64,000 nt of DNA from Eutreptiella sp. 'Long Island Sound 2002' (taxonomy: Eukaryota > Protista > Euglenida): contig OZ038379.1 of NCBI GenBank assembly GCA_964036045.1, forward strand, positions 8,990,001 through 9,054,000, given 5' to 3'. How positions within the stretch are numbered: the stretch's first letter is position 1; each line of letters opens with the position of its first letter. A program made the translations under genes and the position numbers. Below the pieces are notes generated by a model. The model was not told the origin of the DNA and searched no databases. It worked only from the letters and a program-made list of their open reading frames with translations. Below, piece after piece: positions 1 through 64,000 of this stretch.

Positions 1-385
1 GACGAATAGAAACCGGCTGGACCAGGTCCAGCTGTGGACGTGCGTCCATGTGGTGGAGTAAAGGATCGCAGCCCCCCCCCCCCGTCCTTTCGGGGACAGG
101 TTGGTGAGCAACTTGATGTCCCGTTTAGAAAATTGTTCATGCAAGTTGAGCAGGTTTTGCTCATCCGGAATGTGAGGCTCCTGGAGCCCCATGACATGGA
201 GTTTAGAGCGATGGAAAAATTTCATAATTTGTGTGTACCTGTGCTCGTGGCCTGTGCCGTTCGGGACCAGGGTGGACAAGCCGTTGGCGTTGAAGGTGCA
301 CGCCTTGAGGGAGGCTGCCACAAAATTGGGGGGGGGGGGGGCAGACGTGGATTCTGGTGACCCCCATGGGTGGGTAGTACCTTAG
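1..385 (-). CDS. LINE ORF2 N-terminus: apurinic-like (APE/EEP) endonuclease, partial
   Basis: Manual translation of a frame not listed in the ORF track: ...SLKACTFNANGLSTL...KLHVMGLQEPHIPDE...LSPKGRGGAAILYSTTW...SRFLFV. It contains the TxNxNGL, LQE and GGxAIL motifs of L1/Tx1-type endonucleases. Confidence 0.85.
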
Positions 386-1967
386 TAGTGCAAGTCTTAT
401 TAATTTGTCATTGCGGGTTGCTCTGGCATACGTGGTTTTGCCAGCTGGCTGCTGGCGTTTCCGGGCCTCCGTAGAGTCCCTCTTTAAGTCGTTAAATTCT
501 TTCAGTGGTATGATGGTGATTGATGTATTTTTCTGAGCATCATGCAGGATGACACTGGTCTGGGGTAGGTGCGGCCCTTGCAGCTTCCATGCCGCGGTGG
601 TCATGCGCCCTGGGTTCCAAGTGGATCTGGTTAATGTGTCAACAGCAAAGCCATTCGAAGACAGGAAATCGCGCAGTGCGGTGTCACGTAGCCAGATAGG
701 TACATTATACGCTACTAGGGCCTGGGGGGGGCTGGTGCCTTCTCCCTGTCCTGAAGCGGACGACCTGGTCGAGCAGACGGAGCTGGCGTCAGACTCGGAG
801 TCACGATTGAACCAGTCTCGTTATTTTTCGTCCTTGAAAAGCAGCCCGTTGGCTTGCAGTTGGACGTACGGTCCTTGTACAAAAGAGTAGAGATCCTCTG
901 GAGCCTTGAGCCCCAGGCGAACTTTATTGGGTCCTGCGATTTGCAAGGACCATGAGGCCGGTTCGGGCAGCGAGTCTGTCAGAATGGTGTGCAGGGTGAG
1001 CCATAGGTTCTTACTGTAGTGCTCTTTGTGGGTTTTTTTGTAGAAAACCTCCAGGACGGCCTCTTGATCATGGAAAGCGGAGCCATCGAACTCTCCTGGT
1101 GACATAACTGAAAAGTGATCCTTCTTATTGTGAGCGTCAATAAACTTGGACCTCTCCTGAGCGTTGAGGTCGAGCAAGAAAATCTTAGTGTGTAATGGTT
1201 TGTTGGGAGGGCGGAGATTTATGGGTCCGGCCACATTAAAACACTGGGCTCCAGATAGGCCCATGTGTAGCATGGTCTGGGACATGTCGTTCTCGGTCAT
1301 GTCAATCGCAAAAGTTGAGGTGGGGGGAGGTGGTAAGATGGCGTCCTTACTCTCTAGGGTCGAGCCCTGCGAGAGAAGCCTCACCGTGTTGTAAACCGGT
1401 TTGAGACTCTGTGAGATGGATTGCGGGGTGAAGCTGATTACCCAGAAATCCATTGTGCCTCCTGCCGCCAGATGGAAACGGCGTGTTAATCTCGAGAAAG
1501 ACTCTGGCGTGGCAGACATCTTCTGAAGTGTCTGATCGCACCACTGGCTGAAAGGAACCTGTGTGGTGACCGCAACCAGCATATCGAGACGATTAGGGGG
1601 CAGGTCTCTGTTGAGCCTGTGTTGTAATTAAATGCATTGCGAAATTTCAGTGTCCTTGAGCACAAGGACCACGTTTGAGGACTCTTTTGGAAGGACGGTT
1701 GACAGCTCATCAATACCTAGTTTGTCCAGGCCTTGCCAGTTTTGGGCATGGCCTTCCGTTTTGAAGAACTGACAGGATTGGAGACAAGTGAAATCCTTGT
1801 CCCAACGGAACCGTAACATCAGTTGTTGCTGCTCCGCGGTGTGCAGGGGGGTAGACGCTTTCGGAGTGCGTAGTTTCGCCATGCGCTCACGCATGGCGGT
1901 GACAGCAGCGACATTGTCCTGGGAGAACCCGCAGTAAACAGTGCCCAGTGCGGGGGGGGAGGTGCTT

Positions 1968-2665
1968 GGGCCATGAGGCAACGGAAACTGGGCTCGCATA
2001 CGCCCCCGTGTCACAGGCGCATGGTCATAACCACATTGTTCAGTGTTTTGCTTGCTGCACTGCAGCGTAGACCAGTTCTGTACCACACCAGCTGGTTGCT
2101 GGCTGTGCATTGGCACTGGTCCTCTGGACATTGAGGTCAGCTAGAGAGGTGCTTGGCCATAAGGCAACGGAAACTGGGTTCGCATACGCCCCCGTGTCAC
2201 AGGCGCATGGTCATAACCACATTGTTCAATGTCTTGCTTGCTGCACTGCAGCGTAGACCAGTTCTATACCACACCAGGTGGTTTCTGACTGTGCATTGGC
2301 TCTGATCCTCTGGACAGTGAGGTCAGCTCGCACCCACCACCCACCCGCAGTGCCGGTTAGACTCTAACCCTTGCCCTGCAGGTCGTGCCCCTGGCTTGCA
2401 CTCTTTCCCTGGCTCGGTAGGGCGTGCCGTTGTCGTGCCCCAGGGGGGGCCATGAGGCAACGGAGACTGGGCTCGCATACGCCCCCGTGTCACAGGCGCA
2501 TGGTCATAACCACATTGTTCAGTGTTTTGCTTGCTGCACTGCAGCGTAGACCAGTTCTGTACCACACCAGGTGGTTGCTGACTGTGCATTGGCACTGGTC
2601 CTCTGGACATTTAGGTCAGCTCGCACCCACCACCCACCCACAGTGCCGGTTAATCTCTAACCCTT
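1968..2665. repeat. Internal triplication in ORF1: about 170-bp block x3 (about 1968-2131, 2155-2318, 2447-2611) plus about 50-bp block x2
   Basis: Near-identical GGCAACGGAAACTGGG...GGTCCTCTGGACA blocks seen three times. GGTCAGCTCGCACCCACCACCCACCC...CTCTAACCCTT is seen at about 2321 and about 2614. Confidence 0.9.
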
Positions 2666-3671
2666 GCTTGGTGCTTGGGTGCTTGGGTGCTTGGGTGCTT
2701 GGGGGGGGGAGTATTATGTTGGGGGGTGTATCGGGGACTCTGTCAGGGTAGAACCCTTTAGCCTTCTTTTTGGCGGGCGAGACCCCTATGGCCACGGCCA
2801 GGCGCCGATCCATAGATGCTCGTTGGTCGACCAGCACTTGCTGTTGTCGGAGAACTTCTTCTTGCTGTGCTTTGATGGTGCTGTCAAGATTGCTGTATGG
2901 GCTCTGTAGCAGGTTGTAGATGTTCATCTTCGTTTGCGCCATTTGCTGGTTAACTTGCGTCCATTGGTCGTGTAACTTCTTGCGGGCGGGCTCATCGTTG
3001 CCTTCGATCATTTGGAGCTGCTCCTCACATTCTTTGCTTTGTGCAATTAAGAGGAAAAACGTTTTCCTCGCCTCATACAGTGGTGAGCCGTCCTCGAGCT
3101 TGTACTGCTGTAACGAGAGCCTGATCGCGGCGGCCAGGTCCTCCAACGCGGCTGTGAGCATCGCTCTGTGTTTGATTGCTTGTTGATCCTGTGGTGGGCC
3201 AGCCGCCGTTAGGATGTCCAAATGCGCACTGATGGCGGATCGTTTGTGCGTAAGATCAATGATATTTTGCGCTGCCGAGAGGGTCAGGGCCCTCATTATT
3301 TGGTCTGGTCCATTGGTGTGCTGGGCCACTTCTTCCATCACAGTGTCTGTGTTGGCTTCGGAGGCCCGTTCCATGACCTTCGTGAAGTAGGCTTGTAGGG
3401 TCTGTTGACTCTGTGACGATAGTATTTCTTTGAAGTGCTGCTTGTCTGGATCCCATTGATGCGGACCCAGAGCCGGGTTTAGGAGGGTTCCCAGAACCAC
3501 ATTAGCTTGGAGTTGTTTTTGGAGGACGATGGTCATATCTTCTAGATCTTCCTGCCTGGAGATGTCAAGCAGTTGCTGTGCGACCGGCAGGTCCACGAGC
3601 GGGATAGGGATCATGTTCAAGTCACCCGAGAAGATGGTGTTCGTAGATGTTGTTCCACTGGAGCTCGCCAT
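2616..3671 (-). pseudogene. LINE ORF1, largest intact piece (351 aa, helical/coiled-coil-like); reading continues in fragments down to about 390
   Basis: Protein-like Q/L/A/E-rich ORF upstream of the APE frame on the same strand. No family motif recognised, so assignment is by position. Confidence 0.55.
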
Positions 3672-4057
3672 ACTCAGGAAGGGGTGTCCGCCCTTTCACC
3701 AGTAAGCGGTTGCGACTGGGGGGGAGCTCAGTCACACCAACAGGACCGGGAGATGTCCACGCGTTGCCCTTGCGGCCGCGGTGGAGGTCTCTAGGCGCCT
3801 GGGGATGCAGGAGAGGACCCGGGGCCCAGAGGCTCAGTGTGCAAAGAGGCGACCGGTGTTCGGCAGACCTTCAAAAGCGCTGAGTACAGCAGGTCGTTCG
3901 TCCACTCTTGCGTACTTGTGGAGCAGTGGTGCGTCCGTTGCGGCTGGAAAGCGCTTGGAACGGCTGAGAGATCGTCTCCGTAGTACTCCTCGTTGTGGCC
4001 GATGCTTTAATTGTGCCTAGGGGCATGATCCCCGGTAGGCAGTTCATGAAAAGACAT

Positions 4058-4082
4058 CGAAAAAGGATAGACACTCAGAAAG
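4058..4082 (-). other. Genomic copy of the euglenid spliced-leader exon (retroposed trans-spliced 5' end)
   Basis: Minus strand reads CTTTCTGAGTGTCTATCCTTTTTCG against Euglena SL (A)CTTTCTGAGTGTCTATTTTTTTTCG: 23/25 identical, same length. It is followed directly by ATG (4057), not by the GT donor of an SL RNA gene. Confidence 0.85.
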
Positions 4083-4302
4083 GTGAAGGACTAGGGGCCT
4101 TTGGGGGGGGAACTTGACTGCGTGTTGGGCAGCGGAGATGGAGGGCAATCAGGTGGCGAGTGTGAACTTGGGATGGCAAAGGAGATGGACTCCATCTTGC
4201 ATTGCCGATTCACCACCCTCAACCCATCTTGGTAGTATTCCAAGTGGAGGAGTCCGTCTTTAGCCATCCCAACCACCGTGGCAGGAGGCCGCAAGCCATT
4301 TA
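4083..4302 (-). repeat. Dispersed repeat carrying a small SH3/Tudor-like ORF, truncated copy 1
   Basis: Encodes PPATVVGMAKDGLLHLEYYQDGLRVVNRQCKMESISFA, nearly identical at DNA level to about 33049-33230. Confidence 0.8.
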
Positions 4303-4549
4303 GGAAATTTGTGGTGGGGAAAGGCAGCACTCGCAACATAAAATACACTGCCCCACCACGAAAATTTTGTACACCGACACTACACGCCCCGCACTGCCCC
4401 TCAACCCTCCGAGTCCGAGCCGGTGTGGCCTAATCCCTGAAGACAATCCCTGGGACCAACCCCTCTACAAACTTGACATCTGACACTGGATTCTTGCACT
4501 TGGTGGTGGTGTCGGCTGCGCGCTAGTTACTGTGTTTTCACCAACCCAT

Positions 4550-5209
4550 GGCAGGTTGGCCCCCCTGTGGCGTCCTCCCCTTGTCTATGTTTTCCCCCAC
4601 AGGTGTGGAATGCCACTCCCCAGCGCACCGTAACCGTGCCTGTGTTCTACCTCCCATCTTCGCCCTCTTCTGTGTGTCACCAATCACTCCACAGCAGTGC
4701 GCTCTGCCCCAAGCGAAAAGTGACCCTTTGTGCCTGATTGACCAATCGTGCGTGAATGTCATCCCCCTCCCACTCTGATAGTGTATGACATGCAACCTGC
4801 TTATTCACCTCGGCCTTCAATCTTCACTCCGCTGTCTTTTTCAGCCTCCCGTCATTGTGCCGCACAGTGTTATGTGTTCATCTGTTTTTTGTTTGGTTGA
4901 GACCTAAGATTGACACGAAGAGAGCGCGTGTTCAACAGTTCCCATTTGCCCACAAGGGGGGCACCGGGCAGTGCAGGTCATTAGTCCACGTACAACGTGG
5001 TTCAGCATGCGTGACTTCCAAAAACTGTTCCACACCCGACTGGGCGTTGCACTGTGCAAACACCCCCCCCCCTTCCCCAGTCCACAGCGAACGATTGCCT
5101 GGCGTGTTCCATGCCCGTCCCCGTTCAGTACAAGTGGACAGGCCTCCAAATTGCAATCTCCCCACCACCGCAGGAAACAACACCGCATAGCCGAGCAACA
5201 ATGCGCCAA
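4550..5209 (-). mobile_element. Degenerate 3' end of a second LINE ORF2 (zf-RVT/CCHC region)
   Basis: RVWNSFWKSR...ARCPPCGQMGTVEHALSSC matches the C-x2-C-x7-H-x4-C knuckle at the C-terminus of L1-type ORF2; stops follow. Confidence 0.55.
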
Positions 5210-5486
5210 TCAATCCTTCTTCGTCGTTTTTTGTTGTTCATCTGCCAGTCCTGAGTTCGGCCTCTGTTGGGGCGCAGAATCATGGCCACGCCGCCATCCG
5301 TAATGGTTTCACTTGCTGGTCTGTCTGGGGGTGTTTCACATAAAACAGCCCCCACATTCCCAGTAGCGGTATGCACCACCATCAGGGTATGCCTTCCAGC
5401 CATGCATCTGCCAAGAGACGCCGAAAACAAAATGTGCTTTCCTGCAACAATGTCTCCATCAATCCTTCCACAATACCATCTGCCCA

Positions 5487-7124
5487 GTGGGGCCCATTGT
5501 TTGACGGGCTACATATCATCACCTTTCATTCAACTTGTGTGAGTAATAGCTCCTCACACAACGAAGGGTGGCCAAAGCAACCACGGCACAAGATGCCCGG
5601 GCAGTGCATGTAACACATGTAACATGTCGGCTGTAGGAAGGCCACGGACAATGTGGCACAGGGGCAAATGCAGGCCGCCTGCCACCGCGCAACATCAGAA
5701 CGGAGCAATGATTGAGAACGTGCAACATGTCGCTACCATCAGCAACCGCATTGGGCATGTGAGCGAATGGAAGGAATGCAAAGCAGAGCAGCCGCAAACA
5801 CTGCCAGCTTCTCAGGGATAAACAAAGGGCTGGTGTGAAGCGTGCAGTGCAAGCCAAACCCCAGCTGCTTGTGAACCACCAAGCGTCCAGCGCAGACACC
5901 CACCGTCGCTCTAGTACCGTGTGGAGGCGGTTCAGCGAACAGCAGGTGCATCCCCTGCGGGGCTGTGGGTTCATTCGAAATCCATTTCTTTGCTTCCTCG
6001 AACAACCATGTGAGATGTTGGGCATGGTTGACAGGAGATCTTTCACAACCCAGCAACTTCGCCACCAAGCTCGGAATTCCTCACTGAGGCATACAGTGCA
6101 GACAATCCGACATGAATCGCAAATCTTGTGGGGCGAGGGGGCGCAAGGGGGGTTTTCCGGTACACACAAATGCCCGAAAACATCTCATTAAGAACCGGTG
6201 TGCTTCACAAACAGAGCAGCCCTGCAAGTCGCTTGCGGGGTGCTTCACCCAGAAGGATTGCATATATGCGACCAGGAAGAGAAGCCAAACTGGATTGACA
6301 GGGAAACGGCACTAGTTTGAAGGGTGCAGTTAGACAGAGCGCATCCCGTATAAAAGACAGACTGCGCACCGCCCATCGTGGGGCCCATTGTTTGACGGGC
6401 TACATATCATCACCTTTCATTCAACTTGTGTGAGTAATAGCTCCTCACACAACGAAGGGTGGCCAAAGCAACCACGGCACAAGATGCCCGGGCAGTGCAT
6501 GTAACACATGTAACATGTCGGCTGTAGGAAGGCCACGGACAATGTGGCACAGGGGCAAATGCAGGCCGCCTGCCACCGCGCAACATCAGAACGGAGCAAT
6601 GATTGAGAACGTGCAACATGTCGCTACCATCAGCAACCGCATTGGGCATGTGAGCGAATGGAAGGAATGCAAAGCAGAGCAGCCGCAAACACTGCCAGCT
6701 TCTCAGGGATAAACAAAGGGCTGGTGTGAAGCGTGCAGTGCAAGCCAAACCCCAGCTGCTTGTGAACCACCAAGCGTCCAGCGCAGACACCCACCGTCGC
6801 TCTAGTACCGTGTGGAGGCGGTTCAGCGAACAGCAGGTGCATCCCCTGCGGGGCTGTGGGTTCATTCGAAATCCATTTCTTTGCTTCCTCGAACAACCAT
6901 GTGAGATGTTGGGCATGGTTGACAGGAGATCTTTCACAACCCAGCAACTTCGCCACCAAGCTCGGAATTCCTCACTGAGGCATACAGTGCAGACAATCCG
7001 ACATGAATCGCAAATCTTGTGGGGCGAGGGGGCGCAAGGGGGGTTTTCCGGTACACACAAATGCCCGAAAACATCTCATTAAGAACCGGTGTGCTTCACA
7101 AACAGAGCAGCCCTGCAAGTCGCT
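5487..7124. repeat. Two apparently identical 747-bp direct repeats (5487-6233, 6378-7124) with a unique 144-bp spacer
   Basis: Offset is 891 bp throughout; five ORF-track translations recur unchanged in both copies. Confidence 0.92.
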
Positions 7125-7435
7125 CCCTCCCTCTTTGTCTCTCTTTGCCCCTCTTCCCCTCGCTCGCTCTCTCTCTATTCTCTCCTTCTCTTGTCTTGTC
7201 AGTGACTGCACAAGGCACGCTACATGCTACGCACTACTCCAGACATACTGTCCAACACAGCCTGCCAATTGACCACCTGGTGGTAGCGGAAATGGGTAGT
7301 GGTTGTGGGTCAATGGTGATGTAGATGCTCTGCTGACCCACTTCCAGTACAACAGTATTCCTAGATGGCTGGCAATGCAAAAGGACGACGTTGCTCATCT
7401 ACGGCCAGACAAACCACTGAGGCTGAAGCTGAGGC

Positions 7436-9762
7436 TCAAGGGTCAGAGTATGCAACAAGGGGGCCTCCTTCAGTGCTGCAAGTGCTTGGGCCCCACTAGC
7501 TCCTACTGAATTGACCGAAAGATTCAGGGTCAGAATATGCAACAAGGGGGCCTCCTTCAGTGCTGCAAGTGCTCGGGCCCCACTGGCTCCTACTGATTTC
7601 CCCGAAAGAGGATCAGAGTATGCAACAAGGGGGCCTCCTTCAGTGCTGCAAGTGCTTGGGCCCCACTAGCTCCTACTGAATTGACGGAAAGATTCAGGGT
7701 CAGAGTATGCAACAAGGGGGCCTCCTTCAGTGCTGCAAGTGCTCGGGCCCCACTGGCTCCTACTGATTTCCCCGAAAGAGGATCAGAGTATGCAACAAGG
7801 GGGCCTCCTTCAGTGCTGCAAGTGCTTGGGCCCCACTGGCTCCTACTGAATTGTTCTGAAGATTCAGGGTCAGAGTATGCAGCAAGGGGGCCTCCTTGAG
7901 TGCTGCGAGTGCTTGGGCCCCACTGTCTCCTACTGAATTGCCCAAAAGATCAAGGGTCAGAGTATGCAACAAGGGGGTCTCCTTCAGCGCTGCAAGTGCT
8001 TGGGCCCCACTGGCTCCTACTGAATTGCACTGAAGATGAAGGGTCAGAGTATGCAACAAGGGGGCCTCCTTCAGTGCTGCAAGTGCTTGGGCCCCACTAG
8101 CTCCTACTGAATTGTACCGAAGGATCAGGGTCAGAGTATGCAGCAAAGGGGCCTTCTTCAGCGCTGCAAGTGCTTGGGCCCCACTGGCTCCTACTGAATT
8201 GTACTGAAGATCAAGGGTCAGAGTATGCAACAAAGGGGCCTCCTTCAGTGCTGCAAGTGCTTGGGCCCCACTAGCTCCTACTGAATTGTCCGAAAGATCA
8301 AGGGTCAGAGTGTGCAACAAGGGGGCCTCCTTCAGTGCTGCAAGTGCTTGGGCCCCACTAGCTCCTACTGAATTGTCCGAAAGATCAAGGGTCAGAGTGT
8401 GCAACAAGGGGGCCTTCTTCAGCGCTGCAAGTGCTTGGGCCCCACTGTCTCCCACTAAATTGTACTGAAGATTCAGGGTCAGAGTATGCAACAAGGGGGC
8501 CTCCTTCAGTGCTGCAAGTGCTTGGGCCCCACTAGCTCCTACTGAATTGTCCGAAACATCAAGGGTCAGAGTGTGCAACAAGGGGGCCTCCTTCAGTGCT
8601 GCAAGTGCTTGTGTCCCACTGTCTCCTACTGAATTGGCCGAAAGATTCAGGGTCAGAGTATGCAGCAAGGGGGCCTTCTTCAGCGCTGCAAGTGCTCGGG
8701 CCCCACTGTCTCCTACTGAATTGTACTGAAGATCAAGGGTCAGAGTATGCAACAAGGGGGCCTCCTTCAGTGCTGCGAGTGCTTGGGCCCCACTAGCTCC
8801 TACTGAAGTGGAGGAAAGATCAAGGGTCAGAGTATGCAGCAAGGGGGCCTCCTTCAGCGCTGCAAGTGCTTGGGCCCCACTAGCTCCTACTGAATTGACC
8901 GAAAGATCAAGGGTCAGAGTGTGCAACAAGGGGGCCTCCTTCAGTGCTGCAAAAGCTCGGGCCCCACTGGCTCCTACTGAATTGCGCCGGAGATTCAGGG
9001 TCAGAGTATGCAGCAAGGGGGCCTTCTTCAGCGCTGCAAGTGCTTGGGCCCCACTGGCTCCTACTGCATTGACCGAAAGATCAAGGGTCAGAGTATGCAG
9101 CGATGGGGCCTCCTTCAGTGCTGCAAGTGCTTGGGCCCCACTGTCTCCTACTGAATTGCGCCGAAGATTCAGGGTCAGAGTATGCAGCAAGGGGGCCTCC
9201 TTCAGCGCTGCAAGTGCTTGGGCCCCACTGTCTCCTACTGAATTGTCCTGAAGATCAAGGGTCAGAGTATGCAACAAGGGGGCCTCCTTCAGTGCTGCAA
9301 GTGCTTGTGTCCCACTGTCTCCTACTGAATTGCGCCGAAGATTCAGGGTCAGAGTATGCAGCAAGGGGGCCTTCTTCAGCGCTGCAAGTGCTTGGGCCCC
9401 ACTGTCTCCTACTGAATTGGAGGAAAGATCAAGGGTCAGAGTGTGCAACAAGGGGGCCTCCTTCAGCGCTGCAAGTGCTTGGGCCCCACTGGCTCCTACT
9501 GAATTGTCCTGAAGATCAAGGGTCAGAGTATGCAACAAGGGGGCCTCCTTCAGTGCTGCAAGTGCTTGTGTCCCACTGTCTCCTACTGAATTGCGCCGAA
9601 GATTCAGGGTCAGAGTATGCAACAAAGGGGCCTCCTTCAGCGCTGCAAGTGCTTGGGCCCCACTAGCTCCTACTGAATTGTCCGAAAGATCAAGGGTCAG
9701 AGTGTGCAACAAGGGGGCCTCCTTCAGTGCTGCAAGTGCTTGGGCCCCACTGGCTCCGACAG
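7436..9762 (-). repeat. 87-bp coding tandem array (LRR units), extending about 320 bp past the stop codon
   Basis: AGGGTCAGAGTATGCAACAAGGGGGCC recurs every 87 bp. Two units near the 3' end are 83 bp (same 4-bp deletion). Confidence 0.95.
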
Positions 9763-9964
9763 AGGGCACTAGAAAATGTAGTGCTCGTACATTCCCTATC
9801 AGTCCCTCCATACACGGCACAATCTGCTCTGCCCCACAATTGATCTTCACATAACGATGGCTCCCAAGTACTTTCCTCAGCCTCTTGCACACTTGACTCA
9901 GTGACTCTGACTGCAGAAACTCTGCAATGGCATCCCATACTTCCTCAGGCAATGGAGGTATCAT
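7760..9964 (-). CDS. F-box / leucine-rich-repeat protein (RNI-like 29-aa LRRs, 22 complete units), intronless, 734 aa, C-terminus truncated by a frameshift
   Basis: N-terminal F-box-like motif LPEEVWDAIAEFL...SLSQVCKRLRKVL. Repeat consensus LHTLTLxLxxNSVGASGAQALAALKEAPL with 87-bp period. Confidence 0.88.
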   Translation of the reverse strand: MIPPLPEEVWDAIAEFLQSESLSQVCKRLRKVLGSHRYVKINCGAEQIVPCMEGLIGNVRALHFLVPSVGASGAQALAALKEAPLLHTLTLDLSDNSVGASGAQALAALKEAPLLHTLTLNLRRNSVGDSGTQALAALKEAPLLHTLTLDLQDNSVGASGAQALAALKEAPLLHTLTLDLSSNSVGDSGAQALAALKKAPLLHTLTLNLRRNSVGDSGTQALAALKEAPLLHTLTLDLQDNSVGDSGAQALAALKEAPLLHTLTLNLRRNSVGDSGAQALAALKEAPSLHTLTLDLSVNAVGASGAQALAALKKAPLLHTLTLNLRRNSVGASGARAFAALKEAPLLHTLTLDLSVNSVGASGAQALAALKEAPLLHTLTLDLSSTSVGASGAQALAALKEAPLLHTLTLDLQYNSVGDSGARALAALKKAPLLHTLTLNLSANSVGDSGTQALAALKEAPLLHTLTLDVSDNSVGASGAQALAALKEAPLLHTLTLNLQYNLVGDSGAQALAALKKAPLLHTLTLDLSDNSVGASGAQALAALKEAPLLHTLTLDLSDNSVGASGAQALAALKEAPLLHTLTLDLQYNSVGASGAQALAALKKAPLLHTLTLILRYNSVGASGAQALAALKEAPLLHTLTLHLQCNSVGASGAQALAALKETPLLHTLTLDLLGNSVGDSGAQALAALKEAPLLHTLTLNLQNNSVGASGAQALAALKEAPLLHTLILFRGNQ

Positions 9965-9971
9965 TTTGAGC

Positions 9972-9995
9972 CTGCAGGGAAACAGAATAAACAGA
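9972..9995 (-). promoter_or_regulatory. Putative (trans-)splice acceptor 7 nt upstream of the F-box/LRR ATG
   Basis: Minus strand TTTATTCTGTTTCCCTGCAG|GCTCAAA-ATG: pyrimidine tract plus CAG. Confidence 0.55.
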
Positions 9996-10901
9996 AGGTT
10001 TGGAAACTAGCTACACAACACCTAAGCATAGCTTGAGCAAAGATGCTATGACTTGCCTGTAAAACTGATGGCCCAAAACCCTTCGATTCAGGTCCGCTGT
10101 CAGCCGTGACTAGCTTTGCTATGACTGCTTTGCACCTGCTGGTGCACATGCACATCCTGGTATGCATGTGCAACAATGTTCAACAGGTCTCACAGCTGGC
10201 ACATAGAAAGCTCCATCCAGATCACTGCTGTATGTAAGGCTTTCTAGTTTGCAACGGCTATTTCCTCTGATTAGCCATGTGTTGTGAGCCACGACAGCTG
10301 GCCTGCATTCTACTATGTGTTACCTGTTGGGCAGTCCCAACAGACCCTGCTCATGGCTGGCCAGCACGCCGTGAGAGTCGGAAACTGCGTTGCGAAATAC
10401 GGTGCAGCGCATATGATACCGACAGCGGGCACAAAAAGCATCTTGTAAGCACACAAGACACCAAGAGTCTCTGTCCGCAAAAATGATGCAATGCCGATGA
10501 TGGATGGATTGAATGTGAGACCTAGAACTCACACCGAGTGTACAACGCTAAACACGATGCCACCCAGAGGGATGCCGTGAACGTGGGAAACCACGGGATG
10601 CAGCGGGTGGGCGGTGGTACTTGGTATGCAGGCATTGTATATCTCTCTGGGACATCCAGAAGGTGCCAACGCGGAGCAAATTCGCAATTTTTCAGGGTTT
10701 TCTCACGTTTTGGTCCAATGCACTAAAAATTTCGTTTCGAAGGGGGGGGTATGTGCATGCTTTTTGAAATCTGTGAGAAAAGGCCGTTTCAGAAATGTAT
10801 GGGTTGGGAGGGGGGGGGGGGGGTAGGTGGTCACAGTTTTGCACAAAGAGCTGTAAACGGAAGGACACACAGGGCACAGGCAATGCTCTGAGGATCACTC
10901 A

Positions 10902-13900
10902 TTATTCTGAATCCGATTGGTTGTCATCGTTGCGCCTTTCCACAAGGGCCGGGACTCCATTGGGGCACACATCCCCCTGCTTGTGACTAGGAACATACTT
11001 CTTCAATTTCTCCCAATCCTGCAGCCTGCGTGCCTTGACTGGTACCCACCCTGTGTTCAGGGGCATGGCCCAGAGGCCATCAGTTGTGAGGTCAACATTT
11101 CGCTGTTTGGTCAGCCGGACCTTGCGCCATGCAATGGCCTCACTGTACCCTGATTTCATCCAGGCAAAACCGGGATGGGTGTCAAGGTTTTCAGGGTCCG
11201 GTGTCTTGCCAAAATCCAACCATTTCATTTTGTCATCTCTGATCAAAACAGGCTTCTCCTGATGGTCCTGACTCACCTGCACCCACTTTACACCCCCAGA
11301 GCGTGCTCTTTTGCGTACCAAAGGCTTTTGTGGTGCATCGGGCGAAGCAACAGCACGTTGGCGTGAATTTGTATGCAGACATGGTACCTGCCTGTTGACA
11401 AAAAGACGCAGCAGGCAACACAGGCACCGTCCGAAACGGACAAAGATCTCAAACATGTCGTCAGTACAGTATGCAGACACAGGCTGTTCCAAATAGCCCT
11501 GTTCAAGGGCTTTCCGAATATACCCCACATACCCCTACCTACGGGACACCCAGTGAGCACAAATCGGGCAACAATGGCACCAACCCCTGAAAACGCTCCG
11601 TGTTGGCACCTTCCCCACGTCCCAGAGAGATATGGGATATACATACATAAGATAAACACCGGAAATGCAACATTCACCGTACACGTATCCCGGTATGGGC
11701 GTAATAGATCATACATCCTCATCCCCGTTTCAACCCGGGTGTTGACGTTTTCGGGCAGGATAGAAAGGACGAACACAAAAAGAAGAAGGAGGAAGAATGA
11801 ATTGCAATCACCAAGCCACATGCCACCGAGCCTGCTACTTCAATTGCTACTCCCAATACGGAAACCTATGTGTATGCTTAATGGGATTCTTGATGGCCCA
11901 ACGCCACCGGACGAACGTAACCACTCTGTTGCAAGGTGGGTAAGTGGTGCATGGCCCAGTGTATACCTACTTCTCGTCGGCTCTGGCGCTTCCTCCTCCT
12001 CATCCCTACTGCCTTCAAAGTAGAGGATGATCCAATCCCCATTTCTATCCCATTGCATGCCATTATCAACGCCGCTTGTCTTGTCCACATCGTATCCATT
12101 AAGGCGAGTTGGTATGAGCATTGCAACAACCGAAGCTGCCTCTGATGGTGATGGGGATGGGCTGCAAATTGGAAAGCAAATACGATCAAAAGGGGCATGA
12201 TGCTCAAGCTCATGCCTGCTATTCATTTAATCATAATGTATTCCCACAGGGCTCCTTTCAACCAACCCCAAAACAGGCCCCGGTTGGGGGGTTTGGGGAG
12301 GAGGGGGTTCTAATCTGTCGACGAACCGGGTCTTCGGATTTTTGGATACTGTCCCAGAGGTGAGGGTGTGGTACACCTTTCTGAAATTAGCATGAAGCCG
12401 CCCCTGCTTGCGCTCCATTTGGCGCACCATTTCGTGGAGCACGTCCGCACTCATGCACTGCCGCCCCCAGGCATCATTGAGGGAGCTGACAGGCGCAAAC
12501 ACGTAGCCCATCCAGCAATCTGGGCTCCGGACCATGTGGGACTGGGAAAGCAACATATCAGTGAGTAAAGCTCGACCTTACATTGCATTAGAAAGTCTGG
12601 CCAACATCTTCCCGGACAAGAGAGGAGGGCCCGCAGATGAGGACCTCCCACTGTTCAGCTCTACTGAGAGACAGAGGGTAATGCAACCCTCCATGACTCT
12701 CAACAATCCTCCACAACCCGAACCCTCCAGGCAATAATGCGATTTCAGGGGCTTGATCTCATTGAAGGTGCCTGCAGCCAACTAATTGTGATTGACGACA
12801 CCTTGGCACTGCACACGGCACCACAATGGCACGACTGTCCATCCCAACATTACTGCCTATCCGCATGCCTGCCCCTTGGTCTTGGAGCTGTGGGCTGGAT
12901 GCATTGGCAGGTGGGCACTGCTGTTCGGATTCCCTCCTGTGCAGGGGGACTGTGTGCATTGGCTGCAACGCCCTGCCGAATGGGATCATTGCAGTGACTA
13001 CCTCCGCCACCTCGTCCGTATCTTTCCAGTGTCCAACCGCAGTCCTTCTGTGTGCATGTTAATTATCGATGTTGCAACGGCTCCATCGGTGTTGCACAAT
13101 CAGCTTCTTCATCTGGTACACATGCCCGGCAACGGATCAACAGCGGAGGTGTGCAGCCATTACAATACACCTCTGTCCTAGTGTTGCTGAGGTGGGGCAG
13201 CAGATGGGGGAGGTGGGCATGGTAAGTGAAGTCTTGTGTCCTGCGCCTGCCTGAGGATCTGTGCAGCGGCTGTGCCTGAGGGAAGCAGCGACTGTAGTGG
13301 GGGCCAGGGCAGAGGCGACGGAGGAAGGACTGGCTGCGGGTGGGGCTACAGATGGAGAGCACTGATGCAGATAACAAGCGACGTGGGGCTCAAGTCTCGG
13401 GTACCACAAAGGGCAAGCGTCGGCACAGTGCTGCAGATCCTTGTTGAAGTAGACAATCATGCGTCCCCCACGCCCCACCAGCCTTTCAGTCCAAGACTGC
13501 ATGTTCGTTTTTTGGTTGTATCATCTTGTTCCTAGCGGTCAAAGAAAAATCTGAAACGGGAGGCATGGGAGGCAAAATACAGACGAATACAGAAATGCAG
13601 CCGGCAACCTCATTTATGAACAATAATGATGATATCAATGAAGAGCGGTGCAAATACAACAAAAGGCATGATGAATGAATTGCTAGGATATCAGAACAGT
13701 TGCAGTTGACACATTGTTGTCTGCCTGTGCCCTGGCAGAGTGGCTCCATGAGGTCATAGCCATGTGCCTCAGGAGGAAGTAGTGGGAAGGTGACTGAAAC
13801 CGGTAGTTTCATTTTGTCCAGTTGTTTGTCTCGGAAAACCTTCTTTTTTTTTTTGACGAAGCTACAGTAGTTCTGCAATAGTTCTGCTGCAGTACGAGAC

Positions 13901-15150
13901 AATCTCGGGATCTAAGTACACTCTCAGAATATACCATAGCTTCTTCCCCTGTCAAGGACAGGGGTCAAGGTTGACAAAGAAGGAGCAACTTATATTCCTA
14001 CCTTGAGTATACCTGCAGAGCAACCTGGAGTCGCCACGACTCTATTTGGCCCTCGTCTTCTCACCTATGACAAGTTTTCTTTGCTACGGGGATGTGCATG
14101 GGTGAGTCCGGTGATGCTCTGATTCGCCCTATTATCCTCCTAGTGGTACATGTCCGTTTGGCCTGTGGCGGTGAGCAGGCTGTGTTGTGTGGTGCTTCCT
14201 CGCGCCGTTGCAAGCCCTTTTGGATAAGTGCGTGCCATAGACCCAGGATATGATATGATAGGTCCACCTCATGCAGCCACTCCTAGTATGTCTTTTCCAT
14301 GTAACGCAGCCACTTACCCACCCTCCTAAACCAAATACCATCATAGTGCCGGTCTCTAAGAACACTTTGGCACCCATTGTTGTGCACGTTCTGTGCCTCC
14401 TGCATCATTCTAGTGGTTTGGTACTTAATCTTGGGTGCGGACAATCTCTCCATCACTTTTTGATGCCCGATAGTGTCCTGGGTGAACTCAAGGTATTTTA
14501 CCACGGCGACGCAGGAAGATGACAAGGAGTATCACAAGATTCTACAACGCCAAGATTCATACCATACCAAGGTGAAGGCGCTAGGTGCCCTGACTTTTGC
14601 ACGCTTTTGCTTCCGAGGTTTATACATGACTTGTTGTTGCAACACTTGTGGGGTGGGATTTGGCGTACACACCCTAGGCTTGACCTTACCATACCATGCG
14701 CTAACACATTGACTGAGCTGTGTTTCTTCATTGACTCCAGGGGGCATGGTGAATTCCTTTCTTACCTGGTAGACAATGTGAAGCATCATGTATTGGTGAG
14801 GTGCCACGTGCTCCCGGAAGTGAGGTTTGTCTGGGAAAACCTTCCTACGGCAACTGAGCCAGCAAAGTATGGGCCCATGCACGCACACGCCAGCACCCAG
14901 GGTGGACACAAGCGCAATCTAGAAAACACAATGAAGTCCAGACAGTGCACCATCAACAACAAACGGAAACGGAGACGAAGCGCCGATGAAAGGACATGGA
15001 AGTGCACGCGATTTTGCGACTTTGATGTGGCGTTCGAATGTGCCAATGACGATCGCAAAATCAGGGGGTACGATCTAAACGTAGTGCGCAGTGCGCATGC
15101 GGTGCACAGATTCCCCAAAGGTGAGGATGGGGTCCGACTAATATGATCAG
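10902..15150 (-). pseudogene. Decayed coding-like tract, unidentified (gene or mobile-element relic)
   Basis: Successive protein-like minus-strand segments separated by stops or frameshifts (10902-11528, 12227-12781, 13486-13902, 14061-14909). No family motif recognised. Confidence 0.3.
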
Positions 15151-15900
15151 CCCAAGTGTCAAGCATGGGGGACGCCCACGTGCAGCCCCCGACACCGACA
15201 CCCCCTAAACATTTTGGCCCCCTGAAGGGGGGGGGGGGGGGCTGCAAAGGGGCTGGGGTCCCGGGTACACCAACATACAAATCCCAAAATGATCCCCTCG
15301 TCGCACTGATCATTTCAAACACACATATGTGGGGATTATTGAAAAAATGAAACTTTTTTACCCCCAGAGGGGTCTGGTCCCAGCAGCTGGGTGGGGGAGG
15401 TGAGGGGTCATTTGCATACATATTTGGATACCCCATGAAATTCTGAGCATTTTGAGTATACAGCCCCCCCACCATATGCTGCACAAAAGAAAATTCCGGC
15501 GCCCTCAATGCCGAATTGGGACCAAACGTGGTCCGGACCTTCTAAACATTTTGGCCATTGTGAAGAGGGGGCCGGGGGGGGGGTGTCAAGCGCTGCAGCT
15601 GGGCGCCCCCCCGCGGTGTCAAGTATCCAATTCGCATGCAATTCACAGCTGCACACAACAGACATCCTCACAGACAATCCACAACATCCCTGAATCAGCA
15701 ACAGATGCTGTGCCCACTATCTATCGTAAACAACCCACGGATGTGTGGCACCATCTACTCGAAGCATGTCGCCTGAGCACCACGGCACTGCCCATTAGGG
15801 CACTTTGGTCCCCCCATCGCTTTTCCCAACGACCTATCACTGACATCAGCACCATTCCACCCGCACACTCCCCTGTCCCTGGCAGCCCCAACGGTCAATG

Positions 15901-16350
15901 TCATGGTGTATCCCCGAGGCCCAGCCCCCGCAGGTACCTCCGCCGTTTTGCCTTTGCCATTCCGTACCACTTCCAGAACGGCACAGACACAACGTCGTAC
16001 CCAAAGCACTGCAGCTGCCGTCGCTTCAACAACGTCGCCCCCGAAGCCGCAAAGCCCCCGGGGCCCTGCACAAAATGTGATGGGCCGTCCACCTCCACAA
16101 CAACGCGCCGCTTCTGCAGCAGAATGTCCGCACTGTACCCCCCAGCGTCAGACAAAACGACCTCTTCAACAAACTTCACGTTCAGTTGCCGGAGCACCGC
16201 GGCCACAGACCTCTGCAGCCGCGAAGGAGCCGCACGTTGTGAGGCCTCTGTAAAATGCGTGGAACACTGCTCAACGAAGGGGCCCATGCCCAGAAGCGCT
16301 TTGTTGCTGAGCGGAAGCTCCTGCTTGTGCAATGCCACGTGCAGAAGGAC
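15901..16350 (-). CDS. Same gene, exon 2: RAP domain (149 aa; spliced protein 912 aa)
   Basis: Acceptor TTTCTCTTCAG|GTC gives a phase-0 join LCQLHQ|VLLHV across a 545-nt GT-AG intron. RAP motifs YSADI...VVVEVDGPSHF...ATLLKRRQL..FGYDVVSVPFWKW are present. Confidence 0.88.
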   Translation of the reverse strand, partial: VLLHVALHKQELPLSNKALLGMGPFVEQCSTHFTEASQRAAPSRLQRSVAAVLRQLNVKFVEEVVLSDAGGYSADILLQKRRVVVEVDGPSHFVQGPGGFAASGATLLKRRQLQCFGYDVVSVPFWKWYGMAKAKRRRYLRGLGLGDTP

Positions 16351-16895
16351 CTGAAGAGAAACGTGAGCGAATGAGGGCCAAAATTTCAGTGGAGATGAGT
16401 AGTTTGGAGAGGCTGTGTGTGGCATTACCTTCCTGCGAATTGTGTCGATCTAACGGCAAAGCAATGATCAAAAAGATCGGAATTTCACACGCTACTTTCT
16501 GACATCAGACGTTCTGTTCACAAACTTGACTACCCCTGTTCCCCACCTGAACCCGCTTCCCAAACCAACGACTTTAGATGACACTCTGCCAAAGCCACTT
16601 CACTGCGCGTAGTTCCACGTCATGAAGGGCACGTCGAGCCTCAAAGGCTGCCCAAACTCCAACTTCTCTACGGCTCCCAAAGATGACGACACTCTGCTTT
16701 GTTTTGGGTTTCTTGTGGCAAAGCACTTGGCCACAAATAGTAAGCAGCTGGGTGCTTTGACCATTGACCATTGGTCACGTTTGCAGCAACCGCTGCAAAA
16801 TATCAAGGTTACCGACACCGCGGCAGCCCGCCCCCCGCCCCGAGTGAGCTATCAAAGCATTCAACAGGAACGCACCCAAACTCATCACAAGATAC

Positions 16896-19184
16896 CTGAT
16901 GCAATTGACACAGTGCAGGCGAACACATGGGTATCTCAGTATCCGCAAACGCACGGTCCAGAAGGCGGGTGATGACGCTGTCGTGCAAACTGTCAAATAC
17001 AGCAAAACTCCACAACGGGTTGCCAATTTCCTGTGCCTTGAACGTGGCCAACACGTCGTCGTGCAATAGCCGGCGTGCAACTGCAGCCATCAGGTCCGCA
17101 TCATGTACATCCAATGTGGCGAAGGCCCACACAGTGTTGGCAATGTTCTGTGCGTTGAACGTGGCCAACACGTCGTCGTGCAATAGCCGGCGTGCAACTA
17201 CAGCCATCAGGTCCGCATTATGTACACCCAATGTGCCGAAGGCCCACACAGTGTTGGCAATGCCCTGTGCGTTGAACGTGGCCAACACGTCGTCGTGCAG
17301 TAGCCGGCGTGCGACTGCAGCCATCAGGTCCGCATCATGTACACACAACGCGGCGAAGGCCCACACGGTGTTGGCAATGTCCTGTGCGCTGAACGTGGCC
17401 AACACGTCGTCGTGCAATAGCCGGCGTGCGACTGCAGCCATCAGGTCCGCATTATGTATACCCAATGTGGCGAAGGCCCACACAGTGTTGGCAATCTCTT
17501 GTGCCTTGAACCTGGCCAACACGTCATCGTGTGATAACCGTTGTGCGACTGCAGCCATCAGGTCCCCATTATGTACACCCAATGTGGCGAAGGCCCACAC
17601 AGTGTTGCCAATGTCCTGTGCCTTAAACGTGGCCAACACGTTGTCGTGCAATAGCCGGCGTGCAACTGCAGCCATCAGGTCCGCATTATGTACACCCAAT
17701 GTGGCGAAGGCCCACACAGTGTTGCCAATGTCCTGTGCCTTGAACCTGGCCAACCCGTCGTCGTGCAGTAGCCGGCGTGCGACTGCAGCCATCAGGTCCG
17801 CATTATGTACACCCAATTTCGCGAAGGCCCACACAGTGTTGGCAATCTCCTGTGCCTTGAACGTGGCCAACAGGTTGTCGTGTGATAGCCGGCGTGCAAC
17901 TGCAGCCATCAGGTCCGCATTATGTACACCCAATGTGGCGAAGGCCCACACAGTGTTGGCAATCTCCTGTGCCTTGAACGTGGCCAACAGGTTGTCGTGT
18001 GATAGCCGGCGTGCAACTGCAGCCATCAGGTCCGCATTATGTACACCCAATGTGGCGAAGGCCCACACAGTGTTGGCAATGTTCTGTGCGTTGAACGTGG
18101 CCAACACGTCGTCGTGCAATAGCCGGCGTGCAACTGCAGCCATCAGGTCCGCATTATGTACACCCAATGTGGCGAAGGCCCACACAGTGTTGGCAATGTT
18201 CTGTTCACTGAACGTGGCCAACACGTCGTCGTGCAGTAGCCGGCGTCCGACTGCAGCCATCAGGTTCCCATTATGTACACCCAATTTCGCGAATGCCCAC
18301 ACAATGTTGGCCACACTTTGGGCCGAGAGCTGTTCAATCATACGGTCATCTGTCACACGTGTTGCAAGCGCCTCCATCAGCTCCGGGTGGGGCATGTCTA
18401 CCTTGGCCAAGGCCCAGCAGGTCATGGAGATGGCTTGGCCGTTGAGGTTCTGCATAATGTCCCGCCGAAGCAGCCGTTGTGCGATCCCATGCACCAGCAC
18501 CTCATCGCGCACTCGCATCTTACTGAATGCGTGCAGTAGTAGCGCTGCCTGACGCCCTTCGAGAGCCCCCAGCACTTCCGGATCAGAGACACGACGCCTC
18601 AACGCAGGCACCGTATCATTTGTGGGTTCCATAATGAGCCTCCGGAAGTCACTCCTACCCGCGCAAACATCTGCCACTTCCCGAACTATTGCCAGCAGTT
18701 CAGAGGGCGTGTATCCCGCGGCCCCCCTTTCCACCTCCGCACACATCGCCATAAACTCCTCATGCCCCACGGCATCACCGGACTGCACCTTCCGCTGCGG
18801 CCGTCCTGGCGATCGTTCTGCTGTTGTTGGTGTGTGGCCGCGGCCCCGATCCCGCCCCCGTCCTCCATGTTTCTTTCGGCTGCTGAACATGCGGCGTACC
18901 ACAATTCTGCTCTTGGGCCCCCGGACACGAAACATGGCACGTGACACGGAAGCGATGCCGGTGGTTCCTGCGGTGCGCACTACACCGGCACATGTGTACC
19001 AGCGTCCAGGCACGCCTCCCCTCTGCCAATCGTTGACCAGTCGACGCTCCGTGAAGGACGCAGTCCCCTTGGCAGCATGACTGAGGGCTGTGATGCCCCT
19101 TGTGCTGAGAGCGGCCCATGGGGACGTCGGCCACGCCTTCGAAAAGGGCTGCGCCCTCTGTAACCAACGCAGCATCGCATGCAT
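16896..19184 (-). CDS. Helical-repeat (OPR/HPR/FAST-like, 39-aa units) RAP-domain protein, exon 1 (763 codons); probable organellar RNA-binding protein
   Basis: R/S/A-rich transit-peptide-like N-terminus. Repeat consensus FxAQxIANTVWAFATLGVHNADLMAAVARRLLHDDVLAT with 117-bp period. Donor CAG|GTATCT at 16896/16895. Confidence 0.88.
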
Positions 19185-19187
19185 GGG

Positions 19188-19206
19188 CTATTGAGACAGG
19201 AGGCAA
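19188..19206 (-). promoter_or_regulatory. Putative trans-splice acceptor 3 nt upstream of the RAP-protein ATG
   Basis: Minus strand TGCCTCCTGTCTCAATAG|CCC-ATG. Confidence 0.45.
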
Positions 19207-19300
19207 TCCACCACCACCACCACCACCACCACCACCAGTCGCAGCAGCCAGCAGCACCGCACCAGCAGTAGCACAGCAGTAGCATAGCAGCAGCAGTAGC
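19207..19300. repeat. (CCA)n/(CAG)n trinucleotide low-complexity tract
   Basis: CCACCACCACC... followed by degenerate CAGCAG repeats. Confidence 0.8.
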
Positions 19301-21390
19301 AGGGTTCACCTCAGGCCGGTCACGAGATGCCATCAAACTTAGGCAAAAACACACACTCAAATTGACTGAAGTGTAAAGCATTTCACACCATAACACCCCC
19401 GAAACGAGAATCAAACAACTGGATGACTTGTAGCAAAGGAACCCACAGTCCCGTTCTGCGATGTTTAGGGGCTTGGAGAAGGTTCGCACCCACACCAATC
19501 CCAACATCACTTGGTGGTGTTAAAGTCCCCTTAAGGTGCCTCGTGCTTTGCTTGTGTCAGCGCGTTGATCCGGTTGGTAACGTAACAAGTTGCATCTTGA
19601 CATACCAAACAAACCAAACATGTTCACCATAGCTCGATTTTGAGATGATTCTACAGTCGAATGACCCCCCCCACACACACACAAAAATGCAAAACACACT
19701 CTCCACTATGAACTTTTCACTCCTGCCAGGTTGACCCCAATTGCCCCAATAGTTGTACCACGCACATGCCACGTGCTTCCCCATCAGTCTGGTACCTTTC
19801 AACAGGTTTTCTGTTGAAGATTTCATCGGACACAACCCTTTAAAATGGACTTACCACGCTTGATTTCCTTAACTTCAAACCATTGAATGGACCGGAGAGC
19901 GTGTTTGACCAATCCCTCCGAAAGGGCTGATGGGCAATAAATTTGGAGGCCCCGTTTTTGTTTCATCTGACGCAGGGTTGGGCTACAATGAGGAATTTGA
20001 CCACATTGATCCAGGAGCTGCTCAATGCACACAACAGCTCAACTGAAGCCTAGTTCCAGAGGCCACCTACATTCAAATGGGCCTTCTGAATTTTTTCGGA
20101 TGCGTGTCTTTGCGTGGTACAACAATGTGAACAATACCGGTCATCAATTGACTCCGGCAACATAATCCTTCGCGCCCATTCAAGAATACCTTTCATGCAG
20201 TGCATAGAACAGGCGCGGCACTGCCTGGTGACTTGTGTGGCTCTTGGCTGGAACTGTGAGAACCAGATCAGGCCTCTTTGGACCTGTTGAAAGCCTTGCA
20301 CCTGAGTGAAACGCATTCTAGGGTCTGAATCCCTCTCTATCAATAAGCACCCATTCCCCATAGTAAGCACTACCACTGAGGTGCCCCTAGTGCCCTCCTT
20401 CCCCCCTTCATGTAGAGGCGCAAATGCAAAGTGTGCCTTCCCTCATTCTGGCTCTTTTGGGTGACCTGATCCAACCCACCCCCTTTCCCAAGATTTACCC
20501 CAAAGTTGCCTCAAGTGCCAGCCGTGGGGCAAAAGACATTGTTGTTCTGGATTCATGCAGGAATTTGTAGTTGTGAGAGGGGCCATCCCCATCCCTGCCT
20601 GTTGGGTCTGCATCCAAATGGCAGACACTTTTAATCTTGTCTGCACCATGGCGTGACCTCAAAAATTGAGTTCCTCAACTCAACTGTCTAATTTTTACCA
20701 CAATGACTCGAATGGCCCGTGGAATGCATGACGAAGGTCCGTACACATGGTATGTGATGCAAAAGCTGTACAGATGCACAGTGGCCCATGATCAAAAGAA
20801 TGTTGGCCAAACACATGGCAAAAAATCACCCCATCACAATGATGGGTACCAAGGGTGCACTCTCTAGCACTTGCAGCACAATGGGAAAAGGGAGTCTTGA
20901 GAAGACTGTTTACAGGTCCCATCTACCCAATGATGTGCCGCAACCCAGTGAAAAACACCGAGGACTGAGTTTGCCTCCGCTCCCCCGCACAACCCTTGAG
21001 CACTAGTGAATGGGTTCCTTGACATACCACAGTTCCACCAGCCACAACACATACACTATTGCATATGCAGGCCTATGAAGTTCCCCGCCAATCTGCCACT
21101 AAGGTTCCCCGCACCGTTCCCCAAGAAAAATGGGAAACCAGGAAAATTGGGGGGACAGTGGGGGAAATCGGGGGAAATGGGGAGAAACGGGGGGAAATGG
21201 TGGAAATTGGGAGTAATGGGGGGGGACACAAGGGAAATTGGGGGGCAATGGGGGAACAATGGAGGAACAATAGGGGAAGATTCCTTTGCCCGTTTGTTCC
21301 CCATTTTCCTCCGTTTCCAATACCCCCAATGTGGAAGAAGCGTCAAAACCTGCGCTAGGGGCAACAATGACGCCCCTAGTATCACAAGCC

Positions 21391-24300
21391 CCGGAACCAA
21401 CCATGGCCGCCATCCGGAACCAACCATGGCCGCCCCCCGGAACCAGCCATGGCCGCCCCCCGGAACCAGCCATGGCCGCCCCCACAGAACAAGCCATGGC
21501 CGCCCCCTCGAACAAGCCATGGACGCCCCCCACAACAAGCCATGGCCACCCCCCGGAACCAGCCATGGCCGCCCCCCGGAACCAACCACGGCCGCCCTCC
21601 GGAACCAGCCATGGCTGCCCCCCGGAACCAGCCACGGCCGCCCTCCGGAACCAGCCACGGCCGCCCCCCGGAACCAGCCACGGCCATCCCCGCGGAACCA
21701 ACCATGGCCGCCCTCACGAACCAGCCATGGCCCACCCCCGGAACCAGCCATGGCCGCCCCCACGGAACCAACCATGGCCGCCCTCCCTCGGAACTAGCCA
21801 TGGCTGCCCCCCAGAACAAGCCATGGCCGCCCCCCGGAACCAACCATGGCCGCCCCCCAGAACAAGCCATGGCCGCCCCCCGGAACAAGCCATGGCCGCC
21901 CCCCGCAACCAGCCATGGCCGCCCCCCCGAACCAGCCATGGCCGCCCTCCGGAACCAACCATGGCCGCCCTCCGGAACCATGGCCGCCCTCCGGAACGAA
22001 CCATGGCCGCCCCCCGAAACCAGCCATGGCCGCCCCCCAAAAAAAGCCATGGCCGCCCCCCAAAGCAAGCCATGGCCACCCGCGGTAACCAACCATGGCT
22101 GCCCCCCGGAACAAGCCATGGCCGCGCCCCAGAACAAGCCATGGCCGCCCCCCAGAAAAAACCATGGCCGCCCCCCGGAACGAGCCATGGCCGCCGTCCA
22201 GAACCAACCATGGCCGCCGTCCGGAACAAGCCATGGCCGCCCCCCGGAACGAGCCATGGCCGCCGTCCGGAACGAACCATGGCCGCCCTCAAGAACCAGC
22301 TATGGCCGCCCCCTGTAACCAACCATGGCCGCCCTCCCTCGGAACCAGCCATGGCCGCCCCCCGTAACAAGCCATGGCCGCCCCCCAGAACAAGCCATGG
22401 CCACCCCCCCGAACCAGCCATCGCCAGCCCCCAGAACCAGCCATGGCCGCCCCCCACAACAAGCCATGGCCGCCCTCCGGAACCAGCCATGGCTGCCCCC
22501 CGGAACCGACCATGGCCGCCCCCCGGAACCAACCATGGCCGCCCCCCAGAACCAGCCATGGCCGCCCCCCGGAACAAGCCATGGCCGCCCCCCACAACAA
22601 GCCATGGCGGCCCTCCGGAACCAGCCATGGCTGCCCCCCAGAACCAAACATGGCCGCCCCCCGTAACCAACCATGGCCGCCATCCGGAACAAGCCACGGC
22701 CGCCCTCCGGAACCAGCCATGGCCGCCCCCCGGAACCAACCATGGCCGCCCCCCGGAACGAGCCATGGCCACCCCCCGTAACAAGCCATGGCCGCCCCCC
22801 ACAACAAGCCATGGCCGCCCCCAAGAACAAGCCATGGCCGCCCTCCGGAACCAGCCATGGCTGCCCTGCGGAACCAACCATGGCCGCCCCCCGGAACCAA
22901 CCATGGCCGCCCCCCAGAACCAGCCATGGCCGCCCCCCACAACAAGCCATGGCCGCCCCCCACAACAAGCCATGGCGGCCCTCCGGAACCAGCCATGGCT
23001 GCCCCCCGGAACCAACCATGGCCGCCCCCCGGAACCAACCATGGCCGCCCCCCGGAACCAGCCACGGCCGCCCTCCGGAACCAGCCATGGCCGCCCCCCG
23101 GAACCAACCATGGCCGCCCCCCGGAACGAGCCATGGCCGCCGTCCGGAACGAACCATGGCCGCCCTCCAGAACCAGCTATGGCCGCCCCCCGTAACCAAC
23201 CATGGCCGCCCCCCGGAACCAGCCATGGCCGCCCCCCAGAACAAGCCGCGGCCGCCCCCCAGATGAAGCCATGGCCGCCCCCCGGAACCAACCATGCCCG
23301 CCCTCCGGAACCAGCCATGGCCGCCCCCCGGAACCAACCATAGCCGCCCCCCGGAACGAGCCATGACCGCCCCCCGGAACCAGCCATGGCCGCGCCCCAG
23401 AACAAGCCATGGCCGCCCCCCAGAACCAACCATGGCCGCCCCCCAGAACGAGCCATGGCCGCCGTCCGGAACCAACCATGGCCGCCGTCCGGAACAAGCC
23501 ATGGCCGCCCCCCGGAACGAGCCATGGCCGCCGTCCGGAACGAACCATGGCCGCCCTCCAGAACCAAACATGGCCGCCCCCCGTAACCAACCATGGCCGC
23601 CCCCCGGAACCAGCCATGGCCGCCCCCCGTAACAAGCCATGGCCGTCCCCCAGAACAAGCCATGGCCACCCCCCGGAACCAGCCATCGCCACCCCCCAGA
23701 ACCAGCCATGGCCGCCCCCCAAAACAAGCCATGGCCGCCCCCCAGAACAAGCCATGGCCGCCCTCCGGAACCAGCCATGGCTGCCCCCCGGAACCAACCA
23801 TGGCCGCCCCCCGGAACCAACCATGGCCGCCCCCCGGAACCAGCCATGGCCGCCCCCCGGAACAAGCCATGGCCGCCCCCCACAACAAGCCTTGGCGGCC
23901 CTCCGGAACCAACCATGGCCGCCCCCCACAACAAGCCATGGCTGCCCCCCGGAACCAACCATGGCCGCCCCCCGGAACCAACCATGGCTGCCCCCCGGAA
24001 CCAGCCATCGCCACCCCCCAGAACCAGCCATGGCCGCCCCCCACAACAAGCCATGGCCGCCCCCCAGAACAAGCCATGGCCGCCCTCCGGAACCAGCCAT
24101 GGCTGCCCCCCGGAACCAACCATGGCCGCCCCCCGGAACCAACCATGGCCGCCCCCCAGAACCAGCCATGGCCGCCCCCCGGAACAAGCCATGGCCGCCC
24201 CCCACAACAAGCCTTGGCGGCCCTCCGGAACCAACCATGGCCGCCCCCCACAACAAGCCATGGCTGCCCCCCGGAACCAACCATGGCCGCCCCCCGGAAC

Positions 24301-27300
24301 CAACCATGGCCGCCCCCCGGAACCAGCCATGGCCGCCCCCCGTAACAAGCCATGGCCGCCCCCCGTAACAAGCCATGGCCGCCCCCCAGATGAAGCCATG
24401 GCCGCCCCCCGGAACCAGCCATGGCCGCCCCCCAGAACCAGCCATGGCCGCCCCCCACAACAGGCCATGGCCGCCCCCAAGAACAAGCCATGGCCGCCCT
24501 CCGGAACCAGCCATGGCTGCCCTGCGGAACCAACCATGGCCGCCCCCCGGAACCAACCATGGCCGCCCCTCGGAACCAGCCATGGCCGCCCCCCACAACA
24601 AGCCATGGCCGCCCCCCACAACAAGCCATGGCGGCCCTCCGGAACCAGCCATGGCTGCCCCCCGGAACCAACCATGGCCGCCCCCCGGAACCAACCATGG
24701 CCGCCCCCCGGAACCAGCCACGGCCGCCCCCCGGAACCAGCCATGGCCGCCCCCCGGAACCAACCATGGCCGCCCCCGGGAACGAGCCAGGGCCGCCGTC
24801 CGGAACGAACCATGGCCGCCCTCCAGAAGCAGCTGTGGCCGCCCCCCGTAACCAACCATGGCCGCCCCCCGGAACGAGCCATGGCCGCCCCCCAGAACAA
24901 GCCACGGCCGCCCCCCAGATGAAGCCATGGCCGCCCCCCGGAACCAACCATGCCCGCCCTCCGGAACCAGCCATGGCCGCCCCCCAGAACCAACCATAGC
25001 CGCCCCCCGGAACGAGCCATGGCCGCCCCCCGGAACCAGCCATGGCCGCCCTGCGGAACCAACCATGGCCGCCCCCCGGAACCAGCCATCGCCACCCCCC
25101 GGAACCAGCAATGGCCGCCCCCCGGAACAAGCCATGGCCGCCCCCCAGAACCAACCATGGCCGCCCCCCAAAGCCAACCATGGCCGCCCTCCGGCACCAA
25201 CCATGGCCGCCCCCCGGAACCAGCCATGGCCGCCCCCCAGAACAAGCCATGGCCGCCCCGCACATGAAGCCATGACCGCCCCCCGGAACCAGCCATGGCC
25301 GCCCTCCGGAACCAACCATGGCCGCGCTCCCCCGGAACCAACCATGGCCGCCCCCCGGAACCAGCCATGGCCGCCCCCCGGAACCAGCCATGGCCGCCCT
25401 CCGGAACCAACCATGGCCGCCCTCCCCCGGAACCAGCCATGGCCGCCCCCCGGAACCAGCCATGGCCGCCCCCCGGAACGAGCCATGGCCGCCCCCCGGA
25501 ACCAGCCATGGCCGCCCTCCGGAACCAACCATGGCCGCCCTCCCCCGGAACCAACCATGGCCGCCCCCCGGAACCAGCCATGGCCGCCCCCCGGAACCAG
25601 CCATGGCCGCCCTCCGGAACCAACCATGGCCGCCCTCCCCCGGAACCAGCCATGGCCGCCCCCCGGAACCAGCCATGGCCGCCCCCCGGAACGAGCCATG
25701 GCCGCCCCCCGGAACCAGCCATGGCCGCCGTCCGGAACGAACCATGGCCGCCCTCCAGAACCAGCTATGGCCGCCCCCCGTAACCAGCCATGGCCGCCCT
25801 CCAGAACCAGCCATGGCCGCCCCCCGGAACCAGCCATGGCCGCCCCCCAGATGAAGCCATGGCCGCCACCCGGAACCATCCATGGCCGCCCCCCGGAACC
25901 AACCATAGCCGCCCCCCGGAACGAGCCATGGCCGCCCCCCGGAACCAACCATGGCCGTCCTGCGGAACCAACCATGGCCGCCCCCCGGAACCAACCATGG
26001 CCGCCCCCCGGAACCAGCCATCGCCACCCCCCGGAACCAGCAATGGCCGCCCCCCGGAACAAGCCATGGCCGCCCCCCAGATGAAGCCATGGCCGCCCCC
26101 CAAAGCCAACCATGGCCACCCTCCGGAACCAACCATGGCCGCCCCCCGTAACCAACCATGGCCGCCCCCCGGAACCAGCCATGGCCGCCGTCCGGAACGA
26201 ACCATGGCCGCCCTCCAGAACCAGCCATGGCCGCCCCCCGTAACCAGCCATGGCCGCCCTCCGGAACCAACCATGGCCGCCCCCCGGAACAAGCCATGGC
26301 CGCCGTCCGGAACGAACCATGGCCGCCCTCCAGAACCAGCTATGGCCGCCCCCCGTAACCAGCCATGGCCGCCCTCCGGAACCAGCCATGGCCGCCCTCC
26401 GGAACCAGCCATGGCCGCCCCCCAGATGAAGCCATGGCCGCCCCCCGGAACCAGCCATGGCCGCCCCCCGGAACCAACCATAGCCGCCCCCCGGAACGAG
26501 CCATGGCCGCCCCCCGGAACCAACCATGGCCGCCCTGCGGAACCAACCATGGCCGCCCCCCGGAACCAACCATGGCCCCCCCCCGGAACCAGCCATCGCC
26601 ACCCCCCGGAACCAGCAATGGCCGCCCTCCAGAACAAGCCATGGCCGCCCCCCAGATGAAGCCATGGCCGCCCCCCAAAGCCAACCATGGCCACCCTCCG
26701 GAACCAACCATGGCCGCCCCCCGTAACCAACCATGGCCGCCCCCCGGAACCAGCCATGGCCGCCGTCCGGAACGAACCATGGCCGCCCTCCAGAACCAGC
26801 TATGGCCGCCCCCCGGAACAAGCCATGGCCGCCCTCCGGAACCAGCCATGGCCGCCCTCCGGAACCAGCCATGGCCGCCCCCCAGATGAAGCCATGGCCG
26901 CCCCCCGGAACCAGCCATGGCCGCCCCCCGGAACCAACCATAGCCGCCCCCCGGAACGAGCCATGGCCGCCCCCCGGAACCAACCATGGCCGCCCTGCGG
27001 AACCAACCATGGCCGCCCCCCGGAACCAACCATGGCCGCCCCCCGGAACCAGCCATCGCCACCCCCCGGAACCAGCAATGGTCGGACCCCGGAACAAGCC
27101 ATGGCCGCCCCCCAGATGAAGCCATGGCCGCCCCCCGGAACCAGCCATGGCCGCCCCCCGGAACCAACCATAGCCGCCCCCCGGAACGAGCCATGGCCGC
27201 CCCCCGGAACCAACCATGGCCGCCCTGCGGAACCAACCATGGCCGCCCCCCGGAACCAACCATGGCCGCCCCCCGGAACCAGCCATCGCCACCCCCCGGA

Positions 27301-27923
27301 ACCAGCAATGGTCGGACCCCAGAACAAGCCATGGCCGCCCCCCAGATGAAGCCATGGCCGCCCCCCAAAGCCAACCATGGCCACCCTCCGGAACCAACCA
27401 TGGCCGCCCCCCGGAACCAGCCATGGCCGCCCCCCAGAACAAGCCATGGCCGCCCCCCGAAACAAGCCATGGCCCCCCCCCGGATGAAGCCATGGCCGCC
27501 CCCCGGAACCAGCCATGGCCGCCCTCCGGAACCAACCATGGCCGCCCTCCCTCGGAACCAGCCATGGCCGCCCCCCAGAACCAGCCATGGCCGCCCCCCC
27601 AGAACAAGCCATGGCCGCCCTCCGGAACCAGCCATGGCCGCCCTCCGGAACCAACCATGGCCGCCCTCCGGAACCAACCATGGCCGCCCTCCCTCGGAAC
27701 CAGCCATGGCCGCCCCCCAGAACCAGCCATGGCCGCCCCCCCAGAACAAGCCATGGCCGCCCTCCGGAACCAGCCATGGCCGCCCCCCCGGAGCCAGCCA
27801 TGGCCGCCCTCCGGAACCAGCCATGGCCGCCCTCCGGAACCAACCATGGCCGCCCTCCGGAACCAGCCATGGCCGCCCCCCGGAACCAACCATGGCCGCC
27901 CCCACGGAACCAGCAATGGCCGC
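21391..27923. repeat. GC-rich satellite, 23-bp unit GGAACCAGCCATGGCCGCCCCCC, about 6.5 kb (roughly 280 units), with 230-bp higher-order repeats
   Basis: Unit read directly. The variant CAGATGAAG recurs at 26423, 26653, 26883, 27113 and 27343. Confidence 0.97.
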
Positions 27924-28833
27924 ACGCGACCGGCATGTTGTGGCCAAATATGGCATTGTAGACCTTCAAAAACTTGCATGGATGGTGCAACCAGCACAAT
28001 AGATCCACTGTTAGGTACAACAGAGCCGCCCAATTTTTGAGGGCCAATTATTTTCACACAACCATGCTCTCTTGAGCTGTTGGGCCTTGCCCTTGCACAT
28101 GCTTGCATTGTCCACAAAGGTCCTCATCAGTGTTGTGATCCCTCTTAACGGATGCCTCAGTCGATGACACACCATCAAAATGAAGTCTGTTGTAGGTGTG
28201 CAAGGCCATGCACACACTTATGTGCAGGCTGGGTCAATTCCGTCTGTTGACTTTGGGGGCGTTTTTGCACAGCTCGGGCACATCGCCAATTATTTTGTTT
28301 ATCCCGGGAACGCCCCTGCAAACCACCCACCGACAGAACCATCCATGATCCATTCAAAACAGCATGGGCTGCAGAATTCAGGGCCCTGGGACCCATGGCA
28401 AGCATCAGACCAAAATAAAAATCCCTGGTGTACCAGCAGGCGAAGGTCACCCCAATCCCCTAACTATAACTGCCATTGCACCCTCCACGACCGACCTAGT
28501 GGACTTAGATGAAGTGATGTTGCCATTTGTAATGTGTGTGCTCACCTCGCTAGCAACAGATGGACTGCGCCAACCCTCATTGGGTGCGTTTGAATTGTAC
28601 TCACTCACGTCTACCTTGTGACCATCATCCATATCCTGTCGCCCTTTCTAGACGTCCTGGACGGACGTATCTTCTCGTAACTGTTGGAGGGACCGCTCCA
28701 CGCCTTGTGCTGCCCCATGGTCGGCTTTCTCGTTTCCCGTCGTACCCACGTGTGACGTGTGATGGCACCCACTGGATGCTAACACTGTCCCCAACAGTTT
28801 CCAGCCCTCCTAGAGTCGCTGCCACAAATCTGT

Positions 28834-29283
28834 GTGCAACAGCTTGCCACGCAACCCCAGCCACCGATGTCTCTGCCACTTTTCACACTTTTGTGTCAGT
28901 CCCAGATACACAAGTTCAGAATCACTTACCACATGCACGGGCAGGGTCTTTTGTGTTGTAGCATATGCAGGGCAACCCTCTATTCCGCCCTGCTGATTGA
29001 CTGCTGTTCATGTGGTAGCACCGGCCGCGTTAGACTGCGGAAGTTACCATATGAAAGCCAAACTGTATCAGTGTTGCCAAATCAAGGCTCCAAGTTCCCC
29101 AAAACACAACAATTGACTCACATGTTGCCTGATGCACGTGGGGCCATTGCAAACAAACAGGCTGAGGGGTTGGATGTGGCGTATGTGGATGGGTCCAAGT
29201 CAGAAATAACCGGATTGGATCCTGTAGGGTATGCCCCTATCGTACGGGTCACTCCTAGTTCAAACACTCGTCACCCCTCTTAG
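28834..29283 (+). mobile_element. Possible retroelement relic with RNase H-like motif
   Basis: LDVAYVDGSKSEITG (about 29176-29215) resembles the first catalytic strand (hYxDGS) of retroelement RNase H. The surroundings are degenerate, and this is a single motif only. Confidence 0.35.
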
Positions 29284-30507
29284 AAAAGCTGGAGGTTCTT
29301 ACAAACATGCATCGCCTCGGCACGATACAAAGATGTTTCCACTGTGGCCCGCCACTGCAATTCTCAAGCCCACAATGCTACAAATGAGCGGGGGGGGGGG
29401 GGGGCTCTGCAACCGGCACTGGTTGCGGTTGGAAATTCATCACTAAAGTGAAGTCCATCCTGTGTGTGGGGGGCAATTGCTCAGGTGCCCACACCTCCCC
29501 CAACACCGCCCCCTCCCTATCGCATAGGCGGGTGGTCTCCCTGATCGTCAGACCCACCATCCCCCAATCCTCTCTTGCAACCAAATGACGATGCAGTTAG
29601 GGCAGTGCCGCTTGGTCCGCCAATTAAGGTGTTCCACCAACTCCGCCTCCCACGGGGGAGGCCACTCCTCAGGTCTGGACGCCAACAACCCCCCCCCCCC
29701 CCCCCCACTAACCGTTTGCTGGACGACCCTTGGGGGGGGAGGGTGCCGGGAGGGGCGATGGGGGGGGGGGGTCTGGGGGGCTTTTGTGGGGGGGCACCTC
29801 CGAACAGATGGGTATGCGGCCCAAGTGCGATCCAATGGTTCACACCGCCCCTGGGGGGGATCAATGGTCGGTATCGATCGACTGAATGTCCCCGCCATAG
29901 ACACTTCCAGCCATTAGCCCTCATGCCATCCCCACACGTAGAAGGACCAACAATGGTGGCAGGTGCATGCTCACCACTGGATCGGATGTACGAGACACCC
30001 AAGCTAGCGATAGCACCTTTATTCATGGCTGGAAACCACAACAAAGCAGAGAGGGAGTGTTTGCCCTGTGCGTGCATTTATGATGACTTTCCTGGGTTGA
30101 GTCCCAAGTTCACCATCACTTGTGAAGCCCCCGAGCAGACCAACAGATGCCTCTTGCCCACCAAATGAAGCAACAAATCATTCGTGCACAACATTGAACT
30201 AGAAAGGCATATCCGAATCACCTTCACAACTTTGTTCCACCAAATTTGTTCACTCAAATTGAACAAGCAAGACTGTTCAATAAACAGTCTTGTCCCCGCA
30301 AGTGTGCGGGTCAATACATTCTGCACAATAATTCAAATTACATTCACCACATTCCGTTGTAGTGTGCTTCTGATAGCACAATGCACATTTATCAACCTCA
30401 TCCCCAACATCATCTTGCGTAGCCAGGACGTTTTTTAATTGAGAAAAAAAAAAAAAGCAGGAGCGTCTGGTTACCAGCCATTTTTACATAGTGGGCACTG
30501 TAGTTGT

Positions 30508-30724
30508 TATTTCTTGGTGGCCTCTGGATGGTTGCTGTTCTTTCCTGGTGGCCTCTGGATGGTTGCTGTTCTTTCCTGGTGGCCTCTGGATGGTTGCTGT
30601 TCTTTCCTGGTGGCCTCTGGATGGTTGCTGTTATTTCCTGGTGGCCCCTGGATGGTTGCTGTTATTTCCTGGTGGCCTCTGGATGGTTGCTGTTGTTTCC
30701 TGGTAGCCTCTGGATGGTTGCTGT
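30508..30724. repeat. 31-bp minisatellite, about 7 copies (TTTCCTGGTGGCCTCTGGATGGTTGCTGTTC)
   Basis: Direct periodicity. Related degenerate units occur at about 43790-43880 and about 35270-35500. Confidence 0.92.
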
Positions 30725-30763
30725 AATCTGTACTAAGCAATCTGCAAGCATTGAAACTCAGAT

Positions 30764-31490
30764 TCACATAAACCATTCACTGTGGTCACTGTGGATGGTA
30801 CGCTGCGCAATCGCCTTGCGGACAGCACTGTCCACACCATACTGAAAATTCAAATACGTTGACACCCTCACAGGCTCAGGTTGCATGGGTGGGGTTGCAA
30901 CAGGTTCCACAGGGGTAAGACACACAGGGAAATCGGGTATATCCTCCTCTACGTCAGAGTCAGGATCCCCTTCAACACCATATATGGCCTGAATTTCCGG
31001 TACACTGGCTGTACATGCTGTTTTGCCCTTGCTTGCCCTACGCGGGACGGCCCACAAACGTCTAATTTCTTCATCCAAATCCAGGTCCATGGGCAAAACT
31101 GACTGAACCTCAAGATCTTTATAAGCTTCAAAAAGTAACAGGGAACCATCATCCACCTGCACCTGTGACTTGGACGGTTGTTTGAGGATCCTTGGTCGAA
31201 ACTGTGTCAATCGCAACTCGTCAAACACCTCGGTCGGACACCAGTCTTCTACTTCAACACCATTGCAACGCACCCACAATGTTTCACACATGCGTTCCGT
31301 TGTTTGTCCACGGTCACATGCTGTCACGTAACTGAAGACGCGCTCACAGGAGCATGAAGATGCCTCCACCCATTCTTCCACACCCTCTGCCTGGACCCAC
31401 TCTCCCTCTGAAAACCGCTTTTCAAGGTCTGCTTCCCCTTTTGACTTTTGGTCGTAGCCTTTGTTTTCACCATGGAAATAAACAAAGAAA
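30764..31490 (-). CDS. Hypothetical acidic protein fragment (possible exon or pseudogene)
   Basis: Open frame of more than 230 codons with protein-like composition; an overlapping frame starts MVKTKATTKSQKGK. No homology recognised. Confidence 0.3.
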
Positions 31491-32366
31491 ATGCACTGCA
31501 CCAGAAATGAGGTGAAATGCGGGGCAAGGCAAAAAGGAAAAGAGAGGGAAGCAAACACGCATCCAGTTTTTCTGGGATGCTGCAGCTAAAGTGCGCGCGC
31601 TACAAGCATCAGTACCATCGTCACCGTTCAATGCCATACAGAAATTTCAAATAGTTCCCACAGTCCAGCCCTGTACAATTCCCCCCCCCCCCCGGCCTCA
31701 ACACCAACCGCAGGGATTGCGATGTCGTAAGCAGAAAATTGCAAAAAATTGCGGACCTCAATCCCCCCCCCCCCTGCAAGCAGGCACACAAAGCATATCT
31801 GGCAATCTCAGCAAAATCGGAGGACATTGATGTGCACAGGGGAGCATACCTGTGAGGAAAGAAAAGGCAAATGGGGGAGAGGGTGGGGGCATAGCAAAGG
31901 TCAGCTCACTGGGTGCACCAGGCACAAACAGTGAACCGTACGAGACAAAGTTTTTCTACTACGCCAAGACCACGTTTTTTAACTAAAAAAAAAAAAAAAA
32001 AATCTTGTCTGCTAAAAAACGTCCTGTGCGTAGCATCGTCAACGGTTGCTTCAATGCTCTTCCAAACATGAGGGGGAACATGTTCCCATGGTGCATACGG
32101 AGGGTAACAGACCTACCTCCGGATGCCAAATTGGGTAAAGTGTCAAAAAATGCGCACTGATTGATGCAACTCGTTGGGACCACCACACCACAGGTTCCGA
32201 ATTAAGCCCCAATGCCACAAATGAGCAAACATTTGCCCAATTCGGGCCCTGCACCATCCATGCATATCATTACATGACTGATGTCGTGCCGATAGAGCCA
32301 TCCCATATCAATACATCGGCGGAGGTGGCATAAGCCAAAGGACAAGTCCATACAATATTGCTCATA

Positions 32367-32711
32367 CAATATGGCTACATCACCCCTGCCTTCTCGGGGT
32401 CTCCATAGTGGGGAGAAATCAATATGGCTACATGAACCCTACCTTCTTAGGTCCTCAGAGTAGGGAGAAATCAATATGGCTACCCCCCTGGGGGGGTACA
32501 TCAACCCTGCCTTTTGGGGGTCCCCATAGTGGGGAGAAATCAATATGGCTACATCACCCCTGCCTTCTTGGGGTCCCCATGGTGGGGAGAGATCAATATG
32601 GCTACATCACCCTTGCCTTCTTGGGTCCCCATGGTGGGGGGACATCAATATGGCTACATCACCCCTACCTTCTTGGGGCCCTAAAGTGGGGAGAAATTAA
32701 TATGGCTACAT
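32367..32711. repeat. About 53-bp minisatellite, about 7 copies (CAATATGGCTACATCACCCCTGCCTTCTTGGGGTCCCCATGGTGGGGAGAAAT)
   Basis: CAATATGGCTAC at about 32367, 32420, 32472, 32541, 32594, 32646 and 32698. Confidence 0.92.
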
Positions 32712-32928
32712 AGCCCACGCAAAAAGCCCACCCACTCACCCATCCGACACCAGAAGCAGGGTTGGGAATCGAAAATAGCCCAAAAAGTTGCCCTCCACGC
32801 GCCCTGCGCACTAACACTCCCTCAGATAGCATTGGGTTGCACTACCAATCAGAATGTTGTTGTGAGCAAGAGGAACCATCACAAACATGGGGGGAATCCT
32901 TGCACTGCGCGCGCACTGCGCGCTACTT

Positions 32929-33264
32929 TTAGACTATGTTCCCCCCGAAGAGCCCATAGGCACGCCCCTTTGAAACACCCTTGGAATTAGGCGACCCAAA
33001 CTGGACTGGAGAGGACCTTGGGAAAAACCTTCCCGGTTCTTGTGGCAGTGGTGAAGGCCCAGGGGCCTTTGGGGGGACTTGACTGTGTATGTGGATGGCA
33101 AAGGAGATGGACTCCATCTTGCATCGCCGATTCACCACTCTCAACCCATCTTGGTAGTATTCCAAGTGGAGGAGTCCGTCTTCAACCGTCCCAACCACCG
33201 TGGCAGGAGGTCGCAGGCGATTGGAGCGGGTGTAGAACACCCTATCCCCAATACTGAGATCCAT
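32929..33264 (-). CDS. Small ORF (111 aa) with SH3/Tudor-like beta-barrel pattern; uninterrupted copy of the dispersed repeat at 4083-4302
   Basis: MDLSIGDRVFYTRSNRLRPPATVVGTVEDGLLHLEYYQDGLRVVNRRC, preceded by pyrimidine-rich TTTCTCAG. The fold call is pattern-based inference. Confidence 0.4.
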   Translation of the reverse strand: MDLSIGDRVFYTRSNRLRPPATVVGTVEDGLLHLEYYQDGLRVVNRRCKMESISFAIHIHSQVPPKAPGPSPLPQEPGRFFPRSSPVQFGSPNSKGVSKGRAYGLFGGNIV

Positions 33265-33727
33265 GGAGAAAGTGGGCCTGAGAAATGAGGAGGGAAGTAT
33301 GATGTCCCGTAGCAGGCACCCTCAAAGTGTATCACCATGTCAATCAACCGAGAAAAAGAGTAGATGCGGTGGAAATGGGGGGAAAATGTGTGCAAAAAAG
33401 TAGAAATGGGTGAAACAGGGTGAACATCCAAAAATGCCAGATCCCCAATGCATCAAAACCTACCATCAAACAACAATGATGCCCAAAGTACCACAAAGTA
33501 TGGGTTTCTACTCCAGCCAAACGCCCAAATACACGCACTGCGCGCGCGCGCACTGCACGCACACTGCGCTTAAGGCGCCCCCATGACCCAGCCCCTCTTT
33601 CCCTCTACAATCAGCACACAATCACCAAGCGTTACATTTCTTACCATAAAATCCATGGTCAGAAAAAACTATCAAAGCAACAGTCACACGGGGTCTTCGT
33701 GCTTGGACAAGCCCGTGCTTGGACAAC

Positions 33728-33838
33728 GGGGGGGGGGGGTGGCACAAGGCCTCGGTAATAGGCTGTTTGCCTTCGGCAGCGCCTATTGGCCTCTCGCCAC
33801 TGCTCATTCTGACCCCTGTGGGTCCGAACGTGTTTCGG
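33728..33838. repeat. Dispersed repeat family A, truncated copy (G-run + TGGCACAAGGCCTCGGT...)
   Basis: Matches the first about 110 bp of 41343-41633. Confidence 0.85.
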
Positions 33839-36800
33839 TTGGGGGTATGAGCCTTGGAACACAGTGCACAGAGACACGGTCATGAGCCTGGAAACCCCCC
33901 CCCCAAAGAAAAGAATACTGAACATATGCTGTGTTACATTCCACTCAGCAAACCCTCCCTGACCAGGTGATGGAATTGACAGACTCCACGGCCGAAATGG
34001 ATCGTGCTGCGATGGACTGCCTTTCTATTGCACACAGGTCCAGGTTCAGGTGCATGTGCTGGACCAGGTCAAGCAAATGCACCGGTGCGTGCAATCTGCA
34101 ACTTGAGGTGGCACGCCATGACGGTTAGGGAAGGCGGGCTTTCGCTTGCGGGGGGGGGGGGGGGGTCGATAGAGCACCCTGGCTAGACCCCCCCCAAAAA
34201 GGGGCTCAATTGACAGGACCCCCAAAATCCTATTGAGACTGACTCCCGGGCCGCGGAGGTGGCCCAGACCCAAAACTCGGCTCAAAATGAGGTTTTTGGA
34301 ATCAGCGCGTCGAGGGGGTTCAGAAAACACATCACTTGCCATGTACTTGGTGGGGGGGGGGGGGGGGATTGACCATTTTCAATGGTCAAAAAAAATTTTG
34401 GCGCCTTTGGCGCCAGAGTTCATAATCACTGATTAATGGTGTCCGTCAATTCTTCCCTTTTCCCAAACCTCCCCCTCCACTTTGGGGGGGCTCTATGGAT
34501 CCCCCTCCCCTCCACGCAAGTGAAAACCCGACTTCCCTTACCAGCTCCGACACATCACTCTGCCTCAGTTGCAGCGGCTGGGCGGTGAGGCGGGTTTGGG
34601 TGTGCGCGAGGACTACCCCGGTGACATGGGAGGTCACGCAAAGCCCCGTGAACTGAGCTTTTCGCCGGAAGCCATGTGCCTCTTGCGCGCCAACCCCTCC
34701 CCCCCTCGGTCCCACGGAACTATGCACGAATAGCACACAGGAGCGCGAGCATCGGCATCACCAAACCACAAAACCGAGGAGGACTCGTTGGAGTTGGAAA
34801 ACACGATTTTACAATTAGTCCAGAGGGATGTACGAAAGTCGGTTGGTGGGTTAGCACTCTGAGACAGTGTTGGCAGACAAGCTCCCCCGACGACACATGC
34901 AGCAGGGCTAAGGGGTCCTGGCAGCTCCACGGCCTCCTGAACCCTGCAGCCTGGTGGTAGGTATGCGCGCAGGCACACATAGGGAGACCCAAATGGTGCC
35001 AGAACCACATCCTGGGGTACTCTGGGGGGATGGGGGGGGTGCACCAGGATTTTTCTGTACGAGAAAATTTCAACGCTGGTTTATTTCGCAGGCAGTGTCA
35101 CATTTGCTGCAGGAATATTCACACCCACATGCTGTGAGCCTGCCTTTGGCAAGGCTAGACTTGCCATATTAAACTGTTTCTTGGCTTGTTTCAGCTCGTT
35201 TTTTGTGGGAATTCTGCTAGAAATGCTGTTTTTTCCTGGATATTGGATCCTTGCTTTTGCTATCCGGTCGTTTGCTGGGAATTGCAAGTGGTTGCTGGTC
35301 GCTGATACTTCCTGGTGGTTGTTGTTTATTCCTAATGGGTTGCTGTTGATTCCAAGAGGGTTGCTATTAGGTGCTGGTGGTGTGTTGTGAATTCCCAAAA
35401 GGGTTGCTGTTACTTCCGGGTGGCTTGTTGTTAATTCATGATGGGTTGCCATTGATTCCGGGAGGGTTGCTGTTAATTCCTGGAGGCTTGCACTTGTTCA
35501 TCTCAAAGTTGTTCCAAGATTGCACCATGCAACCCCTACATGGCACAATACTGCAGCTCCGGATCTACACCTGCACCTTTGGCAAATATGTCATCCAAAT
35601 AGGTCTTCAACACAGTGCTTGCCTCGTGGGTCAATTTTTCAGGCCCCCGGACTGGTACAGCCCTGAGTGGCCAAGTTTTGCCCCATTCATGCAAAGCACT
35701 GACAGATGGGCAAATTTTTCCCCATTCTTCAGTACACATTTCTTGTAACCGCCTACCAAGTACAATTTTGAAGCATCTCGCCGTTGATCGTCATCCCAAT
35801 CAGCCCATGCCTTTTTCAAATATGGAGCCCAACACGTTTCTCGGCGTGCTCCAGCGATGGCTTTCAAGTGCTGAACCTTCGCAGAAATCTTCTGGCGTTC
35901 GTTCATCTGTGTTGGGTTTGGGTGTCAAAAAACGAAGCATGGCGGAAAGAAAACTGCACAGTGTATGCAGAACCTGGGACAACTGTGCAAGAAAGGGATG
36001 AATCGACAGCGAGAGGCTTCGCACCTACAGAATTGGACTGTTGTGTGGCAAAGGCAACTGAACGACAAGCAGTTTTGCTAAATTTTGACACGAGTTTATT
36101 TCACATAGCGGCCTGAAAATTGTGTGGGAAATTTCGCACCCATTTGAAACGCAACGTAAATATCCACAGTGAAAAATTCCAGTCACGAAATCCCCCCCCC
36201 CCTGTAAGACATGAGGTCAACGGAGACTGGCAGGGCAGTCCATGTGGCCCTGGCTCAAGGAGTGGCGCCCACATAGGAGGTCTGCACAGTTCTGATGGGG
36301 TTAGATGGTCTTCTGCCGTGTTTGGGCCTGGCGGCCACAGGCCACAGGAATGCCCACCACAGCATATAGAGCCATACCTTCCAACCCCCTGACGCTCGGA
36401 GACACAGCTACTGACTTGGGTTCGGGTGTGAGAAGCGCAAAAGGGGCAGCTGGGGGACAACTCGGGGAAAGAGAAGGGCAAAGGCATAAAAGGTTGTTGA
36501 AGAGGAGGCTCAAGCGATAGAGAAGGGGAGGGAGCAGGGCGGAGAGGGGGGGGGGGGGATTAGCAAAAGAGAGGGGGAGGGGGGGGTGGGTCACGTCAGT
36601 TGTCAGGCCAACATCACTGATACATGACAGGCCCAATCCCCCTGTGAAGCCCTTGGCGGGTCAAGGCTCGCAAAGATTCAATGGTTGACTGGACGATGCT
36701 GCGCTCCCACTCTCTACCCAACCGCAACACTTCACAAGGCTGATGTAAGCTGATCGGCACATGAGGGCGCAAGGACGTGGAATGGCAACGACTTGAGGGG

Positions 36801-39800
36801 GGAGAGAATGAGAGCGCCAGAGCCAGGCTCATGACGGGCTCGCCACCTCTCAAGATACCCCTTCTTCGAGGTGAGGCCCTGCAGCTCCCTGTCCTCCATA
36901 GGTCTCACAGGCCCGACCGACGCGACGCGCATATTGGACTACCGAAACAGCGCTGGGCGACACATCAAATGTAGTCGTTCGGCACCACCGTTCCAACTCC
37001 CCAGAATCAGAGGATAAGAGGATAGGGGGGCCGGGGTGGGAAGGGCTGGCGCCACACCCCCAGCCCCAATAAAACCGGCATCAAACGCACAATGGAGCCC
37101 CAGTCTCTATGGGGATTTTTGGAGCAGACGCCCTGGCACAAACGGTTAACTGCGCAATATGCCTTCCATCGGGGACGCCGGGTGTGTACCGAATGATGGC
37201 GTGCATAGTGGAATCCTTGTGGGGCGGAGGCGTCATAGTGACGGCACTGAAGCCGGCAGCTTTCAGATGTTGCGTGGCTACGGACGCTGGAGGGGGTTGG
37301 GACTCGGGGGGGGGGCACGAGGCGCCTTGCGACACCTTTTACTTCGGCGCAGTGCTGTGAACAGTCAATGTAAAGTCAAAGATGTAGGGAAGGGGCCACA
37401 CTGTGGGATCCCACAGGGGCACTGTACTATGAACGGTGGGCAACTGGCGATGGGGGGGGGGGGGGACTCAACCCAGCGGTTAATCAATCACCCCCGGAAG
37501 ATGGGGCAGAGGGCTTCCCGGGCCTGGCCTTCACAAGGCTGGAGCCACCCCAATTCCTGGAGCCCGACGCCATTCAGACGGCGGCCGGTCCCCCATTTGC
37601 ACGGCCTGTCTGTCCCAGGGGAATGGATCACGAATACAACCAAGTACACTATCCTTTTCGTATAGAGCCCGTTCAATGGCCCACGGTCCTCCCGGAGGGT
37701 CCGACGCAGCTCGGGCAGAGGCCTGCTCTCAACCTTCGAAAGTTGCAGGAGCACAACCCATGGCAGAAACCCGAACCCCACGGCAATTTCATTGCTGATA
37801 CAGACCATACGCACACACCAGCGGTCAGCCGCATGAGGGCACTGGGAGGGGGTTCCAGGCCCGACATCGGTAGTGCACGCCACATGACTCCGTTCAATGG
37901 TGGCTGACTCGCAGTGCTCTGCTGCAGTCCAACTCCGTACGCCCTGCTCTAGCCCCACTGGCTGCCCTCTGCCATCCCAGCCCCTGTGTCCCATTCCCTG
38001 CCCACATGCTCCCAGCGTTTGACTTCCGCAGGGAGGGCAGGAGAGCACGGGGAGTGAGACTGCAACAGGGCACAGAGAGTGGGACCGCAGCATGGACTGC
38101 AGAGCACAGGGGAGGGGGACGGCAACAGCGGATGTGGTGGGCACGGCAGCGGGTGTGTACGGTATGCCTTCGGGAAGTGGGCCTTCCGCATTGGGCCTGC
38201 GGGGCATGACTGCCACATGGGGCCTCAACCCACTGCCCGCGGTTGGCAGTTGGGTGCTTGGGGTAAGACTCAGGGAGACATACCGACGGTGGGGGACACC
38301 AAATACACCGAACCCCAGGGCAAGCGCATGTCCCAGACTGGGCCACGAGCACGCCACCCCAAAGAGGTTGCAGGGCAAGGGCCAGCACTGAGGGCAGCCC
38401 GGGGGTGTACCATGAGGGTTGGTTGTGTGCCGTTGCTTCGTCGGGTGTGTTGGTGGGCGGTGTCCAGTGCCACGGTTCTTGCGGAACCTGCGTGTGAATC
38501 GACGTCATCTGTGTCTCTCAAGGGTGAGGGAGAAGAGGGGGCGGGGGGGCTGCAAAGCGTAACACCGTGAGACATGGCGTGAAATTCTGAATAAGAAAGG
38601 GGGGGGGGGTTGCCATAAAGGCTGAGTTGACTTGTTGGGGGGGGGGGGGGCGGTGGGGAGGCCATCCGGGGAGGGCGGAAGTTCAAGGGAGGGGGGGGTC
38701 CGCTCATGCGGCGTCAATGTTCGTGGTTGTGTGGGTCACCCATGGCCTCCCCGGAGGTGCACATGCCAGTCTTTCCTCATTTCATGGCGACACAAACTCT
38801 CGTCCTTCAATCCTGGGCCAACTGGGTAGGAATTTGGGCTGTCTCGGTCGGAGTGTGGGCCATCTCGGTATGAATTTGAGCCACTGTGTACAGCCATGGG
38901 ACAAAACGCCCATGCTTCAAATGGCGTGAAAACATGGTTACTAAGAAAGGGGGGGCGGGATATGCAAAACCCGCATAGCGTGCCTCCGCAGATCAGATCG
39001 GGAGAGGAACCGCAGGAGACGCGCTGGTTAGGGTCAGATGTTGGTCCCACTGCACACCGCGGGCAGTGTGCTGCTGCGGTGGCCGCTCCCTTGCCGGCGC
39101 CCGCAGAGGCTTCACATGCAGCCATTCCCATGGCCGTGCATTGGGGAGGGTGCTCTCCACCCCCGTCTCTGCTGCAGTCAATGGGACAAAAGGGCCAAGA
39201 GGATCACCAAGTGGTACCCATCGGTGGTGCGGTGCATTCCAGGCTCTGTGCCCTGAGTGTTGCTGCTGGCCGATGCACCCACCAGCACCAGTGGACTCAT
39301 TGCCCTCCCCCTTCCCAAACCCACACAGACGTCATTCGGGTTTAGGGTAGAGGTCAAAAGTGTTGAAAAAGCAAGACATCGGAACGCCGAGTGGAGGACG
39401 GCGTGAGAACATCCGGTGGCCCTCCATACCGCCCGGTGGCCTCTGGCCCTCGACACCCACAAAAAAACAGATCGTCGATTGGCCCCCAAAGCGCCCGCAA
39501 CGGACGGGCAGTCGTCGGTTGTCACAACGCCCCATCACTTGGCAAAGTGGGCGGACCACTGCCGTCGGTTTCGGGGGTGTTCAGGGGGTTTTCTCGCATA
39601 TCCACACGCCCTGCGGCGGCGGGGTTGACAGGGCATTCTACGCGTGGCACACGCACTCGTGCACCGTGACCCCCTGCAGATCTTCGCGAAATGCGCCCCG
39701 CCGGCAGGTACCGGCTCTCCCTCACGCCGAGGGCTGAGCGCACCGGCAGGACCTTGCATGGGCGCGGTGAGGATGGGGGAAGGGGGGGGGGTCTCAGGGG

Positions 39801-40749
39801 GGGGGGGGGTCTCGCCCCCCCTGTGTGACATTCCGTCTCGCCCCCCCCCCCCCCCCCGCGGAATGTCCCCAAAAGGCGTAGGAAAGAACAAAACTTGGTG
39901 GGCAGTGACCCCATCGGCACATGGAACTGTGGTGCTTTTGGAGTGGGCAGTGGTGTTGTTGTGACGCGTTGGGCCCTCTTGGGGGTGCAGCCCGTGCGGG
40001 ACCGGGCACTGATGCGGGGGCTGTGCGTGACAGAGACACGCGCGATGTACCGGGGCACTGGGGCGTGGCGTGCTGCCCCGTGTGCGCCTGCAGTGGACCG
40101 CATCCATCGTGGTCTTGTGGAGCCACTGTCCCAAACCGGCGGAGGGTGGCCATGGGTACACACAAAGGCAACGTGGAAGTTGTGTTCTGCGCACGCTACG
40201 CTCTTGATCCCGCAACTCGTGAGCGGGGCAGCGGCCCGACCGGGAGGCTCAAGCACAAAGTCAGCGAGCGCTGGGGCATTGCATTGCGGAACAGAAATAC
40301 CGTTTGGGTAGATATCAAATACGAAGGCCCCTCCTCAATGTGCGCCGAAGGCGCTGAGAAGAAGTCTTTGGTGTCACCGAGAAACGTCCTGAAACCCCTG
40401 ATTTTCAGCTGACGGGATGGGGGGTAGCCCCCCAACCCCACGGCTGCCGGAATGGCGATTCAAGCAAGTCCCTGCCGGACCAGTTCCGCTGCGACACACC
40501 AACTATTGGTCAAAAATCTGCGGGGGTGGGGGGGGCTGTCACGTGTTACAGATCGGGCCGGACGGCCCCCGTGTGCTTTCCCGAATAGCCTGCCTCACCG
40601 TAAGTCACCGAACGGGGGTTTGGTACTGCAGGACACCTGCTCCTCCGCGCACCTTCACCGGAGCACCTGCGTGTCCACATGCCCCAACTTCATTGTGCCA
40701 CGCCACCCGTTCACCCCGTCGCCCCCGTGCCCCCGCTCGCCCGGCGCCC

Positions 40750-40992
40750 CTACGCATCCTCGTCAGTGTCGCTGTCCTCGGACTCGGAGTCTTTCTTGTC
40801 GTCGAAGTGCACGAGCAGTTTCCTCTCGCGATACCAGTGCTCGCCCTGTTTCTCGGTGACGGCCGTTTCGGTGAGGTCCAGGTAGTGCAGGCCCCAGAAC
40901 TGTGGGGCGAGGCGAATGGGCGGTCCGGGGCGGTCCGGAGGCGGGGGCACAGGAGACGGGCTGTCCACAAGGGGAAAGCGGTTGGTGGCGCC
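40750..40992 (-). CDS. LRR gene, probable last exon (GATNRF...LHYLDLTET...DSESEDSDTDEDA*)
   Basis: GTACAG|GGC acceptor in phase 0, GC-rich coding-like sequence, ends in TAG. Intervening small exons are not excluded. Confidence 0.6.
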   Translation of the reverse strand, partial: GATNRFPLVDSPSPVPPPPDRPGPPIRLAPQFWGLHYLDLTETAVTEKQGEHWYRERKLLVHFDDKKDSESEDSDTDEDA

Positions 40993-43900
40993 CTGTACAA
41001 CGACACGCACCATCTCCAAAGCAGGTGGGACATGTGCGGCGGGCCCTGCCCATGTTCAACAAAGCCCTCTCACAAGAGCTTCCGGAACCGGATCACTCGA
41101 AGGCGCGTTTGGGGGCGAAGCCTCGTGAAGGTGAGTCAGCGAAGGTGTGGGTGGGACCTTGGGCACACGTACACCGTCACACACAGCCCCCCACCAAGAG
41201 CCACTGGATGGCAACCTCTCGAAGGCGCATGAGATCAAATAGGAGGGGGAAGGAAAGAAGATGCAATGGGTGTGTGAAGTACGCACTGCAAAAACGCACT
41301 GTCAGAACGAGGGCCGGCTGCATATCTGCTTTTCGACCACAAGGGGGGGGGGGGGGTTGGCACAAGGCCTCGGTATCTGATTGTTTGCCTTTGGCGGCGC
41401 CTATTGGCCTCTCGCCACTGCTCATTCTGACCCTCTGTGGGCCCAAACGTGTTTTGGTTGTGTCAACGGAGCCCCTGGATGACTTGTCCTGTTTGACTAC
41501 TCTAGGGTCGGCTGTCCCGGAGACGGGCTGTTGCCCGTGCCGTTGACCAGGTGCATCCAGATGCACACTCCGAGTCCATGCTGGGTTTGCCGACTCCAGC
41601 ACTGACTTGAGCGCGCTGGGGTGTGCATCTGCAATATAATTTTCCTGACAGGTGCTTCTAACAACCACAATGATTCTTTCCCATTTTTCCTTTCCTTGTT
41701 CTCCTTTTGCGCTCTGCACCGTTTTCGGCGAGCACGGTCTGCCCTGTCCTGTTACCCTCCTTGGTTCGTCCCTTTCCCCCTGCCCTGTTTCTTCCCCGCC
41801 CTCTCCATTCTTTCTGCCCTGGGGGGCATTGGGTGGCGGGGGTGCATGTTGCTGTAGGGAGGGGGTAGGGGAGGGGGCGGGGGAGGGGGAGTGGGAGTGG
41901 GTTCGTCTCTCCCTGCCCCCTCCTTCCCCTTGAGGAGGGAGATCCTGGCTCAAGGGGGCTCCTTGTTGGTGTCGGTGTGCTTGGTGTGGGTGGTTTTGGC
42001 CATTTGCTTCTGCTGGCCCACATATCCCAGTCTGTCCTGGGCGTAGTTGCATGCTGTTTGCTGGCATGGTGGCCTTAGCTGGCGCGGCGGTGGTAGACCA
42101 TGCACATAGCGCCCGCCGTCAGTCTAAGGGTTCGGGACTGGGGCTAGTTCCCCTTCGTACGCGTCCCCGCCAGGGGGGGCATACCGGTCGAACGCGCTGT
42201 GAACGGTGTGTTTTGGGGAGGCGTGCCTCTGGGCTGCAGACGCGCGATGCTTCGACGGTGCAGTGTTCCCGCTGCTCCCCTTTCATCGAGCCTCAGGGTG
42301 TTTCTGCGCCCACTGGACTCACAGGGGGGGGGGGGGGTAGCATCGAGGGAGCTGTTGTCCCCTCACTGTGCGATGCAAAAGCTCCATCAGACTTCGAAGA
42401 AGGACGACAGATGGCGGGGAACCGACGGTGAGTTGTGGTCAACTGACGGCATTCCGTCGGCAACACACAGCACGTGGCGACACCCGCTACCCGGGGCGCT
42501 GCACCGCCGGCGGCTGCCAATCGACCGGCGCGCTGTGCAGTCCGGCGCGGCCGGCTGAGGACCGCCGGTGGTTGCCCATTGTCAGTCGGTTGGCAAGCGA
42601 TGGTCCGAGCGGCGACCGCTTTCATCAAAAGACACAAAATCAAAAGGACACCACCACCACCAGCACCACCAACAACAACAACAACACCACCAGCAAACAA
42701 CGAGAACAACAACAGCAGCAACGGACAACACGAGCAACAGCAACAAAGCGAGGCTGTCCTCCAAACCACAAGCGGCTCTACCACATTCTGTCTGTCGCAT
42801 CAGAGTCCACCGTAGCCGTGGCTGTTTCAGTAAGTGCAGGGATCTTGGACTTGGACACAAAGCAATGGCAGCGCCTCCAATGCACTGTTACTGATCCTCC
42901 GGGGCGTGTGCTGGTGCGGCGACCGCAGGGGGTAAGCCACCTATTCCCCAGGCCCTGACCCCCTGTGCAGTATCGATCTGGTCCTGATGGACGGCCCTAT
43001 GCGCCGGCGGTTCACCGCCAACTGCCAGCAATCAAGTGCCATGTACCAGCAAGTAAAGGGCCCAAAATGTGTTCATTGAACATCGGTTCATGGAACATCG
43101 ACTGCTACCAATTGCTGTCAGTTGAATGCCGCTTGTCGTCAGGGGGGCAAGTGGTGCTTGTTTCTTGCCTCGGCTGGGACAGCTCACGCAACGAAGGAAG
43201 AAAAATCAAGCTCACAGTCGAAAGTGTGAGGCAGGCTGACCTGCTCGTGGTGGGTCTCTAAGAGGGACCAGGCATCGTTGTTGATCTTCTCGTTTCGACA
43301 GAGATGCAGGCGCTGCAACGTGGTGTTGGTGCTCAGCATCGAGACCACGTACATCACCCCGGTGATGGTGATCATATTCTCACTCAGATCCAGCAGCCTC
43401 AACTGCACAAAGAGGGGCATGCGCTTGCACTCGGACATGCATCAGGCTTTCGGATCATGCGTGACCGGCAACGATCCCGTGTGACGCAGCGCATGTGCCG
43501 CGTGTGGTCACGGGTGCAAATGCGGCTGTGAATCACGCTTTTGATCAGTGTGTACCTGGGGGCTGTCTGGGAGGGCGCGGGGCCTGTGTGGGAGGGTGCG
43601 AGGCCTATCCGGGAGGATGTGAGGGTTTCTGGGTCCGGTTTTAAGTGACATGTGAGGCATCGTTGGCCACATACCACCGGGGGAATAATTTGAGGGGGCT
43701 GTTTTTTTTTTTTTGAGAGGGCCAAAATTGGGGGGAGAATTTTGGTACTACTCCTTAGAAATGAAGGGAAATTTTAGTATAAGGTCCCTTGCTGTTGTTT
43801 CCTGATGGGCTCTGGATGGTTACTGCTATTTCTGGATGGGCTCTGGGTGGTTGCTGTTGTTTCCTGGTGGGTCCTGGATGCTTCCTGTCATGTATGTATG

Positions 43901-46900
43901 TAGCACGCAGAAAGTCCCCCTTGCAGTCCAGCACACACATTGTGGCACATGGCATCCTTAAAATTGAAGAAAATATTGAGTACGAGGCAGGGCTTCCAAT
44001 TTCGTCCACATCAATTTTGTCCGCATCTAAATTTTTCCTCCCGTGGTGGGGCCAAGGTACGCACGAGCGAGTGTGCACGCGTGACTGCAAGCACAGTGCG
44101 AGCAGAACAGTGTGACTACCAACGCCAGTCCGAGCGTGTGAGTGTGGGTGCGAGCGTAATTGCTTGAAAGCACGATTGGGTGCTGGAGCCCTTGTGTGTG
44201 CGAAGGGTCCGAAGGCTCGCCCTTGCGCCCTTTCTTCCTTGCAAGCGGGAGAGGGGGGACGGTGCAATCGGTGGCAGGAGGGGAAGGGGGTCGCACGAAG
44301 GGGCACCTGGATGTTGCGGTTCAGGGCATCGCAAATGACACAAACGCCATCGTCTCCGATCAAATTGTGCTGCACGTACAAAATCTGCAGTTTGCAGTCC
44401 TCATTGTCCAAGATTTTGCTCAGCTGCGCAGCGCAGAGGAGGAGTAGGATATGTGCAGGGGTTTACCTCGAGGAATTCAGGGCTTCGGAGTGGCGTCCGG
44501 AGATGCGGGAAGGAATCTGGACCAAGCGGGGGGAGGGCGAAATCCCAACTTCGAATTGTTCTTGGGCGTCAGCCGTTTTTCATCTTTAAATACGTGTACT
44601 TGTTTCACATAAAACGCAATTCTGCGCCTCTTTTCGGCTTCTAGTGTTCTATTTGGCATACTGACATGATATCTGACATCTTTGACATGATATTTGACTT
44701 CGTGACCAAGTGAGAATTCACCTTGTTGAACTTCATCACCATCCTTCTCCTTCGATTGATTTGAATTCCTCCTTGTATGGGAACTGTCTCTGTTTTCTTG
44801 CAGCATTACAGCGCAAAGCCAATTGGGTTTCTTTGTCCATGCCCCGCCCTCAGCCCACGGCGAGCCTGGGTCCCCGCACAGACTACTCGCACCTTGGGGG
44901 CTTGGGAAGCTGTCGAGCCCTCCAATCCCAATCCATCCCTTGGTTGCTACAACGCAGCAACAGCCCCTTTGCAGCCAAAGAGCAGCTGAGTTGTGGCCCG
45001 CCAATCACAGGCGGTGTGCACCATGATATGCGGCAGTGTGCTTGCCACAATGCACCCATCCAGCCATCATCCCCTCCACTGCCCTCCCACCAACAACGGT
45101 TCTGGGCCACTACCAGTCCCAAGGATGTTCCTGCGGGAGGGAAAAGCTGCTTTGCGGGAGGGAAAAGGCCACTTGTCCCGTGACAGCGAAAAAGCCTGCT
45201 GCCCTGCGGCAGCCAAAGGGCCAGCTACTTCCTGGCAGCAAAAAGGCCGGCTGCTCTGCAGCAGCAGAAATGCCTGCTTCTTCGCAGCAGGCCACAGGCC
45301 GTGCTGTGTGGCAGCAAAAGGGCCTGTTGCTCTTTGGCAGACAAAACGCAAGAGGCTGTGTGAAAGCCACAGGGGCGGCAACTTCATGGCAGCAAACCGG
45401 CCTGGCCAAAGGGCCTGCTCCTCTGTGGCAGCAAAACAGCGGGTGCTCTATGGCAGCCAAAAGACCGGGCCGTCTGTTGCCGCCCAAAAGTCGGCGAAAA
45501 GAGACGGCTTGCTGTGTGTTGCTCTGTGTTGGCAGAAGGCTGGCAGCCCAGGCATCAGGGAGGGAGGGAGGGAGGGAGGGAGGGAGGGAGGAAGGGAGGG
45601 AGGGATGGAGGGAGGGAGGGAGGGAGGGAGGGATGGAGGGAGGGAGGGAGGGAGGGAGGGAGGGAGGGATGGAGGGAGGGAGGGAGGGAGGGAGGGATGG
45701 AGGGAGGGAGGGAGGGAGGGAGGGAGGGAGGGAGGGAGGGAGGGAGGGAGGGAGGGAGGGAGGGAGGGAGGATTACAGAGGGAAACGGAGGAAGGCATGA
45801 AAAAACAGACATGAGTGAGGGAGAAAACGCACCTTGACTGCACCGGGAACGTTGATATTGTTGGTGGATATGTTCATAATGCTGAGGTTCTTGGGGAACC
45901 CGTGGATGTGGTCGATGCCGACGCAGAAGTTCCGGGAGAGGTTCAAAGAGGTCAACGACGTGTTCGCGCACGCCGCAGTGCAAAGCAGTTCCGAGATCCC
46001 TTCGACAGGCCAACAGAGAGTACAGTCCCGTGCAAACGCACAGCTACGACCCGACACACTCCTCTTGGACGCCCCGCCATCGGGTGCACGCACTACCGCC
46101 GCAACACTGCCACACCTTGCGGCCCCCGGCCTTTGCCCAGTGGTGGAGCAGGGGAGCTGAAAAATGGGGCTGGGTACTACTGGCATGACCCAAGAGTGTG
46201 GCTGGGTCGTGCGCTGCCCAACACGTGGGACAGCATCCTACTGAGCCGAGAACTGCGACGAATGGGAGAGGTTGCCCTCACCCGCCCTCCCAAGCAAGCA
46301 ATGGCCTGCCGCCGCCTCGCTTGCGCGGTCTGCTGCAACAACTGTAACTCATGGCCCTCGGCCAGCGCCCCATCCAAAAAGAAGAGGGAAACTCAGTGAC
46401 AATGCGCCCGCTCCAAAAGATGCAGAATTGTTGTGGGGAAATGCAGCAATGGAGAGCTGGTGGCAATCAACAAACGACAGCAATGTTCAAGGAAGCGCTG
46501 CGGTTGGTGGTTAACCGGCAGCGGTTGTATGCTGAGAGTGCTGAAGAATGCCGGTACTACCGGTGCTGGTTGTCCAGATCCTTCCTGTGGGGCATGCGGT
46601 GCATATCTGAAAAGGCTGCGTGACGGGACGTGTTACAGGCTTTGAAATTGCAACGCAACACCAGGAGTCTGAAGACGAGTGGCACAATCATGTCTCACTT
46701 CAGCATCCGAGTACAGCTACATGCCATGCAGCTCTGTGCTTGCGTCCTGAGGACCCGGGGGGGGGGGGGGGGTGGCTCAGGCCACTCACCTCGTTCCCTG
46801 AGGACAGGACGGAGCAAGCTACTTCCCGGCTTCTGAATCCATTGCCAGCAAAATACCTTCTGCTCGGAGTCGATTGCAACTCAGATCCAGCCTCCGCAAG

Positions 46901-49900
46901 TGTTTGCTCACCGCCAGCATCTCCCCGAGGTACGTACCGCCCTGAAACAGTCAACCCAGGCGCACCACCACAACATGCCAGGGCAAATCAAATGTCGCAT
47001 CCACGCAACAATCCAACACGTCGGGGGGTATCGGGCTGAATTGCACTGCTCACCAAATGCACCTTATTGTCTGTCAGAAAACCAATAGTAACGGCTTCCT
47101 ACGAAAGCTGTCTTCAACCGGAGATTGTTCTAACAACTTTCGCAACACGTGATTGCAGGTTCTTTATCTCGAGATGCCTTGCCATTCTCAGTCACACTCA
47201 AGATTTGGGTCCAACCTCATCCGGCATGAAGCAACCCATCCTTTTCTGCCCAACCAATCTGTCTTCATAGGGCCACCAAACACCGGTCTTCGAAAATGGA
47301 GGGGGGGTGGGGGGCGCTTCGCTGGTGTGTTCGTGGGCGTGGTGGTGGCTGCGGGGGGGGGGGGGGGCGGTGGGTGCGCCGGTTGGAGGCCAGTTGTACC
47401 CCCGGTGGGGGGGGGAGGGGTCACTGTAAACCTTGGCAGCTGAGATTGCTGCCACCACCCCCTCGCTGCTGTCCCCAAGGGGAAAGGGGGCCGCATGTGC
47501 GGCTGTGGGGGTGGAGGGACCCACCCCAAAAGCGCCGCCCGCGCTGCCATCAGCCGGCACGATATGTCCCAAAAAATATCCGCTGGCCCTCAGGAGGGAA
47601 GAGCGGGGGGGGGGGGGGGCGGACGGGGTCAACCCTCCTCCCGTTGTCACCGTTGGGGCGCCCTACTGGCACCCATGGCCCCTATGGAGACCCCCTTGCT
47701 ATCCCTCCTTGCCCTGTTGACCCCTTCGGGGGGACTTGGACAGCGAAAGGGGGTGCCTCAGCTCCCCCCCCGTCGTTCAACATACGAGAGCCGCCGAGGA
47801 TGTGCCCCCCCTGTGTGACATAAAGTCCATCTCTGGTTGCTTTACGGGGCCCAGGACAGTCACCCGTTTATCCTTCACCGCATGATGCAGTGTCGGTCTT
47901 CTCCTTCTTCTCATGAAGGTCCGCCAAGCCGCTGTCTTGACCCCACCATTTCTGTTTCTCCATGGCGGCGGGTTGTGGTGGTCAAGACATTAAGGATCCA
48001 TACGGCATTAACCTTCGCTCAGACCCCAGCCCGTGGTGTGGCACCCGTGCTGCAGGCCCCCAGTGGTCCTGCAGCCCCCCCCCCCCCCCCTCATTGAGAC
48101 ACAGGGGAGGGTTCATGAGGGGTTTTGCGGTGAGTGTGCGCAGCCGTGCACTGCCGGACGCGCACGCCGCGATGCGTGCTCTCGCAGCATGGATCGGGAG
48201 CCCTACCGCTTGCACGCATGCGTGCCGCGCGGTGGCGGGCGTAGCTAGCTTTGCCCGTCCCACGACAGGCCCGGCGCGTCACCGCGCAAGGACGAGTCGT
48301 CCCGCGGCGGGGCCGATGGCGCCGCCACCCCGCCCTTGCGGGCTGCGCGGGCTGTGGCCAGGCCGATGAGGGTGAAAGAGACATATGAGGGTGATGAGGG
48401 CTGTCAGGATTGTTCAGGTCACAGGGTGTATTGGAACACTACCGAGGATATGATGCGGGGTCGCCAGACATGCAGGGTGGTGGTACTGGCAGGCCTTGAC
48501 CGAAGCCGGGGGGGGCGGGGTCCTTAATGCAACACATCCAACAAAAAAGTAATCCTGATGATTGACACTTCTAACAATTGTGCACAGCGCCTGGAGAAGG
48601 CAAATGGGCACTGCGCACAGCAAAATTTCAAGTCATCCAGTGCCACGTCCACCTGAAGTGTATCACTCGTAAAGAGAAGATATTATTGTCCCGCAGTCGG
48701 TACTTCACGGATGAAAAAATGGGCCGATAGGGCGCTGCCGGCCCAGAGGGCTGTCCTTAAGGAGCTGTTGATAGTGTCTGGTGACGGTTGTGAGCGCGCT
48801 CATGAAAGTAGGGCAGCATTCGATAGGAGGGCTGCGGGGGTCTGATGAGGCTTGTTCAGGCTCGATGAGGGTGGCGGGGGTTGTTGGAGGCGACAGACCT
48901 GCCACTCGATGAGATTCATTTCCAGTTGTAGGCCTCTGAGGGTGGGGCTGTGCATCACCGCCTCCGCCAGCACTCGGACCGCTGCACGACAAGCACAAAG
49001 CAGAGGATGGTAGAAGTAAGACAAGCAGCAGGGACCGCAATGGGCCAGCAACATCAACGTCCGACGTCACGCGGCAGGAGCCCACGTAGGCCATGGCAGA
49101 GCTCGACACAATGGGCCGCGCGCAGCGGGCAGTGAATCGAAGGCAGTGGGCCTCTGACCGACGGCAGTTGGGCGGTCGTCCGACGGCAGTGGGAGACCAC
49201 CCGACGGCAGTGGGGCGATGAACCGACGGCAGCAGTTGCTTTAACTGACGGCGTTGGCGCTGAACCGACTGGAGCGGATCGCAGTGAACGGTTAAGTGAC
49301 GCGTTTGCTTTGCATCGACAACTTCCTCCCTGTTACCCCATTCGCACTCTGCCGCGTACGACACGGGCGTCGCGTTGCAGGGCGGTGCTTGACTCAGGCC
49401 CAACAACCACATTGAGGACAGCGGATGCCCGAGCCGCACGCGACCGCCCAGGAACCGGCCAATCGGCATCGGTTGGCCATCACCTGCCCTCTGTTGGCCG
49501 CCAACCGCCGTCCTCGCCGTAATTCTGCGAAAGCCTCAGGCTGTTCTGAAATCATGGGAAAAAGAAAGGGGGTTCGCATTCCTGCAGGCCAGCGCTGCAC
49601 TGCGGTGCGCCGCGGGGGCACATTCATGCGTTTGGGCACTGGCAGCTGACCTCACCCGACGTGCTACTGTCGGGCAAGCCGAACACCGATGGGGCCACTG
49701 TCTAAAGCCCCGCACCCCCCGTGTGGAGACGTGTAGAAAACGTCAGTGACACAACAAACGCCTCATCAGTGGTACCAGAGGCGCTTGTTGGTCGAAACCC
49801 CCCCCCCCCCCCCCGGCCTCTCCCGGCTTTCCGCCCAAGCCTCCGGCAATGCCGCTTCCTCCATTGGCCTCAAACACAGACCGTCAGCCCTGGGCACCGG

Positions 49901-52900
49901 TGCCAATACCTTCACAGTCCAACTGGAGGTCCGCCAAGCTCAGCTCTGTCAAGTTGGCCATGTTGATGACCAGATTCGTGACCGCGTGGACGGCCACGGG
50001 GGTGAAAGGTCGATTGCTGTCGAACTGCAGTTTCCTGAAAAAAGTTCAGGTTTGGGGGCACTCGAGGGCACGACGTGCCCGAGCACTAGAAACACGAATT
50101 CGTCCGCCCTCTGACACTGCCATATCAAATGCATCCAACGCCCCCCGAGTGAACGAGAAGGGCCTGAAAGGGAATACCCATGCGAAACAGCGGGTGCACA
50201 AGGACCACTTCGCGCCTCCCGACAAGCGCCGTCGTTGACCAGAAACCGTCCGACCGTCCACAGGGCCCACTGCCAACTGATCCAACGGAGGCACATCCCT
50301 CCCGTCGGAGTGTCAGAATGCTTCCCGCGGGCATCTGGTTGTTCCACCCGAGCACACTGTGCCTCGGGCACTGCTCTGCCTCCGCCCACTGCGCCTCGGG
50401 CACGGCATTGCGCGAGCAAACTGTCCCTCAAACCGGCATTCAGCTGATACTAATGGCTGGCGGCTTTCCGAACAAATCCAACAGTGAATATCACAGGCCG
50501 TGGGTGGCATTCTGACGTTCGATTTTGTGTTCGCAGCATTACCGGAGGTGTCCTGGCCATTTGCCATTTCTGGGGGCAACAAACATCAGGTAAGTAAACC
50601 AAAGCGCTTCCCAGAGGAGAGGGAGGGATGCGAGGGAGTTGGAGTTGGAGTTGGAGTTGGAGCAAAGCACATTTACCGGTGCACAGACAGTGTGCCCAGG
50701 GACCGTTCACATGGCTGCTGTTGGGCTTTGTACATGCTGCCGCTCTTCAAGTTCCAGACTGGGATTTCCCGCAGCTTTCTGCAATGCGTTTGCATGTTCA
50801 CAACCCAACCTGCTGCTCAGACGCAATCACACCAGCACGCTCTGCGCATGTACACTGTGCTCATTTTCCTTCTGAGTCCTTGGGCCCCATCCCATGTTGC
50901 ACTGGGGTCCTTGGGCACCCCCCCCATGCAGCATCTTGCACACTTCGTTTCCTTCGCACCTACTCAAATACCACGCATGAAGAGGAATGAGAGAGGTATA
51001 GCGTATCCGGTTGACTAAGTGAGTGGGTGCAAGCAGCTGGGGCAAGGGGCAGCACTCAAGCGGAGGTACCTCAAGTTCTCATTCTCAATAATCGTGTCAC
51101 AAAAGCTGAGGACACCCTCCTGCACAGAAGTGGGTTGCATGTGCTGGCGTGCACACACACGCACAGCGTGAGAACTTGACACTGCACGAACACCCTGTAC
51201 AGCACTCCTGACGTGCGACCCAGCAACACCCCAGAGAGTTTGCTTTCCGCTGCTTGTGGCAAAAAAAAAAAAAAAAGAACAACCAAAATCATTTCCAGTA
51301 CTTTGCACAGTTGTTGCCAACGACTGTACCACAAGCAGCACAGATTTACGACAAAAACAACAAAATAGTGCGCGCATGTGCCCGCCCTTTGGGATCGAGG
51401 TATTTCGTTTTTGTTCCTCATGAAGGACAGCCTGTGACACGATTGGGGTCAACGGACGGTGGCTGGCAGTCAACCGACGGCAACCGATGGTCAACTGACG
51501 CCGATTGGCCAGTCGCGTCGCCAACAGCGGTTGCCGACCGGCTGGCTCCCACATCCAGCCTTTGAGCCGACACCTTGGCGATGGCTTCTGGGCGAATTTG
51601 TAGGGGGGCCAGCCCGTAGAACCGGTGGAAGCCCCTGTCGAGCAGTACACAGGGTGCCAACAGGGCAAGAGCAGCCTCGTGCAGAGCTGCACACGGTGCG
51701 GACGGAGCAGCAGCAGCACTGTGCCGAGCTGCGTCCGGGGGGCGGTGGCACCCTTTGCAGATTTCGAAACAGCCATTATCAACCAACCCCCCCTGTGTGA
51801 CATTCCGTCTGGTTGTTGTTTTTTTACGGAGCCCTGGACAGTCACCCGTTCTTCCTTTCGCATGTTGCATCGGGTCGCTGCTTTCTGTCGGCCGCTGCGG
51901 CCGGTGCTCCTGCTGGTGTCGTTTCCGCGTTCGTGGAGCCCAATGGTTGGTGTGCTGTGGCTGTGCTAGATGTGGCAGTATGTGCCATTTGCGCGTCAGC
52001 GGCGCCCAGTAGTTTGGTGTACTGGGGTTGTGCTGGTTGTTGTGGGGGTCTGTTTTTGCTGTCCACACACCTCTGTCCTCAGGCCATCCACAACCTGCCT
52101 CTCTGTGGTTCCGTGTGCGTGAGCCCCACGTGTCCTGCTCCGCATGGTGTCCCGGGTGATTTACGCTGCACCATGACCGCGCCATCGGCCTTGGTTCTGC
52201 CCACCCATTTTTTCGGAGGTTCTTTCTCTTGCCTGGCTTCCTTTCCACAGGGCGCCTCAGGGGCCCCAGCGGTGGCCCACTGGGTGCTGGATCCCCTGGG
52301 CGCAGACGAACAATGCCACTGTGTCGCAGGGCCCCCAGGGTTGGCTCCCTGGGTGTCTGATCCCCTGCGCGCACTGGTGGCTCCACGGAACGCATCAGGG
52401 GGCCCAGTGGTGGCCCACTGGGTGCAGGGTCCCCTGAGCGTGGACAGACAAAGACGTTGCATTGCAGGGGCCCCGGGGTTGGCCCTCTGGGTGCCCCATC
52501 CCCTGTGCGCACTCACCATTTTACGTAACTCCTCAGGGGCCCTGCTGGCTCACTGGGAGTCCGATCTCCCGGCCGACCCCCCTATACCAAATGAGCACGC
52601 CCTTCTCCATCCCTCCGCAGCACCTGCTTCGCTCCTCAGGTCCTCAGGCAATGCTCAGGAAGGAGCGCAAGGGAGACCTGGGCGGGAGGGCAGATGCCCA
52701 GGTCTTGCCTCCCTCTCCCCGCCCTGAACCACGCGGTGCTGCCCCTCTTAGGTTGGGCATCCCAGGGCTGAACACCGGGTCGCGCAGCGTCGGGGGGGGG
52801 GTCCTGGGCACATGGAGGGGTACGTGGGTCCCGATGGGTGCCAGAGCACCCATACTGTCACCAAAAGGATCACCCAAACCCATCCCAGAGGCGGAAAGCA

Positions 52901-53974
52901 CCACACGAAAGGCCCCTCCGTTCTGTGGGGGAGGCCGGGGGGCACCTGCCCCGCCAGGCAGTCAAGGAGTGTTGGTCCACCCTGGTAGCGCCACACACGT
53001 GCGCACAGCCACGTGGGTGGCTCAGGAGTTCCGGGCCCAGACAAAACAACCGCGCCACCTGCGCCACCTGAGACTCCTCCAGACCGTTTGCATACTGCAG
53101 AGCCTCAAGAGCCTGCCACCCAGTCTTTCTTCAGAAGGGCTGTGGACCAAAGGAGTGTGGGGTTGGCTTGGGGCGGGGCCTTATACAGGCACCCAGGCCG
53201 CGGCATCCTTCCCGACGGGATTGAACCGCCTGGGCATTCGGTTCCAACGCCGAGCGGACTATGGACAGCGGTCGGAGCCTGGGAGCTCTGCCTGAGCAAT
53301 GGCAGAGAGCAGGTGCGCCGCCCGTCCTGCATTGGCATTGTGCCGCGGAGCACCTGCGCCGGCACCCACTTCGCACACCTCGCCCAGGTCGTTGTTACTG
53401 ACGTTCAGCAGCGCGATGGGGGGGGGCGGCTTCTGTTGGAGGTACTGCGCGAGCATCTGCAGCCCGTCAAAGTGGGCCAGTTGATTCTCCGACACGTTCA
53501 ATTCGGTGACCGTGCCTGCACAGCGAAGGGGCGAGGCCCGCGTCCCTGCCCAACGGGCGGCTGGGTGGTGCCCACACATTCCGGGCCTCGGCGGGGCGTG
53601 GGCAGTGCAACTAGCGCGGCCCTCCGTGGCTCTCCGTCCCGTGTCTACCGTCCTGGTACAGTGCCCTGCGGTGCTCTGTTGCAGTTCTGCCCCCGTGCCC
53701 GTGGCTGCAGTCGCACTCGATGCTGCCGGAAGAAAAAGCCGCGCTGCACGAGAGACGAGATGCAGCACCGCGTCGGCATGGGTCCTGCGCACATGTACTG
53801 AGGAGGGGCGCTCTCAGGTGCCGGGCCCTGAGAGTGTTCCCTGGGTATTGCGCGTCAACCGCGTTCCGCCCGCTTGCAGCCGACTCTGCAGCTTTGCCAA
53901 GCACGAGTTAGGGCGGCGCTGGTGACCCCTCGGCGCATTCTCCAGGAAGGAGGGCATGAGGCCGGCAGCCGGCA
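40750..53974 (-). CDS. Multi-exon RNI-like LRR protein gene (span of supported exons; 5' exons not located)
   Basis: Nine exons join with consistent phases into ...TVTELNVSENQL...ALLNVSNNDLGEEGV...NLRKLQFDSN...NLTELSLADLQL...TLRGLQLEMNLI...SLTSLNLSRN...KLQILYVQHNLIGDDGV...QLRLLDLSENMI...TLQRLHLCRN... with an acidic tail. Confidence 0.8.
41343..41633. repeat. Dispersed repeat family A, longer copy (SINE-like, intronic)
   Basis: G14 run followed by TTGGCACAAGGCCTCGGTATCTGATTGTTTGCCTTTGGCGGCGCC.... The far boundary is approximate. Confidence 0.7.
43241..43402 (-). CDS. LRR gene exon (LRLLDLSEN...ETHHEQ)
   Basis: GTGCAG|TTG...CAG|GTCAGC; phase 0-0. Confidence 0.85.
44307..44423 (-). CDS. LRR gene exon (LSKILDNEDCKLQILYVQHNLIGDDG...RNIQ)
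   Basis: GCGCAG|CTG...CAG|GTGCCC; phase 0-0. Confidence 0.85.
45558..45771. repeat. (GGAG)n tetranucleotide microsatellite with GGAT variants, intronic
   Basis: About 214 bp of GGGA/GGAT units. Confidence 0.97.
45833..46000 (-). CDS. LRR gene exon (GISELLC...NINVPGAVK); 5' boundary non-canonical or uncertain
   Basis: LRR motifs SLTSLNLSRN and LSIMNISTNNI; donor AAG|GTGCGT. Confidence 0.78.
48899..48981 (-). CDS. LRR gene exon (VRVLAEAVMHSPTLRGLQLEMNLIEWQ)
   Basis: GTGCAG|CG...CAG|GTCTGT; phase 1 to 0. Confidence 0.82.
49910..50034 (-). CDS. LRR gene exon (KLQFDSN...LADLQLDCE)
   Basis: TTTTTTCAG|G...G|GTATTG; phase 2 to 1. Confidence 0.8.
51070..51119 (-). CDS. LRR gene exon (EGVLSFCDTIIENENL-R)
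   Basis: GTGCAG|GAG...AG|GTACCT; phase 0 to 2. Confidence 0.8.
51787..52095. repeat. Dispersed repeat family B (C-run + TGTGTGACATTCCGTCT...); other copies at about 39815-39838 (stub) and about 47805-47900 (diverged)
   Basis: Shared start CCCCCCCTGTGTGACAT at three loci; shared GGACAGTCACCCGTT at about 47855 and about 51837. Confidence 0.75.
53379..53515 (-). CDS. LRR gene exon (TVTELNVSEN...NNDLGE)
   Basis: GTGCAG|GC...GAG|GTGTGC; LRR motifs. Confidence 0.85.
53927..53974 (-). CDS. LRR gene, probable exon (xPAAGLMPSFLENAPR-G)
   Basis: CAG acceptor and GT donor, phase 1-1, joins in frame to the next exon. Short, so uncertain. Confidence 0.45.
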
Positions 53975-56900
53975 CTGAAGCGCACATCCAGAACGAGCGC
54001 GCCGCCAATGCGCCCCACTTGGGACACTACAACTTGGCCCCGGGGCAGTTCAGGGCGGCACTTCAAGTCTCACAGCTCAGTACAAAACTCAGTATGTATC
54101 TGGCCTACTTCTAGCGTCCGCCAGGTCAGGCGTGAGCAGGTCCTACTGAGTCGAACACGGGACGCAGGTTCCCGCTGAGTTTCCGATGCGACATGACTGG
54201 TCTGTGGGGCTCATTGCCCACGCAACCCAGTGCCCCTGCCGGACGCTGGTGGCTTCCTATTCAAAGACAGCACCAAGAATTCAGCGTTTACCAGAGGTGT
54301 GCCCTGTCTGCCATGGAACACTGGCCCTCATTGCCTGCATCGTGCTATGGCTATCCGCGCGGTTGCTATACGCAGCCGTGCTCCGAGAAAGGGGTGCGAG
54401 CGCAAGAGGTCGGGTTGGAGGGCACGGGAAACGTCTGCTGGTCAGTGTGTCACTGAAGGAGGCCGGCAGAGAGGCCCGTTCACGCGTGCTTTTGACACAG
54501 AAACACAGATATTCCCGGCGCTCTGGCATCAGCACACAGTGGCAGGTCTGGTTTGGACAGACAACGCCGCAGACAACGTGCGGGTGTTCTGTCTTCCACG
54601 TCTGCGGCGTTGGGCACCCACATTCTGTGTCAGCATCCAACACACACCGGACGCACGCACCGCATCTCCAGGGACTTGACCATTGTTCCTGCGATTGCGG
54701 CGGTGATCACCGAAACGGTCCAGAACCAGAACGGGTGGTTCCCCGGGGCCAAAGGCACCGAGGATGAGGTGGTATCATGATCCAATGAAGAGCAACACTC
54801 CTTTGCACACCTGTTACGACTTGATCGAAACCTGCGACAAGGTCCGCGACAAGGCTTGCCGCAGCCCTTGACGGAAGTATTGACATTCGTGTGTGCCAAC
54901 AGTCTGTGGGCCTCGGGGGGGGGGGAGGGTATGTCTGCCTCTCGGGATGATGCACAGTGTGGTGGCCCCTGTTTTATGGATAGGTATGGCGACCCACGAT
55001 AACAGTATCGCGTCGCGGGAAGTTCCACTGCAAGTTCTCGGCTCACAGCCTCCATTGCCTCTCCCCGTTTCAAGTCAAATCATGCTGCTGTAGCTAAACA
55101 GTGAGCGGGAGCACAGCACAAATGGCAGTGTCGCAATGCACATTGCTCCATCTCACCACCGGTCTAGGTCCCTCCTAAAAGCCCCATGCTAGCCCTCAGC
55201 ACGGCATAGCAAGCCCCCAGAACATTCGAGACAACGTACCCTTTTCAGAAATTGCGGCACAAAGCTCTTTGACCTGCAAAAAACACCCAAATGTGGGACA
55301 GGGATTACCTCAAGCTTGAGGGAGAGGCTGAAGGGGGAGACTCAAGGAGCCGATGCAAACACGGTAACTGGCGGTTGGGAGAACAGTTCGGAAACCAGAT
55401 TTGGCAGTTACAAAACGGTTGGACACCATTGGGGACGGACGGGACGGAACGAAGTGTCACTTCAAGGGCACGGGGGAGGGAGCAAGGGATTCCTTCAAGC
55501 GCCTGGGGTTCCGCGCTGCCACTGCGCCGCAAGCCGGTCAACCCTGGGTGACTGCATTGCGAAACCAAATTGCCCCCCCCCCCCCTCCACACACACACAT
55601 TCGCTCCTGCTACGTTCTGGTCCAGGTTCAGCTGCCAGTTTCTTTCGACCACTTCCTCCGCTTCCCCAAGCCACAACTGTACACGTCAGGCGGGTGAAGG
55701 TTGAGATGTTGGCGGTGTTGTGGTGTTGCACGCAAATGACGAACCATTTCGCATCCGGGAAGGGGGCGACAGTAGGCCGGGGCTTTGAGGTTAGTCACCG
55801 GCGTTTGGCCGGCAACCGCGGCCCAGAGACCCATCCTGAAGGAGTGCCATCTATGTGGGAAAGAAAAATCGGTCTCGTGCTCGAATGCGGCAGTGACGGC
55901 TCACGCGCCGGAACATACGTATTTCCAAGAAAAGCGTGACCCAGAGACATCCACGACTTGCACGTCCGGCCTTGAACGGAACTCTTCAAGAAATTCTTCA
56001 AAAGCGCCGTTCTGCAGTTGTAGAGAGAAGCTCAAAACATACATGAATGTACACAAACGTGAGCCACGACACACAGCCACGTGTGTGTATCAAATGTGGC
56101 AAATATAAGACCCGCACGAACACATCGCAACATGCAGCTTGTTCACACAAGCCTAGCAAGACATTTTACGATGGTGCCAAGCTTGGGCAGCATCAACACA
56201 CGATCAAATCCGAACATCGAGTCGCACCACGTTGACTCGAGAGGGCCACCGTGGGAAGCATGAGCAACCTATTTCCTAAAATGACTTTCCACCCACCTCC
56301 GTGACCAACCAAGTATATGTACCCAACATATTCGACCCATGGGGGTACGTTGGGGGGCATTTGGTGGAGATGTTTCACATCTTTCATAAGCTACCTTTCT
56401 ATGGGCTAGTCATTTCGGGGGGGCACACACATGAGGGATTCGCGACATCCCTTGCGAGAAGTCACCCTTGGCGGAATCACAACACACCTTCGAAAAATCA
56501 TAAAGGCCATCCATCGAGAGGCAACTAGTAGGGCTATCTAACCCTTCCATGCAGCCCGTTTTGGAAAAGAGGAACACCTACAAGTAGATTAGCGTTGGGA
56601 CGATAGCGCAAGTGGTCGACGGCACAATTGAAGCCATTGGCGTCGCACTTAGGAGATCACGCGGAAGCGAGCACAAACAAGCAGAATCCCAGCTGACATT
56701 ATGACCATGTGTCCATTAGGCAGAAGTGTACACACGAAAGGAGAAAGTGTACAACACACCATACGCCTCCCTTCACCCCACACGGACACCCCGGGCACCT
56801 ACAGCTCATTTTCTACTAGTCTTAGATTGAATGTATTATATGGCATGAGTTGCAAGTCACTTGCTAGTCACTGGGTGTCCAAAATAGGTGGTTAAACATT

Positions 56901-57564
56901 GAGAACATGAAACCATGCTACACTAGGCTACGAACATAAACATCTGCTACAGCCGAAGTGCTGTAAGAATTATTCTTCAAAAAACAACCACCCAAAAAAT
57001 GGAAAGCTTAGGACTGGCACTCCTCGGGAGCCTGCCCTTCAGGTAACCAAAGGTGGAAGGGATGGCAAGCAATAGCAACAAAGCAATAGTGAGACAAGCC
57101 GGCGACAAGGGCGTGGTCCTCACTGACTAGTGCGAAAAGTTTGACCTCCGCCACCATTGGGTTTGGGGATACAGGAAGAGTGCACCCAGCGCCTTTGTCA
57201 TCTCGAAAAATAAAATGCAAGAGGACAAAGCACAAAAACGTCGACCAACTCCCACTTTGTCCAAAACGTTGCCTTTCAAAATCAATGCCACCGCAACCAA
57301 AATTGGAGCTTGCTGATGTGCGGGGCCCTTGGAAGCCACTTTCCTAGAACATGTACTGCGTGCATGCGCCTTGGCCAAGCACAGATTCTGGAATGCGAAA
57401 AGTTTTACACCAAGATGTCACGGTTGGGTGAAGAATTGGATTTGACAAAGTGTGTTGCTTGTCATCTTTAAATGGGCCTTGCGGCGTGGCCTAGAGGCCA
57501 CCCTTAAATGTGGTGGTCCCGTTGAAGACATTTCCCAATATTCGGGAACAGAACACAACCCAAT

Positions 57565-58556
57565 CACAAAACAAAACAACACAAGGAATAACACACCACA
57601 CCACAACACACCACAACACCACACCACACCACAACACAACCTGACATAACACAACCCACTCAAACACGACACATTGCAACACATCACATCACAACACATC
57701 ACAACACACCACAACACAACACGACACACATTCGCCTGACGACGAGAGACAAGGGGTGCACACTCGTGCCATAAACTGAGACAACACAACACATCACAAC
57801 ACAACACATCACAACACAACACAACACATCACAACCCAACACATCACAATACATCACAACACGACACAACACAACACAATACAAAAAAAACAAAACAAGA
57901 AGAACACAACACAACACAACAACGGAAAAACAAACAAAACCGGGAATAACTTTATTGTGTTGTGTTGTGTTGTGTTGTGTTGTGTTGTGTTGTGTTGTGT
58001 TGTGTTGTGTTGTGTTGTGTTGTGTTGTGTTGTGTTGTGTTTCTCTTTCTCTTTCTTGCTCATTTCTTTTTTGTGGTGCTATTCCGGTTTGAGCGTGTTG
58101 CCCGTGACCGGGAGTCCGCCCACTGTCAGTCCGTGTGCCCTCGGGCAGCTTGCCTACCGGCATAGCGTGTTACACGCCAGCCCTCGCCTGCTCATGGAAA
58201 CTAGTGGGAGTCCATTCCTTGTCCTCCTTGCCACAGCGGCATGGAGACTCCTCCATGTTGTGGCACTCTGATGCTCCTCTGGAGGCTAGTGTGACAGACT
58301 TTGCATGAGCACTCGGGGTGCTACGGACCGCTGAACCCGCCGTCTTTGGGTACATTGTGTCATAAGTCCAGAAGTGGTCTAGCAATTGTTGCACTACCTT
58401 TGCATGTTCCCATTGCTCAGATCCACAACACAACACAACACAACACAACACAACACAACACAACACAACACAACACAACACAACACAACACAACACAACA
58501 CAACACAACACAACACAACACAACACAACACAACACAACACAACACAACACAACAC
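57565..58556. repeat. Cluster of CACAA/TTGTG pentanucleotide microsatellites in alternating orientation
   Basis: Degenerate CACAA at about 57565-57925, perfect (TTGTG)n at about 57955-58040, perfect (CACAA)n at about 58425-58556; a short TGTTG run lies at about 59155-59190. Confidence 0.95.
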
Positions 58557-59299
58557 GAAATCCCCATCTTCTTGTGTTGCCATGGGGTCGATAGAGGGGG
58601 GGGGGGGGGGGATGGGGCATTTCTCACGTCCGTGTTGGGCCTGTGGTAACACAATACACGAGGGGGGGGGGTGTATTTTTCACCTCCGTGTTGGCCGGCT
58701 CTGTTAACACGCCAATTGCCCATGAGATGTTGCCAGAGCATTATTTGAGGCACATTTTGGTCCAAGCTCGTTGCACCTCACGCTATTCCGAGCACGCACT
58801 GAGACGCAACCCCCAAGTGCAGCGCCAATTGCTTCAATTGTGCCTTTAACCACTTGCGCAATCATGCCTGCCATGAGACCTAGGTCACGGGGAGGGTTTT
58901 GTTTTGTGCTATGGAGACGCAATTCGCTTTGCCTTGTTTTCTTTGGTCCCTTCGTTGGATTATTGAATTATAGTGGAGTTAAGCTGTAGAGCGGATGAAA
59001 GGAGTGTGCTGTGTCGAGGCGTAGTATGCAAGGTTAGGCTGATAGCTCCCGCATGTCGCTCCATGGAACACCAAGCCCGGATACATGACATACCCCGTTC
59101 TCAACCCCGTGGTAGGCAATGCTTGTGATGGGGCTGTGTCAACACGTCCTATATGTGTTATGTTGTGTTGTGTTGTGTCGTGTTGTGTGGCAAAGAGCTA
59201 AACCACATGTGAGGACCCCTAGAAGGGTGCTGAGAGAGCTACACATACTTACGCGGCCTAACTAGATGCATGCCAAGCTATGTTGCAAGCAACCTACAC

Positions 59300-62200
59300 C
59301 AAGATGTTGACAACTTCGTTGCCTCGTGGGAACAATGCGAACATTGAGACTCCCTCATTCGCCTCCTCCTCCATGCACGGCCATACGTTGATGGCCCAAC
59401 GTTCAGGAAGCTTCAAGCGAAGGTGACACAAAAGGTACACATGTGCACAGGCATTCGCTTGCCCTCTCGCATCGCCATACCCCATGCACCAGGACGCAAT
59501 GCATCCCTGCATGCCCTCAAGATGCCTATAAGATTGATCGCAGTCTTGGGACTGCCACGCTATTACATGTGATCCAAGATTACATCGTGGCGGTCACCCG
59601 CTTTGTTGCCAAGAGAGGACCCAAGGTGAGTGAAATTCTCTGCACATCCGTGTGTACCACACCATTGCAGGAGATGAAGGAGATGGCCCAAGCGCCTTGT
59701 GCATACGTAGATGCACACCCCTCCCTACCCAGAACTCATGGCTGCATCTTTGTCTGAGGTGGCAAGGATTTGTATACTCTAATGGGTAGGGATGCACGCA
59801 TGGTGCGCCAATTTGGTATTCACACTACCACAACACCGTGGGAGTGTTTGGAAGAAGGGCCCAAGCCTACCACTGCGACTTTGGGTCGATTGGTGCCAGG
59901 GAATAGGGAACGCAATTGCATGCTTGCAGTTCATGTGTGCAACCCCTTATGTGGGACCAGTGGCGCGACACCCGGCGCCACCATCGGCATGCATACATCC
60001 ACTACGAAGTGTCCGCCAGTCCCACCCGCATCTCACTTTCCTGAATATCGACAGAAATACCGACCACGCCAGTATTACCAAAAACTGCTGGAGACATTCG
60101 GTAATGAAACCCAGTTTCAGAAGGTCAAAAAACTGTGGCTCATTGAAGGAAGCGAAGAAAACTTACCTGTTCAACCCTACGGCAGCCGGCCATGCGAAGT
60201 TGCCCGCGTCCACGCGTCACGTGAGTTGGCGACAACCGCCCACCAGCAGGCATTTTTTCGTTCCACGCCCCTGCGATAAGCTTGAAGTAGGAAACCACCA
60301 CGATGATGAAAAGCTTTTTATCTGTCAGTCCAAACATCAGCATGATCGCACAAATCATTGTCCCACAAGGACGAATGGCAAATTACAACACGCACTAAGA
60401 ACCTTTTTATTCATTTTTTTTGTGAGATGAATGAGATTGGTTGTGAATTGTTCTGCCGATGGGTGACTTCAATTTTAAACTCACTGTGCACACATCATCA
60501 ACGCACACGCCCACGACAACCTCTTGGGGGCCGCCATGAAGATATGGAAATTTTCCGGTGTAAACGGGGTTGAGGTGTGCCGGATATCGTGCATTTCCCG
60601 CGCACGGAATCCCTAGTTGAAATGAACTAGGATTATGGTTTAACTCGGATTACTGTTCAAAATGTTGTATTGCAAATGATGGGCATAAGCACGAGGTCAA
60701 CAAGCCGAAGCCCAGACGAACTTCGCACATTGTGCGGTAGACATGGAATATCCACTCGCACAATTCGCTACCCAAGAGGTTGTTCCCGCCACTAATATCG
60801 TTGCGGCAATGGAATTTGTGATTTGTACGAGATTTTCATTCATTAATGTAGAGATGCACTCGACACAAGGGACCATTGAATTATTGAAAAAGACGATGCC
60901 GATCAACCCAAAGCCCCATCCGAAACGACACAAGGGAAGAGAGTACTTTGAGTGGAACGTGGCGTGGTCTTTGGGCATCGCATGAGACTGCCATGAGAAG
61001 TGCACTCGGTTGACTTTGATTGCTCGCCGGGGAATTTTTGTTTAAGGAAGGAGTGTTATTTCCTTTCCTTCAAAGTGAGTACGACCATCTTTAAACCACG
61101 AGATCGGTGCGAAGAGCTCAAGCACGCAGAGCTATCAGTTGTGTTCTCACAAATGGCGCGTGGCTCGTGCAAGTGGACCGGATTGTCGACAATTGGCTTC
61201 TTCCAACGATGCATAGCGATGAATGTACTTTTGGGTCAGGGTTTTTGTCCTTGGGTCGTCAACAAGACGTATGTCGTCAATCTTGCGTTGCCCCCACAAG
61301 ATTTGCCGCAAATCATAACGTGGCCATACTAGTGGTCGATGCGGATTACACCGAGGTAAAAGTCCATGGTGCGCGCGACTACAAAGTTTCACCCCCCGAA
61401 TCTCATAAATTGGTGGATACATTCGTGGTTCCACCCATTTTCTTCAGAGCACGCATGGCAACCTACTTGCATTGGCCTGTATTGGGACCAAAAGTCCACC
61501 GTTGTCCCATATCCTTCTTCTTGCCCCCAAAGGCGGGGCCCAAAAGGTATGTATCACACTTTGGCTTTGACGTCGCGGAATGAAAGTCAATTTGAGTCTT
61601 GCAAGGGGCATACGGGGCATAGCGCATGGGGGGAGCTATTTCCACGGCCTAACTTGACACAGCACCTTACATGGAACAATGTACTGTCTCATGTGTCCCA
61701 ATGGATGGCCGCTTTAAACATAGAACGGGCGACGAAAATTTTCCAATGTGGTGCCATTCTTCCTTTTCATGTGCTTCGGCCCACTCCCGTCACCCGGACA
61801 AGTTTCAAAAAATCAATGTTTGGTGGCAGGCATTTGTGCTTGCCCGGAGCTCAACTTGCAAAGCGCAAGTTGAGTTCCGTGCTCGGTGTGTGCGCGGCGT
61901 CTACGGGTACGATCCAAGGTCTTCTTGTGCTGCGTTGCCCGACTTGTCCACTGCGCAAATTTGTTCTTTCGATTCTAACGTCGGTTCGATGCATGGTTAC
62001 TGATACGGTGTGCCATAGTGCCATTGCCAACGTCTCGTATTCGGCATTTAAGGTTGTAGGGTATCCCTCAATAGTAGCTCGGAGTCGCCTTCAAGTGGCG
62101 CTATGATCTCTGCTTGGGCGATCCTCACGGCGTATGATGCTCGGGCACGATTTGGCTAGTAGTTATAACCGCCCACGAGGAGTCATTTTGCACGCAATGG

Positions 62201-62500
62201 CAATAGGCATAGGATGTAGGCTGCGCTTGACCGTTTGATATCGAGGTATCGAGGTATGCCAATGTGAAGTACCACCAAAACCTGGGGCAAGGTGCGAATA
62301 GCGAGGCAAGTTGAGAGCAAGGCGCCTTAACCCACCGAAACCACGTGCAGCATCGTGTCTTGGTCTTGACCACGATAGCAACATGCAACGTTCACGTTTT
62401 CGGTATTATGGGCATCCCTTTGTTAGGGCCTTGCCATTTTGTTACTGCAAAGCTTCCGCTTTGTGTGCATGCCAATCTAGTTGAAGAATATTACAATTTT
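59300..62500. pseudogene. Decayed coding-like tract, unidentified relic
   Basis: Many short protein-like fragments with stops, e.g. minus-strand YDLRQILWGQRKIDDIRLVDDPRTKTLTQKYIHRYASLEEANC. Strand and family are unresolved. Confidence 0.25.
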
Positions 62501-63173
62501 GCACGTGCCCTTGAGCCCACGAGTTTAGCTGATATCCGCACTAGCCGCCGTGGCGGTTAGTGTTGCCGAGTGGCAAAAAATCCCATTTTTCCGTCGGTGA
62601 GTGCGGTGAGCTGTTTCGTACAAAGGAAATTGTGGGGAAGATCTTCGACCTCTAGGAAAATTGGGGAAATGGGACTGTGAAAAATGGGTGTTTCGTCTCC
62701 CATGTTTGTCCCATTTTTGTCCCATTTTCCTCAGCCACATCCCTCCACAACCCACATCGTGTGCTATGCCCGCTATTTCTCCCCACATTTCCCCCCAGTT
62801 TTCTCCATTTTCCCCCATTTCCCCCATTTTTCCAAACTTCAAAATCGTGGTTTGGTGAGTTGGTGATTTCGGTGGCGGTGAGCGGGGATCCGTGCCATAT
62901 GACGAAACTATTCATGGCCTTAGTCCCCATTTCGAATCCTTTCATGCCTCTTTCACAGGAGCGCACAATTCTTGTATGCCGGGCTACACCCATCCAACTT
63001 CACCCCAATAGAGAGGAAGAGCGCTTGGAATCGGACGTACCACATGATTCAGGTCGTTTGGCTCCACTCCCTCCGTTGAGCAGCGATGACTACCAACGAG
63101 TCCAAAAAGGGTGAGGCATACGTTGGGCTTTTTTTTGCACCTCTTCCTCTTTCTCTCTCTCTTTGTCTCCCAC

Positions 63174-63212
63174 GCACACACACACACACACACACGCACA
63201 CACACACACACC
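63174..63212. repeat. (CA)n dinucleotide microsatellite
   Basis: CACACACA... run read directly. Confidence 0.9.
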
Positions 63213-64000
63213 ACTGTGTGTGTCTCCCTTTGTAGCTCACTCCCGTGCTTCGTGTGTCACCAAGCGGGCGTATTCCTCCACTAAAAACAACGCGATTCAA
63301 CCGATTTGGACGTTTTCGCAATTTTCTTCACCTCCCGCGTCCCGCGCGCACGCACGAAACCAACGGCAACAAAAGATTGCGCCGAAAAGTGCCCAAAAGA
63401 GACGTTTCTCGGCCGCCACTCGGTGATGTGTGATTTTTCTCGCAAAGGGTAATACACATGAACCCATCTGAGAGCTAAGGCTCCAACGTACAGAAAAAGT
63501 GTTCGTTGCCTTCAATACACCAAACGTTGCACGAGCATTGGCAAGGGAGCGAAGGAAACCCACACCGGCACACCCCGAGTGCTTCACACTTGTAACCCTC
63601 GTGCAACTTGCCGGGGTTGGATGTCATGACGACAAAATCACAAACATTTAATCATTCACAGTTGCACAGTTGTTCCAAAGCCTGTCTTCTCCACATGCCC
63701 TGCTGCCCTATGGGCTGGTGGGCTTGCGGGGGTAGACCACGCCACGCATCGCTGCATCGCGCACAGACCATGTTCCCACACTACGGGGATTATCGCAAAA
63801 GTGTGAAGACCTTCGAGTGGCACGGAGAGGATAAATTTCCCGTGGAGCTCGCCGTCCGCCACTACAGGTCGTCCTGCCCGGCGCTAACGACCCGTGCGAC
63901 CGATTTCTCTCTGTGCCTTTTCTCCGGCTTGTTGTTCCACATGTAGCACATGGCATCTTGTGCTGAGTCATGCATCTAAGGCTGGTGTCACGTTAGAACT

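Follow-up and report, generated by a model that had tools for sequence, protein, structure and literature searches.

A two-exon gene of a euglenid-type alga encoding a probable organelle RNA-binding protein with ten near-identical OPR-type repeats and a RAP domain

Organellar RNA in algae and malaria parasites, and RNA in human mitochondria, is under the control of helical-repeat proteins of the OPR, HPR and FASTK classes, but the rule by which they recognize RNA continues to be called uncharacterised (PMC12691811, PMC8635915). [quoted passage not shown] In the apicomplexan HPR/RAP proteins and human FASTK proteins (FASTKD1-5), helical repeats of about 37 aa overlap FAST_1 and precede a RAP domain whose fold is Vsr-like. 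They bind and process RNA in mitochondria and take part in assembling the ribosome there; among RAP proteins, cleavage of RNA has been demonstrated for human FASTKD5 alone, in vitro (bioRxiv 10.1101/2024.07.18.603998). Other members are subunits of large complexes. Kinetoplastid RESC6, of the RNA-editing substrate-binding complex, and Chlamydomonas mL115-mL117 hold RNA by concave surfaces or inner grooves (PMC12687428, PMC8660880), and mL115, mL116 and mL117 grip the 3' ends of single-stranded rRNA in this way. In this, the only published OPR-RNA structure, the inner-groove contacts are, according to its authors, mainly electrostatic and made with the backbone (PMC8660880). The same fold can also serve as a scaffold, as in RESC6 and Polytomella ASA2/3 (PMC12687428). 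The sole attempt at an OPR code found in the literature is an unpublished PhD thesis which, as cited in PMC13126933, names one primary determinant together with the three positions that precede it in the repeat.

The gene described here lies in Eutreptiella sp. 'Long Island Sound 2002' (contig OZ038379.1), within a stretch of 64,000 nucleotides (the window), and is the only gene of this repeat-RAP type in the window. It is a genuine nuclear gene with two exons, from an alga of euglenid type, and its product, which belongs to a known family, probably binds RNA in an organelle. An earlier note on this DNA had proposed a helical-repeat and RAP protein of the OPR/HPR class, and the motif, Pfam and fold matches presented below bear this out. 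The parts of the gene are as follows:

16896-19184, minus strand: exon 1, 763 codons, with a presequence-like N-terminal region and the entire helical-repeat solenoid
18768-19184, minus strand: N-terminal 139 residues, basic, rich in S, T, A and G and with few acidic residues; candidate mitochondrial presequence and linker
16351-16895, minus strand: predicted intron of 545 nt with GT-AG borders, phase 0; stops interrupt every continuation of the exon-1 reading frame
15901-16350, minus strand: exon 2, 149 codons and a stop, with a helical linker and the RAP domain
15928-16098, minus strand: RAP domain core, endonuclease-like alpha/beta fold (Pfam PF08373)

The open frame containing exon 1 extends over 16809-19184, with a donor (CAG|GTATCT) after 16896, and the acceptor of the predicted intron is ttctcttcag|GTCC. 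Exon 2 aligns from its residue 2 to residues 932–1067 of the Euglena gracilis transcript protein P0022 (42% identity to the C-terminus of that protein), and the P0022 residues immediately preceding this part resemble the end of exon 1. The intron, which had been claimed earlier, is thus placed by its splice signals and by homology, and is supported by homology rather than by reads. An initial model, in which the acceptor made exon 2 begin at 16449, was abandoned because the homologue consensus and P0022 put the junction at 16896|16350, where the acceptor is also much better. The 541-aa ORF that runs over 16927-18552 on the other strand arises from the repeat as a by-product and is no gene.

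All sequencing runs were compared as Logan contigs. Those of runs X5 and X8 also span the intron and therefore behave as DNA, and in X1, an estuary metatranscriptome, only short pieces were found, on parts of the exons and with 1–7 mismatches. No splice joint was seen in the Logan contigs of any run. The evidence for transcription consists of these short, mismatched metatranscriptome contigs and is patchy. Among the first 100 residues of the predicted protein there are 17 R+K against 2 D+E, and hydropathy indicated no hydrophobic segment in the N-terminal region; since a signal-peptide-like segment of this kind is missing, the mitochondrion is the more likely predicted organelle. The N-terminus can still be called transit-peptide-like, as it had been, on the grounds of its composition and nothing beyond this.

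The solenoid is built from the following units:

18339-18689, minus strand: degenerate N-terminal helical units (aa 166–282), two to three in number and listed as three in the 39-aa register
18222-18338, minus strand: unit R0, with 22–31 of 117 nt different from the core units and S/S at columns 5/8
17052-18221, minus strand: core array R1-R10, ten units of 117 bp (39 aa), from TRF and the unit tables
16935-17051, minus strand: divergent last unit R11, which caps the array, with K/E at columns 5/8

At 17019-18311, TRF picked out a tandem repeat of period 117 bp, present in 11.1 copies at 92% matches and with zero indels, and this agrees with the register tables on the ten near-identical units and degenerate flanking units that had first drawn attention to the locus. 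The core consensus is LATFxAQxIANTVWAFATLGVHNADLMAAVARRLLHDDV. From R1 to R10, the residue pairs at columns 5/8 are S/N, N/N, K/E, K/E, K/D, K/D, K/E, S/D, N/G and N/N. Pairwise, the ten units differ at 3–17 of 117 nt (85–97% identity), each has its own combination of substitutions, and each scores 82–87 bits against an HMM of the units; weak HMM matches to the degenerate upstream units occur at 18345-18533.

Columns 5, 8 and 10 of the 39-aa unit are positions 2, 5 and 7 of the motif F-x-A-Q-x-I-x-N, where the earlier note saw variation concentrated. Its list of residue triplets was reproduced exactly, and columns 5 and 8 do stand out, holding 12 of the 37 non-consensus residues and being the sole columns with three or four residue types. 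Against this, 16 of the 39 columns vary across R1-R10 and column 10 is unexceptional: it is A or G and varies in two of ten units, no more than columns 3, 23, 35, 38 and 39 (the last three vary in three of ten units each). Column 10 is A or S family-wide, an ordinary small-residue structural position, and was given up as a third 'code' position. As the units are few and not independent, the following contrast is indicative only: pN is 0.38 at codons 5 and 8 together versus a pS of 0.10 over the array (about 3.7-fold), while pN/pS is 0.39 on 32 structural codons and 0.75 for the array overall. Comparison of the units shows the structural codons to be under purifying selection, and it shows the ten units to be recently duplicated or homogenised, in line with the recent amplification previously suggested. 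Two positions per repeat, columns 5 and 8, appear selected to differ. R2 and R3 are separated by three nucleotide differences, all non-synonymous and all within codons 5 and 8, which suggests that a unit was duplicated and then mutated at just these codons. At columns 5 and 8, every residue state is a single-nucleotide neighbour of the others.

Homologues of the protein number 763 at E<=0.001, the best being Euglena transcripts, and many of them combine RAP with the RESC6-type repeat family; an identical protein was not present in the protein database. In Pfam, exon 1 matched DUF1601 (87 bits) and FAST_1 (58.6 bits), both above the Pfam cutoffs, and mTERF (31 bits). The FAST_1 match is confined to the repeat units, and FAST_2 was absent from the matches at E<=0.1. 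A search with an HMM built from the units recovered 959 ungapped units in 120 homologues, from many lineages, with Q7, N11, W14, A15 and A17 near-invariant. Flanked by such residues (Q7, N11, W14), columns 5 and 8 keep to restricted polar alphabets, 76% N/K/S/T and 77% E/D/N/A, respectively, unlike the freely varying surface columns (entropy 3.5–4.0 bits over the 959 units). The pair K/E is 2.7 times commoner at these columns than expected. For columns 5 and 8, mutual information exceeds its shuffled value but is no higher than in many other column pairs, and was therefore not used as evidence. Successive units in the 120 relatives are spaced by 37 (320 pairs), 39 (191 pairs) or 38 (136 pairs) residues, mixed within the family, and because this range, like the OPR definition (PMC8635915), takes in 39 residues, the unit is not the distinct new variant it had been thought to be. 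Nor are near-identical arrays a peculiarity of this gene, since relatives in diatoms and other algae have them too. Across 32 further algal arrays that are partly homogenised, column 8 was the column most often non-consensus (0.48), and ranked first in 13 of them. A literature search returned no paper linking OPR or RAP repeats with Euglena and none describing near-identical OPR arrays.

Exon 1, modelled by AF2 without the N-terminal 139 residues, gave a pLDDT of 92.6 and a pTM of 0.86. In each unit, helix A takes up columns 6–18 and helix B columns 24–36, with a short turn, and the degenerate N-terminal units are also helical (pLDDT >95). The repeat region is accordingly modelled as antiparallel helix pairs stacked into an alpha-solenoid like those of solved family members. 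Foldseek and phmmer matched exon 1 to RESC6 (8fn4_6, TM 0.77, E=3.5e-25) and Chlamydomonas mL115 (7pkt_O, E=2e-13), and further fold matches were with mitoribosomal HPR chains of Toxoplasma gondii, PPR10 and Polytomella mitoribosomal proteins. On the downstream ORF, PF08373 scored 43 bits (cutoff 24.2, E=4.4e-11), which substantiates the C-terminal RAP domain. Its conserved residues are all kept: E, D, E-V-D-G-P-x-H (E-x-D-G-P-x-H in the family) and L-L-K-R-R (K-R-R). The exon-2 model (pLDDT 88, pTM 0.81) matched T. gondii mitoribosomal RAP proteins (rmsd 2.2 Å) and also Vsr, FASTKD4 (9gek) and I-Bth0305I, a PD-(D/E)XK homing nuclease domain, so that the endonuclease-like fold attributed to it is well founded. 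A sequence search of the PDB with exon 2 gave no match, and the fold search alone found relatives.

Set beside the known systems, the predicted protein shares with Chlamydomonas NCL both the OPR-RAP architecture and the repeat motif F-x-(P/A)-Q-x-(L/I)-x-N-x-x-W-A-x-A, which occurs in 12 of 12 units. NCL repeats, however, are degenerate within a protein, whereas ten units here are almost the same at the DNA level; the lineage is euglenid, and the likely organelle is the mitochondrion rather than the chloroplast whose mRNA is the NCL target. The Pfam domains (DUF1601, FAST_1, RAP) and the Foldseek matches to T. gondii mitoribosomal chains and FASTKD4 are shared with the apicomplexan HPR/RAP and FASTK proteins, but those have few and highly degenerate repeats, the period here is 39 and not 37, and FAST_2 went undetected. 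RESC6 and mL115-mL117, which of all solved structures match best in both sequence and fold, differ in being degenerate-repeat, stable subunits of large complexes with largely electrostatic RNA contacts. By analogy, the modular repeats on a near-identical scaffold may be likened to TALE effectors, and columns 5 and 8, where the first helix begins, are spaced like the variable PPR positions 2 and 5. The likeness to TALEs would be one of design, as there is no homology, the presumed ligand is RNA and not DNA, and the variation reaches well beyond a di-residue.

Taking these points together, we consider it fairly probable that the gene encodes an organellar RNA binder in which columns 8 and 5 give base preference, the RAP domain cuts or holds an RNA end, and the array has grown by unit duplication. 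The solenoid would bind a single-stranded stretch of organellar RNA in its inner groove, where columns 5 and 8 may be located, judging from their position on the helix and the analogy with PPR. In each unit, the residue at column 8, in the first turn of helix A, would contribute a base preference, helped by the N-cap residue at column 5. The thesis placement of OPR determinants, as far as it is cited, also agrees with columns 8 and 5. The RAP domain would either cut near the bound site or hold an RNA end. Duplication of single units, followed by changes at codons 5 and 8, is the most likely way in which the array grew, and specificity would therefore be evolving quickly. A wider proposal is put forward with considerable doubt: that sets of homogenised OPR-RAP proteins may be maintained in euglenids and, independently of these, in diatoms and other algae, and that in such proteins column 8, with column 5, spells the target at one base per unit, new specificities arising by unit duplication and codon mutation.

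A protein of the same family could also have no base code at all, columns 5 and 8 being the least constrained exposed positions of a recently duplicated array that binds RNA mainly by charge and shape, or that acts as a protein or RNP scaffold like RESC6 and ASA2/3. The mainly electrostatic OPR-rRNA contacts in the Chlamydomonas mitoribosome and the scaffold proteins among the closest folds favour this reading, and the spread of variation over so many columns, the overall pN/pS, the mutational closeness of the states at columns 5 and 8 and their unremarkable mutual information all sit comfortably with it. It is nonetheless rather unlikely, since relaxed constraint does not readily account for an excess of pN over pS at two codons while the others are under purifying selection, for R2 and R3 differing at those two codons only, for polar alphabets so much narrower than those of the surface columns, or for the leading place of column 8 in other arrays.

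A decaying or untranscribed duplicate, or a ten-unit array that assembly has made out of a shorter repeat, is very unlikely. The missing splice joint, the patchy RNA contigs and the lack of an identical database protein would fit such a locus, and near-identical 117-bp units are hard to assemble; but both exons are open over 2.7 kb, the structural codons and conserved RAP residues have been maintained, every unit carries its own substitutions, and DNA contigs from several runs cross the locus, those of X9 matching its flanks without differences. Least likely of all is a protein that serves not in organellar gene expression but in defence or surveillance against RNA of foreign or selfish origin. 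The general pattern of a fast-evolving, homogenised recognition array joined to a nuclease-like domain is the one point in its favour, and a comparable arms-race pattern is seen in the restorer-of-fertility-like PPR genes of plants. PADLOC, however, found zero matches with its 5027 defence-system models, leaving the foreign-RNA target suggested in the earlier note without support, the closest solved relatives are all organellar, and the N-terminus is presequence-like.

The gene is a useful natural test case for the unsolved RNA-recognition rule of its family, though its product belongs to no novel class of protein. With a scaffold that hardly varies and differences that fall mainly at two positions, it is free of most of the noise by which the decoding of degenerate repeats is hampered, and several arrays of this type in one genome, matched to two small organellar genomes, could yield a code as was done for PPR and TALE proteins. 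Should the variation prove neutral, this would simply be another gene for an organellar RNA binder whose repeats expanded recently. If homogenised, coded arrays are indeed maintained by these algae, the OPR/HPR/FASTK code would become readable by computation from the arrays and small organellar genomes, and the arrays could serve directly as a scaffold on which to design RNA binders or cutters.

The minus-strand gene at 15901–19184 is a further member of the already known OPR/HPR-RAP family. The ORF listing of the window gives a 791-aa open frame at 16809–19184 and a second of 174 aa at 15901–16425, both on the minus strand, and the downstream frame carries a RAP domain (Pfam PF08373, 43 bits against a cutoff of 24.2). 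Past the last repeat, the consensus of 64 homologues reads L-x-Q-L-x-Q-x-x-L...L-P, and in an E. gracilis transcript protein (P0022) the stretch PLCQLQAAILHV is unbroken. A first-guess acceptor site was rejected on this consensus and the P0022 alignment. Exon 1 ends in ALCQLHQ and exon 2 starts with VLLHV, residues 932–1067 of P0022 aligning with exon 2 from its residue 2 (42% identity). The junction has splice signals (CAG/GTATCT and ttctcttcag/GTCC, phase 0) and the predicted intron, 545 nt at 16351–16895, contains in-frame stops; together with the P0022 alignment and homologue consensus, these give the two-exon model listed here with the repeat units, the latter in the 39-residue protein register.

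Features of the gene
16896–19184, minus strand: exon 1, 763 codons (homology and splice signals)
15901–16350, minus strand: exon 2, 149 codons and stop (homology and splice signals)
Upstream of R0, minus strand: two to three degenerate units
18222–18338, minus strand: unit R0, less similar to the core
17052–18221, minus strand: ten core units as assembled, R1–R10
16935–17051, minus strand: unit R11, last and divergent

Read evidence came from the assembled contigs of public runs. Two runs from one organism (X5 and X8) have contigs over the intron as well as the exons, as DNA runs would, and a low-depth run (X9) matches the flanks with zero differences. An estuary metatranscriptome (X1) gave short pieces at 16076–16232, on the array and at 18270–19156, with 1–7 mismatches each, and no contigs at 16321–16940, which includes the intron; no splice joint was seen in the contigs of these runs. 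The X1 pieces lend weak support to transcription in a close relative and are no proof of the intron. One X5 DNA contig departs from the locus at 19181, a sign of a possible structural variant there. Directly upstream of the ATG, at 19208–19302, are CCA x10 and GCA-type microsatellites, in what is presumed to be the 5′ UTR or promoter. Elsewhere in the window, a 6.5-kb satellite at 21389–27923 (23-bp unit CCCCGGAACCAGCCATGGCCGCC, about 283 copies, 86% matches) accounts for a strongly skewed block of 71–73% GC in the composition profile. A 20-mer at 4058–4077 (minus strand) resembles the Euglena spliced leader, with two mismatches, and no such match is expected by chance; as a lead, it would fit a euglenid genome.

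The earlier note was correct in calling a helical-repeat and RAP family, as Pfam, homologues and fold all show. Exon 1 matches DUF1601 (87 bits), which is an apicomplexan HPR-type repeat, FAST_1 (58.6 bits) and mTERF (31 bits). A word-based protein search found 763 relatives, the closest being Euglena transcriptome proteins and the remainder belonging to green algae, diatoms, dinoflagellates, cryptophytes, pelagophytes and Plasmodiophora; in many, RAP is combined with repeat families that Pfam now names RESC6 and RESC8. Successive units in the relatives are spaced by 37 (320 pairs), 39 (191) or 38 residues (136), and OPRs are defined as having 38–40 (PMC8635915), HPRs now being treated as a subset of them (PMC13126933). 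The 39-residue unit, put forward earlier as a distinct variant, is thus ordinary for the family, despite a review in which 39-aa repeats are 'apparently missing' (PMC12691811).

Tandem Repeats Finder places an array with a period of 117 bp at 17019–18311 (11.1 copies, 92% matches, zero indels), with the protein consensus LATFxAQxIANTVWAFATLGVHNADLMAAVARRLLHDDV. Core units differ pairwise at 3–17 of 117 nt, and an HMM built from the units found no further copies in the window. A 541-aa open frame antisense to the array, 16927–18552 (plus strand), was rejected as a gene, being a periodic, low-complexity by-product of the repeat. The residue triplets listed in the earlier note were reproduced exactly, and of the three code positions at which it placed the variation, two (columns 5 and 8) stand out by their variability and column 10 does not. 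Among R1–R10, 16 of 39 columns vary, with three or four residue types only at column 5 (K5/N3/S2) and column 8 (N3/E3/D3/G1), which contribute 12 of the 37 non-consensus residues. Column 10 (A8/G2) is no more variable than columns 3, 23, 35, 38 or 39, and throughout the family it holds a small structural residue (A or S). The whole unit has a pooled pN/pS of 0.75 and its 32 most conserved codons one of 0.39, while at codons 5 and 8 pN reaches 0.38, with the synonymous divergence of the array at 0.10. R2 and R3 differ at three nt, all non-synonymous and all in these two codons; three substitutions placed at random on 117 nt would all land there with a chance of about 1e-4. The other 111 nt are the same in both units, down to the distinctive variants that they share at columns 35, 38 and 39. 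The simplest account of these sequences is a family member with a recently expanded or homogenised array, in which structural residues are under purifying selection and column 8, less clearly column 5, is kept different.

Near-identical 39-residue arrays also occur in several relatives, with 0.6–0.9 identity at offset 39; these are P0007, a number of metagenome proteins and two proteins from Cyclotella. The consensus differs from one array to the next, indicating that homogenisation happened repeatedly, across distant algae. In the RAP proteins of Cyclotella meneghiniana (a diatom) and metagenomes (P0011, P0041, P0035, P0057 and P0100), columns 5 and 8 once more rank with the most variable. 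P0007 derives from a related OPR-RAP gene on a 699-kb ENA contig (ERZ25074135; L001, 3001–5609), with a RAP exon very similar to exon 2; its array is a duplicated three-unit block (column 5/8 pairs K/E, A/A, K/E, then repeated), and its repeat and RAP ORFs lie in different frames, so that it has an intron or a frameshift.

Structures were predicted, and searches run, for each exon separately. The exon 1 model (residues 140–763, 65-sequence alignment; pLDDT 92.6, pTM 0.86) has in each unit a helix A (columns 6–18), a helix B (columns 24–36) and a short turn. Its nearest solved structures include trypanosome RESC6 (8fn4_6, TM 0.77 by target, phmmer E=3.5e-25), RESC4 and RESC8, the Chlamydomonas mitoribosomal OPR protein mL115 (7pkt_O), Toxoplasma mitoribosomal HPR chains, and Polytomella mitoribosomal and ASA2/3 proteins, PPR10 being more distant. 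The exon 2 model (pLDDT 88) matches Toxoplasma mitoribosomal RAP proteins (rmsd 2.2 Å), the PD-(D/E)XK nuclease domain of I-Bth0305I, Vsr and human FASTKD4, and keeps the conserved RAP residues (E, D, E-V-D-G-P-x-H, L-L-K-R-R). A catalytic role is possible, since human FASTKD5 cuts RNA in vitro (bioRxiv 10.1101/2024.07.18.603998).

Columns 5 and 8 lie at the N-cap and in the first turn of helix A, with a spacing like that between PPR positions 2 and 5; a thesis proposal, as cited in PMC13126933, has one primary OPR determinant together with the three positions upstream of it. Taken with the selection pattern, this leaves columns 8 and 5 as good candidates for residues that specify the base. 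The chief competing reading is that the protein is a scaffold or a charge-driven binder, in which case the two columns would be no more than its least constrained exposed positions. In mL115, mL116 and mL117, the single-stranded 3′ ends of rRNA pieces are held in inner grooves by contacts that are mainly electrostatic according to the authors (PMC8660880). Across 32 partly non-independent near-identical arrays (217 units), column 8 departs most often from its array's own consensus (0.48; first in 13 of 32) and column 5 comes fifth (0.35), below the loop and surface columns 22, 25 and 36. Among 959 units of other proteins, both columns are set among near-invariant Q7, N11 and W14, with N/K/S/T at column 5 in 76% and E/D/N/A at column 8 in 77%; their entropies are 3.0 and 2.8 bits, against 3.5–4.0 for freely varying surface columns, and the K/E pair is 2.7 times commoner than expected.

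The N-terminus is basic and hydroxyl-rich, without a hydrophobic segment (composition, hydropathy). As euglenid plastid import needs a signal-peptide-like segment, this would point to mitochondria rather than plastids. Action on foreign RNA, raised previously, is without support (zero matches to PADLOC defence-system models). What sets the gene apart is a near-identical array in which variation at one or two positions looks selected, and this makes the question of OPR recognition more testable.
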